From: a virus | Lineage: Duplodnaviria > Heunggongvirae > Uroviricota > Caudoviricetes | Virus record (IMG/VR): IMGVR_UViG_2645727593_000017 | Location: 1 to 7,541 of that record | Length of the DNA: 7,541 bases | Strand: one strand, 5' to 3' | Shown here: positions 1-7,541 of the stretch, in pieces | Layout: each line of letters opens with the position of its first letter | How positions within the stretch are numbered: position 1 is the stretch's first letter | Program-made: the position numbers and the translations under genes | The notes under the pieces: generated by a model | The model's input: only the letters and a program-made list of their open reading frames with translations | The model's database searches: none | Told to the model about the DNA's origin: nothing

Positions 1-1119
1 TCAAATAACCAACTTAACCCATTCCTGACCTCGAGTATCGTTATAGCGATCGGTGGTTGCCTGGACTTTATGTCCTAGTAATGTTTTTGTATCGATACCC
101 TGTGCACGGTACAGCCGTTCTGATAGAGAGCGTTGTTCATGAAATGTTGGCGGAGTTTTTCCTGCTGGTGGAATTATCCCAGCCAGATCCCGTGCTTTGG
201 CAAAGTAGCCGCTCAGGTTGTCTTTACTCATCGGCTTCGGTTGTTTCTGGTGCCGACTATGGATTAGATATGGACTTAATATTCTGTCTCGGCACCCATC
301 AATAACTTCTTTTAACGTTATCCCAATGGCATCACAGCGTAGTGTAAGCGGTAATGCCAGACGCATTCCGGTTTTTCCCTGGGTGATATGCAAGTGTTCG
401 TTCCACACATCTGAAAAACGCATGTGGCAAATGTCATCACGGCGCTGACCAGTAACAATCGCAAGAAGCATTGCGTTACGGATAAAGTGTTTTTCAGGCG
501 TTGTATTGTAAATTTTTTGCCAGTCTTCCATGGTGAGCCTGGCTCTGGTTACTTTAGGGATCGGTTTACGGGTAGCCTCCGGAGGATTCCATCCAGGAGG
601 AACTTCCCCTGCATGCTGTGCTTCTTTATAAATATCAACCCATAATCCACGATTTACTCTCGCTGTGCTGACCATGTCTTTATCCAGCCACTCATCCAGT
701 ATTAATGCAAAGTCTCTTACTTCCAGTTCTTTCAATGGGTGGTTTCCCAGACGGGAAACCAGGTATGCAGCCATTCGAGTTTTTTCTTTGTGAGTTGTAG
801 CTGCAATATCTCCATTTTTCAGTCGCGCGTCCTGTATTTTCAGATATCGATCAACCCATGCCTTTAATCTGATGCCCCGACGTTTTGTTGCTGACGGACT
901 TTCATCAATTTTGCGCATGAAATATTCAGCTTCTGCTGCAGCTATTCGCTGATTGGCTGTGGAAGCGATTTTTTCTGCTTTGCCTTTGTCTGTTCCGAGA
1001 CCGTGAAATTTTCCAGTCACAGGGTTTTTATACTGGTAGTAAACCCTGCCAGTTCTGCGATCAAACTTTTCGTAAAGACCGGTTACGTCAGTGCTGTTTT
1101 TTCGTGGCCTCGGTGACAT
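1..1119 (-). CDS. int: Phage tyrosine integrase (lambda Int family), complete, 372 aa
   Basis: Complete ORF with ATG at 1119-1117 and TGA at 3-1. AAGGAG Shine-Dalgarno lies 10 nt upstream of the start. The N-terminal arm-binding region resembles lambda Int (YYQYKNPVTGKFHGLGTDK). The C-terminus carries tyrosine-recombinase catalytic motifs (HEQRSLSERLY ... LLGHK ... TTDRYNDTRG, with the catalytic Tyr). The start overlaps the 3' end of xis as in lambda. Confidence 0.93.
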   Translation of the reverse strand: MSPRPRKNSTDVTGLYEKFDRRTGRVYYQYKNPVTGKFHGLGTDKGKAEKIASTANQRIAAAEAEYFMRKIDESPSATKRRGIRLKAWVDRYLKIQDARLKNGDIAATTHKEKTRMAAYLVSRLGNHPLKELEVRDFALILDEWLDKDMVSTARVNRGLWVDIYKEAQHAGEVPPGWNPPEATRKPIPKVTRARLTMEDWQKIYNTTPEKHFIRNAMLLAIVTGQRRDDICHMRFSDVWNEHLHITQGKTGMRLALPLTLRCDAIGITLKEVIDGCRDRILSPYLIHSRHQKQPKPMSKDNLSGYFAKARDLAGIIPPAGKTPPTFHEQRSLSERLYRAQGIDTKTLLGHKVQATTDRYNDTRGQEWVKLVI

Positions 1120-1339
1120 GAGTTAAAATCTCCTTCAGTGCATCATCATCGCCAGTATGAATTTCCGGCGCAATTCCCGTTTCACCAGGTCCAACAAATA
1201 CTGCCCGGCGATCTATCAGCCAACGCCCACGAATTTTTTGTGGTCTTGGAACGATGTATCCTAGTTTTCCGTATTTCACCAGGGTAGTGTTTGTTATTGG
1301 GAGACTGAACCGTTTTGGTTTCCACTCGTCGAGCGTCAT
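1088..1339 (-). CDS. xis: Excisionase (Xis/AlpA-like winged-helix DNA-binding protein), about 83 aa
   Basis: The product MTLDEWKPKRFSLPITNTTLVKYGKLGYIVPRPQKIRGRWLIDRRAVFV resembles the lambda Xis N-terminus (LTLQEW ... winged helix). The 3' end overlaps the int start by 32 nt, the usual xis-int arrangement. The start is ambiguous: in-frame ATGs at 1339, 1348 and 1387. Confidence 0.75.
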   Translation of the reverse strand: MTLDEWKPKRFSLPITNTTLVKYGKLGYIVPRPQKIRGRWLIDRRAVFVGPGETGIAPEIHTGDDDALKEILTHVTEATKKQH

Positions 1340-2951
1340 CAAGTGCATTATGGCGCTCACCTTCGAATGGGATAGCCGTTCTGGCATCGAAGTCTATGGC
1401 TTTCCCCAGCTCAACGATTGTGCGTACATCGCGATCGTTGTAGTAACGCCACGGGCAGGGGATCCCCTGCCGTTCGTATGAACGGCGCAAAATCGTGTTG
1501 TCGAAGTTGGCTCCATTTCCCCAGACCTGAACAAAAAATTCACCGGAGTTTTCGTCGATAAATTCCCGCAATTGCAGTAGTGCATCATCTAACGGGATTT
1601 CATCGGTCATAATGGCAGACTGCGCTTCACGTGATTGCTTCAGCCACCATTTAATGGTGTCACGATCAATGACTCCGCCAGCAGTTTCCAGATCGATAGT
1701 CTTACTAAATTCCGGTCCCATATCTCCGGTTTGCGGATCGAAAAATATTGCACCTATTGAGATAATCGGGGCATCAGGATTTTTTCCCATGGTTTCAAGG
1801 TCGATCATTAGATGGTCACACGTCCTGCTGGTGGATGTGATAACGCGATGACCGTTCACCGTAATTAAGGGATCTGCCGTCTCGCCAGTTTCACTATCGC
1901 TGGCGTGATCCTGAGCGCTGCCAGCATTCTCCTTGTGTGGATGTTCAGCGCCTTCCATTTTCTCCGAATCGTCTTCCTGAACTTCAACCTGGTTCTTGTC
2001 ATCGAATGTTTCCTGGTATGTTGCGTCGCCCATCACCGCACCACAATCAGGGCAGTTGCCACCGCCGGTCTGACCGCAGGCGGTGCAGACTTTTTCCACT
2101 TCCTGTTGCGCCACTGGTTCAGGCTGTTTCGTTTCTGGCTCGTTTTGTAACGCATTTGGGCTGTTTTGTTCCGCTTTCTGGTCGTTCTGTTCCGTTTCTT
2201 GCTGGTTCTGGTTCACAGAATCGCGGGTTTCAATCCCCTTCACCCATTTCGGATCATTCGGGTCGCTAATCCCTGCAACAAATTCACCACGTGATGCGGC
2301 GAGCAACTGATTGGCGTCAGGCTGGCTGATATTGGCTGCCTGCATAATTTTGTTTACTTCGTCAGCGGTAACTTTTACCGGTTCTGGCTGTGCGGTCGTG
2401 TCAGATGCACCAGTATTTTGTTGTGAACCTGAGTATGTACTGTTTTTGCGGGCGAAATATTCTTCTTTCGTGATTTCAGTAGCCCCGGCAGCCAGCGCCT
2501 TATCCAGACCAGAAAGTTTGTTTGCGCGACCGTATTTTTCGCCATCCTTGTCGGTGAAGAGGAAGTAGAACGGCCCCTCACGCTCTACAGATGGTTCGAC
2601 TTCCACTTTGCATTCGGTTTTTTCGTTGTCCGGAATTGCCGTTTCCACTGCATCAGTTTCTGGTACTGGCGACGAGAGAGTATCAGTTGCGCTCTGATTT
2701 GTTCCTTCATCTTCAAACACGCCCTTTGTAGTCAGGTATTCAGTAATGTATTTGTTCAGTGCCACAGGATCTTTGTGAATGTCGATCGGACGTTCACGGA
2801 CAAGGCCAAAAATAGTCTGGCGGTCGTAGCGAAGGGCATCAGGCTGTTTGCGCATCGATGCCGAGATACGCTTCCAGTCTTCGCGGTCGTTGTCGATAAC
2901 TTCATTTTTTGCCCAGCGATGGATGCTGCCGTCAATGTTTCCGGCATCCAC
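1182..2951 (-). CDS. Large acidic protein with C4 zinc ribbon and C-terminal DEDDh (DnaQ-like) 3'-5' exonuclease domain; probably the downstream part of an ~850-codon frame interrupted by TGA at 2961-2963
   Basis: 589-codon ORF. Exo I motif MIDLETMG at nt 1788-1808, Exo II WGNGANFDNTIL around nt 1500-1517, Exo III HNALDDA (H-x-A-x-x-D-A) at nt 1332-1352. CTACGQTGGGNCPDC (C-x2-C-x7-C-x2-C) zinc ribbon at nt 2043-2087. Q/E-rich acidic linker upstream of the ribbon. The ORF begins with GTG directly after an in-frame TGA, with no Shine-Dalgarno and no ATG until codon 33. Confidence 0.7.
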   Translation of the reverse strand: MDAGNIDGSIHRWAKNEVIDNDREDWKRISASMRKQPDALRYDRQTIFGLVRERPIDIHKDPVALNKYITEYLTTKGVFEDEGTNQSATDTLSSPVPETDAVETAIPDNEKTECKVEVEPSVEREGPFYFLFTDKDGEKYGRANKLSGLDKALAAGATEITKEEYFARKNSTYSGSQQNTGASDTTAQPEPVKVTADEVNKIMQAANISQPDANQLLAASRGEFVAGISDPNDPKWVKGIETRDSVNQNQQETEQNDQKAEQNSPNALQNEPETKQPEPVAQQEVEKVCTACGQTGGGNCPDCGAVMGDATYQETFDDKNQVEVQEDDSEKMEGAEHPHKENAGSAQDHASDSETGETADPLITVNGHRVITSTSRTCDHLMIDLETMGKNPDAPIISIGAIFFDPQTGDMGPEFSKTIDLETAGGVIDRDTIKWWLKQSREAQSAIMTDEIPLDDALLQLREFIDENSGEFFVQVWGNGANFDNTILRRSYERQGIPCPWRYYNDRDVRTIVELGKAIDFDARTAIPFEGERHNALDDARRVETKTVQSPNNKHYPGEIRKTRIHRSKTTKNSWALADRSPGSICWTW

Positions 2952-2960
2952 ATCACCAGG

Positions 2961-3737
2961 TCAGAGAGCGTAGGCCAGTTCGTCATCCAGTGTTTTCCAT
3001 GTCTGCTTATATTCGCGACGAATGACTGCAGTGACAGGGGGGATTTTTTCTGCTGAGTTTTCAGTGTGCTGTCGGTGGACTCTGGCGCGGGCGAGATCAA
3101 CAACAGACGTGTATTTTCCGGTTTCCTTGCGTTCACCTTCGCGACGTTTTTTCCAGATGCGCATCTCTGCCTGAATTTCGGGCCATTTGGCACCAGGCTT
3201 ACATTTATGCTTAACCCACCCGATGGCATGCAGCTTAAGCTCCGGATACATGGCGTTAACTTCTGGCATTTTCATCAACGCTTCAACGATATGTCCGTCG
3301 AATGTTGCCATGTCTTCCTGCAACAATTCCTGCGCGCTAATCACCATATCAACGGTGATGTTTTCACATGTGTCGAACTTAACCATGACAGCGTTCTGTA
3401 CTTCAAGGGACAGTTTGTCAAAATTGACGTTCATCGGTTCGGATTCTGGTTCGACCGGAATAAAGGAAGCGGATTCCTCATCCCAGCGGTTTTCCTGCAT
3501 ATATTCGGTATCCCAGGAGTCGATAGCAGGGCGGGGCATGCCGGGTTTATCCTCGCAGATAAGAAATTTATAAGCGCAGTCCTGAGCAGCCGGATATTGC
3601 TCCAGGAATTGCCAGGTAAATTTGGCACGGGCGCGGCGTTCGTCACCGGCTTCAATGGCAGTGGCTACAGCAACTGCACCTTCTTCCTTTATTGCCTGTT
3701 CGTCCGGAATGGCGGCGCAAATAAAGACTTTACTCAT
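2961..3737 (-). CDS. Hypothetical acidic protein, 258 aa; likely the N-terminal part of the interrupted large nuclease gene
   Basis: ATG at 3737 with GAGG 10 nt upstream. Same strand and same reading frame as ORF 1182-2951, separated from it only by TGA-CCT-GGT-GAT. The composition looks protein-like, whereas the antisense ORF 3066-3755 is F/G/L-rich, typical of a mirror frame. No recognisable motifs. Confidence 0.6.
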   Translation of the reverse strand: MSKVFICAAIPDEQAIKEEGAVAVATAIEAGDERRARAKFTWQFLEQYPAAQDCAYKFLICEDKPGMPRPAIDSWDTEYMQENRWDEESASFIPVEPESEPMNVNFDKLSLEVQNAVMVKFDTCENITVDMVISAQELLQEDMATFDGHIVEALMKMPEVNAMYPELKLHAIGWVKHKCKPGAKWPEIQAEMRIWKKRREGERKETGKYTSVVDLARARVHRQHTENSAEKIPPVTAVIRREYKQTWKTLDDELAYAL

Positions 3738-3860
3738 TTTGTTTTAACCTCATGACAGATTTAAGGATGAACAAATCCCTGCCATTGCTGGCATATAAGA
3801 ATCAAATCTGATGTATTCATTAAGCTGAATGTCGTATTGTGGCAGTTATTTTATTACTGC

Positions 3861-4082
3861 TCACCATGACTCTGCTTTTACAGGTAAACCATCACGACCA
3901 AGGAAGACTTTAATCATGGTTTCCTTAATACAGTGTTGTGTGGAAAAATCACGAATATAGAGCCGTTGTTTTTTAATGTTGTTTACCGAAGCAATATATG
4001 TTCTTCCTTTATGAATAACATAATCACCGGGAGTCACGCACTGACGAGGAATCTCATCAGTTCCGAAGTGATGAGCAATCAT
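3861..4082 (-). CDS. kilR: KilR-like small killing / cell-division inhibitor protein, 73 aa
   Basis: The [76 protein letters not shown] matches in length and sequence my recollection of Rac KilR. The start was chosen at the ATG at 4082, which has GGAG 6 nt upstream; the track ORF begins 4 codons earlier. Position left of the immunity region fits Rac gene order. Confidence 0.6.
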
Positions 4083-4655
4083 AATTATCTCCATTTTTAC
4101 AAATGAACTTTGTTGATGCGGTGCCTGGTGCCTCCAGGTGACGTTAACCAGTTAACAATTAACGCCGGATACAGAGAGCCCACCCATAACACTGTTTTTG
4201 GTTTTAACTGTTCCGCGTGCGCTCAGCCGCATTCACCGCATCACAAAACTCACTTTAAAAAGGGCGGCAGACCAGTCACGGAGTAAAACTGATACCGCCA
4301 AACGTCACCAGAAAATTGATAACAGAGGGCGTTGCAGCGGGGTTGTCACTTAAGCGTATGGTCAACCTGACAACCCGGTGTCCTCAACGGGGGAAGGAAT
4401 AACCCCGCCATACTTACCGCCGCGCCATTTCGCGGATTGCCACAACCGGAAGCGCACGGTCGACGAAAATTTAACGACAGGCTATCTATGAACCAGCTAC
4501 CTCGCCGTGCGCTTTCGCGTTATGGTCTGACTTTTCAGGGAAATATCCTTTCAGTAAACTGTCAGTGCCGGATGCTCACCCGTGTCCGGCGCAAGCACTC
4601 CACCTCACCCGTGGAGAACTCCTTAATTACCAACCTTAGCTTCGTTGGTTAGCTA

Positions 4656-4874
4656 TTAACGCGGGTATGTAATCATTCTGGCAATGGTTAATGCCGCTGC
4701 TTTTTCCAGATTGGTGATATCCTGCTCCAGAGAGGACAGATTTTCAGCCTGCTTAGCCCTGACTTCATTAGCCCATTTCAGATCCTGCGCTGCATTAATT
4801 TTCTGGTGCATCCACTCATAAAGTTCATCATTGGTATAGTCTGGCGCGATGATGACGGGTTCTCGTTTCTGCAT
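4656..4874 (-). CDS. Hypothetical small protein, 72 aa, early-left operon
   Basis: ATG at 4874 preceded by GAGGA (spacer about 6 nt). Lies directly downstream of the 42-codon ORF in a PL-driven cluster. No recognisable motif. Confidence 0.5.
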   Translation of the reverse strand: MQKREPVIIAPDYTNDELYEWMHQKINAAQDLKWANEVRAKQAENLSSLEQDITNLEKAAALTIARMITYPR

Positions 4875-4903
4875 ACTGATTCCTCGCGGTGCTGTTTCGC
4901 TTA

Positions 4904-5032
4904 TCAGCCATTAGATTTTGCCGAACTGGAAAGCACCTGTTTAAATTCGTTGAAGCTGTGAGCTTCTTCGCCTTCGGCAAGGCCTTCGAAGTATTCTTCG
5001 TAAGCCTTTTCCATGATTGTGTCGAAATCCAT
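4904..5032 (-). CDS. Hypothetical small acidic protein, 42 aa (below the ORF-track size cutoff)
   Basis: Minus-strand ORF MDFDTIMEKAYEEYFEGLAEGEEAHSFNEFKQVLSSSAKSNG. Its ATG at 5032-5030 sits 1 nt after the TGA of the upstream ORF (TGAtATG), suggesting translational coupling. GGTGGG lies upstream. Confidence 0.35.
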   Translation of the reverse strand: MDFDTIMEKAYEEYFEGLAEGEEAHSFNEFKQVLSSSAKSNG

Positions 5033-5033
5033 A

Positions 5034-5270
5034 TCACCCACCTGAATTTCTTTCCAGCCAGCGACGCGCTCCAGATTCGGTTTTAAACGTTTTGCTTTTG
5101 GTATACGTCATTGCGGTGAACGTACCGTACTGGTTGGGGAACACGCCACATACCAGAGATTCGCTGTTGCCAAGATCGATAGTATCCATGCTGACCTCAT
5201 TTCCCCTTAACGCCGGGGTAGCGGAACAAAAACCTGCTGCATAGTTATTAAAGTTGAACCCTGCCGTCAT
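5034..5270 (-). CDS. Hypothetical small protein, first gene downstream of PL (78 aa from ATG 5270, or 51 aa from ATG 5189)
   Basis: ORF ... MDTIDLGNSESLVCGVFPNQYGTFTAMTYTKSKTFKTESGARRWLERNSGG. Both candidate starts have GAGG upstream. It sits about 95 nt downstream of the predicted PL transcription start. Possibly equivalent to the small ydaF/ydaG-type Rac genes, but I cannot confirm this. Confidence 0.5.
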   Translation of the reverse strand: MTAGFNFNNYAAGFCSATPALRGNEVSMDTIDLGNSESLVCGVFPNQYGTFTAMTYTKSKTFKTESGARRWLERNSGG

Positions 5271-5370
5271 GTTCTTACGCCTCGGGCTGGCTACTTAACC
5301 CGTGACCACTGCCTGGTAACTCGAGGTATTGCCCTGTATTGTGTGGGACGGGATGGGTTGGTATGGGAAA

Positions 5371-5399
5371 ACTATAGGAAATGCCTAATTACTTGTCAA
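5371..5399 (-). promoter_or_regulatory. PL-like early leftward promoter: -35 TTGACA (5399-5394), 17-bp spacer, -10 TATAGT (5376-5371)
   Basis: Read on the minus strand: TTGACA-agtaattaggcatttcc-TATAGT. The -35 is consensus, the -10 is a 5/6 match and the spacing is optimal. Operator half-sites GCCTAAT overlap the spacer and the -35. Confidence 0.55.
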
Positions 5400-5435
5400 T
5401 AGGCTATGCCTAATAATTTGGGCGCAACCTAATAG
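5380..5435. promoter_or_regulatory. OL-like operator cluster (ATAGGC-TAT-GCCTAAT plus flanking CCTAAT half-sites)
   Basis: Positions 5393-5415 are the exact reverse complement of 6037-6059. The palindromic half-site GCCTAAT/ATTAGGC occurs at 5383-5389, 5409-5415 and, as CCTAAT, at 5429-5434. Confidence 0.5.
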
Positions 5436-5472
5436 GTGATGGTTTGTGGAAGAGGTAGTAGGAGTTAACTAA

Positions 5473-5492
5473 CGGGAACTAGGAATTTCCCG
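5473..5492 (-). terminator. Candidate stem-loop downstream of the repressor gene (CGGGAA-N8-TTCCCG), weak intrinsic terminator
   Basis: 6-bp GC-rich stem with 8-nt loop, 16 nt past the repressor stop codon. On the minus strand it is followed by TTAGTT, only a weak U-tract. Confidence 0.3.
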
Positions 5493-5507
5493 TCGGACCA
5501 TATAAGT

Positions 5508-5984
5508 TTAAGTTCCTGTCTTGGTGATGTTCTGGCTTTTCCGTTTTGATGCTTGATTTTTCAGATAGTTAGCTACCTTCATTTCCATTGCGGCAATGTA
5601 GGCGCGAACGTCATGATCAACCCAACTAGGCTCCGTAGCATTTCCAGATAAGATGAAAGCCACAATTGCTCTTTTTTCATCAGAGGCGGCTTGATAAAGG
5701 CTGTTTATGTCTAAAAGTTCACTTTTTGTATCTGAAGTGGATGGGGTTGGTATGGGGTATTCGTTAAGCCCCCAATGCTCTGGACCAACCACATCAGAAA
5801 AGAAACGCCATAGTTCTGGAAGTTTGTCTTTACTTATCGAACCTTTCTTAATCCAGTCATGGATTGATGGTGGTTGGACTTTGAAATGACGTGCGATTTC
5901 CGCCTTTGATTTGACGGCTCCTGATGCAATTTTTTTGTTAATGGCCTGCTCTATCGCTCGGCCTAAATCTTTACCACTAAGCAT
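5508..5984 (-). CDS. racR: Prophage immunity repressor, HTH_XRE type, 158 aa, no LexA-like peptidase domain (RacR-like)
   Basis: ATG at 5984 with AGGAGA upstream. HTH segment KSKAEIARHFKVQPPSIHDWIKKG. Divergent from a cro-like gene and flanked by operator/promoter inverted repeats. Length and neighbourhood (KilR-like to the left, YdaS/YdaT-like to the right) match Rac. The symbol is assigned by architecture, not by sequence recall. Confidence 0.65.
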   Translation of the reverse strand: MLSGKDLGRAIEQAINKKIASGAVKSKAEIARHFKVQPPSIHDWIKKGSISKDKLPELWRFFSDVVGPEHWGLNEYPIPTPSTSDTKSELLDINSLYQAASDEKRAIVAFILSGNATEPSWVDHDVRAYIAAMEMKVANYLKNQASKRKSQNITKTGT

Positions 5985-6036
5985 TGCTTAATAGTCTCCT
6001 ATGCGCATCGCGTTAGGCAATCCCTACTCTCGATGT

Positions 6037-6079
6037 ATTAGGCATAGCCTATTGACAATTTCATTAGGCTAAGCCTAAT
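6037..6079. promoter_or_regulatory. OR-like operators: ATTAGGC-ATA-GCCTATT (6038-6054) and perfect palindrome ATTAGGC-TAA-GCCTAAT (6063-6079)
   Basis: Two 17-bp palindromes with 7-bp arms and 3-bp centre, 25 bp apart centre to centre, overlapping PR. The left one is part of the 23-bp inverted repeat shared with OL. Confidence 0.55.
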
Positions 6080-6081
6080 AT
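6052..6081 (+). promoter_or_regulatory. PR-like early rightward promoter: -35 TTGACA (6052-6057), -10 TAATAT (6076-6081, 18-bp spacer) or CTAATA (17-bp spacer)
   Basis: Consensus -35 located 52 bp upstream of the cro-like ATG. The -10 region is embedded in the perfect operator palindrome. Confidence 0.5.
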
Positions 6082-6108
6082 TGTTGCGTGTTTTTTGGAG
6101 TTCATTCG

Positions 6109-6432
6109 ATGAAAAAAGATAACTATTCATTCAAACGAGCTTGTGCTGTTGTCGGTGGGCAATCAGCAATGGCTAGGCTTTTAGGTGTATCTCCTCCAAG
6201 CGTAAATCAATGGATCAAAGGTGTACGTCAGTTACCTGCTGAGAGATGTCCTGCGATTGAACGAGCAACAAAAGGTGGTGTCCTGTGTGAAGAACTTCGT
6301 CCTGATGTTGATTGGACATACTTACGACGCTCGTCATGTTATTCGCAGAATATGTCGATGAAGCAACCAAATGACGAAAACGATCATACCCGAAGCATCA
6401 AGAGGCAAATGATTCATGAAAATCAAACATGA
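6109..6432 (+). CDS. ydaS: Cro/YdaS-like HTH regulator, 107 aa
   Basis: ATG at 6109 with GGAG 8 nt upstream; the track ORF begins at an upstream GTG at 6088. HTH segment QSAMARLLGVSPPSVNQWIKGVRQLP. Divergent from the repressor across the operator region. Its 3' end overlaps the next gene by 17 nt. Confidence 0.7.
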   Translation: MKKDNYSFKRACAVVGGQSAMARLLGVSPPSVNQWIKGVRQLPAERCPAIERATKGGVLCEELRPDVDWTYLRRSSCYSQNMSMKQPNDENDHTRSIKRQMIHENQT

Positions 6433-6841
6433 GCACATCCGCATGGCGATGAATGCCTGGGCATACCCTGATGGTGAGAAAGTTCCTGCAGCTGAAATAG
6501 CCCGGACTTATTTCGAACTGGGGATGACGTTCCCTGAACTGTACGACGACAGCCATCCGGAAGCCCTGGCCCGTAATACCCAGAAAATTTTCCGTTGGCT
6601 GGATAAAGACACCCCTGATGCTGTTGAAAAAATGCAGGCTCTGTTACCGGCGATCGAAAAGGCGATGCCGCCTTTGCTGGTGGCCCGTATGCGCAGCCAC
6701 AGTTCTGAATATTACCGTGAGATCGTCGAACGGAGGGATCGGCTGGTGAAGGATGTCGATGATTTTGTTGCGTCAGCGGTTGTTTTGTATGACCAGATGA
6801 ATCGCGGCGGCCCGGCAGGGAATGCTGTGGTGATGCACTAA
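6416..6841 (+). CDS. ydaT: YdaT-like protein (CII-like or toxic regulator family), 141 aa
   Basis: ATG at 6416 with AGAGG upstream, overlapping the ydaS-like stop. Length and position match the Rac racR-ydaS-ydaT arrangement. The antisense ORF 6423-6881 is P/S/R-rich and judged spurious. Confidence 0.65.
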   Translation: MKIKHEHIRMAMNAWAYPDGEKVPAAEIARTYFELGMTFPELYDDSHPEALARNTQKIFRWLDKDTPDAVEKMQALLPAIEKAMPPLLVARMRSHSSEYYREIVERRDRLVKDVDDFVASAVVLYDQMNRGGPAGNAVVMH

Positions 6842-6863
6842 AAGCACGGTGTTCGGGGGTTTT

Positions 6864-7541
6864 ATGAGCAGCAAGCTTCATGGTCTTGTCTGGGAAGGGT
6901 GCGCCTTCACCGGCATGATCTTATCCAGGGTGGCGGTTATGGCCCGTCTTGCAGACTACAGCAATGACGAGGGCGTGTCATGGCCTGCCATTGAAACTAT
7001 CCGGCGTCAGATCGGTGCAAGAAGTGAATCCACAGTGAAATCGGCTATTGCAGAACTGGCGAAAGAGGGCTGGCTGACGAAGGAAGAGCGTAAGGTCGGT
7101 GGGCGTAATGTAAGCAATATCTATCGGCTTAATGTGGAAAAACTCGAAGCAGCTGCGGCGGCGGCGCGTGAGTCATATAAACCGAAAAGAAAAATTAGCC
7201 CGGCAAAAAATGACCCGTTAACAGTTGACCCGTCAAATATTGACCCCTCAACGGTTGACCCGTCAAATTTTGATGGATCAACTGTTGATAAAAAACTGCC
7301 GATTAGGGGGGCGATGATTGACCCCGATCCGTCAGTATTAAAACCTGATCCGTCAGATAAAAGATCTTCTTGTCCGGACGCTTCGCAACCGGACCCGCAG
7401 ACGGCTGAACAGGATTTTTTAACCCGACACCCTGACGCGGTTGTGTTCAGTGCGAAAAAACGCCAGTGGGGAAGTCAGGAAGATTTGGTGTGCGCACAGT
7501 GGATCTGGGGACGAATCGTGAGTCTTTACGAGCAGGCGGCC
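6864..7541 (+). CDS. Replication initiator, lambda O-like, with N-terminal winged-helix and internal iterons; 3'-partial (runs off the window)
   Basis: ATG at 6864 with GGGGG upstream; open to the window end (226 codons). The N-terminus (ARLADYSNDEGVSWPAIETIRRQIGARSESTVKSAIAELAKEGWL) looks like a helix-turn-helix replication protein. Tandem DNA iterons inside the coding sequence encode DPLTVDPSNIDPSTVDPSNFDGSTVD. Confidence 0.7.
   Translation, partial: MSSKLHGLVWEGCAFTGMILSRVAVMARLADYSNDEGVSWPAIETIRRQIGARSESTVKSAIAELAKEGWLTKEERKVGGRNVSNIYRLNVEKLEAAAAAARESYKPKRKISPAKNDPLTVDPSNIDPSTVDPSNFDGSTVDKKLPIRGAMIDPDPSVLKPDPSDKRSSCPDASQPDPQTAEQDFLTRHPDAVVFSAKKRQWGSQEDLVCAQWIWGRIVSLYEQAA
7209..7300. repeat. 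Iteron array (candidate phage replication origin) with adjacent A-rich tract
   Basis: Four or five copies of a 15-16-bp unit with an internal palindrome TTGAC-CC-GTCAA: tgacccgttaacag, ttgacccgtcaaatat, ttgacccctcaacgg, ttgacccgtcaaattt, tgatggatcaactg. These are followed by ttgataaaaaactg. Confidence 0.55.

Follow-up and report, generated by a model that had tools for sequence, protein, structure and literature searches.

An apparent overlap of exonuclease and excisionase genes in a Rac-like prophage of Escherichia coli as the probable outcome of a recent, strain-private deletion

Described counterparts and the overlap in the window

Overprinted genes, in which two same-strand reading frames share a stretch of DNA, are known from phages, and the overlaps of lambda Rz/Rz1 and of phiX174 are conserved across relatives with both products functional. 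Deletions between short direct repeats, arising through slippage or microhomology, are also well described, with E. coli lacI as the classic case. Two further systems have components in common with the locus considered here. The first is the lambda-type xis-int module, recognized by Exc together with Arm-DNA-bind_1/Phage_integrase, in which xis is followed by int with a short conserved overlap. The second is the group of Rv2179c-like DEDDh exonucleases (PF16473), carrying the Exo I-III residues including H-x4-D, for which the nearest solved chain is 8kel_A ('Exodeoxyribonuclease').

We analysed a stretch of 7541 nt (hereafter the window), which is the exact reverse complement, with 0 mismatches, of positions 2..7542 of contig JHTJ01000018.1 (L004) in the E. 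coli draft assembly GCA_001267335.1. The host element is a Rac-like lambdoid prophage beside potC/potD, genes that were found downstream of the integrase in both L004 and L005, and all relevant genes of the window are located on the minus strand (Table 1). The locus resembles overprinted phage genes in that two same-strand ORFs share approximately 160 nt in different frames. Unlike the lambda Rz/Rz1 and phiX174 overlaps, however, the arrangement occurs in a single lineage only, one of the two frames is an out-of-frame read-through tail, and the homologues do not overlap. With lacI-type deletions the locus shares two near-identical direct repeats (11/12 positions, 7 of them an exact run) 153 nt apart, of which one copy is left; mechanistically it displays nothing unusual, the one curiosity being where the repeat falls, namely over the Exo III motif in one gene and over the N-terminal codons of xis in the other. 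From these sequence comparisons we consider it highly probable (roughly 0.92) that the overlap is the product of a recent, strain-private 153 bp microhomology deletion in a decaying prophage, and not an evolved instance of dual coding.

The exonuclease codons for HNALDDA (CAT AAT GCA CTT GAT GAC GCT) are the reverse complement of 1352..1332. An ATG at 1348..1346 starts one base into the AAT codon, spanning AAT and GCA (exonuclease codons 535/536), and the frame that it opens reads ATG CAC TTG ATG ACG CTC GAC GAG TGG, or MHLMTLDEW, whilst the exonuclease frame remains open until a TGA at 1184..1182. The xis ORF has its 3' end at 1088 and a maximal extent from 1387 (Pfam Exc). Its overlap with the exonuclease amounts to 206 nt when counted from the most distant upstream ATG (1387), and to 167 or 158 nt when ATG 1348 or ATG 1339, respectively, is taken as the start, so that the original prediction of at least 156 nt was about right. 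Three-frame translation also confirmed its suggestion that the K/R/T-rich tail of the exonuclease is xis read out of frame, which extends for 48 codons past the junction. The further proposal that the same nucleotides serve both the Exo III motif and the start codon of xis is true of this allele only: the native xis start, ATG AGC GAA CAG TAC CTG ATA (MSEQYLI), has been deleted from the window, and ATG 1348 is exonuclease DNA. At its other end, the last 32 nt of xis overlap int, and this second overlap is kept in relatives.

Table 1. Positions of features in the window and of the exonuclease-xis boundary in intact relatives
Feature	Coordinates	Strand	Basis or remark
Lambda-type tyrosine integrase, 372 aa	1..1119	-	Pfam Arm-DNA-bind_1 and Phage_integrase
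xis, native part (codon 10, AC of GAC, Asp10, to stop)	1088..1329	-	Identical to intact xis of L001, L005 and L012 past the junction
Deletion junction, sole remaining copy of the 12 nt repeat TGATGACGCTCG	1330..1341	-	Comparison with the sister allele (L012)
Chimeric xis ORF, 86 aa (MHLM + TLDEW...)	1088..1348	-	Translation; first 4 codons are exonuclease DNA in the +1 frame
Non-native exonuclease tail, 48 codons and stop (RVETKTVQSPNNKHYPGEIRKTRIHRSKTTKNSWALADRSPGSICWTW*)	1182..1328	-	Three-frame translation; xis read out of frame
DEDDh 3'-5' exonuclease domain (Rv2179c-like, PF16473)	1326..1814	-	Pfam profile positions 2-168 of 177
In-frame TGA, W259*	2961..2963	-	TGG at the same place in relatives
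N-terminal exonuclease fragment, 258 aa (YdfE_N/YdfE_C region)	2961..3737	-	Frame arithmetic, translation, Pfam YdfE_N and YdfE_C matches
Exonuclease ORF, 589 aa	2951..1182	-	Residues 380-542 match Rv2179c-like, 2.7e-62
vB_EcoS-640R1	Exonuclease end 2613; xis start 2675		Non-overlapping
mEp460_ev081	Exonuclease end 4235; xis start 4308		Non-overlapping
Stx2_14040	Exonuclease end 4231; xis start 4296		Non-overlapping
E. coli CAU16175 (closest complete genome)	Exonuclease 5424-7895; xis 7957-8226		Non-overlapping

A 153 nt gap between two direct repeats

Comparison of exonuclease C-termini and xis N-termini across relatives revealed one basic arrangement: the exonuclease frame closes 20 codons past HNALDDAR, and a spacer of 61-72 nt lies between it and a separate, non-overlapping xis. 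The spacer was 61 nt long and preceded an 89 aa xis (MSEQYLITLDEW...) in vB_EcoS-640R1, E. coli CAU16175 and a sister assembly of the source strain; the xis-int module of the window, at the same potC site, is also found in 640R1 and CAU16175. Annotated relatives have an exonuclease gene of 813-823 aa that ends shortly past the HNALDDA motif, and at the position of the window's tail the intact relatives read YQAKYVS(A/V)IWQKLIPSQADF*. A promoter and terminator scan of the intact exonuclease-xis junction found nothing. The original prediction had allowed for two alternatives, namely true dual coding over a long stretch that constrains both genes, or an exonuclease that terminates earlier in relatives with the tail as a local artefact. 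The latter was borne out in every intact relative examined, which is the very outcome that the prediction had named as its refutation; the former is at odds with an allele that proved private and recent and with an overlap that is not conserved. The cause is not a frameshift but a 153 nt deletion of in-frame length.

Alignment of the window to three relatives displayed a single clean gap of exactly 153 nt, between ...CACTTGATG and ACGCTCGACGAG (flanks also given as ...GCACTTGATG and ACGCTCGACGAGTGG). The sister assembly, a draft that belongs to the same series of accessions as the source (GCA_001266355.1; contig JHTF01000008.1, L012; 99,785 nt = 99,632 + 153), was collinear with the source contig over 8.5 kb and differed from it by 3 substitutions and the 153 nt indel. 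It has an intact exonuclease end (...HNALDDARYQAKYVSAIWQKLIPSQADF*), the 61 nt spacer and the 89 aa xis. In this allele the sequence TGATGACGCTCG in the exonuclease gene and TGATAACGCTCG in xis form a repeat pair 153 nt apart, identical at 11 of 12 positions and sharing the 7 exact bases ACGCTCG, a microhomology that corresponds to window positions 1336..1330. One copy is situated just past the Exo III motif and the other at xis codons 6-10. The window retains one copy only, TGATGACGCTCG at 1341..1330 with the exonuclease-type G, and the 153 nt between the copies are absent. Two parental repeat copies, one derived copy and collinear, near-identical flanks are what characterizes a microhomology deletion, and past the junction neither xis nor int has any substitution relative to the CAU16175 prophage (0 in both).

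The missing 153 nt can be accounted for as 64 + 61 + 28. The 64 nt are made up of codon position 3 of Arg541, the final 20 codons of the exonuclease and its stop; the 61 nt are the spacer with its hairpin and the xis Shine-Dalgarno sequence; and the 28 nt comprise the first 7 xis codons along with the xis copy of ACGCTCG. The full-length Pfam match of the intact form, the native xis N-terminus in thousands of genomes and the repeat structure all suggest that the event was a deletion in this strain rather than an insertion elsewhere. General knowledge of such events points to replication slippage or another microhomology-mediated deletion, by which a 153 bp segment would have been lost between the two copies of the 12 nt imperfect direct repeat in the exonuclease gene and xis. 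As 153 is divisible by three and xis is +1 relative to the exonuclease, the exonuclease frame now runs into xis out of frame and continues for 48 codons until a chance stop, whilst the ATG across exonuclease codons 535/536 shares its frame with what is left of xis by accident. We therefore take the semblance of dual coding to be a by-product of the lesion, owing to the frame relation left by the deletion and to this accidental ATG. The similarity of the chimeric N-terminus H-L-M-T-L to the native Y-L-I-T-L would likewise follow from the repeat spanning the site.

When window positions 1000..3000 were compared to phage records by megablast, the similarity of most relatives was lost at approximately 1330, at the motif. 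This loss, and the exchangeable nature of the module of which the spacer and xis form part, would also fit a junction that is a mosaic recombination boundary, with the exonuclease gene linked there to another int-xis module. Such an origin is exceedingly improbable given that 640R1, CAU16175 and the sister assembly, which have the same int-xis module, keep the exonuclease 3' end and the spacer and are collinear on both sides, and that the internal loss of 153 nt between direct repeats is all that sets the window apart from them.

Distribution of the junction and tests of dual coding

We screened 5426 complete E. coli genomes for the junction allele. A 201 nt query across the junction was covered to at least 80 % in 1542 of these, and the best 40 of the 1542 covering genomes all have the intact form, with the query matching in two segments over 354 nt. 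No match to a junction-specific 48-mer was obtained in any of the 5426 genomes, and the exact junction 30-mer GCACTTGATGACGCTCGACGAGTGGAAACC was absent from species-representative genomes, IMG/VR and JGI metagenome contigs. The chimeric 86 aa protein is identical to the RefSeq 'excisionase' WP_077816273.1 and was present only on the source contig and on one Logan contig. The latter, separately assembled from run SRR19671042, opens with AGGTGAGCGCCATAATGCACTTGATGACGCTCGACGAGTGG and hence with the same junction. A wider spread was considered on account of an 83 aa 'excisionase' (MTLDEW...) on 40 contigs, and was rejected: the three contigs that were read (L009-L011) begin inside an intact xis, with ATA called as the start, and the 83 aa MTLDEW entries are most readily read as contig-end artefacts.

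The junction is supported by two short-read draft assemblies, the source and SRR19671042, and the second of these might possibly be a re-sequencing of the same isolate. It could be argued that the 153 nt gap was introduced by assembly or sequencing and that the real genome is intact, as the source is a short-read draft and the exonuclease gene is multi-copy in E. coli, occurring in up to 6 places per genome, where contigs often break. The recurrence of the same junction in a separately assembled contig from another run accession nevertheless makes an assembler artefact unlikely. The flanking repeat, moreover, is only 12 nt long with one mismatch, much shorter than assembler k-mers, such that collapse is unlikely, and the sister strain from the same project was assembled as the intact form. 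Taken together, we regard an artefact as very unlikely.

A selected dual-coding overlap, with a functional exonuclease C-terminus and a functional Xis N-terminus that constrain one another, might be proposed on the grounds that both ORFs are open, that a moderate Shine-Dalgarno-like site is found ahead of ATG 1348, and that RefSeq calls the 86 aa product an excisionase. The exonuclease frame is indeed open through xis for 54 codons, which was equalled by only 2.8 % of 5000 synonymous resamplings of xis; it is longer than in 97 % of them. Diverged xis homologues were collected by tblastn of phage records and a scan of species-representative genomes, and comprised xisE, two Citrobacter loci and one 403 nt contig. 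In Citrobacter xis (73 % identity) the corresponding frame is interrupted by stops at codons 1, 38, 47, 67 and 69, and in xisE (46 % identity) at codons 7, 15, 25 and 28. A conserved hidden ORF in the alternative frame of xis was thereby ruled out, the frame being closed in these diverged homologues, and for the same reason its openness in the window appears to be an unusual, lineage-specific accident that allowed the long tail. The overlap was not found in homologous loci among the intact relatives, the 5426 complete E. coli genomes or the three contig collections. Dual coding is further contradicted by the sister strain, 3 SNPs apart, which has the non-overlapping form, by a tail that stands in place of a conserved part of the exonuclease domain, and by an exonuclease gene that was already interrupted by a nonsense codon. 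We judge selected dual coding to be extremely improbable and return to the deletion as the preferred explanation of the overlap.

Residual coding capacity of the exonuclease and xis

The exonuclease gene is also interrupted further upstream. The ORF at 3737..2961 is in the same frame as that at 2951..1182, the two being parted by the TGA at 2963..2961, which is TGG in relatives whose gene encodes 823 aa. The W259* codon is common to the window and the otherwise intact sister allele, which makes it most likely that the nonsense mutation arose before the deletion. The original prediction omitted this in-frame TGA, and its 589 aa 'exonuclease' is only the part downstream of it. Barring reinitiation of translation at GTG 2951, where the Shine-Dalgarno sequence is poor (-2.8 kcal/mol), the 589 aa ORF is the downstream part of a pseudogene. 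The protein matches PF16473 strongly, as do Rv2179c-like DEDDh exonucleases, and keeps all the catalytic motifs including HNALDD. The match covers profile positions 2-168 of 177 in the window (210 bits; cut-off 27), as against 2-177 of 177 in the intact 640R1 protein (227 bits). In contrast to the described exonucleases, the prophage protein is an 823 aa multi-domain mosaic in relatives, and in the window it is split and lacks the last 9 profile positions, leaving the domain incomplete in the segment C-terminal to H-x4-D. The upstream nonsense codon, the lost terminal helix and the foreign tail suggest that the exonuclease is probably non-functional.

The chimeric 86 aa Xis scored 23.0 bits against Pfam Exc (PF07825) and the intact protein 23.2 bits, both borderline at a cut-off of 23, over profile positions 3-54. 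This borderline score, along with a position upstream of a tyrosine integrase that it overlaps by 32 nt, places the gene with the lambda-type excisionases, and the order of xis then int with a short conserved overlap is that of the lambda-type module. A search of PDB sequences with Xis returned insignificant matches only (E >= 0.09). Unlike the lambda-type module, the window has neither the ribosome-binding site native to xis nor xis codons 1-7, and expression would need an accidental start inside the exonuclease ORF. A Shine-Dalgarno-like AAGGTG is present 9 nt upstream of ATG 1348 (-4.4 kcal/mol, compared to -6.1 for the native xis site), yet approximately 23 % of all ATGs on the minus strand score as well. 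Xis may or may not be produced from this accidental ATG. It is conceivable, though rather doubtful, that the deletion accidentally rebuilt a working xis, with an 86 aa Xis made from ATG 1348, its MHLMTLDEW mimicking the native YLITLDEW, and the prophage still excising. If so, the locus would offer a natural snapshot of a same-strand overlapping gene pair arising in one mutational step.

Overall, the locus represents a prophage in decay that has undergone a microhomology deletion of an ordinary kind. Its biological weight is small, the lesion being private and the exonuclease gene already interrupted by a nonsense codon. It does call for caution in annotation: gene callers and RefSeq list the chimeric 86 aa product as a normal excisionase and the 589 aa ORF as an exonuclease, and long same-strand overlaps should be compared to close relatives before any claim of dual coding. 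As a naturally occurring isogenic pair, the intact sister and the strain with the deletion might serve to probe how much of the Xis N-terminus and of the hairpin upstream of it excision requires.

Regarding the identity of the exonuclease, a search of PDB sequences with the intact domain matched 8kel_A and 8ken_B only, in alignments that end before the Exo III motif. Phage records often label the protein 'exodeoxyribonuclease VIII', and a RecE family match is found only in the N-terminal region of some alleles.

Gene overlaps and the exonuclease frame through xis

The overlap between xis and int was kept in all intact relatives bearing the same module, whereas the exonuclease/xis overlap was not conserved. 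In E. coli CAU16175 (L005, 7893-8130), as in the other intact relatives, the exonuclease's own TAA was the sole stop in its reading frame, which past this codon remained open through a 61-nt spacer and 57 xis codons. Readthrough of one stop would give a long exonuclease extension in these relatives. As the frame was closed in Citrobacter, its openness over spacer and xis is probably due to chance.

An 83-aa 'excisionase' starting MTLDEW is also recorded for 40 contigs in public databases. Three of these contigs (L009-L011) were read, and each began within an intact xis, with ATA called as the start codon; on this basis the 83-aa product was rejected as a contig-end annotation artefact.

Features of the window and its relatives
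Feature	Location	Strand	Remark
xis/int overlap	window 1088-1119		32 nt
Mosaic exonuclease gene	window 1182-3737; phage 640R1 (L001) 172-2613		
In-frame TGA (W259*)	window 2961-2963	minus	TGG in relatives
Hairpin GTCGCCAGTTG...CAACTGGCG	L005 about 7908-7941; sister draft assembly (L012) about 6290-6325		exonuclease-xis spacer; deleted in window
KilR	Rac-type early region of window	minus	
RacR repressor	Rac-type early region of window	minus	
YdaS-like/YdaT-like pair	Rac-type early region of window	plus	divergent

A hairpin in the spacer of intact relatives

The hairpin lay directly upstream of the xis ribosome-binding site in L005 and L012, and the 68-nt spacer bearing it had a minimum free energy of -19 kcal/mol. 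The stem carried a compensatory A:T to G:C change in mEp460, and Citrobacter had a shorter stem (GCCAG/CTGGC) at the matching location. As no T-run follows it, the hairpin is not a classical terminator; it is a candidate processing or antitermination-dependent element that may control xis.

Mosaicism in the exonuclease gene and early region

The exonuclease gene is a mosaic, with different N-terminal regions in the two alleles: YdfE_N/YdfE_C in the window and the Pfam Exonuc_VIII (RecE N-terminal) region in 640R1. The name 'exodeoxyribonuclease VIII' is given to the protein as a whole in many phage records, although the catalytic domain belongs to the DEDDh type (Rv2179c-like), with 8kel_A the nearest solved chain. 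Between the N-terminal and catalytic regions were a CxxC...CxxC motif (CTACGQTGGGNCPDCG) and a low-complexity stretch rich in Q/E/N. The nonsense codon W259*, also present in the sister assembly (GCA_001266355.1), breaks the 823-aa exonuclease gene in two, leaving a YdfE-like fragment of 258 aa and the 589-aa ORF.

The remainder of the window (3861-4082, 5508-5984 and 6109-6841) was a Rac-type early region. At the place of kilR, the closest complete genomes have dicB and DUF1482, which is a further mosaic swap.

Follow-up and report, generated by a model that had tools for sequence, protein, structure and literature searches.

We have found that two adjacent minus-strand open reading frames of 258 and 589 amino acids are very probably the remains of one gene, a prophage exonuclease that should have become a pseudogene recently through a nonsense codon and has kept decaying since. 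This apparently represents gene decay and not a recoding device. The window (the whole stretch of DNA that was analysed, 7,541 nucleotides) is 100% identical to the E. coli draft contig JHTJ01000018.1. It comprises the int-xis-exo-kil-DicF-immunity arm of a lambdoid prophage whose attachment site adjoins potC, slightly beyond the window edge, and the exonuclease gene occupies the slot between kil/dicB and xis-int. No DicB remnant was detected in the window by tblastn. The features that matter here are listed below.

1..1119, minus: integrase, lambda-type, intact, 372 aa (ORF list, profile search, relatives' annotation)
1088..1335, minus: xis remnant, codons 8-89 and stop, own Shine-Dalgarno and codons 1-7 lost (Pfam Exc, alignments)
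1182..1329, minus: foreign tail of 48 codons and stop, read from the exonuclease frame, which crosses the xis remnant out of frame
1182-2951, minus: 589-aa ORF, GTG start, first in-frame ATG at codon 33
1330..1336, minus: junction of a 153-bp deletion (alignments to the nearest intact allele, L001, and to the sister contig L004, which is without the deletion)
1330..2960, minus: exonuclease codons 260-803, RecE-like middle region and Rv2179c-like DEDDh domain (PHROG 2082, PF16473, NF007259)
2910..2963, minus: RNA hairpin starting at the UGA (dG -23.4 kcal/mol, z = -2.2)
2961..2963, minus: premature TGA at codon 259, TGG (Trp) in relatives, G-to-A at window position 2961 (alignments)
2961-3737, minus: 258-aa ORF, ATG start, C-terminus ...TLDDELAYAL
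2964..3737, minus: exonuclease codons 1-258, YdfE_N and YdfE_C module (ATG and Shine-Dalgarno, PHROG 2082, Pfam)

The TGA at 2961-2963 parts the 258-aa ORF from the 589-aa ORF in an identical frame, and the linking sequence reads TGA CCT GGT GAT, i.e., the base after the stop is C. The chance of 589 open codons right after a stop is (61/64)^589, or about 5e-13. A reading made from the sequence only had proposed that a single in-frame TGA splits one frame of ~850 codons. The split has been borne out, while the length has not, since it includes the 48-codon out-of-frame tail and the intact gene has 823 codons. The ATG of the 258-aa ORF has a Shine-Dalgarno duplex of -6.3 kcal/mol. For the downstream GTG and ATG, we found no usable Shine-Dalgarno (anti-SD duplexes of -2.8 and -3.3 kcal/mol, on a scale where the window background averages -2.4 and the real starts of exo, int, racR and ydfC range from -5.9 to -8.8 kcal/mol). 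In addition, a search of the minus strand between the ORF parts gave no sigma-70-like promoter. The same reading held that the downstream part is without start signals of its own, and this agrees with our data: no usable Shine-Dalgarno, no ATG before codon 33, and no promoter. With Shine-Dalgarno and promoter both missing, an own start for the downstream ORF was rejected.

All the close relatives examined carry one uninterrupted 823-codon "exonuclease" gene at this locus. In the nearest complete genomes it is a single 2472-nt CDS, flanked by kil or dicB and by excisionase/integrase genes, and five genomes of the phage collection (mEp460_ev081, Evi, Tritos, PhiR42_1, and HannyBb) also match without interruption. 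Codon 259 is TGG in the homologous loci L001, L003 and L008, and locus L002 is annotated as an intact 2472-nt CDS. At protein level, Trp occupies residue 259 in 74 of 79 cluster representatives, with identity down to ~66%. In more distant homologs, the N-terminal module forms the N-terminus of proteins of 600-980 aa, and short matches are fragments; a natural two-gene architecture was looked for among them and not found. Judging by these alignments, the fused architecture is ancestral. The idea of a single gene cut by a nonsense codon, a recently inactivated pseudogene whose homologs should have a sense codon at this place (TGG was among those named), has thus found its intact counterpart, an 823-codon gene with TGG at codon 259. 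We have also looked for the opposite case, homologs consisting of two genes with a well-supported start for the second, and have not found it.

The nearest intact allele (L001) differs from the window copy at 9 positions over 2468 nt, of which 8 are synonymous and the last changes W259 to TGA; there is no further non-synonymous change, frameshift or stop in the exonuclease gene relative to this allele. By this comparison, the nonsense lesion is young. The window copy no longer holds the single frame of ~823 codons, due to the TGA at codon 259 and the 153-bp 3' deletion.

The profile searches also treat the two ORFs as one protein. PHROG 2082 (823 positions) spans both halves end to end, the 258-aa part covering positions 1-258 of 823 (E = 3e-189) and the downstream part positions 263-816 of 823. 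PHROGs contains, in addition, separate families of 257 and 530 positions that resemble the two halves. A protein identical to the 258-aa product has precomputed Pfam assignments to PF27430 and PF27432 (YdfE_N/YdfE_C). This fragment corresponds to the entire YdfE-like module and might keep an activity; it has no significant match among solved structures, and the literature searched gave nothing relevant on a tested function for the exonuclease or for YdfE. Some phage homologs match from residue 245 onward only, and the stop lies ~14 residues beyond this module boundary. In the structure prediction for residues 1-441, residues 206-385 have a pLDDT <50, and the model around residue 259 is poor. 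For the catalytic part, PF16473 (Rv2179c-like DEDDh) matches with E = 2.7e-62. The alignment covers 2-168 of the 177 profile positions, whereas an intact homolog is aligned over 2-177; the window copy still has the H-x4-D motif 'HNALDD' but no longer the final helix. NF007259 (RecE) gives a partial match of 275 bits (model 271-603 vs residues 246-626). As this covers the middle region only and the equivalog cut-off is 1269 bits, an identity with RecE, or exodeoxyribonuclease VIII, is ruled out.

The stop is a rare, derived and lineage-restricted allele among the thousands of copies compared. In 3,466 complete E. coli genomes, the 61-mer searched is matched at 5,199 places, and 0 of them are identical. 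A TGA-bearing 33-mer occurs in one record only of the complete genomes, which PGAP annotates as a pseudogene with 'internal stop'. Of the phage-collection records, 17 contain the larger part of the exonuclease gene and 0 of these have the stop, and a TGA-bearing 39-mer has no exact match in a one-genome-per-species collection. A search of complete E. coli genomes for TAG at codon 259 found none. Among ~15 billion proteins, the exact 258-aa product comes from 2 contigs only. Overall, the TGA carriers are two sister draft assemblies, probably from one project, and one unrelated complete genome.

The sister contig JHTF01000008.1 (GCA_001266355.1) has the TGA and differs from the window in 3 SNPs as well as in the 153-bp deletion; its exonuclease 3' end and its xis are intact. 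Since the sister has the TGA without the deletion, the nonsense mutation is the older lesion and the deletion the younger. The deletion, which went unremarked in the sequence-only reading, has a 7-nt microhomology (ACGCTCG) at its junction, within a 14-nt imperfect direct repeat. It takes away the last 20 exonuclease codons with the stop (the natural C-terminus in relatives is ...DDARYQAKYVSVIWQKLIPSQADF), together with the spacer in which the ribosome-binding site of xis lies, and codons 1-7 of xis. Possible replacement in-frame ATGs for the xis remnant exist at 1348 and 1339. Being 5'-truncated in xis, the prophage may be impaired in excision.

Taken together, we suggest the following course of events. 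The two ORFs would each be half of a single prophage accessory gene, known as an 823-aa 'exonuclease' in relatives. Within the lineage of the window strain, the TGG of the conserved Trp-259 should have become TGA by a G-to-A transition. This lesion would be older than the split of the two sequenced sister strains. With TGA at codon 259, translation from the genuine start should yield 258 residues and essentially none of the catalytic part; what follows the stop has no promoter, Shine-Dalgarno or ATG of its own. Later, and in the window strain only, a slippage-type event between short direct repeats would have removed the 153 bp. Any readthrough product would then have Trp-259 restored, but would miss the C-terminal end of the nuclease domain and bear a 48-residue nonsense tail.

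On the other hand, the gene might have stayed functional with two products, a predominant 258-aa YdfE-like protein and a little full-length enzyme made through UGA-C and Trp-tRNA, in a useful and maintained ratio. Bacterial termination at UGA-C is documented as inefficient (PMC5289835), and some full-length protein is therefore likely made. Readthrough of UGA in E. coli relies on Trp-tRNA in competition with RF2 (PMC10570021), so the ancestral Trp at codon 259 would be given back. The position of the stop shortly after the module boundary and its second appearance in an unrelated allele fit this explanation as well. This second appearance and the separate PHROGs families could hint at a split form that has not come about by accident alone. 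However, the stop occurs in just one matching place of the complete genomes and in none of the phage-collection records. Moreover, the hairpin sequence and the +4 C are unchanged in the TGG alleles, i.e., the leaky context is not restricted to stop-bearing alleles, which argues that it was not selected for leakage. The hairpin, to which an Rfam search assigned no element, is a pre-existing feature of the coding sequence, unspecific to the stop allele. In addition, the later truncation of the nuclease domain in the window argues that the full-length product had ceased to be under selection. A functional two-product gene is thus quite improbable. The earlier proposal of a short product plus a readthrough fusion may hold as far as incidental leakage is concerned; we have seen no sign of programmed or maintained leakage, and the stop is not conserved among the homologs examined.

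The second appearance of the stop deserves separate consideration. In E. coli O111:H11 strain 8D, a pseudogene of the same gene family (KP535_RS15035) has the same TGG-to-TGA change at codon 259. This allele differs from the window allele at 167 positions in 2472 nt and has its own 3' end intact, and it lies in a PPompW-type prophage at ompW whose int/xis and immunity region differ from those of the window. Most simply, these differences would make its W259 stop an independent mutation. As to why the same G-to-A should recur, inspection by eye suggests that the mutated G lies slightly outside the adjacent Dcm site CCTGG and is bulged in the hairpin. Neither deamination of 5-methylcytosine nor quasi-palindrome template switching would then explain the change. 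It is quite improbable that the stop is no pure accident, having arisen at least twice closely behind the YdfE-like module and been kept because it gives resident prophages a simple and reversible means of tuning or silencing a nuclease that could do harm, with a separate 258-aa protein and a trickle of full-length enzyme, Trp restored, from readthrough.

The window derives from a draft short-read assembly and the change concerns one base, so the TGA might be a sequencing or assembly error in a gene that is intact in the cell. We consider this very unlikely, because GCA_001266355.1 has the identical TGA in distinct data, as its 3 SNPs and 153 bp of difference reveal, and the complete genome of another strain has the same kind of allele. 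Still less credible is a true two-gene locus with reinitiation at the GTG (2949-2951), four codons past the stop. Post-termination ribosomes can sometimes reinitiate at ~9 nt past a stop, as in translational coupling, and the GTG is 9 nt away. However, there is no usable Shine-Dalgarno, the -2.8 kcal/mol duplex directly abuts the GTG, the homologs are fused with Val at this codon, and the distant ones are long single proteins. Finally, a hairpin-directed recoding of the UGA as selenocysteine, which the stable hairpin at the UGA could suggest, is effectively refuted by homologs carrying Trp, neither Cys nor Sec, at codon 259, by the unchanged hairpin in TGG alleles and the missing Rfam match there, and by the geometry, as the fdhF-type SECIS has its hairpin ~11 nt downstream of the UGA and a characteristic loop, while the present hairpin begins at the stop itself and has an unlike loop.

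The young, decaying pseudogene stands as the preferred explanation, a case of ordinary decay of prophage genes whose importance goes little further than a correct annotation. For this, the 258-aa and 589-aa ORFs should be joined into one pseudogene with an internal stop and a 3' deletion, the internal stop being handled in this way by PGAP for strain 8D, and xis should be marked as 5'-truncated. Still, the locus gives a tidy and datable case of stepwise prophage decay, and the gene explains the origin of the orphan 'ydfE' of K-12. What stays mildly interesting is only that an unrelated allele has acquired the same stop.

Compared with known systems, the closest is the intact 823-aa exonuclease of PHROG 2082 (e.g., WP_061330130.1, E. 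coli F2_407_2_2), which is alike in gene, slot and domain order. Its nearest intact allele has 99.6% DNA identity to the window copy, which in turn has TGA for TGG at codon 259 and loses the last 20 codons. Several truncated forms of the exonuclease gene exist in complete genomes. In the PPompW prophages of EHEC O26 (e.g., LC567839.1), the annotation likewise treats the gene as a pseudogene within an otherwise complete prophage, where the lesion is a small frameshifting deletion instead of a nonsense codon. In K-12, the same N-terminal module survives as a remnant in the pseudogene ydfE (b1577, Qin), the namesake of Pfam YdfE_N/YdfE_C, which belongs to a decayed lambdoid prophage and lies downstream of dicF-dicB-ydfD. 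Its 3' end is overlapped by IS2E with no exonuclease-domain CDS annotated after it, whereas the window has the whole gene with a point mutation. RecE of the Rac prophage is likewise a large phage exonuclease in the same genomic slot with a homologous middle region, but its catalytic domain is the RecE nuclease, and that of the window gene is DEDDh (Rv2179c-like). The read-through protein A1 of the Qbeta coat gene is a programmed UGA readthrough that shares with the window the UGA, an in-frame extension without a start, and decoding by Trp-tRNA. Such programmed readthrough, however, involves a conserved stop and a required extension, while in the window the stop is rare and derived, and the extension has been damaged further.

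The exonuclease gene of the window is a young and unexceptional nonsense pseudogene from a well-populated family of prophage exonucleases, eroded further by a deletion that clips the excisionase gene (xis) too. The window matches contig JHTJ01000018.1 (assembly GCA_001267335.1) at 100% identity and represents one arm of a lambdoid prophage whose insertion adjoins potC. It carries the following features.

Features of the window
1-1119, minus strand: integrase
1088-1335, minus strand: excisionase remnant
3737 down to about 1330, minus strand: exonuclease gene
2961-3737, minus strand: 258-aa ORF, with an ATG start and the end ...TLDDELAYAL-TGA
1182-2951, minus strand: 589-aa ORF, sharing the frame of the 258-aa ORF
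3861-4094, minus strand: kil, Rac-type (KilR)
4262-4313, minus strand: DicF RNA, full-length (Rfam RF00039, 74 bits vs a gathering score of 48)
4656-4874, minus strand: ydfC
5034-5270, minus strand: DUF1391 gene
5508-5984, minus strand: RacR-like repressor
6088-6432, plus strand: YdaS-like gene
6416-6841, plus strand: YdaT-like gene

In this arrangement, Rac-type kil (3861-4094, minus strand) and a RacR/YdaS/YdaT-type immunity region (5508-6841) are joined with Qin-type ydfC and DicF. The kil-immunity stretch varies among close relatives, some of which have DUF1482 and an intact dicB where kil stands; this is a typical lambdoid mosaic junction. The terminal base of DicF (4262) is the site of one of only three SNPs separating the window from a sister assembly.

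After the TGA, which is followed by C, the unchanged frame continues as CCT GGT GAT GTG... into the 589-aa ORF. The earliest candidate start of this downstream ORF is a GTG 4 codons past the stop, and the first ATG is 33 codons in. The anti-Shine-Dalgarno (anti-SD) duplex energies at the downstream candidate starts are -2.8 and -3.3 kcal/mol (window background mean -2.4), while the real gene starts in the window (exo, int, racR, and ydfC) score -5.9 to -8.8. That is, a usable SD is absent at both candidate starts, and no promoter-like site is present on the minus strand between the two ORF parts. The checks of frame, start, and SD agree in all details with the sequence-only reading, which had described an in-frame TGA split, a GTG-only start, and no SD.

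Its main proposal, that one gene is cut by a nonsense codon, is borne out by the relatives. The two complete E. coli genomes nearest to the window (99.4% and 98.1% identity across this stretch) have here a single 2472-nt CDS of 823 aa, annotated "exonuclease" or "3'-5' exonuclease". Against PHROG 2082 (823 positions), the two ORFs cover positions 1-258 and 263-816, respectively, and an uninterrupted single-piece match is found in five phage-collection genomes (mEp460_ev081, Evi, Tritos, PhiR42_1, and HannyBb). The N-terminal part has Pfam YdfE_N and YdfE_C (precomputed matches on an identical protein), the middle region resembles the RecE middle (NF007259, with a score far under the cut-off), and the C-terminal end matches the profile of an Rv2179c-like DEDDh 3'-5' exonuclease domain. 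The distant relatives of the N-terminal module, collected by exhaustive HMMER search, nearly all measure 600-980 aa and carry it at their N-terminus. Their C-terminal nuclease partners are Rv2179c-like DEDDh or PDDEXK/DUF3799, and several relatives of 700-790 aa show no Pfam match whatsoever. Considering the single CDS, the PHROG family, the phage genomes, and the long distant relatives together, the fusion of N-terminal module and nuclease is ancestral, and the YdfE-module proteins form a family of large phage exonucleases, modular in build and putative in function.

Compared base by base with the nearest intact allele, the window shows 9 differences in 2468 nt, of which 8 are synonymous and the ninth changes TGG (Trp259) to TGA; this supports the earlier interpretation as a recently inactivated pseudogene. 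A sense codon at the stop had been proposed as the check in homologs, and codon 259 is indeed TGG in all aligned intact alleles (L001, the nearest, L003, and L008). At protein level, Trp occupies this position in 74 of the 79 cluster representatives covering it, down to about 66% identity. TGA at codon 259 is a rare allele: 3,466 complete E. coli genomes contain 5,199 places matching the window 61-mer around the stop, none of them identical to it, and no genome has a TAG allele here. A 33-mer query that could match only with the A of TGA present hit a single record and no phage record, and the exact 258-aa product occurs in only two contigs of a large protein collection.

The same TGA is present in a second contig, JHTF01000008.1 of GCA_001266355.1, which is separated from the window by three SNPs (including a synonymous one within the exonuclease gene) and keeps the exonuclease 3' end and xis intact. 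Since this contig is not identical to the window, a sequencing error is unlikely, and the TGA has been passed down in a small lineage. The 544 codons downstream of the stop are without further damaging substitution, which shows that inactivation was recent.

A second lesion escaped the sequence-only reading: 153 bp are missing from the window relative to all relatives, the sister contig included, and none of the best-matching complete E. coli genomes has this deletion. The junction is a 7-nt microhomology, ACGCTCG (1330-1336; affected stretch 1088-1387), within an imperfect direct repeat of 14 nt, CTTGATGACGCTCG / CCTGATAACGCTCG, the hallmark of slippage or microhomology deletion. Exonuclease codons 804-823 with the stop, a 61-nt spacer bearing the xis ribosome-binding site (SD), and xis codons 1-7 are lost. 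The exonuclease frame now runs for 48 codons through xis, out of frame, so the conceptual fusion has about 851 codons, and the 589-aa ORF and the xis-frame ORF overlap. The ~850-codon frame described earlier includes this tail made by the deletion, while the natural gene has 823 codons. The Pfam nuclease-domain match ends at profile position 168 of 177 in the window, while that of an intact homolog reaches 177. The nonsense mutation came first and the deletion second, the order expected of a gene already freed from selection. Substitute ATGs are kept in the xis frame at 1348 (preceded at 7 nt by an SD-like GGTGAG) and 1339, which might still allow production of a slightly altered Xis; excision of the prophage may be impaired.

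A short product plus a readthrough fusion had also been suggested. Bacterial UGA stops that have C as the next base are documented to terminate inefficiently (PMC5289835), which backs the remark on a leaky context. In E. coli, UGA is read through by Trp-tRNA in competition with RF2 (PMC10570021), so readthrough at codon 259 would, by coincidence, return the ancestral Trp. However, neither the +4 C nor the stable local RNA hairpin is specific to the stop allele. The conserved Pro260 codon starts with this C, and the hairpin (2910-2963, minus strand; dG -23.4 kcal/mol, z = -2.2), which begins at the stop codon and holds the mutated base as a bulge, belongs to the coding sequence, since its sequence is identical in TGG alleles. 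Moreover, the readthrough product of the window allele would bear a nuclease domain damaged by the deletion. The UGA-C leakiness is incidental here, and this alternative can be true only as unselected leakage. Selenocysteine recoding of the UGA is excluded by the Trp in homologs.

The nonsense pseudogene has counterparts elsewhere. E. coli O111:H11 strain 8D has the same TGG to TGA change at codon 259 (NZ_CP077469.1, 5015-5017 of locus L007), in a gene copy that PGAP labels a pseudogene, noting the internal stop. That allele is unrelated (6.8% divergent) and lies in a different prophage, of PPompW type at ompW. As the gene offers 308 single-step nonsense targets, 77 of them transition-type, and has more than 10,000 copies in complete genomes alone, one coincident W259* recurrence is not remarkable. 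The strain 8D stop would have arisen independently or through a short gene-conversion tract, the latter being compatible with the 125 identical nucleotides common to both alleles around the stop. In PHROGs, a 257-position family matches the 258-aa ORF end to end and a 530-position family begins at the first in-frame ATG past the stop. These look like exonuclease halves, which implies that some (pro)phage genomes are annotated as split near here. The gene is also often broken in other ways: complete genomes hold several truncated forms, the copy in the PPompW phages of O26 is frameshifted, and ydfE of E. coli K-12 (NC_000913.3, 5079-5999 of locus L006; Qin cryptic prophage), annotated as a pseudogene, has its 3' end overlapped by IS2E. 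K-12 ydfE appears to be an N-terminal remnant of this exonuclease family, hence the Pfam names YdfE_N and YdfE_C.

Follow-up and report, generated by a model that had tools for sequence, protein, structure and literature searches.

A stretch of about 550 bp without a credible ORF lies inside an otherwise tightly packed leftward prophage operon, which raises the question of what this DNA encodes: a decayed gene, a structured non-coding RNA or a regulatory region, the three options that the earlier note had offered. The window analysed here (the whole stretch of 7,541 nt, positions 1–7,541 of IMG/VR record IMGVR_UViG_2645727593_000017) corresponds to the early-left arm of a lambdoid prophage and is read here on the minus strand. 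By rising position it holds the integrase gene (1–1119), then those for an excisionase and a RecE-like exonuclease, then kil, the gap, ydfC, ydfB and ydfA (DUF1391); beyond ydfA lies a cI-like repressor gene (5508–5984), with divergent cro-like and ydaT-like genes further on. Upstream of the DUF1391/ydfA gene, as in the K-12 layout and at the place expected for PL/dicBp, is a PL/dicBp-like sigma-70 promoter (TTGACA-17-TATAGT, 11 of 12 consensus matches; 5371..5399, minus strand). It is the only promoter-like site that a consensus scan of 3800–5600 returned, and it drives the leftward operon ydfA-ydfB-ydfC-dicF-kil; the scan gave no internal promoter for DicF or kil, and the K-12 literature likewise describes none. 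We conclude, with a probability of roughly 0.9, that the gap forms the middle part of an early-left prophage operon of the dicBF type, and that this part is untranslated and encodes RNA.

The limits of the gap are set by two identified genes. The last protein gene before it is ydfC (4656..4874, minus strand), which is ~97% identical to K-12 ydfC, matches phrog_1744 and is called 'protein YdfC' by PGAP in the near-identical strain ST866. On the other side lies kil (3861..4082, minus strand), encoding a Rac KilR-type FtsZ inhibitor of 73 aa and holding the place of dicB-ydfD in Qin. Its ORF matches NCBIfam NF008465, 'FtsZ inhibitor protein', at 139.7 bits against a cut-off of 92, as well as phrog_294 Kil (E = 2.6e-34), and PGAP also names it 'kil'. 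Because the NF008465 alignment covers residues 5–77 of the 77-aa ORF and a Shine–Dalgarno sequence, GGAG, lies at 4092–4089, we place the kil start at ATG 4082, so that the non-coding stretch spans 4083–4655; it is transcribed on the minus strand. The gap is thus real and non-coding, as had been proposed. It is also a conserved unit, with 561 nt found in 4722 of 5426 complete E. coli genomes.

Other parts of the window bear marks of decay and exchange. The RecE-like 3′–5′ exonuclease gene (1182–3737, minus strand) is a pseudogene here: compared with E. coli ST866, where the gene is intact and encodes 823 aa, its reading frame is interrupted by a stop codon at 2961–2963 (W259*), and a deletion of ~153 bp (junction near 1330–1341) takes out the 3′ end of the gene together with the spacer before xis. 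As this gene has both a nonsense codon and a deletion, the prophage is decaying. The repressor/cro region at 5365–6410 has no megablast match to ST866, with flanks that are 98.5–99.8% identical, which suggests that the immunity module was swapped.

The Rfam search that the earlier note had proposed found the DicF sRNA immediately. RF00039 matches 4313–4262 on the minus strand at 74.2 bits, against a gathering score of 48 (E = 1.9e-15, model positions 1–52 of 52), and the 53-nt sRNA occupies 4262..4314 on that strand. DicF is a classical sRNA locus, described in 1989–1990. The copy in the window differs from K-12 dicF (b1574) at one of 53 nt, in the internal loop of the terminator hairpin. Position 4270 is G here and C in all 48 other sequences of the precursor alignment (CUGGUCUG against CUGCUCUG), a change that should alter the fold and the pairing with ftsZ only slightly: the duplex predicted with the K-12 ftsZ ribosome-binding site (−50..+21) is retained, at −35.0 kcal/mol compared to −34.1 kcal/mol for K-12 DicF (RNAduplex). 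The intrinsic terminator consists of a stem at 4299–4263 (GGCGGUAUCAGUU / GACUGGU..GCCGCC) and a U-run at 4261–4257 (UUUUU). A simple terminator scanner missed it, which we attribute to the internal loop and the 9-nt apical loop of the stem. The context is that of a known DicF, with the sRNA in the ydfC 3′UTR of a ydfABC operon, ydfA (DUF1391), ydfB, ydfC and the PL-like promoter upstream and a cI-like repressor gene adjacent, and the whole interval aligns at ~97% with two sequences that carry a DicF annotation, K-12 ydfC..dicB (dicF, b1574) and phage Tritos. DicF and its processing context are already known and well studied, and the locus is in this respect an ordinary one. Of the three options, the structured non-coding RNA stands, in the form of DicF, which had gone unrecognised, and of a structured leader; the regulatory region stands too, as a regulatory and processing region, and only the decayed gene falls away.

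In K-12 a polycistronic RNA, ydfABC-dicF, is the source of DicF, whose 3′ end is given by the intrinsic terminator and whose 5′ end, in the 53-nt form, is set by RNase E; a 72-nt form receives its 3′ end from RNase III acting on read-through transcripts (PMC10448788, PMC9438474, PMC5069750), and a 190-nt species has an RNase III-dependent 5′ end (PMC10448788). Folding of the minus-strand RNA predicts long helices where these published ends fall, and the cleavage sites that we assign to this sequence would follow from the published K-12 work or from these folds. A 190-nt species that ends at the terminator would begin at ~4446–4451, in the 3′ arm of a long hairpin of ~22 bp (4440..4525, minus strand; 4525–4500 with 4465–4440 in the minimum-energy fold) that has a hypervariable tip. 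Among 49 homologues the stem of this hairpin is kept and the apical loop varies. Placed from the published length rather than from a mapped nucleotide, it would be the RNase III site at which the 190-nt pre-DicF acquires its 5′ end. A 72-nt species (again the published length) that starts at the DicF 5′ end would stop at ~4243, in the 5′ arm of the outer helix (P1) of the leader described below.

Upstream of DicF lie ~340 nt of ydfC 3′UTR and DicF precursor, and fold strength compared with shuffles differs among the three segments of the gap. The leader (4255–4101) has z = −5.98, with none of 200 shuffles as good, and the DicF precursor (4535–4257) has z = −2.53, with 1 of 200 as good; the ydfC-proximal part (4655–4536), at z = −1.02 and 29 of 200, is no more structured than chance. 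This last module (4536..4655, minus strand) has conserved hairpins at 4598–4616 and 4567–4590, which the consensus fold includes; their invariant stems give no covariation either way, and the two hairpins may be meaningless. The earlier note had listed four GC-rich hairpins in the gap; CGGGG-N10-CCCCG (4388–4407), GCCGGA-N12-TCCGGC (4567–4590) and CTCCAC-N7-GTGGAG (4598–4616) lie where it put them, and CCGCG-N6-CGCGG belongs at 4420–4435 rather than 4418–4433. The pre-DicF module (4315..4446, minus strand) contains hairpins 4435–4420, 4409–4386 and 4376–4340 in the consensus fold, and its 3′ end probably holds the RNase E site for the DicF 5′ end, by analogy with K-12; the sequence around 4314 is identical to K-12. 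A pre-DicF block, 4323–4446, is conserved on its own in cdtI and Stx2c phages, and a shorter one, 4338–4435, is found in P7 and P1, where the P1 annotation reads 'dicF-like region'. The sequence of hairpin 4409–4386 is replaced in some homologues by an unrelated G+C-rich one. The precursor stems are too nearly invariant among the 49 homologues for covariation to show.

Weak Rfam matches were also returned inside kil and at 7220–7286 (CRISPR-DR41, snoU49, mir-250); we treated these as chance.

A decayed protein gene in the interval, be it the remains of a Rac-like sieB or a pseudogene of dicB, is barely credible. The sieB proposal came from the Rac layout, and K-12 Rac does have sieB nearby, between kilR and ydaF; it lies further upstream, however, and on the opposite strand. 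Searches by tblastn with K-12 SieB, the 62-aa DicB and YdfD gave zero matches in 4083–4655, and blastn of Rac 5501–6320 against the window gave no significant match there, so that sieB, dicB and ydfD remnants were rejected. The dicB pseudogene is suggested by PGAP, which annotates 'cell division inhibition protein DicB, incomplete' in near-identical genomes at the equivalent of 4109–4192 (minus strand), and by the K-12 Qin alignment, in which a GTG-initiated frame can be read stop-free from the leader into dicB. This fragment, however, is upstream of the experimentally defined dicB start, and the homology to Qin ends ~15 nt before the dicB ATG. It also overlaps the leader RNA helices P3–P5 and P1, which show compensatory changes; the variable domain of the leader changes length by non-multiples of three, and a 1-nt insertion at 4114 disrupts the frame in the window. 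The PGAP call, and the hypothetical proteins that several phage records place at 4109–4192, look like a recurrent mis-annotation.

Real small proteins are very unlikely as well. The five short ORFs of the gap have zero matches to Pfam or NCBIfam, but two of them on the minus strand match PHROG families with unknown function (4457–4362, phrog_8854, E = 6e-19; 4192–4097, phrog_24763, E = 1.2e-16), and several phage records annotate a 'hypothetical protein' in the gap. The PHROG families derive from automatic gene calls on nearly identical DNA, and both ORFs fall in predicted RNA stems. ORF 4457–4362 is the only recurrent short ORF, yet it is broken by frame-breaking indels: among the 49 homologues a 1-nt indel gives two C-termini, and several copies have premature stops. 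ORF 4192–4097 sits inside the leader, where the spacing of two conserved blocks varies by non-multiples of 3. Small-protein coding was rejected on these grounds, with the PHROG matches explained by the automatic gene calls.

The untranslated, RNA-encoding reading extends to the DNA between the DicF terminator and kil, which is a structured leader of 155 nt (4101..4255, minus strand), a four-way junction related to STnc100. Its outer helix P1 pairs 4255–4234 with 4123–4101 over 22 bp, with one bulged A. Inside it are the invariant hairpin P2 (4230–4226 with 4220–4215), P3 (4214–4212 with 4169–4167), which closes a variable domain, the 'TTAAC' hairpin P4 (4166–4158 with 4148–4140) and the CCUGG/CCAGG hairpin P5 (4138–4134 with 4128–4124), all on the minus strand. 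The triple TTAAC repeat GTTAACCAGTTAACAATTAAC had been located correctly at 4143–4163; it is a single hairpin of the leader, P4, whose arms and loop are the three repeats, and GTTAAC is a palindrome. To assess covariation we aligned 65 distinct copies of the leader; a scan of IMG/VR with its conserved 5′ motif had recovered 120 loci. In this alignment 96.1% of cells are paired and the consensus is the four-way junction. Thirteen pairs change on both sides, compared to 6.1 ± 1.5 in shuffles (0 of 500 reached this) and at most 8 in slid controls, and the covariation score, 0.134, compares with 0.029 or less in slid controls.

Searching the leader with Rfam gave a match to STnc100 (RF02076) of 37.6 bits, below the gathering score of 47 (E = 1.6e-5, model positions 26–154 of 206). 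A match that likewise stays below the gathering score recurs at this position in K-12 Qin, P7, D6, a Klebsiella phage and others, the E-values for the leader ranging overall from 1.6e-5 to 2.4e-6. In the reverse direction, we built a covariance model (R1) from leader-type sequences alone, without canonical STnc100, and recovered canonical STnc100 copies with the motif GGTGAATCCCCCTGTGCGG; R1 matches these at 37.6–62 bits, with rough E-values of 1e-8 to 1e-15. Most of them align to R1 positions 15–141 only, without the 13-bp outer extension of P1. The leader shares with STnc100/PasD the four-way-junction architecture and the junction motifs GGUGAAU on the 5′ side and (U)CACC-GGAGGCACC-GGCACC on the 3′ side, but the P2 and P4 sequences differ and the 13-bp outer-helix extension belongs to the leader. 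The settings differ too: canonical STnc100 copies belong to the late region, where they neighbour Q, stx or esterase genes, and some have promoter-like and terminator-like flanks, whereas the leader is embedded in an operon. We found no promoter of its own, the operon promoter being the only promoter-like site in 3800–5600, and no terminator of its own is evident in the sequence, the kil Shine–Dalgarno sequence and start codon coming directly after it. The leader is an operon-embedded structural relative of STnc100 and not a member by the Rfam criterion. A 2026 preprint ties STnc100 to the PasD sRNAs of lambdoid and Stx prophages, and through that link the leader joins, structurally, an STnc100/PasD superfamily. 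In the literature searched we found no mention of a relation between the leader and STnc100, and a search for an sRNA from the dicF–dicB spacer gave nothing relevant. Only one element of this locus is new, namely the identification of the dicB/kil leader as a relative of STnc100 that has covariation support and a long flanking helix, a putative RNase III substrate.

Two further arrangements of such elements were seen. Locus L135 (IMGVR_UViG_2861053794_000003) carries four tandem STnc100-like elements within ~1.1 kb (2311–3362), each scoring 47–62 bits with R1. A third subfamily (L010, L012, L016, L029 and similar IMG/VR loci; for example L010:3505–3650) combines the leader 5′ block and P5 with a different middle and has no Rfam match at gathering score; since an apparent intrinsic terminator of its own follows (GGTACCAG...CTGGTACC TTTTT), it looks like a free-standing sRNA gene.

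Comparison with known systems places the leader in several operons. The K-12 Qin dicBF operon is ~97% identical at the nucleotide level from ydfC to ~15 nt before the dicB start codon, with the same gene order, DicF one base apart, and the same terminator, precursor hairpins and leader. It differs from the window in having dicB-ydfD instead of a Rac-type kil and in its immunity region, and the 3′ arm of the leader outer helix in the window is Rac-type, with one bulged A. K-12 Rac has the same 155-nt leader directly between the sRNA KilS (b4833) and kilR (NC_000913.3, positions 5249–5503 of our locus L130; 147 bits with R1), and the kil gene, the Shine–Dalgarno region and the P1 3′ arm are identical in type to those of the window; P3 and P4 of Rac are compensatory variants. 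KilS occupies the position that DicF has here; it lies just upstream of the leader, and the terminator at its end resembles that of DicF. It is 98 nt long and its 5′ part is different from that of DicF (PMC8175672). In P7 and D6 (ban operon) the leader element, with an outer helix of only ~8 bp, lies before tciA/terB, annotated as a possible division inhibitor, and next to tRNA genes; DicF is not detectable in P7 or D6. P1 and P7 have the pre-DicF-module homologue (window 4338–4435) separate from the leader, with tRNA genes between the two modules. The positions in the P1 family are 2501–2616 and 3928–4025 in the phage P7 locus (L008) and 2001–2121 in the phage D6 locus (L007).

The genes that follow the leader are diverse. 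Among the recovered loci they are dicB (57), kil (17), tciA/terB (6), an isrK–C4 immunity cassette (7) and others. Among the 5426 complete E. coli genomes, 195 have the DicF–leader–kil junction, and most others have DicF–leader–dicB. Homology breakpoints recur at 4635, 4613, 4593, 4543/4535, 4434 and 4301, and megablast homology to dicB-type loci stops at 4102. The recombination junction between Qin-type and Rac-type sequence is contained in 4115..4139 (minus strand). Because P3 and P4 are Qin-type and the inserted (bulged) A at 4114 and everything downstream are Rac-type, the crossover that placed kil behind DicF falls in 4115–4139. In some phages DicF, the leader, isrK and the C4 antisense RNA stand in a row (L015, 4747–5234; a P1/P22-type immI cassette), making four RNA elements.

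This distribution could mean that the leader (4255–4101) has no RNA function and is kept as a homologous linker at which lambdoid phages swap modules such as dicB, kil, tciA and others. Various genes do follow one element, with the swap point at or within the leader 3′ end, and the crossover of the window falls inside it. A linker acting at the DNA level, however, would not predict compensatory changes, and the 13 pairs that change on both sides and the 96% of paired cells are far above controls. The z-score of −6 also speaks against it, as does the shared architecture of canonical STnc100 copies, some of which are flanked by promoter-like and terminator-like sequences, and STnc100 RNAs have been detected in EHEC (PMC5331693). 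We consider a leader devoid of RNA function unlikely, although a linker role is compatible with an RNA function. The leader core may act in cis on kil or dicB expression, may be released as a second sRNA, or may serve mainly as a recombination linker. As a tentative proposal, the leader could be an operon-embedded sRNA of the STnc100/PasD superfamily that is excised by RNase III at its 22-bp outer helix, or a fold that gates the FtsZ inhibitor that follows (dicB, kil or tciA).

Taken together with the K-12 work, the untranslated, RNA-encoding reading suggests the following course of expression. Transcription would start at the PL-like promoter (5399–5371), run leftward through ydfA, ydfB and ydfC into the long 3′UTR and terminate at the DicF intrinsic terminator (4299–4257). 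By homology with K-12 Qin (97% identity), RNase III would cleave hairpin 4525–4440 to give the 190-nt pre-DicF, and RNase E, again by homology with Qin, would cut just 5′ of 4314 to release the 53-nt, Hfq-binding DicF, which would repress ftsZ by base pairing, as it would xylR, pykA and manX. Transcripts that read through the terminator would continue through the 155-nt four-way-junction leader (4255–4101) into kil. RNase III would cut the 22-bp outer helix of this leader, giving the alternative 72-nt DicF 3′ end, and we infer that the same cleavage would split a short-leadered kil mRNA from the upstream RNA. Because Kil is a protein inhibitor of FtsZ, the cassette would hit cell division twice, through an RNA and through a protein. 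In this prophage kil has taken the place of dicB through recombination within the shared leader.

For the annotation of such prophages, the locus is a caution: where a packed operon has a long gap without ORFs, the gap can turn out to be a classical sRNA locus, and automatic annotation can label the leader a 'DicB pseudogene' or hypothetical proteins. For the biology of the family, DicB and Kil, two unrelated protein inhibitors of division, are interchangeable cargo behind one sRNA-plus-leader cassette, with the swap made inside the leader. If the leader does prove to be an sRNA of the STnc100/PasD superfamily that RNase III excises, a second stable regulatory RNA would come from operons of the dicBF and kil types. 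Since the leader lies between two mapped RNA ends, generated by RNase III or a terminator, in the best-studied E. coli strain, its function is directly testable in the Qin and Rac prophages of K-12.

Follow-up and report, generated by a model that had tools for sequence, protein, structure and literature searches.

Genes and control elements of the early leftward operon

On the minus strand of the window (the whole 7,541-nt stretch of DNA analysed), three small ORFs follow one another head to tail directly behind a leftward promoter under repressor control (Table 1). An earlier note on this DNA had placed them immediately after "PL" as the first genes of a lambdoid leftward operon, and this description holds: a sigma-70 promoter with operator repeats shared with the divergent racR/cro promoter precedes the ORFs, with which a leftward early operon of a lambdoid prophage begins. 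The TTAGGC-N4-GCCTAA repeat has two copies at the leftward promoter (5374-5387 and 5399-5412) with a weaker third copy (5418-5434), and three copies spaced 25-26 bp apart at the racR/cro promoter (6013-6077); the segment 5393-5415 is a 23-nt exact inverted copy of 6036-6058. Judged from the promoter position, transcription probably starts near 5364, and 5365 is where homology to relatives with other immunity regions sets in. In K-12 Rac, loss of RacR repression or interference with it derepresses ydaF (PMC11014345), and ydaG and kilR are likewise derepressed (PMC11014345; 2026 bioRxiv preprint). The exonuclease gene of this prophage copy contains a nonsense codon, so the copy may be decaying.

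Table 1. Features of the early leftward operon and its control region in the window (positions in window coordinates).
Feature	Position	Strand	Evidence or remark
RacR-type repressor gene	5508..5984	-	upstream of ydfA; NCBIfam NF049929, 245.8 bits (cutoff 200)
OL operator array	5374..5434	.	TTAGGC-N4-GCCTAA repeats overlapping the promoter
PL-like sigma-70 promoter	5371..5399	-	TTGACA-17-TATAGT (5399-5371), 11/12 consensus positions
Untranslated leader, ~175 nt	5190..5364	-	includes 5190-5270, earlier read as N-terminal extension
Near-invariant element GTTCCGCTACCCCGGCGTTAAGGGGAAATGAGGTCAGC	5190..5227	-	directly 5' of the ydfA ATG
ydfA, 51 aa, DUF1391 domain protein	5034..5189	-	Pfam PF07151; 46/51 identical to K-12 YdfA
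ydfB, 42 aa, acidic amphipathic peptide	4904..5032	-	39/42 identical to K-12 YdfB (b1572)
ydfC, 72 aa	4656..4874	-	67/72 identical to K-12 YdfC (b1573)
Untranslated spacer, ydfC to dicF	4314..4655	-	within a 1126-nt stretch 96% identical to K-12 Qin
DicF small RNA	4262..4313	-	Rfam RF00039, 74.2 bits (gathering 48), E = 1.9e-15, full-length 1-52
Remnant of dicB 5' part (pseudogene)	4109..4192	-	RefSeq "DicB, incomplete" in relative L001 (99.6% identical), from which the coordinates were transferred: window = L001 - 201
kil, Rac-type FtsZ inhibitor	3861..4082	-	NCBIfam NF008465 (2.3e-41), phrog_294, RefSeq annotation

Although the earlier note had recognised no family with certainty among the three products, the ORFs are ydfA, ydfB and ydfC. 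They very probably stand as promoter-proximal cistrons at the head of a dicBF-type early-left operon, in a lambdoid E. coli prophage that resembles Rac and Qin. The order ydfA-ydfB-ydfC-dicF is present on one strand downstream of the repressor-controlled promoter. YdfA matched Pfam PF07151 over profile positions 1-48 of 48 (1.3e-25, 89.2-90.8 bits, cutoff 27.3) as well as a PHROG family, YdfB matched phrog_2061 (1.2e-27) and YdfC matched phrog_1744 (1.7e-38), and RefSeq calls the ydfA product "DUF1391 family protein" in near-identical relatives, where it also gives the names ydfB and ydfC, and the third product "protein YdfC" in relatives. All three genes are already catalogued, and the literature describes their proteins as uncharacterised and non-toxic. 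In a 2024 survey, ydfA, ydfB and ydfC still counted among uncharacterised genes (PMC11551758).

The closest known system is the DicA-repressed dicBF operon of K-12 Qin (ydfA-ydfB-ydfC-dicF-dicB-ydfD), which shares the three genes, their order and their spacing, with 90-93% protein identity and 96% DNA identity from just 5' of ydfA to just before dicB, DicF included. However, the repressor and operators of the window are RacR-type instead of DicA-type, the leader between promoter and ydfA is longer, and no intact dicB and ydfD follow dicF, because dicB is a remnant and Rac-type kil stands where dicB-ydfD would be. K-12 Rac (racR-ydaG-ydaF-kilR) resembles the window in its RacR-type repressor, its conserved leader with hairpin and Shine-Dalgarno, its early-leftward DUF1391 gene (ydaF) and its downstream kil, but there a UBA-like ydaG precedes the DUF1391 gene, and ydfB, ydfC and dicF are lacking. 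The lambda PL operon (N, ral, cIII, kil) also has small genes right after a repressor-controlled leftward promoter, and in both operons a division inhibitor, recombination genes, xis and int come later, but the lambda accessory genes have no sequence relation to ydfABC. As for a lambda N-type antiterminator, none of the three small proteins has an arginine-rich RNA-binding motif of the kind found in N-like peptides, and boxA gave 0 matches at up to 1 mismatch anywhere in the window.

In the K-12 copy the repressor holds the dicBF promoter off, and derepression yields a ydfABC-dicF transcript from which RNase E and RNase III process out DicF (PMC5069750, PMC10448788, PMC9438474), the K-12 equivalent of the spacer after ydfC being the 3' UTR that gives rise to it (PMC5069750, PMC10448788). 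The toxicity of the K-12 operon comes from dicF and dicB, not from ydfABC (PMC5069750). Parts of a dicBF-type module were present in 4747 of 5426 complete E. coli genomes (~87%).

Translation starts, junctions and conservation of ydfABC

Two candidate starts exist for the first ORF, ATG 5270 (78 aa) and ATG 5189 (51 aa), with a shared stop at 5034-5036, and its length had been given as 51-78 aa. The long form is not coding, because relatives have frameshifting indels (1, 3 and 4 nt, net -2 or -8) and swaps of the whole segment there. Moreover, the extension has no codon-position bias (9, 12 and 14 variable sites by codon position), and FNFNNYAAGF and TLCITAQQVF, the alternative N-termini, come from reading one DNA in two frames. 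Going by these relatives, the correct start of ydfA is that of the 51-aa form. Frameshifts among relatives, which the earlier note had named as evidence against the frames, thus discard the 78-aa extension and leave the three ORFs standing.

Within the leader, the GTTCCGCTACCCCGGCGTTAAGGGGAAATGAGGTCAGC element contains a small CCCC/GGGG hairpin (5218-5203), which appears in the leader centroid fold, and a GAGG Shine-Dalgarno (5198-5195), and it is common to all upstream classes (window type, DicA/Qin type and Rac K-12 type). As to a possible structured leader RNA or nut/put-like element, the stability of the leader is not above that of shuffled sequence (z = +0.92), and neither an Rfam match nor a boxA was found in it. 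Conservation of the leader extends over 161 loci without exceeding that of the flanking genes, so that no structured element can be deduced from it.

The ATG of ydfB lies one base past the ydfA stop (TGAtATG, 5036-5030), and ydfC has a GAGGA Shine-Dalgarno (4885-4881) 6 nt 5' of its ATG at 4874; both signals had been read correctly in the earlier note. Its proposal that all three ORFs are translationally coupled applies to the coupling-type junction of ydfA and ydfB, but not to ydfC, which a 29-nt spacer separates from ydfB and which has a Shine-Dalgarno to itself.

For conservation, 204 loci were reduced to 89 unique homologous blocks. The 51/42/72-aa trio was intact in 79 of these, the TGATATG junction was kept in 88 and the 29-nt ydfB-ydfC spacer in 86. 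In-frame pN/pS was 0.18 for ydfA, 0.21 for ydfB and 0.49 for ydfC (the last value based on little divergence), off-frame values ranged from 0.46 to 7.5, and substitutions preferred synonymous sites in the annotated frames only. At the level of sequence comparison, these figures go beyond chance and show purifying selection on ydfA and ydfB and conservation of all three frames. The searchable literature yielded neither proof of ydfABC translation by ribosome profiling or mass spectrometry nor direct expression evidence for YdfB.

Variation among the loci separates the trio into two parts. ydfA and ydfB are lost or replaced jointly (a different 99-aa ORF replaces the pair in at least 15 loci), and no retrieved locus has ydfB unless ydfA lies directly upstream of it; ydfC varies independently, and about 20 loci are without it. 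Judged from this distribution, ydfC is an independent cassette. All named YdfB homologs are Escherichia proteins.

The three products and the DUF1391 family

Across the DUF1391 family a polar signature, DxGNNE...DGTFTA...SKxFKTxxGAxxW, is found, which in the window YdfA reads DLGNSE...YGTFTA...SKTFKTESGARRW, with Tyr in place of the otherwise conserved Asp21. The protein is near neutral (pI 7.9). AlphaFold2 predicted strands at residues 15-18, 24-27 and 32-35 and a helix at 38-48 (block-mean pLDDT 84-95 for residues 11-50), and a three-stranded antiparallel sheet followed by a helix is also the arrangement of AP2/ERF and integrase arm-type domains; the best superposition on this type gave 1.6 A over 37 residues with 27% identity, and no fold match was significant.

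A DUF1391 profile search returned 333 clusters, and about 90% of the best 150 family members are solo small proteins. Some proteins, however, are of 440-935 aa, and among the 10 of these large proteins scanned for domains, 5 had DarA_N and 2 had ArdC-N plus DUF3560. The large proteins score 62-81 bits for DUF1391 in Pfam, and they match phrog_1926 ("released from the phage upon host infection") and an anti-restriction PHROG. One fusion gene adjoins portal and tail genes, and another lies within an integrase-bearing element. Serratia phage OS31 likewise has a DUF1391 gene as its first ORF behind cI and PL, and Serratia and Pantoea phages have DUF1391 without dicF, dicB or kil. Outside E. coli no conserved partner was found downstream of DUF1391: the genes next to it in phages OS31 and Nafs113 and in a metagenomic relative are unrelated to YdfB or YdfC.

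YdfB (MDFDTIMEKAYEEYFEGLAEGEEAHSFNEFKQVLSSSAKSNG) is strongly acidic, as had been noted before (pI 4.2, net charge -7.4, 10 Asp/Glu in 42 residues). Its invariant positions include a hydrophobic stripe with a spacing of 3-4 residues (F3, I6, M7, A10, Y11, Y14 and F15), which suggests an amphipathic helix that may bind a partner. YdfC was modelled by AlphaFold2 as one long helix at residues 15-69 (pLDDT 87), and its alignment columns average 0.95 identity over residues 1-21 versus 0.81 over the rest. PDB sequence searches gave nothing significant for any of the three proteins, YdfB having no match even at E = 10; PADLOC gave no match, and YdfB also had none in Pfam or NCBIfam.

Possible function of YdfA, YdfB and YdfC

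Through the large DUF1391 proteins, YdfA has this domain in common with the DarA_N/ArdC-N class of polyvalent proteins (Iyer, Burroughs, Anand, de Souza and Aravind 2017, PMC5512222), whose time of action is the early phase of invasion. DUF1391 is not mentioned in PMC5512222, and its link with DarA_N/ArdC-N was not found in the searchable literature; it suggests a modest functional lead. Unlike these large, packaged polyvalent proteins, in which DUF1391 is one domain of several, YdfA is a solo protein of 51 aa made from an early promoter, and the DUF1391 module is all that it shares with them. Because DUF1391 stands beside DarA_N/ArdC-N anti-restriction domains, YdfA would act as a counter-defence or DNA-protecting factor. 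We therefore propose, tentatively and as one possibility, that YdfA is a counter-defence or DNA-protecting module, YdfB its partner or modulator and YdfC an independent accessory cassette; that YdfA and the coupled YdfB form a two-part counter-defence or DNA-protection unit, the first product of PL in Rac/Qin-type prophages, we consider slightly more doubtful. The anti-defence role guessed at in the earlier note thus gains indirect support, through the first ORF rather than the second.

The layout itself is plain from the sequence: behind the early-left promoter, with its operators shared with racR/cro, come the ~175-nt leader and then ydfA, ydfB and ydfC, and the same strand leads on through the UTR, DicF, the dicB remnant and kil. 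According to the proposal, YdfA would be a free-standing beta-beta-beta-alpha binding module, which elsewhere is found within virion-carried or transferred polyvalent proteins, and it would take effect right at the onset of lytic development. YdfB, produced by coupled translation as an acidic amphipathic helix, would be the partner or modulator of YdfA, and YdfC, in which a conserved N-terminal peptide precedes a long helix of coiled-coil type, would be an accessory cassette. Against the counter-defence step, domain fusion is guilt by association, and DUF1391 might serve for DNA binding or as an adaptor without direct anti-restriction activity. A pI of 7.9 is not typical of a DNA binder.

As a discovery the locus carries little weight, since the genes have been named in K-12 for decades and the dicBF operon is well studied. 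What is new here is the occurrence of DUF1391 within large anti-restriction-type proteins and, in a distant lambdoid phage as well, at the head of the genes that follow the repressor, a first-after-PL place kept across genera, together with the obligate pairing of YdfB with YdfA in E. coli and the independence of ydfC. ydfABC are still uncharacterised while parts of the module are so common in complete E. coli genomes, and the counter-defence proposal gives a concrete and cheap hypothesis for them; if true, a YdfA-YdfB unit of this kind would belong to Rac/Qin-type prophages, which most E. coli genomes contain.

Other explanations were weighed against the counter-defence proposal. YdfA could instead be a sequence-specific regulator of the AP2/integrase-arm type that binds nucleic acid, takes the "N position" behind PL and governs early-left transcription, for example read-through of the DicF terminator. 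We regard this as unlikely: besides the lack of a significant fold match, a profile comparison with the arm domain of the prophage's own Int gave nothing, the window has neither arginine-rich motif nor boxA, and the near-neutral protein conserves Asp, Asn, Glu, Ser and Thr, not Arg or Lys.

A little less likely still, the ydfABC proteins might do nothing by themselves and the ORFs be mainly a translated leader, on which ribosomes shield the long transcript from Rho and nucleases and so enable DicF and the division inhibitors. The phenotypes of the induced K-12 operon all vanish without dicF and dicB while ydfABC are retained (PMC5069750), an RNase E cut 5' of dicF makes the ydfA portion of the RNA less stable (PMC10448788), and the loci that lack ydfC or have the 99-aa ORF for ydfA-ydfB, along with a pN/pS of only 0.49 for ydfC, agree with such a role. 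However, a pure spacer needs no conserved amino-acid sequence of the kind indicated by the pN/pS values of ydfA and ydfB, and DUF1391 is widespread, keeps an invariant polar motif from genus to genus, and is also present in phages without dicF.

We think it very unlikely that the ydfABC proteins tune host cell division or metabolism alongside DicF, DicB and Kil. Their synteny with division inhibitors is constant in E. coli, and in ASKA overexpression screens ydfA was a candidate for H2O2 resistance and ydfB a candidate for both H2O2 and HOCl resistance (PMC8228696), but induced K-12 without dicF and dicB grows and looks like wild type while ydfABC are expressed (PMC5069750). The Serratia and Pantoea phages, in which DUF1391 occurs apart from these division inhibitors, also speak against this role.

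Least probable of all is the DNA-mimic role of which the acidic 42-aa peptide had reminded the earlier note, by which YdfB would inhibit a restriction, recombination or other DNA-binding defence enzyme: its charge, its place in the early-left operon and an obligate neighbour with a domain known from anti-restriction proteins favour this, but the peptide resembles no solved protein, falls in no Pfam or PADLOC family, has an invariant hydrophobic stripe that fits a partner-binding helix, is named in Escherichia alone and never solo in the loci retrieved, and is below the size of characterised DNA mimics, the smallest of which have about 56 aa and are dimeric. YdfB shares a high negative charge with T7 Ocr and ArdA but has no sequence similarity to them; it is far shorter, with a conserved hydrophobic face that suggests a partner-packing helix.

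Some further readings of ydfA were rejected. DUF1391 as a plasmid leading-region gene had only 19 records (18 non-mobilizable and 1 mobilizable), mostly chromosome-sized or very large, and the IncI1 "ydfA" (PMC12111858) is a name clash. In addition to settling the ydfA start, we flag a recurring misannotation in phage records, in which YdfA is labelled "head-DNA stabilization protein D" because of a noise-level resemblance to lambda gpD (E-value 0.18).

Identity of the three ORFs and comparison with the Qin operon

The window covers the immunity region of a lambdoid prophage together with its early-left genes (see table), and the earlier note was right to place three small ORFs, head to tail on the minus strand, in a leftward lambdoid early operon. 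The note recognised no family with certainty for their products, but the three genes are already known and long named. ORF1 matched Pfam DUF1391 (1.3e-25, 89 bits versus a cutoff of 27.3), all three ORFs matched PHROG families of unknown function, and near-identical relatives carry the RefSeq names 'DUF1391 family protein' (ydfA), 'protein YdfB' and 'protein YdfC'. Moreover, YdfA, YdfB and YdfC are identical at 46/51, 39/42 and 67/72 positions to the proteins of the Qin prophage of E. coli K-12 MG1655. Therefore, the ORFs are the ydfA, ydfB and ydfC genes of an operon of the dicBF type. By megablast, 4747 of 5426 complete E. coli genomes contained parts of the 1.7-kb region.

Features of the window around the ydfABC genes
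Feature	Coordinates	Strand	Remarks
Integrase	1-1119	minus	
Excisionase		minus	after integrase from the low-coordinate end
Exonuclease gene	1182-3737	minus	
kil	3861-4082	minus	NCBIfam NF008465, 2.3e-41
dicB 5'-end remnant	~4109-4192	minus	annotated pseudogene in relatives
DicF small RNA	4262-4313	minus	Rfam 74.2 bits vs gathering score 48, E = 1.9e-15
ORF3 (ydfC), 72 aa	ATG 4874 to stop 4656	minus	
ORF2 (ydfB), 42 aa	ATG 5032 to stop 4904	minus	
ORF1 (ydfA)	ATG 5270 (78 aa) or ATG 5189 (51 aa) to stop 5034-5036	minus	
Promoter PL	5399-5371	minus	TTGACA - 17 nt - TATAGT
RacR-type repressor gene	5508-5984	minus	NF049929, 245.8 bits vs cutoff 200
ydaS-like cro and ydaT		plus	divergent from the repressor gene

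At the DNA level the identity to K-12 Qin was 96% over 1126 nt, from just 5' of ydfA to just before dicB, dicF included. Unlike the Qin operon, the module of the window is joined on one side to a RacR-type immunity region and has kil where dicB-ydfD stands in Qin. The ydfABC-dicF module occurred with at least three repressor types across 258 related loci, ahead of either dicB-ydfD or kil.

The K-12 operon, in the order ydfABC-dicF-dicB-ydfD(E), has a single promoter 5' of ydfA under DicA repression, and it is highly toxic when driven from Plac; a strain without dicF and dicB that retained ydfABC had the growth and appearance of the wild type (PMC5069750), so at this level of expression none of YdfA, YdfB and YdfC is toxic or stops the cells dividing. 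The three proteins are described as uncharacterised in the K-12 operon papers (PMC5069750), and their genes were still counted as uncharacterised in a 2024 survey of E. coli (PMC11551758); the sole other mention found was as overexpression-screen matches for oxidant resistance (PMC8228696).

Among the neighbouring genes, the exonuclease frame is split by one nonsense codon at 2961-2963 (TGG to TGA, codon 259); the rest shows 99.9% identity over 803 aa with an intact relative of 823 aa. Decay of this prophage copy or a sequencing error may account for the codon. The 3' end of the gene is unlike the intact relative from ~1330, and the open frame continues into the excisionase gene. In the dicF-kil interval (4109-4246), the dicB remnant overlaps a match to the Rfam sRNA family STnc100 that falls below threshold (37.6 bits, gathering score 47).

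Reading frames, start site and leader

The ORF2 product was exactly the 42-aa peptide quoted in the earlier note, and the two junction signals that it described were found: TGAtATG joins the ORF1 stop to the ORF2 start (5036-5030, minus), and GAGGA lies 6 nt 5' of the ORF3 ATG, in a 29-nt spacer between ORF2 and ORF3. Its proposal of translational coupling fits the layout of the ydfA/ydfB junction, which is of the coupling type, and not that of ydfC, which has its own ribosome-binding site. In 204 homologous blocks, 89 of them unique, the trio of 51, 42 and 72 aa was intact in 79/89 unique blocks, the TGATATG junction was conserved in 88 and the 29-nt spacer in 86. An earlier, smaller set (97 loci, 17-27 unique sequences per ORF, pooled Nei-Gojobori) gave pN/pS of 0.18 for ydfA, 0.21 for ydfB and 0.49 for ydfC, the last based on small divergence, versus 0.46 to 7.5 in the non-annotated frames, and third codon positions held most variable sites in the annotated frames. 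In addition, protein relatives of YdfC, down to 57-64% identity, differed little from it in length (72 and 79 aa).

For ORF1 the note had allowed 51-78 aa, of which only the shorter form stood. The 78-aa reading was rejected, the two N-termini that occur among predicted proteins, FNFNNYAAGF and TLCITAQQVF, being the same DNA in two reading frames. DNA alignments between ATG 5270 and ATG 5189 contained 1-, 3- and 4-nt indels (net -2 or -8 in some relatives), variable sites in this stretch were spread 9/12/14 by codon position, Qin-type loci had all sequence upstream of 5227 swapped for other sequence, and where another gene lies downstream, the 'long ORF' continued into unrelated sequence. The 78-aa form is therefore not a gene, and the 51-aa RefSeq start of ydfA is correct. 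The 38 nt directly 5' of this ATG, GTTCCGCTACCCCGGCGTTAAGGGGAAATGAGGTCAGC, were invariant across every class and hold a small hairpin and a GAGG Shine-Dalgarno. They belong to a leader of ~175 nt that was highly conserved (5199-5364) in 161 related loci under different immunity regions, including Rac of K-12; its stability did not exceed that of shuffled sequence (z = +0.92), and it had no Rfam match and no boxA.

Promoter, operators and proposed expression

The promoter that the note had called PL is a near-consensus sigma-70 promoter overlapped by two or three copies of TTAGGC-N4-GCCTAA (5374-5434). The same repeat occurs three times, at a spacing of 25-26 bp, at the divergent racR/cro promoter (6013-6077), and a 23-nt exact inverted copy (5393-5415 / 6036-6058) spans the -35 box of each divergent promoter. 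Lambdoid immunity regions have this OL/OR layout, and the name PL is therefore justified. In K-12 Rac, ydaF is derepressed when RacR repression is disturbed or lost (PMC11014345), as are ydaG and kilR (PMC11014345; 2026 bioRxiv preprint). In our Rac K-12-type loci (L088-L093), the 44-aa YdaG just before the DUF1391 gene ydaF matched UBA-like PF14555 (3e-5).

Homology with relatives that have other immunity regions begins at 5365, adjoining the predicted transcription start (~5364). An exact 13-nt direct repeat, GGGTTGGTATGGG, lies at this mosaic joint and predicted start (5355-5367) and within the repressor gene (5744-5756); by rough estimate, a chance origin in 831 nt is unlikely.

On the results obtained here and those transferred from the K-12 copy (96% identical), transcription would start at the repressor-controlled promoter; translation of ydfA and ydfB would have a coupling-type arrangement, that of ydfC would begin from its own ribosome-binding site, and DicF would be processed out of the same ydfABC transcript.

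YdfC, YdfB and the DUF1391 family

YdfC is predicted to be one long helix (residues 15-69, pLDDT 87), with residues 1-21 most conserved (mean column identity 0.95 versus 0.81 elsewhere). It was missing from ~20 ydfA-ydfB-dicF loci and present without ydfA-ydfB in another class, so ydfC is an independent cassette. In that class, at least 15 loci, ydfA and ydfB are jointly replaced by a different 99-aa ORF. This ORF, MALYIDISAIAGQVR..., stands between the same leader and ydfC (L022, L025, L061 and L075, ~2630-2929, and at least 11 other loci) and had no family match.

YdfB is strongly acidic, as noted from the sequence (pI 4.2, net charge -7.4), from which a DNA mimic had been proposed. That proposal found no support: YdfB had no match in PDB, Pfam, NCBIfam or PADLOC, and its invariant residues comprise acidic positions together with a hydrophobic stripe (3, 6, 7, 10, 11, 14, 15, 18; hydrophobic moment 1.14 versus 0.60 +/- 0.30 in shuffles). 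Moreover, ydfA was directly 5' of ydfB in 79/80 loci retrieved with YdfB, the remaining locus being cut by a contig end. YdfB as a partner of YdfA fits better than a stand-alone DNA mimic. All named YdfB homologs were Escherichia proteins.

When 1.84 billion representative proteins were searched exhaustively with a DUF1391 profile, 333 clusters reached E <= 0.001, of which 113 were at E <= 1e-10. Most were small solo proteins; about one-tenth of the top 150 exceeded 200 aa. A strong polar signature, DxGNNE...DGTFTA...SKxFKTxxGAxxW, is common to the family. Ten large proteins were scanned, of which five carried DarA_N ('defence against restriction A') and two ArdC-N with DUF3560. DUF1391 scored 62-81 bits in the fusion proteins, and the large proteins also matched phrog_1926 ('released from the phage upon host infection') and an anti-restriction PHROG. 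One cluster member had 1572 aa; one fusion gene adjoined portal and tail genes, and another lay within an element bearing integrase and methyltransferase genes. The large proteins belong to the 'polyvalent proteins', early-phase effectors carried in with invading DNA (PMC5512222), a paper in which DUF1391 is not mentioned. DUF1391 was near-absent from true plasmids. We consider it possible that YdfA, together with YdfB, is an early counter-defence or DNA-protecting factor, which offers one modest testable lead.

In lambdoid Serratia phage OS31 (LexA-type cI), the first ORF past the repressor and leftward promoter again encodes DUF1391, and in Pantoea phage Nafs113 the DUF1391 gene lies within a block of small unannotated genes. 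In the OS31 stretch L262 3457-4483, the leftward leader has a canonical boxA, GCTCTTTAACAA, and DUF1391 is followed by two 45-aa arginine-rich ORFs (pI 11.4 and 11.6), one with RRRARREIRTQRRRA, resembling an N-type arginine-rich motif. A distant metagenomic relative (L260, 3960-4000) has palindromic operator-like repeats, TGTGTACACA and TGTGTATACA, 5' of the DUF1391 gene, and its next gene likewise begins one base past the DUF1391 stop.

DUF1391 matches with 74-98% identity to the E. coli-type protein of the window also occurred in metagenome-assembled-genome contigs binned as Collinsella, Veillonella, Nanosynbacter and Bacillota (L084, L085, L093, L095), most likely by binning contamination. 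In phage records (H18-H20, H53-H61; e.g. ON470583.1, PV340562.1) YdfA is labelled 'head-DNA stabilization protein D', for which the sole basis found was a 20-residue resemblance to lambda gpD (E = 0.18); the label is likely a misannotation passed between records.

Follow-up and report, generated by a model that had tools for sequence, protein, structure and literature searches.

In the lambda switch, the repressor gene is flanked by two early promoters that fire outward, each overlapped by an operator cluster, and the locus described here shares this plan (PMC8630535, PMC9638921). In the Rac prophage of E. coli K-12, which has the same gene order and protein family, several parts of such a switch are experimentally established. 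That RacR binds the OR-side sites and represses transcription was demonstrated with EMSA, ChIP enrichment, DNase-I footprinting and reporter assays (PMC5700373; PMC9638921), and the footprinted operators have the form ATTAGGC-n3-GCCTAAT (PMC9638921). The rightward promoter PydaST, with the arrangement TTGACA-18-TAATAT, was mapped by primer extension and is killed by a -10 mutation (PMC9638921; PMC11879457). RacR forms octamers in solution as determined by size exclusion (PMC11014345), and in the published interpretation the octamer serves four sites inside OR rather than a loop between OL and OR. When RacR falls, ydaG, ydaF, kilR, racC, recET and xis/int rise by 40-100-fold (PMC6765115; PMC11014345; bioRxiv 10.64898/2026.09.06.749655). 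The PaaR2/YdaS/YdaT switch of CP-933P in E. coli O157:H7 has the same YdaS/YdaT partners, PL and PR with identical -35 and -10 elements, operator sets that flank the repressor operon on both sides and an octameric repressor; it differs in having another repressor, an unrelated operator sequence (GTTTAGTAA-type repeats) and a toxin-antitoxin pair that is co-transcribed with the repressor (PMC8630535). Short HTH repressors that lack an S24 domain, are not cleavable and are inactivated by antirepressors are known from the Gifsy phages (PMC3121763).

We analyzed 7,541 nucleotides of a Caudoviricetes record (IMGVR_UViG_2645727593_000017, positions 1 to 7,541), referred to below as the window. The region at 5371-6081 is very probably the immunity switch of an E. 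coli lambdoid prophage of the Rac family, in which both outward promoters are covered by RacR operators. Its right half, namely RacR binding at OR and the rightward promoter, is already published for K-12 Rac; because this half has been mapped experimentally there, the finding is correct but mostly ordinary. The features are collected in Table 1.

Table 1. Features of the immunity region, in order of position in the window
Feature	Position	Strand	Description
Predicted leftward early promoter (PL analog)	5371-5399	-	TTGACA 5399-5394, 17-nt spacer, TATAGT 5376-5371; 11/12 matches; predicted start near 5364
OL1	5373-5389	.	TATAGGAAATGCCTAAT on + strand; over leftward -10; three mismatches in this allele
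Left arm of inverted repeat	5393-5415		TTGTCAATAGGCTATGCCTAATA
OL2	5398-5414	.	AATAGGCTATGCCTAAT on + strand; joined to leftward -35; core of left arm
OL3 candidate	5417-5433	.	3 mismatches; ATTAGGT half-site on minus strand
Hairpin between racR stop and OL	5473-5494	-	8-bp stem in minimum-energy fold
racR, prophage repressor (CI analog)	5508-5984	-	ORF, 158 aa; N-terminal Xre/Cro-type HTH, disordered linker ~80-90, helical C-terminal domain
Fourth OR-side site (published as O3 or fourth operator)	5976-5992	.	ACTAAGCATTGCTTAAT; spans racR ATG
OR3	6012-6028	.	weaker site GTTAGGCAATCCCTACT; 3 mismatches; racR promoter region
Right arm of inverted repeat	6036-6058		TATTAGGCATAGCCTATTGACAA
OR2 (published O2, PMC9638921)	6037-6053	.	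ATTAGGCATAGCCTATT; joined to rightward -35; core of right arm
Rightward early promoter (PR analog, PydaST)	6052-6081	+	TTGACA 6052-6057, 18-nt spacer, TAATAT 6076-6081; 10/12 matches
OR1 (published O1)	6063-6079	.	perfect 8-1-8 palindrome ATTAGGCTAAGCCTAAT; 0 motif mismatches; over rightward -10
ydaS, Cro analog, first gene of rightward operon	6109-6432	+	Pfam PF15943 3.8e-30; P22_Cro 1e-8
ydaT, CII analog	6416-6841	+	Pfam PF06254 2.8e-10 (PMC9986795, PMC11879457)

The repressor and its neighbors

The original prediction placed a 158-aa repressor gene between two inverted arms, and this gene is the Rac prophage repressor racR. Its product scored 245.8 bits against the RacR equivalog NF049929 of NCBIfam (cut-off, 200 bits) and is 91% identical to K-12 RacR. 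An annotated racR is present in 1088 of 5426 complete E. coli genomes, and the DNA match to the annotated racR loci reached 99.8%. The absence of a LexA-like autocleavage domain, also predicted, was borne out: RacR had no Pfam match, S24 included, and its AlphaFold2 model (mean pLDDT 79) is all-helical, with C-terminal helices at 93-99, 102-112 and 124-152. In some relatives, the same DNA-binding domain is joined to S24, and these do score for PF00717. A sequence search of solved structures with RacR gave nothing significant (best E = 0.64). When the model was compared with the PDB by Foldseek, the N-terminal domain had only sub-threshold resemblances to Xre/Cro/lambda-repressor folds (E at least 0.09), among them 5d4z, a Salmonella phage repressor, and 1lli, the N-domain of lambda repressor (E about 0.1-0.3 for these two); the C-terminal domain had no informative fold match.

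The ydaS-ydaT pair adjoins racR in divergent orientation and the two genes overlap at 6416-6432. A YdaT-box-like repeat with one mismatch to the box lies over the ydaT ATG at 6409-6426. With divergent Cro and CII analogs, repressor autoregulation and an octamer-forming repressor, the system resembles lambda, from which RacR itself departs in its helical C-terminal domain and the lack of an S24 autopeptidase. Compared with the Gifsy-type repressors, RacR is likewise a short HTH protein lacking S24, but no sequence homology was detected, the fold matches to 5d4z were below significance, and neither an antirepressor gene nor a LexA box above chance was found in the 7.5-kb window. An SOS-controlled antirepressor within the window was therefore rejected, the LexA-box matches being no better than chance.

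Operator motif sites on both sides of racR

The motif ATTAGGC-N3-GCCTAAT, with up to three mismatches allowed, occurred at seven sites in the window against 0.2 expected, a number reached in none of 200 shuffles. All seven sites lie within 5373-5433 or 5976-6079, flanking racR or overlapping its start. The same clustering, with none elsewhere, was seen in 13 kb of K-12 Rac and in 18.8 kb of the O103 locus. The proposal that this 17-bp operator is the recognition sequence of the repressor agrees with the published footprint-derived consensus (T/A)TAGGC-n3-GCCTA(T/A) (PMC9638921). As in lambda, the operators are 17-bp pseudo-palindromes about 2.4 helical turns apart on each promoter, although the operator sequence is not the same.

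The right side holds three OR sites and one more over the racR ATG, and the left side two good sites and one conserved half-site. Lambda differs in having three OL sites, and no counterpart of the site over the repressor start codon is known from lambda. Only two OR sites had been named originally; both are real, but the list was incomplete, missing OR3 and the site over the racR ATG. The predicted perfect palindrome over the PR -10 region was found as OR1, and from its position relative to TAATAT it overlaps the rightward -10. Among 40 OR haplotypes, the half-sites of OR1 are invariant and its N3 is hypervariable, and OR3 shows little variation. In K-12, the equivalent of OR1 is protected at the lowest RacR concentration and the region containing OR3 at higher ones, and the sequence of the fourth site is the same as that named for K-12 (PMC9638921). 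An operator at the repressor ATG is kept in the Mixta, Proteus, Klebsiella, Achromobacter and Nitrosomonas relatives.

The variation among 86 E. coli-type loci follows the half-sites. Only 6 of 60 half-site columns varied, whereas 82 of 199 other intergenic columns did (Fisher p = 4e-6); by comparison with the same half-site columns, the N3 spacers varied in 9 of 15 (p = 1e-4). This pattern is consistent with RacR dimers that would bind the 17-bp operators through the half-sites TTAGGC/GCCTAA and leave the 3-bp center free.

A promoter scan of 5000-6500 returned exactly two promoter-like sites, both outward. The claim that a TTGACA -35 box of the rightward promoter lies within the repeat arm holds, the hexamers and the spacing being those of the primer-extension-mapped K-12 PydaST (PMC9638921; PMC5700373). 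On the right side, OR1 and OR2 would cover the -10 and -35 of this strong promoter, which would drive ydaS and ydaT. OR3 and the ATG site, located in the racR promoter region, would provide autoregulation. The racR -10 hexamers mapped in K-12 (AGTAAG and GAGAAT) are changed in this allele (TCGAGA and GAGACT), so the details of racR autoregulation may differ from those in K-12. Otherwise, the two loci are alike in their operator half-sites and in the rightward promoter (PMC9638921), and their DNA is 86.7% identical over 5300-6150; OR1 is perfect here and has one mismatch in K-12.

The inverted repeat

The window was predicted to contain a perfect 23-bp inverted repeat, and the repeat is real. 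The left arm stands where it was placed, but the right arm is at 6036-6058 and not at 6037-6059, a shift of one base. A repeat finder gave 100% complementarity between the arms with a gap of 620 nt. When the window was shuffled 200 times, the longest inverted match had a mean of 13 and a maximum of 18, the longest ones being self-palindromes; by calculation, a pair of distinct 23-nt arms would arise by chance about 4e-7 times in a sequence of 7.5 kb. The repeat is no chance match. Each arm consists of one 17-bp operator joined to the TTGACA -35 box of an outward promoter. The two promoter-operator modules would be inverted copies of one design, that is, an operator, TTGACA, a linker and an operator over the -10; their inverted orientation around the repressor gene is what is seen as a 23-bp inverted repeat.

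A perfect complementarity of 23 nt so far above chance also suits the idea that the arms were selected to pair, forming a DNA cruciform or a long-range RNA stem across racR, and that pairing, not protein binding, is functional. The K-12 transcripts that run from inside ydaS through racR (PracR4; PMC11879457) would fit such a stem. However, the N3 center of OR2 or OL2 was changed in 18 of the 86 loci, in five variant classes, and in no case was the change compensated on the opposite arm, which argues that the arms are not under selection to pair. Invariance is confined to the protein half-sites and the -35 and does not extend over the whole repeat. The longest perfect OL/OR match varies from 12 to 23 bp between alleles; in K-12, one N3-center base breaks the OL2/OR2 repeat and leaves 14 bp, and in Mixta and a Pseudomonadota MAG the longest match is 9 bp, yet the operators are kept. 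We therefore rejected the arms as a base-pairing unit and consider such pairing highly improbable. Perfect identity over all 23 bp is peculiar to this allele among those compared and no defining feature of the system.

A single gene flanked by perfect inverted repeats is also what a small mobile cassette would look like, with the arms as its terminal inverted repeats and the repressor gene as the cargo brought into the prophage. The immunity region is indeed a mosaic module, and homology breaks off sharply near 5366. That break, however, falls beyond the left arm, where the promoter starts; the module reaches past the arms to OL1 and OR1, and extra copies of the same half-site occur outside the repeat. 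racR is the only gene between the arms, with no transposase or recombinase there, and the outer flanks (AATTAC at 5387-5392 and TTTCAT at 6059-6064) show no direct duplication. In the Klebsiella phage KpF5, a stretch of 1.9 kb that includes another gene separates the two operator sets. As the transposase and the target-site duplication expected of it are both missing, an insertion-sequence-like cassette was rejected, and we give this origin hardly any credence. The arms are best read as parts of two inverted promoter-operator modules.

The left operators and the predicted leftward promoter

The original prediction of a TTGACA -35 within the left arm was matched in the promoter scan by a minus-strand TTGACA-17-TATAGT, a predicted promoter whose expected start corresponds to about 1,419,618 in MG1655. 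OL1 and OL2, located about 100 bp beyond the end of racR, would likewise cover the -10 and -35 of this promoter, which would drive the early-left operon. From sequence comparison and the published derepression of the leftward genes, we infer that the promoter is active and that RacR binds OL and represses it. Against this count the number of good OL sites, only two, and the three mismatches of OL1 in this allele. Homology to phages of another immunity type stops at about 5366, just downstream of the leftward -10. The early-left leader sequence is common to this locus and CP-933P, as seen in phage Evi, where by our own reading GTTTAG-type repeats are found in the sequence past the homology boundary.

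It could in principle be that the leftward genes are derepressed indirectly, for example through YdaS. In its full form, this explanation accepts the right operators as real and takes the left cluster as a non-functional relic with no active leftward promoter, the leftward genes being switched on after YdaS and YdaT are expressed. K-12 Rac is a decaying prophage, and in our full-text literature searches neither a description of a Rac OL or PL nor a left-side footprint or transcription start was found, both of which are in line with a relic. The conservation of the left side speaks against it. The OL half-sites and both PL hexamers are conserved as well as the OR ones while the neighboring linkers vary; among 24 OL haplotypes the OL2 half-sites are invariant, and the PL hexamers are nearly invariant among the E. 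coli-type loci. The K-12 locus (L001) carries the same OL pair and leftward promoter at 8629-8670. The OL2 20-mer ATTAGGCATAGCCTATTGAC is identical in E. coli, the Pseudomonadota MAG (RacR 57% identical) and Proteus (60%). The layout is kept in genera with repressors only 57-63% identical: Mixta, the Pseudomonadota MAG and Proteus each have a pair of operators past the repressor gene, spaced 25 bp apart, with TTGAC(A) joined to OL2 and OL1 over a -10. The OL2/-35/OL1/-10 order recurs in KpF5, the record of which is a complete phage genome from hospital wastewater; here an inserted DUF450 gene and a canonical terminator precede the operator pair, which has OL1 over the -10 of TTGACA-17-TAATAT and is located 1.4 kb downstream. 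Moreover, the closely analogous CP-933P has a tested PL with OL1-3 that is repressed by PaaR2 (PMC8630535). A relic is thus very unlikely. As to OL3, its racR-proximal half-site is invariant among the OL haplotypes and the other half is variable; since only one half is conserved, it is probably a weak site or a half-site.

Other elements around the leftward transcript were also considered. The hairpin past the racR stop carries a compensatory G:C to A:T change relative to K-12, and the canonical terminator of KpF5 is at the equivalent position; it is a candidate weak terminator or 3' stabilizer of the racR transcript. The 5' end of the leftward leader is C-rich and is thus a possible Rho-loading site. 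A put-like antiterminator RNA in this leader (5275-5366, minus strand) was rejected as unsupported, its fold being no better than shuffles (z = 0.6) with no Rfam match. Unlike in lambda, neither an N gene nor a nut site was identified beyond the predicted leftward promoter. The early-left operon comprises a DUF1391/ydaF-like gene, ydfC, DicF, dicB, a Rv2179c-type exonuclease, xis and int; its ydfC, DicF, dicB and exonuclease are Qin-like, where K-12 Rac has kilR, racC and recET.

A possible loop and its meaning

The OL-OR distance in lambda is 2.3 kb. Here it is only about 0.64 kb, and the OL2-OR2 center distance is 639 or 641 bp in the 86 loci. In the distant relatives, the calculated distances of 614-641 bp have no consistent helical phase, so phasing is uninformative. 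As a tentative proposal, somewhat on the doubtful side, the left operators in 5373-5433 (OL1, OL2 and the half-site) and their promoter may be functional, and a RacR octamer may bridge OL1-OL2 and OR1-OR2, holding racR in a loop of about 640 bp. Such a lambda-style loop is an alternative reading of the RacR octamer. If true, it would be among the shortest in lambdoid switches and would determine how tight repression is and how strongly racR is autoregulated.

No new principle is involved: the design is that of lambda with another repressor family, and the right half of the switch was already characterized biochemically. For annotation, its value lies in a switch carried by about a fifth of complete E. 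coli genomes. Loss of RacR kills the cell or causes the prophage to excise. If the left half is functional, a promoter under RacR control immediately past racR would directly explain the derepression of distant Rac genes, that is, the strong rise of kilR, recET and xis/int when RacR falls. In this mosaic, the same leftward promoter would drive the division inhibitors DicF and DicB together with the excision genes.

An inverted repeat with outward promoter-like sites around racR

The repressor gene is a 158-aa ORF (5508-5984, minus strand) that scores 245.8 bits against the NCBIfam RacR equivalog model (cut-off 200) and lies between the two arms of a 23-nt inverted repeat. The repeat finder placed the arms at 5393-5415 and 6036-6058 with 100% complementarity. 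The existence, length and complementarity of the repeat in the original prediction therefore stand, and its right arm, given as 6037-6059, is off by one base. When the window was shuffled 200 times, the longest inverted matches had a mean of 13 and a maximum of 18, the longest ones being self-palindromes. The motif ATTAGGC-N3-GCCTAAT, with up to three mismatches, occurs at seven sites in the window against 0.2 expected, all confined to two clusters (5373-5433 and 5976-6079), and a consensus scan of 5000-6500 returned exactly two promoter-like sites, each firing outward. These clusters and scan matches bear out the proposed operator and outward TTGACA promoter on each side of the gene, the left side as a prediction. 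The palindrome described over the -10 of the rightward promoter is a perfect 8-1-8 site at 6063-6079.

Coordinates of promoters and neighbouring features (window positions, except for the Klebsiella phage KpF5 locus L097)
Feature	Position	Strand	Remarks
Leftward promoter	TTGACA 5399-5394, 17 nt, TATAGT to 5371	minus	consensus scan; predicted
Rightward promoter	TTGACA 6052-6057, 18 nt, TAATAT 6076-6081	plus	consensus scan
YdaS-family gene	6109-6432		right of racR; Cro analog of Rac (PMC5917428; PMC11879457)
YdaT-family gene	6416-6841		right of racR; CII analog of Rac (PMC5917428; PMC11879457)
DicF sRNA	4262-4313	minus	Rfam RF00039, 74.2 bits, gathering score 48
KpF5 OL pair and leftward promoter	L097 816-859
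KpF5 DUF450 gene, 1.15 kb	L097 928-2082		separates repressor from OL pair

The right half and the known Rac switch

The system is the already known Rac immunity region. The 851-bp segment 5300-6150 matched annotated racR loci in 1088 of the 5426 complete E. coli genomes, with an identity of 99.8% to O103:H2-type strains and 86.7% to K-12 Rac. The 123-bp racR-ydaS intergenic region of K-12 Rac is bound by RacR in EMSA, where three complexes form, and in vivo (PMC5700373). Footprinting with DNase I, together with alignment, defined the half-site as ATTAGGC and the operator consensus as (T/A)TAGGC-n3-GCCTA(T/A), with one operator over the ydaST promoter and one across the racR ATG, and the lowest RacR concentration already protected the ydaST promoter region (PMC9638921). 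That promoter is TTGACA, 18 nt, TAATAT by primer extension, and a -10 mutation abolishes it (PMC9638921; PMC11879457). The predicted repressor recognition sequence agrees with the published operator (PMC9638921). Because operator and promoter were both published, the right half of the finding is a correct re-derivation from sequence alone; the observation is confirmed and its interpretation supported. The locus differs from K-12 in OR1 (6063-6079), a perfect palindrome here with one mismatch there, and in the -10 hexamers of the two mapped K-12 racR promoters, AGTAAG and GAGAAT, which read TCGAGA and GAGACT here. Farther right, ATGATTCATGAAAATCAA at 6409-6426 departs at one position from the published YdaT box TTGATT-N6-AATCAA and covers the ydaT start codon, as the box also does in K-12 Rac and CP-933P (PMC9986795; PMC11879457).

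A predicted operator-promoter module on the left

RacR runs as an octamer in size-exclusion chromatography (PMC11014345), for which the Rac literature accounts by four sites inside the right-hand region; the searchable Rac literature names no operator and no promoter downstream of racR. In the direction of transcription, the left module is ATTAGGCATAGCCTAT-TGACAA-GTA-ATTAGGCATTTCCTATAGT and the right module ATTAGGCATAGCCTAT-TGACAA-TTTC-ATTAGGCTAAGCCTAATAT. In both, one operator is fused to the -35 and, after a short linker, another covers the -10; the spacing differs by one base, and the 23-bp repeat is the identical first part of the two modules.

Among 86 E. coli-type loci (40 different sequences on the right and 24 on the left), the promoter hexamers are nearly invariant. 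Variation is confined to 6 of the 60 half-site columns, compared with 82 of the 199 remaining intergenic columns (Fisher p = 4e-6) and 9 of the 15 columns in the N3 centres (Fisher p = 1e-4). In Mixta, a Pseudomonadota MAG and Proteus, whose RacR is 57-63% identical, an operator pair 25 bp apart lies some 100 bp beyond the stop codon, the first operator being fused to TTGAC(A) and the second lying over a -10; E. coli, the MAG and Proteus all carry the 20-mer ATTAGGCATAGCCTATTGAC unchanged. In the complete genome of Klebsiella phage KpF5, the OL pair and a TTGACA-17-TAATAT promoter are found 1.4 kb downstream of the repressor gene, and an inserted DUF450 gene and a canonical terminator come in between. 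Lambda has a matching order, cI-rex-terminator-OL, with rex in the position of the DUF450 gene. Depletion of RacR is accompanied by a 40- to over 100-fold rise of Rac genes to the left of racR (PMC6765115; PMC11014345; bioRxiv 10.64898/2026.09.06.749655). The CP-933P switch offers an analogy, as its PL with OL1-3 was tested and has hexamers identical to those of its PR (PMC8630535). This evidence favours a functional left module, in which RacR would bind at OL and the leftward promoter would be active. Of the whole system, only the left module and the lambda-like loop that such a module would permit seem to be absent from the searchable literature.

At the racR-proximal edge of OL, ACCTAATAGGT (5427-5437) is an 11-bp palindrome of two back-to-back half-site-like sequences, nearly invariant across haplotypes with two minor variants at its edge.

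The perfection of the repeat itself is not meaningful. Across alleles, the longest perfect OL/OR match is anything between 12 and 23 bp; K-12, with one different base in the N3 centre, has 14 bp, while Mixta and the MAG have 9 bp. If the arms served as a pairing unit, a change in one should be matched in the other; the centre of OR2 or OL2 is changed in 18 loci, with a compensating change in the other arm in none of them, and this reading is disfavoured. Neither a transposase between the arms nor a target duplication outside them was found. The arms are kept separately, as protein and polymerase sites.

Homology to phages whose immunity type differs, Evi among them, spans the leftward leader and ends at about 5366, directly downstream of the predicted -10, where the joint of an immunity module is expected; this boundary, too, speaks for a functional left module. 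The leader is about 175 nt long (5190-5365, minus), and its first 65 nt or so (5300-5365) are 86-90% identical in the different-immunity phages Evi, Tritos and several vB_Eco phages; by eye, the similarity to Evi continues across the entire leader. At its 5' end the leader is rich in C and poor in G, and it folds no better than shuffled sequences; a role in Rho loading, or as another kind of leader element, is possible. An 8-bp hairpin (5473-5494, minus) between the stop codon of racR and OL shows a compensatory G:C to A:T difference in K-12 and may act as a weak terminator barring racR transcripts from the early-left operon; the KpF5 canonical terminator is at the equivalent place (L097 899-878).

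RacR domains and the genes it would control

That RacR has no LexA-like autocleavage domain, as originally predicted, is supported by the lack of a Pfam match and by an all-helical AlphaFold2 model (36 homologs, mean pLDDT 79), whereas the S24 peptidase is a beta-rich fold. The model has a helix-turn-helix domain at the N-terminus, a linker that is disordered around residues 80-90 and three C-terminal helices, and Foldseek related the N-domain to Xre/Cro/lambda-repressor structures at sub-threshold similarity only. Published modelling gives a lambda-like N-terminal domain and an unrelated C-terminal oligomerisation domain (PMC11014345). Proteins of Achromobacter, Aeromonas and Pectobacterium (including P0101, P0102 and P0114) share the DNA-binding domain, at 65-86% identity across the N-terminal 77-79 residues (a little less than half of RacR), and have a Peptidase_S24 domain fused to it. 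The operator-recognition module thus occurs joined to C-terminal domains of both kinds, SOS-cleavable and non-cleavable. The operator motif lies upstream in two Achromobacter loci (L011, L013) and is degenerate in the Aeromonas locus (L014); the Achromobacter S24 fusions with the motif upstream are a clear case of domain swapping within the repressor family. No LexA box was found within the window. Competition by YdaS and an accidental silencing caused by an R-M controller protein are candidate routes of inactivation described in the literature.

Some features of the window lie outside the switch. Four tandem repeats of 15-bp period with a TTGACCCGT core, adjoined by a 33-nt inverted repeat (7190-7286), look like an iteron-type origin within the replication-initiator gene. 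An in-frame TGA (2961-2963, minus) breaks the exonuclease frame into ORFs 2961-3737 and 1182-2951, whereas its counterpart in the related O103:H2 locus is annotated as a single unbroken 2472-bp gene, a difference suggestive of prophage decay. Identity to that locus is only 95-97.5% in the left part of the window, and 3822-4102 has no counterpart there. A sub-threshold STnc100-like match lies at 4109-4246.

Leftward of racR, a mosaic early-left operon holds a DUF1391 gene, ydfC-like ORFs, the DicF sRNA, dicB, an Rv2179c-type exonuclease, xis and int, and is of the Qin type, unlike that of K-12 Rac. With a Rac-type immunity region placed upstream of this Qin-like ydfC-dicF-dicB operon, the division inhibitors would fall under RacR control.

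Follow-up and report, generated by a model that had tools for sequence, protein, structure and literature searches.

The segment at positions 7170–7400 of the DNA analysed here (the window, 7,541 nucleotides) is very probably the vegetative origin of replication of a lambdoid E. coli prophage with RacR/YdaS/YdaT immunity, judging from its sequence anatomy and its conservation. It is located in the linker-coding part of the gene of its own initiator. Elements of this kind are ordinary; the signature of a constraint that acts on DNA over protein is unusually clear in this one.

Initiator gene and protein

The initiator gene belongs to phrog_391 ("replication initiation O-like", E=2e-115), and residues 182–300 of its product are 39% identical to residues 171–277 of lambda O (BLASTP, E=5e-26), which agrees with the O-like initiator gene named in the first-pass annotation of this DNA. 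The kinship with the lambda O N-domain which that name implied does not hold: the window protein has an HTH_36 domain (PF13730, 27.9 bits for a cut-off of 25) and no match to Phage_rep_O (PF04492), a family which lambda O matches at 5.7e-36. Because its N-domain is of the PF13730 type, without PF04492, the initiator is, judged by its domains, a hybrid and a functional analogue of lambda O, not a full-length orthologue.

The N-domains of related initiators match HTH_36 at 4e-11 and also match GntR, MarR, DnaD_N and RP-C. DNA binding by the N-domain is deduced from the fold class only, because the Pfam family differs from that of lambda O. The single-sequence AlphaFold model of this domain had a pLDDT of 41.8 and was unusable.

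The coordinates of all features are given in Table 1. No promoter or terminator was found in a scan of positions 6700–7541, and the sole Rfam match in the whole window is DicF, which is unrelated to the origin. In most E. coli copies of the locus, a gene for a DnaC-like loader (phrog_50, E=5e-82) directly follows the initiator gene.

Table 1. Features of the candidate origin and of its surroundings (window coordinates)
Feature	Position	Strand	Basis or remark
pR-like promoter, TTGACA-18-TAATAT, before the ydaS-like cro gene	6052..6081	+	consensus scan, 10/12 matches
YdaS/Cro gene	6088-6429		Pfam match
YdaT gene	6416-6838		Pfam match
Initiator gene, codons 1-226 of 320 (truncated where the window stops)	6864..7541	+	translation; full-length in identical E. 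coli copies
N-domain, winged-helix core for DNA binding (HTH_36, aa 25-71)	6936..7076	+	PF13730
A-tract-rich leader left of the array, AAACCGAAAAGAAAAATTAGCCCGGCAAAAAA	7172..7209	+	sequence
Iteron 1, degenerate, ATGACCCGTTAA	7210..7221	+	consensus match
Iteron 2, perfect palindrome, TTGACCCGTCAA	7225..7236	+	consensus match
Iteron 3, TTGACCCCTCAA	7240..7251	+	consensus match
Iteron 4, perfect palindrome, TTGACCCGTCAA	7255..7266	+	consensus match
Iteron 5, TTGATGGATCAA, contains a non-conserved GATC	7270..7281	-	reads best inverted, TTGATCCATCAA
Terminal half-site TTGA (TTGATAAAAAAC), then A6 tract	7285..7296	+	sixth unit, half only
Isolated iteron left half, ATTGACCCC, abuts the first GATC box	7317..7325	+	exact copy of 7239-7247
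GATC box 1, GATCCGTCAG	7326..7335	+	direct repeat; Asp codon GAT in 82/82 relatives
GATC box 2, GATCCGTCAG	7347..7356	+	direct repeat, 21 bp past box 1
Candidate unwinding element	7332..7371	.	least stable 40-mer of the gene; assignment inferred
Inverted repeat GTCCGG-N11-CCGGAC, encodes CPDASQPD	7372..7394	.	kept in relatives
Lambda-O-like C-terminal domain, start (aa 182 onward)	7407..7541	+	BLASTP

Iteron array and flanking segments

Five 12-bp sites match TTGACCCGTCAA with at most two mismatches, all of them within 7210–7281. The number expected by chance in the window is 0.73, and none of 200 dinucleotide shuffles reaches the observed count. There is no further site of this kind elsewhere in the 7541-base window, the vicinity of the promoter included. 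Four or five iterons of 15–16 bp had been reported earlier at 7209–7285; the repeats are real and there are five of them, with a period that is strictly 15 bp. Tandem Repeats Finder detects an additional super-period of 30 bp (84% matches). Iteron 5 has two mismatches when it is read inverted, compared to four in the direct orientation. From the sequence, the binding unit could be parsed either as TGA-N4-TCA or as TCA-N5-TGA.

The array corresponds to codons 116–145 of the initiator gene and, as the first-pass annotation had recognized, encodes a repetitive linker, (T/N)(V/I/F)DPS. The A-run after the terminal half-site is kept in relatives. The A-rich stretch described earlier at 7286–7300 exists, in a short and weak form, as an A6 run at 7290–7295 (the GC content over 7260–7299 is 0.35), and does not come near the lambda tract of about 40 bp with about 79% A+T.

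The segment 7332–7371, which is separated from the last iteron by about 40 bp, contains 65% A+T (z=2.1 in a nearest-neighbour stability profile), but the least stable stretches of the window are found elsewhere. Box 2 lies within it, as does the third GATC (7363–7366), which is not conserved. The place of unwinding is uncertain because this segment is weakly A+T-rich and because two others, 7169–7198 and 7265–7305, are almost as unstable. The first of these is a 30-mer that overlaps the A-tract leader (stability z=2.3), and the leader is a candidate for DNA bending or for an alternative unwinding site. Further downstream, the CCGGAC inverted repeat, which is present with every combination of N-domain and C-domain among the relatives, marks a hinge or a mosaic junction.

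Mosaic relatives

The initiators of SfII and SfIV (Shigella), PhiR49_1 and LLS (Escherichia), Klebsiella phage 1 LV-2017 and Citrobacter phiNP are homologues of the window initiator, with 45–63% identity. These six, called the SfIV group here, have in common with it the HTH_36 N-domain, an array of TGA-N4-TCA units with a 15-bp period in the same slot, the A-run, two GATCC(G/A)TCA boxes and the CCGGAC hinge. The unit consensus is TCTGAC(C/G)C(G/A)TCAAAA (SDxSK) in the SfIV group, compared to xTTGACCCGTCAAxx ((V/I)DPS(N/T)) in the window, and the recognition helix and wing also differ (GAG-STVRTAI against GA(K/R)SxxTV(K/S)xAI). Most of the SfIV-group initiators are "solo" and are followed by a Dam-family methyltransferase, with no DnaC-like loader in that position. 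The SfIV genome paper describes no origin. The six homologues named above carry the annotation "replication protein O / primosomal protein I".

In LLS, phiNP and Kp4866, the N-domain is again HTH_36 and both the 15-bp array and the GATC boxes are present, but the C-domain is a different one (Phg_2220_C). Initiators of the mEp460 type (mEp460_ev081, mEp460_4F5) have the lambda-O-like C-domain, the hinge and repeats in the same gene slot, but a different N-domain. Their repeats are five or six palindromes of 23 bp, CATCGGGTCAAAATGACCCGATG, which are read in all three frames (the start frames of the six-repeat array are 0, 2, 1, 0, 2, 2), and they lack the GATCCGTCA boxes. The type of repeat thus tracks the N-domain: HTH_36 always occurs with the 15-bp TGA-N4-TCA array, whatever the C-domain.

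Constraint on DNA rather than on the peptide

The array was compared at 82 loci across Enterobacterales. An in-frame 15-bp array is found in the same slot in all 83 related genes examined, in 3–10 copies. Since the period is divisible by three, the array is always in frame, its copy number varies like that of slippage-prone repeats, and its product, low in complexity and rich in P, S and D, connects two conserved domains, it could be proposed that the repeats are a mere peptide linker, kept or homogenised at the protein level or by unequal crossing-over, and that the DNA is functionless and not bound by the initiator. The conservation pattern makes this proposal extremely improbable. The best-kept positions of the unit are T3, G4, A5, T10, C11 and A12, two of which are third positions of codons. 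These two, T3 and A12, are kept better than the first or second codon positions of the same units, with conservation values of 0.97 and 0.97 in window-type arrays and 0.88 and 0.90 in SfIV-type arrays. The peptide itself varies, with 26 different versions among the products of 30 distinct window-type units. The choice of codons is skewed: within window-type arrays, 92% of serines are encoded by TCA and 82% of aspartates by GAC, compared to 20% and 30%, respectively, outside.

Exact reverse-complement units, TTGACCCCTCAA (IDPS) and TTGAGGGGTCAA (VEGS), coexist in the family; they are seen in Erwinia, Morganella and Edwardsiella loci, and Morganella has the inverted form alone. Neither tandem duplication nor selection on the peptide can produce such pairs. 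Moreover, the motif survives across lineages that are nearly saturated at synonymous sites (with a third-position identity of 0.48), and the out-of-frame 23-bp repeats of the mEp460 type fill the same slot. Positions 4 and 7 of the palindrome were also checked for compensatory covariation (unit lists read by eye), which was uninformative because every TGAY-GC-RTCA variant is either a palindrome or the reverse complement of another.

By these comparisons, the array is conserved as DNA and not as peptide. The linker (T/N)(V/I/F)DPS is probably a by-product dictated by the DNA sites, tolerant and disordered. The first-pass annotation had named a repeat that merely reflects a repetitive protein linker as the objection to its own proposal; this objection is rejected, as what is kept is the palindrome and not the codons, reverse-complement units exist, and the 23-bp repeats are read in all frames.

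GATC boxes and the possible role of Dam and SeqA

GATC occurs around the array at positions 7276 (inside iteron 5), 7326, 7347 and 7363. The three sites within 41 bp that had been noted before are the last three of these, and the site at 7276 is an additional fourth one. Of the two copies of the direct repeat, the second was correctly placed at 7347–7356, but the first, given as 7325–7334, was off by one. For SIGNIFICANCE within the window, which contains 33 GATC in total, the clustering of GATC does not reach significance (P=0.28 for three in 41 bp, P=0.17 for four in 91 bp), and its significance therefore rests solely on the comparison with relatives.

Of these three or four GATC sites, only two, those of boxes 1 and 2, are conserved in relatives. 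The 9-mer of box 1 is GATCCGTCA in 67 of 82 relatives. At the aspartate position of box 2, the codon is GAT in 75 of the 82, GAA in seven and GAC in none. As a control, the codons of the invariant aspartates D31 and D35 at the same loci are split 41:35 and 37:39, that is about 50:50. Codon usage thus indicates that the GATC of the two GATCCGTCA boxes is kept beyond coding need. Across the 82 relatives, the density of GATC is 18.5 per kb in the 150 nt that follow the arrays, compared to 2.9 per kb in the remainder of the genes and 0.59 per kb inside the arrays. Indeed, GATC is excluded from the main iterons, where the Asp-Pro pairs are encoded by GAC-CCN in 79 of 79 cases.

SeqA binds paired GATC sites that are at most about 31 bp apart and on one helical face, a rule attributed to Brendler and Austin (1999). 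The two boxes are 21 bp apart in the window, in phase; the distance is 24 bp in 73 loci, 18 bp in seven and 12 bp in one, so the helical phase between the boxes varies across the family. A phage gene for a Dam-family methyltransferase is present within about 800 nt downstream at no fewer than 44 of the 83 loci.

The control of the candidate origin by Dam and SeqA, as suggested in the first-pass annotation, is plausible but unproven, its backing being the conservation of GATC at synonymous sites. A more specific and tentative reading, which we regard as possible but doubtful, is that the two GATCCGTCA boxes are a methylation-sensing module whose methylation state would gate the binding of the initiator or of SeqA. 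It is put forward because GATC is kept at a synonymous site, is excluded from the iterons and lies in the likeliest unwinding segment, with a Dam gene nearby. If this reading were true, the host Dam or the phage Dam would determine whether the boxes are fully methylated, hemimethylated or unmethylated, and the phage origin would be licensed or sequestered after each round; alternatively, an incoming phage genome would be told from a resident one. Changing GAT to GAC at the two boxes leaves the protein unchanged, which offers a simple experimental handle on the control of phage replication by Dam.

Proposed initiation and alternative roles of the sites

A pathway can be proposed by analogy with lambda. 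Rightward transcription from the pR-like promoter (6052–6081) would cross ydaS, ydaT and the initiator gene, hence the origin, so that the same transcript would make the initiator and traverse its target. The HTH_36 N-domain would bind the five TTGAC-CC-GTCAA quasi-palindromes, whose invariant skeleton is TGA-N4-TCA, probably as dimers. Packing at 15 bp would then give a compact nucleoprotein complex like the "O-some" of lambda, in which alternate sites would be on the same face because 30 bp make about 2.9 helical turns. This complex would destabilise the modestly A+T-rich segment 7332–7371, with its GATCCGTCAG boxes. Finally, the lambda-O-like C-domain and a DnaT-like tail would recruit a loader, either the downstream DnaC-like protein or the host DnaC, and DnaB would be loaded.

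Conservation at the DNA level is the kind of constraint that a binding site is under and is no proof of initiation. The sites could bind the initiator or a regulator and have a main role other than firing (autoregulation or a roadblock to rightward transcription, control of copy number through handcuffing, or the exclusion of homologous phages through titration of the initiator), with the origin elsewhere. Plasmid iterons generally serve both initiation and negative control, which would fit such a role. So would the observation that cloned iterons of the lambda ori confer a replication-inhibition phenotype against rep-lambda phages (PMC3349717). We nevertheless consider such a main role, with an origin elsewhere, very unlikely. 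An origin fits the position of the array, which is that of the lambda iterons, as well as the homologous C-domain, the adjoining segment of low stability and the covariation with the N-domain; no like site is present near the promoter or elsewhere in the 7.5-kb window, and no second repeat cluster was seen in the replication region of the relatives. The proposed roles are, in addition, compatible with origin function.

Carriage in E. coli

Of 5426 complete E. coli genomes, about 1366 carry the initiator gene at ≥99% identity, among them O157:H7, O104:H4, O103 and O121 strains; this is consistent with the vertical spread of a resident prophage. The alleles differ in their state. In the O157:H7 allele, iteron 3 is mutated to TTGCCCCCTCAA and the A-tract is broken, and loss of a GATC is also seen among the alleles. 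The TUM10008 allele is 30 bp longer, the copy number of the array being polymorphic within E. coli. The closest full-length match to the window has no DnaC-like gene. Rac-like prophages are often cryptic (PMC11014345).

Many of the carriers are probably defective prophages, and the window's own copy may be inactive, because the O157:H7 allele is damaged and the nearest full-length match lacks the DnaC-like gene. The same observations on spread, damaged alleles and crypticity could mean that the segment is the remnant of an ancestral origin, now non-functional in the E. coli prophage and surviving through its youth or by hitch-hiking. We find this very unlikely: the window allele is intact in its iterons and in both GATC boxes, with a reading frame that is open to the window end, another allele carries two additional intact iterons, and the constraint seen across 82 loci shows that, in the lineage as a whole, the DNA sites have been under purifying selection.

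The vegetative origin proposed here provides a precise and testable candidate for a very common family of E. coli prophages, and the assignment extends to serotype-converting phages of Shigella, to Klebsiella prophages and to many other Enterobacterales. The array is also a clean natural example of overlapping codes, in which DNA sites dictate a linker and the inversion of a site turns Asp-Pro-Ser into Glu-Gly-Ser. The pairs of N-domain and iterons, which are naturally swapped against C-domains, make a ready set for the study of initiator specificity and of incompatibility in phage replication. The textbook view of lambdoid replication is unchanged.

Comparison with known origins

No report of replication, initiator binding or unwinding for this element or its close relatives was found in the searchable literature. 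Full texts searched with the sequences of the iterons and of the GATC boxes yielded nothing but unrelated primers; the review of phage replication modules by Weigel and Seitz was outside the scope of this search.

The first-pass annotation stated that the arrangement mirrors ori-lambda, and the comparison bears this out. The iterons of lambda are at codons 117–144 of gene O, compared to 116–145 here, and in both cases the origin lies in the initiator reading frame, between a DNA-binding N-domain and a homologous C-domain that recruits the loader. Transcription of the pR type crosses the origin rightward in lambda, as proposed here. Lambda and the Stx phages 933W and P27 (both of these Stx phages with six iterons) also have inverted-repeat iterons in 4–6 copies, the number of which varies among relatives, and the lambda and Stx-phage origins, with iterons inside the initiator gene, have the same working principle (PMC7466680).

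There are differences as well. The lambda iterons are 18–19 bp long and spaced by 20–24 bp, whereas the window has 12-bp sites in both orientations with a strict 15-bp period. In lambda, a tract of about 40 bp with about 79% A+T is adjacent to the iterons, compared to a segment with 65% A+T about 40 bp away. The lambda origin has no GATC box, whereas two are conserved here; the post-iteron linker of lambda aligns weakly with those of SfIV and the window, and has GAATCC where the others have GATCC. The partner protein is lambda P in lambda and a DnaC-like protein here.

In P22 and phage L, the iterons are likewise located inside a lambda-O-like initiator gene, gene 18, but the sequence and length of the repeats differ and the initiator is paired with a DnaB-type helicase (gp12). 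The phage L origin has six 11-bp repeats, and its assignment, made purely on sequence grounds, followed the reasoning that is applied here (PMC8022706).

The Rac prophage of E. coli K-12, whose oriJ is reported to be active (PMC3945230), has the same layout of racR-type repressor, ydaS, ydaT, initiator (YdaU) and DnaC-like ATPase (YdaV). YdaU and the window initiator have their last 19 residues (..IPPGFRG) in common; the YdaU N-domain is DUF1376, the remainder is unrelated, and no 15-bp TGA-N4-TCA array was seen in ydaU (sequence read by eye). Identity with the Rac oriJ/YdaU replicon was rejected, as only this 19-residue tail aligns. The "Eru" modules of non-lambdoid Stx phages (PMC8044961) are set apart by the proteins described for them: an SF2 helicase with Toprim, Phage_rep_O with DnaB, or a DnaB helicase.

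As for the GATC boxes, a likeness exists with oriC, P1 oriR and oriII of V. cholerae, where RctB 11/12-mers each contain a GATC: here too, GATC is found in short repeated boxes of an iteron-type origin. To our knowledge, a Dam-coupled design is so far limited to oriC, P1 oriR and Vibrio oriII, with none among lambda-type phage origins. oriC carries 11 GATC. In oriII, the binding of the initiator requires full methylation and SeqA limits re-initiation (PMC2865523). The candidate origin differs from these methylation-controlled origins in that two GATC are conserved, compared to at least nine in oriII, the main iterons exclude GATC, and the spacing of the boxes is variable (24, 18, 21 or 12 bp).

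Prophage context

The window covers the left arm of a lambdoid E. coli prophage together with its immunity/replication region. The DicF antisense RNA is full-length (Rfam RF00039; 74 bits, gathering score 48) and is accompanied in the left arm by dicB and ydfC-like genes, as is typical of Qin- and Rac-like prophages. The large exonuclease gene contains a 21-bp tandem repeat (4.1 copies, 70% matches).

Features of the window in map order
Feature	Position	Strand	Remark
Integrase	1-1119	-	first gene in order
Excisionase, then large exonuclease			after integrase
21-bp tandem repeat	2124-2210		within minus-strand large exonuclease gene
DicB gene and DicF RNA			between exonuclease and RacR-like repressor
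DicF RNA	4262-4313	-	
RacR-like repressor	5508-5984	-	
pR-like promoter	6052-6081		ahead of YdaS/Cro-like and YdaT genes
YdaS/Cro-like gene, YdaT gene			after pR-like promoter, before initiator ORF
Initiator ORF	from 6864 past window end	+	cut by window end
Phased A-tracts, AAACCGAAAAGAAAAATTAGCCCGGCAAAAAA	7172-7209		adjoin array on left
Iterons, TTGACCCGTCAA	7210, 7225, 7240, 7255, 7270		start positions
Sixth unit	7285		TTGA alone kept
A6 tract	7290-7295		follows sixth unit
GATC sites near array	7276, 7326, 7347, 7363		
GATC boxes 1 and 2, GATCCGTCAG	7326-7335, 7347-7356		
Least stable 40-mer of gene	7332-7371		
Inverted repeat	7372-7394		GTCCGG-N11-CCGGAC, encodes CPDASQPD

Comparison with loci L001 and L095 shows that the prophage is a mosaic. 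In the window and strain CAU16175 the initiator gene is preceded by a RacR-type immunity region, and in FDAARGOS_536 and O157:H7 the same gene follows a RelE/ParE-RelB-type cassette. The insertion sites of the compared prophages also differ (potC versus ynfA). In layout, this cassette is reminiscent of the paaR2-paaA2-parE2 system (Jurenas et al. 2021, cited in PMC11014345).

The initiator gene and its iterons

The full ORF has 320 codons in identical copies from complete E. coli genomes, and its product matches PHROG 391, "replication initiation O-like" (2e-115). Domain matches indicate a hybrid protein. Residues 25-71 match the winged helix of Pfam HTH_36 (relatives also match GntR, MarR, DnaD_N and RP-C), while residues 182-300 share 39% identity with residues 171-277 of lambda O (E=5e-26). 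Pfam gave no match to Phage_rep_O, the N-domain family of lambda, in the window protein or its relatives, so the protein cannot be counted as an orthologue of lambda O over its whole length.

The final 20 or so residues (..EPDTEIPPGFRG; positions 9901-9960 of L001, beyond the window) are similar to the E. coli DnaT C-terminus (E about 0.01; PDB 2ru8, 6aep and 9zbt), hence the "primosomal protein I" annotations. This tail may be a portable module that docks on the DnaC/DnaB machinery. It is also the only part in common with YdaU of Rac (68% identity over 19 residues); since the two proteins have no other relationship, the element is not the oriJ replicon of Rac. A DnaC/IstB-like ATPase gene directly follows the initiator in most identical E. 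coli copies; the nearest full-length relative of the window has no DnaC-like gene, and the window copy may be inactive.

Five sites match the iteron with at most two mismatches, and none occurs elsewhere in the 7541 bases (chance expectation 0.73; observed count reached in 0 of 200 shuffles). The first-pass annotation had described tandem iterons of 15-16 bp at 7209-7285: the repeat is real and localised, with a period of exactly 15 bp and a super-period of 30 bp. The A-rich stretch described after them is present as an A6 run, which is short and much weaker than the tract of lambda. Unit 5, TTGATGGATCAA (Phe-Asp-Gly-Ser), has two mismatches when read inverted versus four when read directly.

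The segment 7150-7400 was compared with E. coli alleles (L092 1251-1531, L093 8051-8301, L094 351-601). A 30-bp duplication adds two iterons in TUM10008; in O157:H7, iteron 3 is changed to TTGCCCCCTCAA and the A6 tract is broken (AACAAA); GATC box 1 is missing from strain 118 (AATCC).

DNA site or peptide repeat

The array could merely reflect a repetitive protein linker. This was examined in ten phage homologues and 80 genomic loci across Enterobacterales encoding the same N-domain, which gave 83 usable genes. Every one of the 83 carries a 15-bp array, in frame and in the same position, with 3-10 copies. The units are xTTGACCC(C/G)TCAAxx in window-like genes (Erwinia, Mixta, Morganella, Edwardsiella) and TCTGAC(C/G)C(G/A)TCAAAA in genes like that of Shigella phage SfIV, and the recognition helix and wing differ between the two sub-types.

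The best-kept positions are T3, G4, A5, T10, C11 and A12. Two of them are codon third positions, with conservation of 0.97/0.97 and 0.88/0.90 in the two sub-types. Among window-type units, 30 distinct sequences specify 26 different pentapeptides. Within arrays serine is encoded by TCA in 92% of cases, versus 20% elsewhere in the same genes, and aspartate by GAC in 82% versus 30%. Units that are exact reverse complements of each other, TTGACCCCTCAA for Ile-Asp-Pro-Ser and TTGAGGGGTCAA for Val-Glu-Gly-Ser, also occur in window-type arrays, and the array of Morganella has the inverted form only. Such units are produced neither by tandem duplication nor by peptide selection.

In mEp460-type phages, the lambda-O-like C-domain and the hinge are the same but the N-domain is different. 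Their slot holds five or six 23-bp palindromic repeats (CATCGGGTCAAAATGACCCGATG; compared loci L006 1699-1837 and L008 1759-1897), whose copies start in frames 0, 2, 1, 0, 2 and 2 and encode a non-repetitive peptide. These repeats, probably a second, undescribed iteron type, have the GTCA/TGAC half-site in common with the window iterons, at a different spacing. Conversely, in LLS, phiNP and Kp4866 the HTH_36 N-domain, 15-bp array and GATC boxes are retained but joined to a Phg_2220_C C-domain. The repeat type therefore follows the DNA-binding domain, whatever the rest of the protein, a pattern that classically marks lambdoid initiator/origin pairs. The origin of phage L was assigned by the same reasoning (PMC8022706). 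Third-position conservation, codon skew, reverse-complement units and domain swaps together show that the constraint acts on DNA across relatives, and the linker explanation can be rejected.

GATC boxes and flanking segments

Both copies of the direct repeat noted at first pass are present, the first lying one base further on than reported. The window has 33 GATC sites, and taken alone the cluster falls short of significance (P=0.28 for three in 41 bp, P=0.17 for four in 91 bp); it stands out only across the family. The sites at 7276 and 7363 are not conserved in relatives. The aspartate codon of box 1 is GAT at 82 of 82 loci, and that of box 2 is GAT at 75, GAA at 7 and GAC at none. As a control, two invariant N-domain aspartates are split 41:35 and 37:39 at the same loci, where third-position identity at identical residues is 0.48. 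Within arrays Asp-Pro is always GAC-CCN (79/79). Because of these codon choices, GATC density is 0.59/kb inside arrays and reaches 18.5/kb over the 150 nt that follow, against 2.9/kb elsewhere in the genes.

Since the 9-mer GATCC(G/A)TCA is conserved whole and resembles an iteron half, the T may be part of a protein-binding site. Methylation-dependent control through the boxes is plausible but less likely than not. Its closest precedent is Vibrio oriII, where every RctB 11/12-mer contains GATC and initiator binding requires full methylation (PMC2865523). At no fewer than 44 of 83 loci (L004, L005, L008-L011 and 38 loci of the genomic set L012-L091), the initiator is followed about 0-800 nt downstream by a gene for a Dam-family N6-adenine methyltransferase (PF05869 or PF02086). 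This is a count for this initiator type only, and such genes are common there in lambdoid phages generally. The window-type prophage of E. coli and a single Serratia MAG locus are the only ones with a DnaC-like loader in that position. A simple SeqA reading is weakened by the small number of conserved sites (two), by a spacing that changes among lineages (24, 18, 21 or 12 bp) and by conservation of the 9-mer as a whole.

The least stable 40-mer of the gene (65% A+T, z=2.1) contains box 2, and box 1 overlaps its first bases. The phased A-tracts, absent in SfIV-type relatives, form the least stable 30-mer of the gene (z=2.3) and could serve to bend the DNA or as an alternative site of unwinding. 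The inverted repeat is kept at the DNA level with either N-domain and either C-domain; as modules are exchanged at this site, it could represent a hinge, a junction for recombination or one more element of the origin.

Proposed mechanism and comparison with ori-lambda

Sequence comparison demonstrates the anatomy of the element, its DNA constraint, covariation of repeat and N-domain, C-domain homology, gene position and a low-stability segment. The element is very probably the replication origin of the phage, of the lambda kind. By analogy with lambda (PMC7466680), N-domain dimers would occupy the 12-bp sites, and 15-bp packing with the 30-bp super-period would give a compact nucleoprotein complex. 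The adjacent GATC-box segment would then open, the C-domain and tail would recruit a DnaC-type loader and DnaB, and transcription from the pR-like promoter would assist initiation.

An origin embedded in its initiator gene is a textbook kind of element, and homologues of the window initiator are routinely annotated "replication protein O"; the searched literature yielded no description of this particular origin. The array occupies codons 116-145 and the four annotated iterons of lambda codons 117-144 of O, which, with the homologous C-domains, agrees with the initial proposal that the arrangement mirrors ori-lambda. The two differ in DNA-binding domain family, site length, spacing and loader type; in the window, orientation is mixed, the A+T tract is weak and a conserved GATC pair is present. 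As far as sequence can test it, and apart from the Phage_rep_O domain, the element appears to work as ori-lambda does.
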